Positions 1 to 22,185 of a stretch of 22,185 nt of DNA are shown in pieces. The stretch lies in the NCBI RefSeq assembly GCF_004010195.1, contig NC_057718.1, positions 88,139,424 through 88,161,608 of the forward strand. Reading direction: 5' to 3'. The first letter of the stretch is position 1; every line of letters begins with the position of its first letter. Source of the stretch: Chiloscyllium plagiosum. Its lineage: Eukaryota. The position numbers and the translations under genes were made by a program. A model generated the notes under the pieces. It saw only the letters and a list, made by a program, of their open reading frames with translations. It had not been told where the DNA came from and did not search any database.

Positions 1-39
1 GATGAAACCTAGAATATAGGTAGTATCCCTTAGGATGGA

Positions 40-330
40 AATATTGACATTGAAGCGAGTGCAGCATAAATTAAAGAGGAGGATTTCTGGACTCTAAGGC
101 ATTGAGGGATTTCACCAACTCTTTGACCCTTGTAACTCCATGGAATGCAAACCTAGTTTAAGTTTTAAAGACATTGCAAGGATAAGTAGACAAATTATTT
201 CTGGTTGGGGAATCAAAGCCACTTGAAGTTAAAATGTAAACACTTAAACCACCTTTTATGTGTGGAAGTTTGGAAGTCCTATAAACAGCAATTGATGCTA
301 GACCAATTAATTATATCTGAGAACAATACC
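40..330 (+). mobile_element. Highly decayed CR1-type LINE 3' fragment
   Basis: Remnants resemble CR1 ORF2 C-terminal/3' sequence (tttctggttggggaatc; gaagtttggaagtcc...acagcaattgatgctag). No ORF. Recognition by eye only. Confidence 0.4.
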
Positions 331-401
331 TTTTGAAGGTCTTTGTAGTGATGCAGACCTGTAGTTAGTAATCATCTCTAGGTCAAATATGGAAAAGGGT
401 C

Positions 402-490
402 CTTTTCCCCCAGATGCTGCCAGACCTGCTGAGTTTCTCCAACACTTGCAGTTTTTATTTGATTCCAACATCTGCAGTACTTTATTTTTA
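402..490 (+). mobile_element. Penelope-like element 3' tail fragment (older subfamily)
   Basis: gatgctgccagacctgctgagtttctccaaca...ttccaacatctgcagt aligns with the tails at 3823-3869 and 22118-22185 (gatgctgcctgaattgctgtgctcttccagca...ttccagcatctgcagt). Confidence 0.7.
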
Positions 491-850
491 GTGTCAAATT
501 CCAGGGTGTTGGCTCACTGAATATAATGTGCATTTCACCACCTGCTGGGATGATCACTGAAAACATTTCAATGAGGATATAGAACATTGGAAGAAGTTCT
601 TGAGTAGTTGATTTGTGCAGATATCTTGCTGATTTTTACTGAGACACTTTCTGGGCTGGCTGTTACTATGATTGGATAAGGTAGGCTTCATACTGTGGGG
701 AGCTAATGTGAGAATGATCTCCTGTCAAACTAATGATGTTCCTTCTGTCCATTTGTCCAATCTAGTCTTCAAAAGGCAAAAGTAAAATTTCAAAGATTGG
801 AAATCAGCAAATACCTTAATGGATCTCTGAAAGGAAAATGCTTTTATTTG

Positions 851-899
851 AGGGTGGGGAGGGGTGTGTTTGGGGGGCGCGGGGGGGGGGGGGGAGGAG
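851..899 (+). repeat. G-rich low-complexity tract / poly-G
   Basis: gggtggggaggggtgtgtttggggggcgc followed by a 15-G run. Confidence 0.85.
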
Positions 900-1089
900 A
901 AGAAGAGGTTCTCTCAACAGCAGGAAAACTTGCTACAGCAAGCAATATTCAGCTGGCAGGCCATTGTAAAAACACATTCTATCAGAGAAGGTGGTATTTG
1001 AAAGTCACTTTGCCTATCTATATGTATTCTGTGCCATTTCAGAGTAATTCCTGTTATATATGGCCAGATGGAAAAAGGTATGAAGAGTT

Positions 1090-2460
1090 CAGGAGCAGCT
1101 GTGAGTGCAGTGGCCATCGCTAAGGAGAAGCTGCTGGGGGAACCTGAAAGGTGTGAAGGCTGGTAAATCATCCGGACTAGATGGACTGCAGTTCAGGGTT
1201 CTGAAGGCGATGGCTGAGGAGATTGTGGAGGTATTGTTTTTTTAGCCATTTTCCAGTCATCTGCAATCCTTGCTGACTCCAGAGATTCCTAATTTTTAAA
1301 AAGGGAGGGAGGCAGAAGATGGAAATTCACGGCTGGTTAGCCTGACCTCTATCATTGGTAAGATTTTAGAGTCCATAGTTTGGGGTGAGATTGTGGAGTA
1401 CTTGGAAGTGCATTGTAAAATAACAATGAGTCATCACAACTTCAAGAGATAGTAATGCCTTACACATCTGTTGGAATTGTTTTGAGGGGCTAACAAGCAA
1501 GTTAGACAAAGGTAATAAGCATGATTTATTTGGATTACCAGAGGCCTTTAATAAAGAGCTGCTAAACACATTATTCACCAATGGTGTTTAGGATAAGGGA
1601 CTGGCATAGATAGAGGATTGGCTGACTGGCAGAAGGCAGTGTGGATAAAGGGGTCTTTTTTTCAGGATGGCAACCAGTTAGTAATGGAGTTGTGCAGGTG
1701 TCTGTGTTTCGGTCACAATTTTTCACATTATATATGAATGATCTGGATGAAGGAACTGAGGGCATGGTTGCTAAGTTTACAGATAATACAAAAGTGGGGG
1801 AACAGGTAGTGTTGAGGGAGCAGGGAACCTACAGAAGGTTTGGACAGGTTAGGAAAGTGGGCGAAGAAGTGTCAGATGGAATACAATGTGAGAAAGTGTG
1901 AGGTTGTCTTTTGGTAGAAAGAATAGAAACATAGACTATTTCTAAATGTGGAAAGGAGTCTTAATTCCCTTGAGGTTAATATGCAAAATCAGTTGGCAGT
2001 TAGGAAGGCAATGCTAGCATTCATTTCAGGAAGGCTAGAATACAAGAACAATGTACTACTGAGGTATAATAAGGCTCTGGTCACACCACATTTGAAATAT
2101 TGAGAGCTGTTTTGGATGGATGTGCTGTCCTTTGAGGGAGTCCAGAGGAAGTTCACAATGTCATATGAGGTGGAGGTGCAAATCTAATTGAGAATTACAG
2201 AATACTGAGGGACCTGGATAGAGCAGATGTGGAGATGATGTTTCCTCAGCAGGAGAGACTAGGACTAGAAGGCACAGCCTTGGTGTGAGATGTGAAAAGC
2301 TTTCTTCAGCCAGAATGTGGTGTATCTGTTGAACACGTTGTCTCAGAAGGCTGTGGAGGCCAAATCATTTAGTGTCTTTAAGGCAGGTTTTTAATTTAAG
2401 GCAATCAAAAGTCATGGAGTGGTGGAGCCAGGAGAAAAGAATGAGAGTGTCGGTGGAAGG
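1090..2460 (+). mobile_element. Old 5'-truncated CR1 LINE (RT to 3' end), decayed
   Basis: The ORF at 1641-1901 gives FSGWQPVSNGVVQVSV...FTLYMNDLDEGTEGMVAKFTDNTKVG, i.e. the CR1 RT SGVPQGSVLGP and degenerate FADD motifs. Upstream FKKGGRQK..N.RLVSLTS; downstream LY.ALV.PHL.Y. Many stops and frameshifts. Confidence 0.88.
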
Positions 2461-2463
2461 GTC

Positions 2464-3565
2464 CTCCAGACCAAAGGGGTAGCCATGGGCACACGTATGG
2501 GCCCCAGCTATGCCTGTCTCTTTTGTTGGCTACGTAGAACAGTTGATCTTCCGTAATTACACCAGCACCACACCCCACCTCTTCCTCCGCTACATTGATG
2601 ACTGCATTGGCGCCACCTCGTGCTCCCGCGAGGAGGTTGAGCAATTCATCAACTTCACCAACACATTCCACCCTGACCTTAAATTTAACTGGACCATCTC
2701 TGACACCTCCCTCCCCCTCCTGGACCTCTCCATCTCCATCAGTGACGACAGACTTGACACTGACANNNNNNNNNNNNNNNNNNNNNNNNNNNNNNNNNNN
2801 NNNNNNNNNNNNNNNNNNNNNNNNNNNNNNNNNNNNNNNNNNNNNNNNNNNNNNNNNNNNNNNNNNNNNNNNNNNNNNNNNNNNNNNNNNNNNNNNNNNN
2901 NNNNNNNNNNNNNNNNNNNNNNNNNNNNNNNNNNNNNNNNNNNNNNNNNNNNNNNNNNNNNNNNNNNNNNNNNNNNNNNNNNNNNNNNNNNNNNNNNNNN
3001 NNNNNNNNNNNNNNNNNNNNNNNNNNNNNNNNNNNNNNNNNNNNNNNNNNNNNNNNNNNNNNNNNNNNNNNNNNNNNNNNNNNNNNNNNNNNNNNNNNNN
3101 NNNNNNNNNNNNNNNNNNNNNNNNNNNNNNNNNNNNNNNNNNNNNNNNNNNNNNNNNNNNNNNNNNNNNNNNNNNNNNNNNNNNNNNNNNNNNNNNNNNN
3201 NNNNNNNNNNNNNNNNNNNNNNNNNNNNNNNNNNNNNNNNNNNNNNNNNNAATATCATTTATTGTATCCGTTGCCCCCAATGCGGTCTCCTCTACATCGG
3301 GGAAACTGGGCGCCTCCTAGCAGAGCGCTTTAGGGAACATCTCCAAGACACCCGCACCAATCAACCAAACCGCCCCGTGGCCCAACATTCCAACTCCCCC
3401 TTTGCCGAGGACATGGAGGTCCTGGGCCTCCTTCACCGCCGCTCCCTCACCACCAGACGCCTGGAGGAAGAACGCCTCATCTTCCGCCTCGGAACACTTC
3501 AACCCCAGGGCATCAATGTGGACTTCAACAGCTTCCTCGTTTCCCCTTCCCCCACCTCATCCTAG
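2464..3565 (+). pseudogene. PLE reverse transcriptase / GIY-YIG endonuclease ORF remnant
   Basis: RT at 2464-2765 with a frameshift near 2521, YIDD intact. Endonuclease at 3251-3565 ends in TAG. Frame across the N gap cannot be determined. Confidence 0.88.
2766..3250. other. Assembly gap (485 N)
   Basis: Run of N. Confidence 1.
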
Positions 3566-3775
3566 TTTCAAACTTCCAGCCCGCGCTGTCCCCATGACCT
3601 GTCCGGACTTGTCCGACCTGCCTAGCTCCTTTTCCACTTATCCACTCCACCCTCTCCTCCCTGACCTATCATCTTCATCTCCTCCCCCACTGACCTATTG
3701 TATTCTATGCTACTTTCTCCCCACCCTCACCCTCCTCTAGCTTATCTCTCCACGCTTCAGGCTCTCTGCCTTTAT

Positions 3776-3807
3776 TCCTGATGAAGGGCTTTTGCCCGAA
3801 ACGTCGA
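3776..3807 (+). ncRNA. Minimal type I hammerhead ribozyme motif of the Penelope-like element
   Basis: CUGAUGA (3778-3784), extra A, stem II GGGC-UUUU-GCCC (3786-3797), GAAA (3798-3801), palindromic ACGU in place of stem III, GUC triplet ending at 3805. Matches the minimal hammerheads known from PLEs. Confidence 0.8.
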
Positions 3808-4097
3808 TTTTGCTGCTTGTCGGATGCTGCCTGAATTGCTGTGCTCTTCCAGCACCACTGATCCAGAATGCAATGATCCTTTGATATGCCAGAAAGTCCT
3901 GTTCATAAATATCTGTTCACCAGGTATTTATCACTTCCTTGCAGGAGGCACAAAGAAACTGGTTCACAAATTTGAAGGCTTGACTTATTGGTTAAAAACA
4001 ATAGCATACAAAACTGATGGGAAAAGATAACTGGCTTTTTATTCAGTCTTCAGGTATTTAATTACTGCAGAAGGAGACACATCACCCCTTTACACAA

Positions 4098-4166
4098 TGT
4101 TATGGACCAGGCCAGACCCCCTCAAAGTATTTCAAGAAAGTAGCCCAGACCCTAACTTTGCTAGTT
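4098..4166 (-). repeat. Terminal 69 bp of an LTR (family B); probable distal end of the B1 3' LTR
   Basis: tgttatggaccaggccagaccccctcaaa... aligns ungapped with 17930-17998 (9 differences in 69 by eye) and more loosely with 13495-13565. Confidence 0.85.
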
Positions 4167-4254
4167 ATAGAGTCAAAGAGTCATAGTGTTGTACAGCATG
4201 GAAGCAGACCCTTTGGTCCAACCCGTCCATGCCGACCAGATATTCCAACCCAAT

Positions 4255-6780
4255 CTAGTCCCACCTGCCAGCACCCGGCCCATATCCCTCCAAACCCTTC
4301 CTATTCATATACCCATCCAAATGCCTTTTAAATGTTGCAATTGTACCAGCCTCCACAACTTCCTCTGGCAGCTCATTCCATACACTTACCACCCTCTGCG
4401 AGGAAAAAGTTGCCCCTTAGGGGTCTCTCGTATCTTTCCCACCCCCACTTGAATCTATGCCCTCTAGTTCTGGACTTCCAACCCCCCCCCCCCCCCAAAA
4501 GACTTTGTCTATTTATCCTATCCATGCCCCTCATGATTTTATAAATCTCTGTAAGGTCACCACTCAGCCTCCAATGCTCCAGGAAAAACAACCGTAGCCT
4601 ATTCAACCTCTCCCTACAGTTCAAATCCTCCTATCCTGGTAAATCTTTTCTGAACCCTTTCAAATTTCATAACTTATTTCCAATAGGAAGGAGACCAGAA
4701 TTACACACAATATTCTGACAGTGGCCTAACCAATGTCCAGTACAGGTGCAACATGACCTCCCAACTCTTGTACTCAATACTCTTAATAAAGGAAAGCATA
4801 CCAAAAGCCACCTTCTCTGCGACTCCACTTTCAAGGAGCTATGAACTTGCTCTCCAAAGTCTCTTTGTCCAGCAACACTCTCAAGGACCTTACCATCAAG
4901 TGTATAAGTCCTGTTAAGATTTGGTTTCCCAAAATGCAGCACCTCGCATTTATCCAAATCAAACTCTATCTGCCACTTCTCAGCCCATTGACTTATCTGA
5001 TCAAGATCCTGTTGTAATCTGAGGTAAAATCCGTTTAGATCATGTCTACTGCTCTGCCCTCATCAATCCTCTTTGTTGCTTCTTCAAAACACTCAGTCAA
5101 GTTTGTGAAACATGATTTCCCACACACTAAGCCATGTTGACTATCCCTAATCAGTCCTTGCCTTTCCAAATACACGTACATCCTGTCCCTCAGGATTCCC
5201 TCCAACAACTTGTCTCCCACTGACATCAAGTTCCCTGGCTTGTCCTTAGCACCCTTCTTAAACAGTGGTACCACGTTAGCCAAACTCCAGTCTTCCGGCA
5301 CCTCACCTGTGGCTATCGATGATACAAATATCTCAGTAAGAGGCCCAGCAATCACTACTCTAGTATCCCACAGAGTTCGAGTGCACATCTGATCAGGTCC
5401 TGGGGATTTATCCACTTTTATGCATTTCAAGACATCCAGTACTTCCTCCTCGGTAATATGGACACTTTTCAAGATGTCAGCATCTATTTCCCTATATTTT
5501 ATATCTTCCATGTCCTTTTCCACAGTAAACACTGATGCAAAATACTCGTTTAGTATCTCCCCATCTCCTGGGACTCCGCACAAAGGTTGCCTTTTTGATC
5601 TTTGAAGGGCCATATTCTCTCCCTAGTTACCCTTTTATCCTTAATGTATTTGTAAAAACCCTTTGGATTCTACTTAGCTTTGGCAAATAGAGCTATCTCA
5701 TGTCCCCTTTTTGCCCTCCTGATTTCTCTCTTAAGTATACTCCTACTGTCTGTATTCTCTTCCAAGGATTCACTCAATCTATCCTGTCTATACCTGATAT
5801 ATGCTTCCTTGTTTTTTCTTAACCCCCCCCCCTTAACCAAACCCTCAATTTCTTTAGTCAACCAGCATTCCGTATACCTACCAGCCTTTCCTTTCACCCT
5901 AATAGGAATATACTTTCTCTGGATTCCCGTTATCTCATTTCTGAAGGCTTCTCATTTTCCAGCCGTCCATTTACCTGCAAACATCTGCCCCCAATCAGCT
6001 TTTGAAAGTTCTTGCCTAATACTGTTAAAATTGGCCTTCCTCCAATTTAGAACTTCAACTTTTCCATCACTATTTTAAATTTAATAGAATTATGGTCGCT
6101 GGCCCCAAAATGCTCCCCCACTGACACCTCAGTCACCTGCCTGCCTTATTTCTTAAGAGTAGGTCAAGTTTTGCACCTTCTGTAGTAGGTACATCCATAT
6201 ACTGAATCAGAAAAATGTCTTGTACACATGTAACAAATTCCTCTCCATCTAAACCCTTAACACTGTGGCAATCCCAATCCCAGTCTTTGTTTGGAAAGTT
6301 AAAATCCCCTACCATAACCACCCTATTCTTCTTCCAGATAACTGAGATCTCTTCACAAATTTGTTTCTCAATTCCCCCCTGACTATTAGGGGGTCTATAA
6401 TACAATCCCAATAAGATGATCATCCCTTTCTTATTTCTCAGTTCCACCCAAATAACTTCCCTTGATGTATTTCCGGGAATATACTCCCTCAGCACAGCTG
6501 TAATGGTATCCCTTGTCAAAAATGCCACTCGCCCTCCTCTCTTGCCTCCCTTTCTACCCTTCCTGTAGCATTTGTATCCAGGAACATTAAGCTGCCTGTC
6601 CTGCCCATCCCTGAGCCATGTTTCTGTAATTGCTATAATATCCCAGTCCCATGTTCCTAACCAAGAATCAAATTCATCTGCCTTCCCTGTTTGGCCCCTT
6701 GCATTGGAAATAAATGCAGTTTAATTTATCAGTCCTACCTTGTTCTCTGCTTTTTCACTACCTGCCCTAACTGTTTGACT
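4255..6780 (-). pseudogene. CR1 ORF2 (APE endonuclease-reverse transcriptase), disrupted
   Basis: GLYYRPPN, VMVGDFNFP, LDLLL, KSPGPD, VPEDW..ANVVPLFKKG, SQHG...KSCFTNL, KCEVLHFG. The RT core between AVDMI and YLRLQ is deleted near 5030. Confidence 0.93.
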
Positions 6781-6858
6781 CACTCCTGTTCTCAACTGTA
6801 CCAGTCTCAGATTGATCCCTTTCCTCACTATCTCCCTGGGTCCCATACCCCCCCAACC

Positions 6859-7786
6859 TTACTGGTTTAAATTTTCCTGAGCAGCTCTAGCAAATCTCCC
6901 TTCCAGTATATTAGTCCACTTCCAATTCAGGTGCAATCCATCCTTCTTGCACTGATCACTTCTACCCCAAAAGAGCTTCCAATGATTCAAAATTGTGAAT
7001 CCTTCTCCCATACACCAGCTCCTCAGCCATGCATTCATCTGCTCTATCCTCCTATCCCTGCTTTCACTAGCTCTTAGCACCGGGAGTAATCCAGATATAC
7101 TACTCTCAAGGACCTCCTTTTTAAATTCCTGCCTAACTCTATATTCTCCCTTCAGAATCTCAACCTTTTCCCTTCCTATGTCATTGGTTCCAATGTATAC
7201 AATGACCACCTGCTGGCCCTTCTCCCCCTTGAAAACATTCTGCACCATCTCTGAGACATCCTTGATCTTGGCACCAGGAAAGCAATGCACTATTCTGACT
7301 TTCGCTGCTGGCCACAGAAAGATCTGTCTGTACCTTTGACTAGAGAGTTCCTTAACACGATTGATCTCTTGGAACCTGATGTACCCCTTGCATTAGAGCC
7401 AGTCTCAATAACAGAAACTTGGCTGTTTGTGCTATGTTCCCCTGAGAATCCATCACCCCCTACATTTTCCAAAACAGCCTACTTGTTTGAAATGGGTCCA
7501 CAAAAGACTCCTGCACTAGCTGCCTATCTCTCTCACCTTTCCTAGAGTTAACCCATCCACGTGACTGTATCTGCAACCTTTCCCCCCTCCTATAACTGCT
7601 ATCCATCACATCCCCTTGCTCTTTTAAATTCCTCATTGCCTCTAACAGTCTCTCCAACCGATCCATTCGATTTGATGAGATTCACAACCAACGGCATGTA
7701 TTGCAGAAATAATCCTCAGTGACCGGTAAACTCTCCCTAAACCCCCACATCTGACAAGAAGAGCATATCTCTCTACTAAAGGCCAT
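6859..7786 (-). pseudogene. CR1 ORF1 (CxxC-CxxC zinc finger, coiled coil, SGNH esterase), disrupted
   Basis: MAFSREICSSCQMW...FCNTC at the start; IVLRNSLV (mutated GDS block), CFPGA, IGTND, DGLHLN. Confidence 0.9.
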
Positions 7787-8179
7787 TTTTGCTTCTTCCA
7801 ATCTACAGAAAATAGCACTGTCTTATTCCTCTAAAAATACTGCTCCAGGTTGAATTAATACTTATGGCTTATATTGTAAAGTTTAATCAAGAGACATATC
7901 TCAAAATAACATATAATCAAGAAAGAACCCATTCAAGTCACTACTGCAGACTTACTGTAAGGCCACGCTTGAAATATTCACTTATCTGTTTCTGTGCTGT
8001 GAACTCTCCCAAACAGGTTCATCCAAGATTAGTTGTGAATTTCTCTGTTTGTTAATTTTCCCAAATGTACTCCGATGTCTAGCGATACATGAATTCAAAC
8101 AGCAAAGGCAGTAGCTGTGCAGGTCCTCTCCCTCTCTCCCTCCCTCTCCCTCTCCCTCCCTCTCTTTCCCTCTCCCTCA

Positions 8180-11168
8180 TTCAGTTTGTTGTTGGGAATG
8201 ACTTGGCAGGATCCAGAGTGGGAGTGACAACCCTTGTTGTGGAGAAGCCCAATGAAGACTAAGAAACTGAGGAATTAAAACAGAAATATCCTGGTATTTT
8301 CCCAGACTCTGTGATAACCAGATCCCATTATCATAAGTCACAGCTCAAAGCAAAAAGTACGGAGAAAGATGAAGGAGTTGAGGTTCAGTTAGTGGACACC
8401 CTGTTTGATGTAATGATGCAAGAAAACCCTGAGCAGGCAGAGGATCAGACAGAAGTTTAAGAGACTTGCAACAGCAAGACAAGATGATAAAAAATATATA
8501 TGTGGATGCATACTCTGAAAAGGAGGCAGAGAATATTCCAGATGGTTATTATCTGAAAGATAGAATCCTCAGACAGAAATGGAGACCACGGCAGGTTAAT
8601 GAGAAGAGAAATGGACTGAGATGCACCAGATTGTGTTGTCAGTAGCATACAGACAGGAGGTGTTACGGGTAGCGCATGAACTACCTGTAGGGGGTCACCT
8701 AGGGGTACGAAAGACTCCGGCTAAGGTACAAAAACAATTTTATTGGCCTGGAATGCACAAAGATGTGGTTAAATTTTGCCGTACATGTCATACATGCCAA
8801 ATGGTAGGTAAGCCACTGGCGGTAATAAAACCAACACCTTTGTTGCCAGTTTCTGCATTTGAAGAATCTTTCACATGGATTATAATTGATTGTATAGGTC
8901 TCCTCCCAAGAACTAAAAGTGGGAACCAGTATTTGATAACCATAATGGATGCGTCTACCAGATTTCCAGAGGCAATTCCATTATGGTGTATCAAGGCAAA
9001 AGAGCTGGTGGAGGAGTTAGTAGCTTTCTTCACACAATATGGGCTTCCCAGAAAGATTTTACTGCTAGGCTGTTTAAGGAGATTATGCATAGCTTGGGTA
9101 TACAGCACTTTAAATTCAGTGCGTATCATCCTGAATCCCAGGAAGGTTTAGAAAGGTCCTTGAAGAGCATCAGACTTGAAGACCATGTTGAGAGCATACT
9201 GTCAGGATTACCCGAATGATTGGTATAAAGGTATCCCATTTGCATTGTTTGCCATTAGAGATGCCCTAAATGAATTTACTCAGTTCACTCTCTTTGAGTT
9301 AATATTCAGTAATGAAGTGAGAGGCCCTTTGAAATTAATGTAAGAAAAATTGACAGGACCAAAGTCGAAGATCTCATATCTAAATTATGTATCAGAGGTG
9401 AGGGAGAGACCAAATCGAGTAAGGGAGTTAGCTAAACAGCACCTAAGCAGGTAGCAGATAAAAGCTCTGAGACTCGGGTGTTTTCCCGAGCAAATGACGT
9501 GTTAGTGATGGGCGATCCATTCAAAGCCAGGTTAAATGGTCCCTATCAAATTGAGAAAAAGTTGAGTCTGGTGAACTATTTAGCAAAGATGCCAGATAGG
9601 AAAAACGGTATTGGGTATGTCATGTGAACATGTTGAAACCGTATTACACTACAAAGAAAGAACTGGAGAAACAGGTGTTAGTTACTGCCCTGCACAGTGA
9701 GGAATCAGATCCAGATAATCTGGATTTTGATGTGCCTCAAAATAGGTTAAAAAATGAAGAAGTCCTTGAGGAGTGGGATAGGTTAGTAAGCGTTCTGCCT
9801 CAGGAGCATAGAATGCAGTTGAAAGGCTTGTTACTGCAGTATAAGGACATATGTAAGAATTAGATGAGGAGGACTAATGCTATTGTACATGAAGTAGACA
9901 TCAAGAATACTGCTCCAATAAAGCAATATCCCTATCGGCCTAATCCTTTCAAAGCCAGATAGGTCCAGAAGGAGGTGGACGCTATGCTTGATGGGAACAT
10001 CATCAAACCAAGTCAGAGCGAGAAAATTCACCGATCGTCTTAGTTCCCAAACCTGACTGGACTCGATGATTCTGCGTGGATTATCAGAAGGTCAACGCCG
10101 TTACAAATTGGACTCCTATCCAATTCCTAGATTGGAGGACTGTATCGAGAAAGTCGGACAGGCCAGTTACATCATCAAGTTGGACTTAACGCGTGGTTAC
10201 TGGCAGGTACCTTTATCAGAGTCGGCAAAAGAAATTTCTGCATTTATAACCCCAAATAGGCTATATCATTTAAAGTGATGCCCTTTGGAATGAAGAACGC
10301 ACCCACCACATTCCAAAGATTCATAAACAGAGCTGTGGCTGGCTTAACAAACTGTGCACTCTATTTGGATGATGTAATGATCTTTAGTAAGTCCTGGAAA
10401 GATCATATGGTGCAGTTGGCAGAGCTCTTTCAACGACTACGAGAAGCAAAATTGGTGATAAACTTAAATAAAATGGAATTCATGAAAGCAGAGGTGACAT
10501 TCTTGGGACATAACATTGGTCATGGAAGGTTGACCCCACAGAACGCAAAGACGAAGGCCATTGAGGAATTTCCACAACCAACCTCAAAGAAAGAGGTGCT
10601 TCGATTCTTAGGACTCAGCAGATTTTAACGGATGTTTGTTCCAAACTTCAGCAGTGTAGTGGCATTGTTAACTGATTTGCTGAAGAAGAACACAAAGTTT
10701 CAGTGGACAGAACCATGCCGGGAGGCATTCGACCATTTGAAATCAATATTAACCACCAAACTAGTTTTAGTTATACCAAACTTTTCAAAACCTTTTGAAA
10801 GTCACCATCGTTGCTAGTGACATTGGAGTTGGAGCTGTACTCCTACACTAAGATGAGGATGGGATTGAACTGCCAGTTGGTTACTTTTCGAAGAAGATCA
10901 ACATCCACCAAAGGAAATGACCCATGATCGAAAAAGAACTATTGAGTTTGGTACTGGCCTTATAACATTTTAATGTGGATGTCACGAACAATGTGTTGGA
11001 GACAGTTGTGTACACTGATCACAATCCACTTACATTCTTAGAACACTTTAAAGACAAGAATATGAGACTATTTCTTTGGAGTCTTATGTTACAGACTTTT
11101 AATTTAAAAATCATACATGTTGCAGGTCAGAAGAATGTAATCACAGATTCATTATCGCGGATTTAACT
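8180..11168 (+). pseudogene. pol of element A (PR C-term - INT - RT - RNase H), frameshifted
   Basis: HHCC: AHELPVGGHLG...CRTCHTCQ. Integrase core IIDCIG, DASTRFPEA, SAYHPESQEGLER (the second catalytic Asp region is deleted near 9055). RT: LDLTRGYWQVP, MPFGMKNAPTTFQR, YLDD. RNase H: TDHNPL, DSLSR. Confidence 0.93.
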
Positions 11169-11333
11169 GACAGAGTTTAGATGAGATTTGTCTTTATTTA
11201 ATGCATATATTGGTATATGGGAAGAAGTTAAGGTGAATTTATATTAACGTTATGTGTATGTTAGAGTAATGTGTTTAAAAAGTAGAGAAAAAAAATGAAG
11301 CCATTTTTCATTAAGATGGTTCATTTCTTTCTT

Positions 11334-11344
11334 AAGTGGGGAGG
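11334..11344 (+). promoter_or_regulatory. Polypurine tract of element A
   Basis: aagtggggagg immediately before the TG of the LTR. Confidence 0.88.
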
Positions 11345-12064
11345 TGTTATGAAGATGTGGGTGTACTGTACCTTTAAGAAAGTAAAAGCTAGCAGTGACA
11401 GCACCAAGTATTCTCAACAAGATACAATGTAAAATGTGCTCCAGCTACTGGGATAACTAGTGTAGCTGGTTGCCTGGAAGCAGCAAAACAGATTAGAATT
11501 AGGCCAATCAGTTTAAATTATATCCCAAAAAAATACCAAATTCCAATCCAGTTTGAATTGAGTATATTGGCAATCTTAAAAGCCAATGACTCAATCTGAT
11601 GCTTTGGGATATAAGACCGGGAAAAATTGAATAGTTGGGAGGAGAACTGCCACCAGACCAACAGCTGTAGACTGTTATTCAGAACTCTTTGAGAGGTACC
11701 TGTCTCGAGAAGGAGTTTGCACAGAGAACAACCTTAACATTGACCTGGGGAGAAAATCTACCAACAAAGAAAAAGAGAAGATTCGACCACTGGCTGATTT
11801 TAAAATTTGAATTTTTCTGTAAATTTTAATTGGGAATTTTATTGGACTTGTATTATAGAAGGGAAAGTAAAAGATAGGTTAGAGGAATGAGTGGTAAATA
11901 GTTGTAAGTTAATTATTCCCTGTTCTACTTTAAGAAATAAAGTTGTTAATTTTTACTTGAAATAGTTCTTGGCCACTCGAATGTTTACTAATTACTGCAC
12001 GGGTGAGTCTTTTCTGTGTTGCTGGTCTTAAATTAAGCAGAAGGGTTTACCCCATGTCATAACA
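11345..12064 (+). repeat. Complete 3' LTR of element A (720 bp)
   Basis: TGTTATGA...TCATAACA perfect 8-bp terminal inverted repeat. CCAAT at ~11503, 11543 and 11583; TATAA at 11610; AATAAA at 11936-11941. Confidence 0.92.
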
Positions 12065-13494
12065 CCCAGCGGCCTCAAACTGACTAGCAGTTCTGAACCC
12101 AAACCGAAGGAAAACTGAGCTGGAAGAACTGGCCACTTCCTTTTCATTGTACAAGTGTTTTTATTGGAACTTGAAAGCCTTTTTTCTGAGGCAGTATCTG
12201 TTAGCGTGTAATAAAATTGGCCCAAAAACCCTTCAAACCTCGAATTTTTGGAATCGCTGTTTTTATGATCTCTGTGGGGGAAAAAAAAGCCAAGGACAGA
12301 ATAACCATGTTAAAGGAGCAGCATCATCACTACCACCCCCTTAAAATAATGAACCATCACTATCCAAAGATGGCTTCATTTTAAAGCCCCTTAATCCTAA
12401 CTTGTTAGTACACTACACCACCAATATACATTACATTGATAATAATCACGAAAATATGCACTACTACATTCTGTTTCAGCCTGTTTTACTCCTATTGCCT
12501 AATGCCTTCATTTCTCAATCAAGTCTTAACAATGCGTTGGCAATCATGTTTTCACATCCTGCCACATGCACAATTTTCAAATTGAATGGTTGCAACTACA
12601 AGCTCCATTGAAACAGTCTAGCATTTTTCTCCTTAGATTTCTCCACAAACCTCAATGGGTTATGTTCAATATATGTAATTGTCTCAGATACACCACTGGT
12701 AACATAAACATTGAAATGTTGTAAAGCCCAACACCAAGCTCAAAATCGCCTTCTCAACTATCAGATATTTCTGCTGTTAAATGTTCAATTTCCTGAAGAA
12801 ATACCCAATAGGTCTTTCTATCTTTTCGTTATCTTCCTGTAAGAGCACAGCACTGACACCCACATCACCTGCATCAATAGCCACCTTAAATGGCTTTGCA
12901 AAATTAGATGTGGCTAATACTGGGGCAGTAGTTAACACAGCTTTCAGGCTGTCAAATTCCTTCTGACAGTCCACTGTCCCACTGAAACTACTTGCCATTC
13001 TTTAGCAATCCAGTGAGTGGAGCAGCTACATTGCTAAAATTTGGTACGAATTTTCAATAAAATCCACTCAATCCCAGGAATTGTGGTACTGCTGTTTTTG
13101 TTGATGGTATGGGAAACTCCCCAATTACCTTTGTTTTTGCATCCTGTGGGGCCATTTGTCCATGTCCAATAACGTGGCCCAGGAAGGTGATTTTGGCTTT
13201 GGCAAATACACTTTTAGCCAGACTTATCACCAAGCCTGCCTTCCGAAGTCGATTGAACAAGTCTGATAAATGTTGCAAATGTTCCTTCCATGTGTGACTA
13301 AAAATCACCAGGTCATCTATATACTGTGTATGGCGTAATTGGGTAATCCAACAATGGCCTTATTGGTTAGTCTCCGAAACGTGGCTGGTGCATTTTTCAT
13401 ACCAAATAGCATGACTTTAAACTGATACAGTCCATTTGGTGTTACAAGAGCCGAAATTGTCTTATCTCTTTTGAAAAAAGGTACCTGACAGTAT
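12065..13494 (-). mobile_element. Gmr1-like element B1: RT C-half, RNase H, PPT and partial 3' LTR
   Basis: Minus-strand YCQVP, VTPNGLYQFKVMLFGMKNAPATF, FLGHVIG, FKVAIDAGDVGVSAVLLQ, HVAG.EN.IA. PPT at 12332-12342; LTR part 12331-12065 aligns with 14152-~13885. No integrase after RNase H. Confidence 0.92.
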
Positions 13495-14152
13495 TGTTCT
13501 GAACTAGGGCCAGACCACCTCAAAACATTTCAGCAAGTTAGCCCAGACCCTAAGTTTGCTCATTTGTTTTTAAGCAGGTGTAACGCAGATATTCCAGGAG
13601 GGATACAGCTGGTCAAACCACTTAGTTTTAAACAAAACAGAATTTAGTTACAAGATTACTGAATGAAACACAAAAGAAAGCGAACAAAATACTGAATAAC
13701 CTAACCTATCCAAAAACCCAACAGATCATCCCAAATTAATGATGCTGCTCCAAATTCTTGCAACAATCCCCATAAACACCCATTGGCACAATAGGTAAAG
13801 CCAAACGCAATGTCTTACAGGAGAGATGTCAGAGAGAGATGGATGGCAGCATGGAACACCTTCTTCCATGTAGTTTTTTTGGATGAGCAACCTCAAAACT
13901 ACCTGATTGCCAAAAACCAAGTCAAACCAGAGAGAAACTGAGCTGGAAGCACTGGCACTCCTCTTTCATTGTGCAAGTGTTTTTTTTAGGCTTAAAAGCC
14001 TTTTGTCTGAGGCAGTTCAGTATCTATTAGCGATAATCAAATTGGTCCTAAAAGCCATCCAATCCAGACTTTTCGGATTCATTGCTTTTATGGCCTCTCT
14101 GGAAAAAAAGCCAAGGACAGCATCGCCTTGTTAAAGGAGCAGCATCATCACA
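13495..14152 (-). repeat. Complete family B LTR (658 bp)
   Basis: Minus strand TGTGATG...AGAACA, directly after the PPT. Its ends match 4098-4166, 17930-18093 and 12065-12331. Confidence 0.88.
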
Positions 14153-14536
14153 CCTCACCCCTTAAAAAAATGAACCATCAATATCCAAAGGTGGCTTCAT
14201 TTTGAAACCCCTTTATCCTAAACTGTTGGTACACTCCAACACACATATACATTACATTGACAATAATCATGCAAACATTTTGTTTCAGTCTGTTGTACTC
14301 CTGCCTTCGAACACCTCTGTTTCTCATTCAAGTCTCCACAACGCATCAGCAATCATGTTGTCTCGTCCTGCCACATGCACAACTTTCAAATTGAATGGCT
14401 GTAACAACAAGCTCCAACTAAACAGTCTGGCATTTTTGTCCTTAGATTTCTCCACAAACTTTAATGGGTTATGATCAGTGTATGTGATTGTCTCAGATAT
14501 ATTACTGGAAACCTAAACATTGAAATGTTGCAATAC
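13495..14536 (-). mobile_element. Gmr1-like element B2: RNase H C-terminus, PPT and complete 3' LTR, abutting the broken B1 RT
   Basis: 14153-14536 is a diverged copy of 12332-~12725. PPT aaggggtgagg (minus) at 14153-14163. Confidence 0.9.
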
Positions 14537-15035
14537 CACAATAGTCAGAGGGAAATTGAGAAACAAACTTGTAAGGAGATCTTGGCGATCTGTAAGAATA
14601 ATAGGGTAGTTATGGTAGGGGATTTTAACTTTCCAAACATCGACTGGACTGCCATTGTGTTAAAGGTTTAGATGGAGAGGAATTTCATAAGTGTGTACCA
14701 GACAATTTTCAGATTCAGTATGTGGATGGACCTACTCTTGGGAAATAAGGCAGGGCAGGTGACTGAGGTGTCAGTGGGGAAGCAGTTTGGGGCCAGCGAC
14801 CATAATTCTATTCGTTTTAAAATAGTGATGGAAAAGGATAGACCAGATCTAAACGTTGAAGTTCTAAATTGGAGAAAGGCCAATTTTGACAGTATTAGGC
14901 AAGAACTTTCGAAAGCTGATTGGAGGCAGATGTTCGCAGGTAAATGGACGGCTGGAAAATGGGAAGCCTTCAGAAATGAGATAACAAGAATCCAGAGAAA
15001 GTATATTCCTCTCAGGGAAGGCTGATAGGTATAGG
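14537..15035 (+). mobile_element. CR1 fragment (endonuclease C-half), same subfamily as 4167-8179
   Basis: NRVVMVGDFNFPNIDW, DLLLGN, SDHNSIRF. Closely matches the reverse complement of ~5870-6390. Confidence 0.92.
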
Positions 15036-15480
15036 GAATAGAACATAGAACATAGAAAAATACAGTGCAGTACAGGCCCTTTGGCCCTCGATGTTGCGCT
15101 GATCCAAGCCCACCTAACCTACACTGGCCCACTATCCTCCATATGCCTATCTAATGCCCGTTTAAATTCCCATAAAGAGGGAGAGTCTACCACTGCTACT
15201 GGCAGGGCATTCCATGAACTCACGACTCACTGAGTAAAGAATCTACCCCTAACATCTGTCCTATACCTACCACCCCTTAATTTAAAGCTATGCCCCCTCG
15301 TAATAGTTGACTCCATACATGGAAAAAGGTTCTCATGGTCAACCCTATCTAAACCCCTAATCATCTTGTACACCTCTATCAAGTCACCCCTAAACCTTCT
15401 TTTCTCCAATGAAAACAGCCCCAAGTGCCTCAGCCTTTCCTCATACGATCTTCCTACCATACCAGGCAACATCCCGGTAA
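15036..15480 (-). mobile_element. CR1 3' fragment of a second subfamily with (TTCTATG)n tail
   Basis: FTGMLPGM...SYEERLRHLGLFSLEKRRFRGDLIEVYK...TRGHSFKL...FFTQ. Tail reads atagaac atagaac atagaa on + at 15038-15057. Confidence 0.92.
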
Positions 15481-16529
15481 ACATGGACTTCAGTAAGGCA
15501 TTTGACAAGGTTCCCAATGGGAGACTGATTAGCAAGGTTAGATCTCATGGAATACAGGGAGAACTAACCATTTGGATACAGAACTGGCTCAAAGGTAGAA
15601 GACAGAGGGTGGTGGTGGAGGGTTGTTTTTCAGACTGGAGGCCTGTGACCAGTGGAGTGCCACAAGGATCGGTGCTGGGCCCTCTACTTTGTGTCATTTA
15701 CGTAAATGATTTGGATGCGAGCATAAGAGGTACAGTTAGTAAGTTTGCAGATGACACCAAAATTGGAGCGAAGAGGGTTACCTCAGATTACAACAGAATC
15801 TGGACCAGATGGGCCAATGGGCTGAGAAGTGGCAGATGGAGTTTAATTCAAATAAATGCCACGTACTGGATTTTGGGAAAGCAAATCTTAGCAGGACTTA
15901 TACACTTAATGGTAGGGTCCTAGGAAGTGTTGCTGAACAGAGAGACCTTGGAGTGCAGGTTCATAGCTCCTTGAAAGTGGAGTTGCAGGTAGCTAGGATA
16001 GTGAAGAAGGCATTTGGTATGCTTTCCTTTATTGGTCAGAGTATTGAGGACAGGAGTTGGGATGTCATGTTGCAACTGTACAGGACATTGGTTAGGCCAC
16101 TGTTGGAATATTGCATGCAATTCAGTTCTCCTTTCTATCGGAAAGATATTGTGAAACTTGAAAGGGTTCAGAAAAGATTTACAAGGATGTTGCCAGGGTT
16201 GGAGGATCTGAGCTACAGGGAGAGGCTGAACAGGCTGGGGCTGTTTTTCCTGGAGCGTCAGAGGCTGAGGGGTGACCTTACAGAGGTTTACAAAATTATG
16301 AGGGTGGTACGTGTATGGAATGAGCTGCCAGAGGAAATGGTGGAGGCTGGTACAATTGCAACATTTAAGAGGCATTTGGATGGGTATATGAATAGGAAGG
16401 GTTTGGAGGGATATGGGCTGGGTGCTGGCAGGTGGGATTAGATTGGGTTGGGATATCTGGTTGGCATGGACAGGTTGGACCGAAGGGTCTGTTTCCATGC
16501 TGTACATTTCTATGACTCTTTGACTCTAT
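15481..16529 (+). mobile_element. CR1 3' portion (RT core to tail), same subfamily as 4167-8179
   Basis: MDFSKAFDKV, SGVPQGSVLGP, KFADDTK, LVRPLLEY, LERVQKRFTRM; tail ctatgactctttgactctat at 16510-16529. Confidence 0.95.
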
Positions 16530-16750
16530 AACTCAGTAAGGTTTGTGAGGCAAGATCTACCCTCCACAAAACCATGTTTACTATCCCTAATTAACTTATT
16601 CCTCTCTAGATGATTATAAATCCTATTTCTTATAACCCTTTTCAACACTCTACCCACATCTGAAGTAAGGCTCACAGATCTATAATTTCCAGGGTTGTCT
16701 CTACTCCCCTTCTTGAACAAAGGAACAACATTTGCTCTCCTCCAGTCTTC
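16530..16750 (-). mobile_element. Internal CR1 RT N-terminal fragment
   Basis: EDWRRANVVPLFKKGSRDNPGNYRSVSLTS...HGFVEGRSCLTNL. Confidence 0.9.
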
Positions 16751-17799
16751 ATATGATCTTTTCAAACACAATGTATGTTTGACCAGGGTCCCTCCTTCAA
16801 TTCCTGAAACGTTGTCTGTAGGCTTCTGGCACAAGCTCATATTCATGTAAGATGGCTGTCTTCCCCTCCTCATATGGTCCAGATATCTCCTCTGATAGTG
16901 ATGCGAAGACCTCACTTGCTCTACCTACAAGTTTTGTTTGGATCAACAAAACCCACATGGTCACTAGCCACCGCATTTGTTTAGCTACCTTTTCAAATGA
17001 GATGAAAAAGGCTTCACATCCTTCTCATCAAATTTAGGGAATGCTTGAATATATTTAAACAGTTTCTCGCCATGCTTTGGGCTACCATGGGTGTGCTCGT
17101 CCTCACTCTCTTCCTCACTCAGCTTACCTTCAGCCTGCATCTTCATCCTTTTAAGCTGACTTTCTTAAGTGCCAATTTCTGAAGTACAAACTCCCTCTCT
17201 TTCTTCCTTTCCTCTCTCTCATCTCTCTTTCTCTCTCTTTCCTCTGCTTTTAATCGTAATCCAAACCATTTCATTCCTTGTTTTTTGCCTCTAACTCAAG
17301 CTGCTTCATTTTCAATTGAACCTCAGCCATCTCTAAAGATTCTGATGGCGTTTCTAGCAAATGTAAATGCTGAGCTGCTGCTGTAATTATCTCTCCTTTC
17401 CTCATGGAAGGAGGTAGCTCTAACCCCAGTTTATTAGATTAGATTAATTACAGTGTGGAAACAGGCCCTTCGGCCCAACAAGTCCACACCAACCCGCCGA
17501 AACACAGCCCACCCAGACCCATTCCCCTATGTTTGCCCCTTCACCTAACACTACGGGCAATTTAACGTGGCCAATTCATTTAACCTGCACATTTTTTTGG
17601 ACTGGGAGGAAACCGGAGCACCCTGAGGAAACCCACGCAGACACAGGGAGAATGTGCAAACTCCACATAGAGAGTTGCCTGTGATGGGAATTGAACCCGG
17701 GTCTCTGGCGCTGTGAGGTAGCAGTGCTAACCACTGTGCCACCGTGCCGCCCGCTTGTTGGCTAATTCCCAGAAAACACTTTGTGACTGAAAGAGCCAT
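16751..17799 (-). pseudogene. Gmr1-like gag with SCAN-like capsid C-terminal region, interrupted by a SINE
   Basis: My minus-strand translation: MALS... (ATG at 17799), an E/R-rich coiled coil, then FPKFDEKD, FFISFEKVAKQMRW, LVGRASEVF, YELVPEAYRQRFRN. Contains stops and frameshifts. Confidence 0.85.
17432..17752 (-). mobile_element. tRNA-derived SINE, HE1 / V-SINE type
   Basis: A box tggcacagtgg (17741-17731), B box gggttcaattccc (17698-17686), V-domain tgtggagtttgcacattctccctgtgtctgcgtgggtttcc, CR1-like 3' end ttgggccgaagggcctgtttcc, (ATCTA)n tail. Confidence 0.93.
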
Positions 17800-17907
17800 T
17801 GCAATCCCAAGCACTGTTTAAACCAATTGAAATCAACACCCAGAACAAAAGACACTCACAGCATTTGAGTTCAACAACCCTAATCCCAGTATGGAACTAT
17901 GGAACAA

Positions 17908-17926
17908 ATCCTGCTTAGAGCCCGCA
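17908..17926 (-). promoter_or_regulatory. Degenerate primer-binding site, probably tRNA-Pro
   Basis: Minus strand tgcgggctctaagcaggat versus the tRNA-Pro PBS TGGGGGCTCGTCCGGGAT; lies 3 nt after the LTR's terminal CA and upstream of gag. Confidence 0.65.
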
Positions 17927-17929
17927 ATC

Positions 17930-18093
17930 TGTTCTGGATCAGGCCAGATCCCCTCAAAACATTCCAAGAAAGTAGTCCTGACCCTAACTTAGCTAGTTGT
18001 TTTCAGCAGGTGTAAGGTGGATATTCCCGGAGTGATGCAGCTGGTCAGACCACTTAGTATGAAAGAAAAGAAAACACTGGTTAAACAAAACAG
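17930..18093 (-). repeat. Truncated 5' LTR of a family B element (probably B1)
   Basis: Aligns with 13495-~13640 and 4098-4166; followed on the minus strand by the PBS and gag. Confidence 0.85.
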
Positions 18094-18229
18094 CAATATA
18101 AACACCACTTAGAATTTCAATAAGTGCAACAATCCCTTAAACAATCTTTGATCCCAAAATAATATTTTTTGCATTTCAATCCACAATCAAAAGTACAGAA
18201 AAGAAAGCAATGCATGGTCTTTAGAGTTC

Positions 18230-19610
18230 TTGTATGACCCTACTGATTTCTGCTCTTCAGTGAAATACTGTTAGGGAGTGGGGCCAAGAAATCATTCCCT
18301 CAAAGGATCACTTACTTTTGCTACTTCTTTTCTCTACTCAAAATGACTCTGCGTCTTTCAAATTAAGTTTATTTTAAATGTTGAAACAATTTCATTCTTA
18401 ATGAACAGGGCTACCTTCATATTTCTTAGATTTGTCATTCAGTTATGTCACATGCCCTTCAAGATTAAGATCCCAGCGTTGGTCACCTTTCAACCATGTC
18501 TCTGTAATACCCTCTAGGACAAACATTTATCTCCATCTGTGCTAATCATTTATCCATATTGTTTACAAATGCAGCACGAATTCAGATACAGGGCCTTAAA
18601 CTACTTTTCTAAATCATGTTTACAGTCATTGGTCTTACCTTCTGGTGAGTCTTACATTTGTATGCTCAGTCCATTCCTGTCAAACTCTAGCAAGCGTTAA
18701 CCAAATTACTGCATTGTCCTTTTACTGATGTTTTCCATTACTTCACCCTTCCTTGATTCACCCCTCCCATTCTTAACTTTAAAGCCCTCTCTCAAATCCA
18801 GTTGTACAATTTGCCCCAGCATCATTTAGGTGTGTGTCCATTGGTACACCTTTCACTTTACCCAGTGTTGGCACCAGTGCCCTAGGATTTGAAACTCATT
18901 TCTCCCACACCAAACTTTAAACCACACATTTATCTCTCTGATCTTACTTTCCAAACAACAAGTTAGATAAGGGTCTGCAAATAATAGAGTTTATTAACTT
19001 TTGACAGCATTTTAATTTGGACTCTAGATGCTCATACTCAGCAGAACTATTTGATATAGTTCTAGCTTCCACTATCACTGGAACCTCCCACCCACTATCA
19101 CCCCCTCCAACAATGATTCAATTTCCTCTCCAGCCTACAGCAGATGTCCCAAACTCTGGCACTGAGCAGGTACTTTGTCCTTTGCTGAAGCGAACAGTAT
19201 CCAGCTCCCTGACTACAGTGACCCCTACAAACAGTAGGTTCCAATGAACACCTGCCACTTGAATGTATTTCTGCACCACGGTGCAATGGTGAATTATTTC
19301 ATCCACTCTGCTACCACCATTTTCGTCCATACAGATCCCTGAAACTTTCAGGTTGTTGGACAATAGGAGAGGCTGAAACTTTCAGCCTGTTGGACAATAG
19401 GAGGGGCCAAAACACTTTCACTGTCATCTTCTGAGTTCCCACACCTGCTTTATTTCAGTCACTCCTCTGTCTCTGAGCAAGGACAATATCAGATGACCCT
19501 ATCCTAAAGGGTGTGACTGCCTCCTCAGGTAAAGTGTCCAGGTAACTTTCCTCCTTCCTCATGCAGGTCAGCACCTGCAGCTCAGACTTCAGTTCATAAA
19601 CTCTGAAGCT
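18230..19610 (-). mobile_element. Old CR1 5' half (ORF1 esterase + endonuclease N-terminus), heavily decayed
   Basis: Minus-strand remnants KALYLN, ITETWLKGDQRWDLNLEG, VALFIKNEI (18380-18600) and KIREINVWFKVWCGRNEFQILGHW (18870-18945). Confidence 0.75.
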
Positions 19611-19620
19611 TAGTGAACCT

Positions 19621-22005
19621 TCTTATTCATAAAAGTATCTTTATGTACGTACATAGTCACTAAAGCAGTTTGATTCTGTACAATAGCATATGAAGAAACA
19701 ACCAACATTGGAGTTTGACTCTATCCAACAAAACAATTGAAACATCTTTCTTACTTGTACAAGATTTTACTTACATATATTTGAGGCACCAGAAAGGTCT
19801 GTTTATTGAATAGACCCTCACTTAACTTTGGCAGAAAGACCTCAGATGGTCGTCTTTCTCCACTGCACCTTGGCAGCTGCCTGAAGCTTTAGTGTATCCC
19901 ACAGCACATGGTCTTGCAACTTGGAATGTGCCAGTCTGCAACACTGGGTTGGGGTCAACTCATTGTTCTGGAAGACTAACAAGTTTTGGGCCTACCAGAG
20001 AGTGTCTTTTGCTGAGTTGATGGACCTTCAAGTGGAGTTGATGTTTGTCTGGGTATGCATCCCGGGTAACAGAGCATACAGCATGGAGTCCTGTGTCACG
20101 GGGCTGCTCAGGACAAACCTCAAGTGAAAACACTGCATCTTTCTCCAGATTTTCTTTGCAAAGGCACATTCCAGAAGGAGCTGCCTAAAAGTCTGTAATC
20201 CCACCCCACAACCACTTCAAGGCAGCGTGCAGTGACACAGAGAGTTTGAGCATACGTGAAAGATCTCACAGGTAGTGTCCTTATCACTGCCAGCCTAGCA
20301 ATGTCTTGGTGTTTGTTGGAAAGTTGTGGTGATGTGACAGTCTGCTCAGGGAACCATGCGACAGGATCCATCCCCCTCGCCCCCTCCCCTTTCACTGCGA
20401 GGTCTCGAGAAAGCTACGTGCTGACCACTTCCTGATGGACTTGTAATCAAAGTTATTTCTCTTTGCAAATTTCACCACGAAGGACAGGTGATATGGAACA
20501 GTCCAACTCCTTGCAGTGTTCTGCAGCAACAAGGCCAGTCCCATCCTTTGCAATGCTGGGGAGAGGTAGAACCTCAGTACATAAGAACAGTGCTTGATGC
20601 AGCCACACACAAAGGATGAAGGCAACGTTGAGTATGTTCTTCAGCCCCTTACCCAGAGCTTTTATGAGGTGTCCCTGCAGACACAGTCCATCTTAGACCT
20701 CCACATGAATTGGAATTTTGGCTCAAGTGACTGCAGTTGTGCAGGTTCTGGGATGGGCCAAAATTGGCTCACGTGACTGCATCACATACAATGGAGAGAG
20801 TGCCTCACACCTGATGACCAGGTTTATACTCACAATAGAGACGGAGCGGTGCTCCCAAAAGCCCAGTTTCTGATTCACCTTCTCAGGTTTTGGTGCACAC
20901 ACCGGCCCCTCTGAACCATATCCCCAGCACCTTCAGGGAAGCTGTCCTGATGATGAAGGGGATAATAGATCGGTAAGCCCAGTTCCCAAAGAACATGGCC
21001 TCACTTTACCTTGGTGCCCGAGACCAGTTCGAACTGGTCACAGATGCTCATGAATCTGTGCACTAACAGTGGATCTGAACAGAAGACAGTGACATCTTCC
21101 TTGAAAGGGAGGCTTTGATATCTAGGATCCTGCTGACAGGAGTAGTCCCCTCTCTCAAGCTTGTATCCTTCCTGATTGACTCAGCATAGGGCTCCAAGCA
21201 ACATACAAACAAGACAGGAGGGAATGGGCAGCCCTGCTTGAATCTGGATCTGACTGGGAAGCTTTCAGATTGCCACCCATTGATTGAGACTGCGCTAACG
21301 ATGTTGGTGTGGAGCAGTCAGATCCAATTGTGGATTCCCTCCTCAAAGAGAGCATGTCCCACGTGGGTGTGTGATATCCTGACAAAGGCCTTCTCCAGGT
21401 CCAGGCTGATGAAGCTGGCGTCCACCCCCCTGTCCTGCACGTAAGCAATTGTATCCACGAGGACTGTGAGGCTCTCAGAGATCGTCCTGCCCAGTACAGC
21501 ACAGGATTGGTAGGGGTGAATCACCGATCCCAGAGCAGACCTGGCCTGGTTGGCGATGATCTTAGACAGGATTTTGTATTCAGCAGTGAAACAGGTCATC
21601 AATTTCTAATTGCGTCCCTCTCCCCCTTCCACTTGTGGATGAGGATGATGATACCTTTCCTCATGGATTTGCACATGCTCCCTGCCAGAAGCATACTGTT
21701 GTACCCCTCCAGCAGGTCCTGGCTAATCAAATCTCACAGAGCTGAATACAACTTGGCTGGTAAGCTTCCGGGAGTTTTATTCTGTTATAAGGGTTCGAGG
21801 GCCTTGGTCACCTCATCCAGAGATAATGGTTGGTCCAGCCTCTCCTGTGTCATCTAAGACCTCCGTGATTGAGTTCAGGAACCCGACCATGAGGCTGTGC
21901 TGTCTGTGGGCTCTATGCCATACAGTCTATAGTCTGGCATAAAAGGATTTGCTGATCCTCAGGATATCAGACCCTGATGATGTTACTGAACCATCTTCCT
22001 CCTTC
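19621..22005 (-). mobile_element. Tx1-clade (L1-like) LINE, ORF2 RT to 3' UTR, decayed
   Basis: KEEDGSVTSS..DILRISKSFYARL; YKILSKIIAN...IHPYQ; SLDLEKAF.RISH; SG.KQGCP; C-terminal LSNKHQDIARL...LPVRSF...C; stop at 19842-19844; 3' UTR ends near tttatgaataa. Confidence 0.88.
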
Positions 22006-22185
22006 AGGTAAAAACAATGACTGCAGATGCTGGAAACCAGATTCTGGATCAGTGGTGCTGGAAGAGTACAGCAATTCAGGCAGCATCCAAGGACAGGCAA
22101 AATCGACGTTTCGGAAGTGCTGTGCTCTTCCAGCACCACTGATCCAGAATCTGGTTTCCAGCATCTGCAGTCATTGTTTTTACCT
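22006..22185. mobile_element. Two head-to-head Penelope-like tails forming a fold-back, inserted in the Tx1 ORF2
   Basis: 22006-22073 is the reverse complement of 22118-22185 (68 bp, 1 mismatch). The minus copy extends to 22114 and includes ccGAAACGTC. Same family as 3796-3869. Confidence 0.92.

Follow-up and report, generated by a model that had tools for sequence, protein, structure and literature searches.

The minimal hammerhead ribozymes (min-HHRs) of metazoan Penelope-like elements have been known as a class since 2014 (Cervera and De la Pena), and so have the extra base and the short stem I that are discussed below. In the accessible parts of their description (PMC4209133), an additional base separating positions 9 and 10.1 is a conserved trait of the class. 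Counted by eye in Fig. S3 of that paper, the extra base occurs in 54 of the 56 motifs and is an A in 30 of the 56; stem I ranges from 2 to 6 bp, with a 2-bp helix I in 6 of the 56. The Drosophila virilis Penelope hammerhead has a 2-bp helix I, and the intron of this element ends at the helix I 5′ edge. The minimal motif of one schistosome stays uncut as a monomer, and its dimers cut weakly. Cartilaginous fish are absent from the 56 rows of Fig. S3 and from Table S1 (PMC4209133, accessible parts throughout).

A second point of comparison is PAc, a Poseidon element of the anole, whose hammerhead is cut only in the presence of the element's protein (Frangieh et al. 2024, PMC11167929; accessible text); it is the one Penelope hammerhead to have been reconstituted, and dependence on protein is demonstrated for PAc alone. 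In PAc core mutants insertion was unaffected, cleavage being dispensable in vitro, and RNA ends at the cut site were not found (PMC11167929). The non-LTR retrozymes also carry type I hammerheads; in salamander they are activated as dimers, a derivation from Penelope pLTRs has been proposed for them, and hammerhead tandem repeats occur in one chondrichthyan genome (for the first two points the accessible parts of PMC7229834 and bioRxiv 10.64898/2026.07.22.740005, for the last the bioRxiv paper). What purpose the Penelope hammerheads serve has yet to be settled, judging from the available text of PMC11167929 and of Craig et al. A literature search, with subscription papers mostly outside its reach, found no account of shark Penelope hammerheads, the accessible part of PMC6155905 included.

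Structure of the motif

The window, by which we mean the whole analysed stretch of 22,185 nucleotides from Chiloscyllium plagiosum, contains a real and complete minimal type I hammerhead at 3776–3807 on the plus strand. Its 5′ half reads U3776, C3777, CUGAUGA (3778–3784), A3785, GGGC (3786–3789) and UUUU (3790–3793); its 3′ half reads GCCC (3794–3797), GAAA (3798–3801), CGUC (3802–3805), G3806 and A3807. The catalytic box CUGAUGA corresponds to C3–A9, as read from the bases and matched by the descriptor given below. A3785 is the unpaired base between A9 and G10.1, in agreement with the published consensus CUGANGAH. Stem II (3786–3797), identified by folding, consists of GGGC/GCCC with a UUUU loop and the closing pair G10.1–C11.1 (G3786–C3797). 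In 3798–3805, the GAAA box adjoins the GUC triplet, and stem III is reduced to, and replaced by, the palindrome ACGU (A3801–U3804). The GUC triplet places the predicted cut site after 3805. From base reading and folding, the 5′ arm of stem I (3774–3777) faces the 3′ arm (3806–3809); U3776 and C3777 pair directly, so that stem I comprises 2 bp (C3777–G3806 and U3776–A3807), and beyond a U·U mismatch A3774 can optionally pair with U3809.

A motif this short invites the question of a chance match. Taken by themselves, the two catalytic boxes are no more frequent than chance predicts, with 2 matches in the window where 4.58 would be expected, the folding energy of the hammerhead region is unexceptional (z −1.53), and Rfam returned no hammerhead match for either the whole window or 3700–3900. 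The full descriptor (core, stem II of at least 4 bp, GAAA, paired 15.2/16.2, UH, stem I of at least 2 bp) nevertheless has a single match in the whole window and none in 1500 dinucleotide shuffles, both strands included; the motif lies where a Penelope-like element is expected to carry one, and a nearly identical motif is published. A chance match is refuted by the shuffles, by the metagenome families described below and by the Nematostella(2) row, and its probability is negligible. The absence of an Rfam match would follow from the motif's lack of helix III and of the longer helix I of canonical hammerheads; the best Rfam scores, all under the gathering score, were those of miRNA models on the palindrome at 22 kb.

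Set beside the accessible description of the min-HHRs (PMC4209133), the motif agrees in being of type I, in having CUGANGA followed by one unpaired base, G10.1–C11.1 and GAAA, in the palindromic 15.2/16.2 without stem III, the short stem I and the U-rich 5′ flank, and in its location within the 3′ pLTR of a 5′-truncated element with reverse transcriptase (RT) and GIY-YIG. In Fig. S3, the row for Nematostella vectensis(2) shows nearly the same motif, differing mainly in the letters of stem II. Unlike the 11 vertebrate rows, in which helix II has 5–7 bp, stem II has 4 bp here, as in the cnidarian rows. Non-LTR retrozymes, in contrast, consist of tandemly repeated units a few hundred bases long, with at least two complete motifs, and those of PMC7229834 (accessible part) have canonical helices and tertiary contacts. 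The present motif is minimal, single and still joined to the ORF of its element; it lacks both the small helix III of canonical type I motifs and their helix I, which has about 6 bp and makes loop–loop contacts, and one complete motif is found in the window outside a 485-base assembly gap.

An earlier note on this DNA had described the motif bases, the 4-bp stem II, the GUC and ACGU elements and the 2-bp stem I, and all of these are confirmed base for base. Its placing of a minimal hammerhead in the 3′ region of a Penelope element also stands, with GIY-YIG and RT upstream on the same strand, and the class is indeed a known one (PMC4209133, accessible parts). Its suggestion that the extra A and the very short stem I might be novelties of this lineage is unsupported, since both are published, with the counts of Fig. 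S3 given above, and recur in other families, where stem I has at most 2 bp in 10 of 21 metagenome families. The search with hammerhead models that it proposed gave, as stated, no Rfam match. What is new is the shark example; judged by sequence, the one small difference from the published vertebrate rows is that stem II has 4 bp. On its own the motif is of little consequence, contributing a case from a shark to a class known since 2014. The family to which it belongs is abundant and uniform, and is a suitable test case for deciding between cutting and a role as a landmark.

The host element

The hammerhead lies about 210 bases downstream of the stop codon of a GIY-YIG endonuclease, on the same strand as the ORF. 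From 5′ to 3′ on the plus strand, the copy comprises the C-terminal part of an RT with its YIDD motif (2461–2765; identified by translation and homologues), which is 5′-truncated and has a frameshift near 2520; the assembly gap of 485 bases (2766–3250); the GIY-YIG end of the Penelope-like ORF (3251–3565, stop at 3563–3565; Pfam PF01541, E 2.2e-5); and the 3′ untranslated repeat or pLTR (3566–3869), made up of a pyrimidine-rich part, the hammerhead and 64 bases past the cut site. C and T account for 76% of 3566–3773. The copy is truncated at about 2461 and has no 5′ repeat. At its 5′ end, a minus-strand piece (2440–2461, reading PSTDTLI) comes from further upstream in the RT, as a comparison with the closest homologue (P0001) indicates; this arrangement resembles a twin-priming inversion. 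No convincing target-site duplication was found for the copy, 6-mers alone being shared. The gap could in principle conceal a second copy, and its size approximately fits the absent part of the ORF.

The closest proteins, at 75% and 78% identity, are from Chiloscyllium punctatum according to the naming of their source. With the best of these as query, the top matches among the best 120 of 778 are mostly from sharks and rays; the lower matches among the same 120, at about 45–53% identity, are mostly unnamed, the few exceptions belonging to corals, molluscs and a brittle star. A CX4CXXC linker is present in the closest homologue, and the corresponding stretch of the window falls in the assembly gap. 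In a set of 131 proteins, a CX2-5CXXC linker between RT and endonuclease occurs in 89 of the 96 homologues with a recognisable GIY-YIG start. The C-terminal GIY-YIG of the window carries CCHH residues at their usual spacing, as recognised by eye. The name of that motif comes from Craig et al., where, in the part available, the CX2-5CXXC linker marks the Neptune and Nematis clades. From these sequence features, the host is an endonuclease-bearing Penelope-like element, probably of the Neptune type.

The element resembles PAc in that its pLTR hammerhead precedes a stretch whose alternative 3′ ends lie about 30–40 bases from each other, and in having integrated copies that continue through the cut site (PMC11167929, accessible text). 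Here, other copies of the repeat extend about 30–35 bases beyond 3869; inverted 5′-truncated copies and an optional 30–40-base tail are known for Penelope-like elements (Craig et al., available part). PAc differs in belonging to the Poseidon clade, whereas the relatives found here have the cysteine linker of the Neptune/Nematis type. The ORF of PAc begins inside the hammerhead (PMC11167929, accessible text). A corresponding ORF start within or behind the present motif was considered and is unsupported, the frames behind it bearing no likeness, by eye, to the N-termini of 14 homologues.

The pyrimidine-rich stretch 3566–3761 contains four AG dinucleotides only and ends in CAG/G, with the CAG at 3758–3760, 14 bases before 3774. 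This CAG is a candidate 3′ splice site, placed like the end of the D. virilis Penelope intron.

Folding and activation

Predicted folding depends on how much flanking sequence is included. Stem II has a pair probability of 0.99 in the context 3770–3815 and of about 0.15 in 3740–3870, and it is found in the minimum free energy structure of 3760–3869. Stem I has a predicted pair probability of at most 0.03, and pairing of ACGU with ACGU between two copies is computed at just −3.1 kcal/mol; taken together, these values mean that the motif folds poorly alone. In wider contexts, an alternative hairpin of 3769–3776 with 3780–3787 is predicted to bury the core. The idea that an inhibitory hairpin is conserved on the upstream side of the core was rejected, as this hairpin has a probability of 0.01 in the narrow context and beats the shuffle mean in just 5 of the 21 metagenome families.

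We regard it as likely that the locus is an ordinary min-HHR of type I, situated within the 3′ pLTR of a single broken Penelope copy that is probably inert. The copy is 5′-truncated and frameshifted, and the window has no second complete hammerhead; it is thus most likely an inert passenger. Since RT enters from the 3′ side (mechanism in the accessible text of PMC11167929), copies with ORF upstream of the motif imply an RNA that was uncut there. To judge from the sequence, the RNA behind the present copy would have been intact at the hammerhead, with RT running from 3869 through 3805/3806 into the ORF. Published work suggests that such a motif would be off by default, owing to the missing stem III and the 2-bp stem I. 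Cutting may take place only when a second ACGU palindrome (a tandem copy), the element's protein, or both stabilise the fold. The most likely role, itself a published hypothesis, would be in active copies, whose tandem or read-through transcripts it would trim at an upstream repeat.

A stricter version makes the dimer obligate: the RNA would need no protein, and a pair of copies, arranged in tandem or acting in trans, would join through ACGU and be cut efficiently into RNA of unit length or into circles. The palindrome is present, and the two-copy duplex has the small gain in energy given above. Dimer activation is demonstrated for canonical type I motifs of axolotl, and weakly for the schistosome minimal motif; in the sequencing runs described below, a few contigs return in short tandem to 3773–3780, for example from 3857 to 3774 in 3 + 1 contigs. 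Against this, dimers of minimal motifs cut poorly, 1 of 9 Xenopus dimer elements cut, and the anole motif needed a protein. When two copies were co-folded without constraints, a different, extended duplex resulted; a descriptor search found no second complete hammerhead in the window outside the 485-base gap, and the RNA run discussed below, a weak test, has no pile of ends. An obligate dimer seems to us rather unlikely, and the more general need for a second copy to activate the motif is an unproven proposal of the earlier note. The protein- or tandem-dependent motif in an inert copy thus stays our preferred reading.

The fold in other element families

Metagenomes were scanned with a core pattern, giving at least 120 loci and 128 matches; 5 matches with short flanks were dropped, and the remaining 123 fall into 21 families. 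The pattern fixed the boxes, the extra A and three stem II pairs and left stem I free, so that the matches hold no frequency information on the fixed parts. The families belong to other hosts, and may be related to each other. A Penelope protein match accompanies 28 of the at least 120 loci, and in 26 of these 28 the motif lies on the same strand and at most 900 bases downstream. In blastn comparisons of the window element with the at least 120 loci, likeness extends over 28–34 bases, hardly beyond the core, and the scan has thus yielded no shark copies. A shark-like pattern had 0 matches in genome contigs and 0 in viral contigs.

The first four positions of stem I form 61 Watson–Crick pairs across the 21 families, against 38.7 ± 3.8 in permutations, and none of 20,000 permutations reached as many. 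Aligning the window motif with a single locus from each family gives a covariation score of 0.617, compared with 0.196 for shuffled controls and at most 0.154 for slid controls. This covariation in stem I shows that the fold is under selection across related element families. The fourth stem II pair, which the pattern left free, forms in 14 of the 21 families with varied pair types, a count that has no control. Seven loci (L008, L023, L045, L047, L053, L099 and L102) carry two motif copies on opposite strands, inverted as in the window.

Depth and ends of the repeat in sequencing runs

Four sequencing runs were aligned to 3300–3920 at 80% likeness; their source organisms are possibly related species rather than this one. 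Contigs matching this region number 73,688 and 85,727 in two contig sets. The repeat is therefore strongly amplified in the source organisms of the runs with matching sequence, which may be relatives; to that extent the amplification that the earlier note proposed for this genome is supported.

Summed contig depth, which is not copy number, is greatest on the core (3783–3803), at 16.2 and 9.1 million in the two sets. It amounts to 5.2 and 4.1 million just downstream of the core and to 0.6–2.2 million in 3615–3761, again not to be read as copy number, and falls several-fold upstream of 3762. If plain 5′ truncation were at work, depth in the tail would equal or exceed that on the core; the core is hence likely to be the part most widely shared among the families. 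Among the 40 best-supported of 254 differences, none falls in 3755–3811 and 7 fall in 3812–3860; for these 40, the core's deficit of differences has p ~0.02 within the high-depth zone and ~0.10 over the whole element. The depth peak and the lack of differences in the core would be in the direction of excess conservation of the ribozyme.

The weakness of this deficit over the whole element, together with the little by which the copy differs from its family in the tail, would suit a neutral hitch-hiker or parasite, intact since the copy is young and every copy includes the end of the repeat. Some Penelope clades without hammerheads proliferate all the same, and parasitism has been raised as a possibility (Craig et al., available part). 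Neutrality sits badly, however, with the covariation of stem I across distant families, and with the depth profile, in which the core is covered some 2–3 times as deeply as the tail next to it, unlike what simple 5′ truncation would give. We consider it improbable.

The ends of the repeat bear on another alternative, in which the fold would serve chiefly as a landmark rather than for cutting, with RNA start, splicing or an RT stop at the upstream edge of the hammerhead. Among the 18 of about 1490 loose-end rows listed, the largest loose ends lie before 3774 (1141 contigs in run X1, 1166 in X5 and 374 reads in the RNA run X21), followed by those before 3775 (404 contigs in X1 and 395 in X5), and none lies before 3806, the cut site. 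The flanks of the loose ends at 3774/3775 are varied, with a median of 255 letters and an agreement of ~0.3. These piles and the fall in depth upstream of 3762 are what such a landmark would give, as are the dispensability of cleavage for insertion in vitro and the lack of RNA ends at the anole cut site (PMC11167929, accessible text). The D. virilis intron, too, ends at the helix I 5′ edge (PMC4209133, accessible parts), and the pyrimidine tract ends here in CAG at 3758–3760. The pile may, however, partly reflect sister families that diverge upstream, since the loose-end consensus beside 3774 has identical last letters in two runs; no RNA joint at the candidate splice site (3758–3760) appears in the read alignment; and a landmark alone would not require that the catalytic bases and the GUC site be kept. 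We think this reading unlikely. It is similarly doubtful that, in sharks, most new insertions have their 5′ end fixed by the upstream edge of the hammerhead and not by the cut site. If they had, a protein-gated fold would have produced a vast population of hammerhead-headed stubs of 85–130 bases from uncleaved RNA, and tens of thousands of junctions would make the purpose of Penelope hammerheads directly testable. Our preference remains for a minimal hammerhead that would cut in active copies and is inert in this one.

At the other end, the repeat stops at 3858/3859 and at 3869, and other copies go on with the sequence of 22151–22180. The RNA run X21, the single RNA run with reads, X22 having 0, contributes 2206 reads on both strands, of which 94% continue into unlike sequence, as is expected of copies within host transcripts. 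The earlier note had proposed a search for RNA ends at 3806; X21 has no pile of molecule ends there or elsewhere, and is a weak test, being a poly-A single-cell library with reads on both strands. In the same run, 116 reads diverge past 3807, and their letters would complete stem I to a perfect 4 bp provided that the 5′ arm is unchanged; they may represent one expressed locus.

Second copy and other features of the window

A partial second copy of the repeat lies at 22006–22185, where its end forms a head-to-head palindrome (no strand assigned) whose right arm reaches the end of the window. The palindrome spans 180 bases, with 72-base arms that are 97% complementary and a folding energy of −138 kcal/mol as RNA. 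Its minus-strand arm starts at the base matching 3796 and continues through the cut site, and so holds the 3′ half of the hammerhead only, without CUGAUGA. Rare letters in common with the copy at 3776 place the palindrome in the same subfamily. A further stretch, at 390–490, is a tail belonging to another, more distantly related family with this type of repeat, and no intact hammerhead precedes it.

Decayed pieces of LINE-type RT and endonuclease, which we take to be CR1-like, are found at 1084–2430, 4170–7400 (minus strand) and 14540–16530; the first of these adjoins the Penelope copy. The copies at 4163–6387 and 14540–16533 form long inverted pairs. Pieces at 8600–10630 and 12100–14530, with integrase and RT motifs, presumably belong to a Gypsy-type LTR element, and contain a direct repeat at a spacing of about 1.8 kb.
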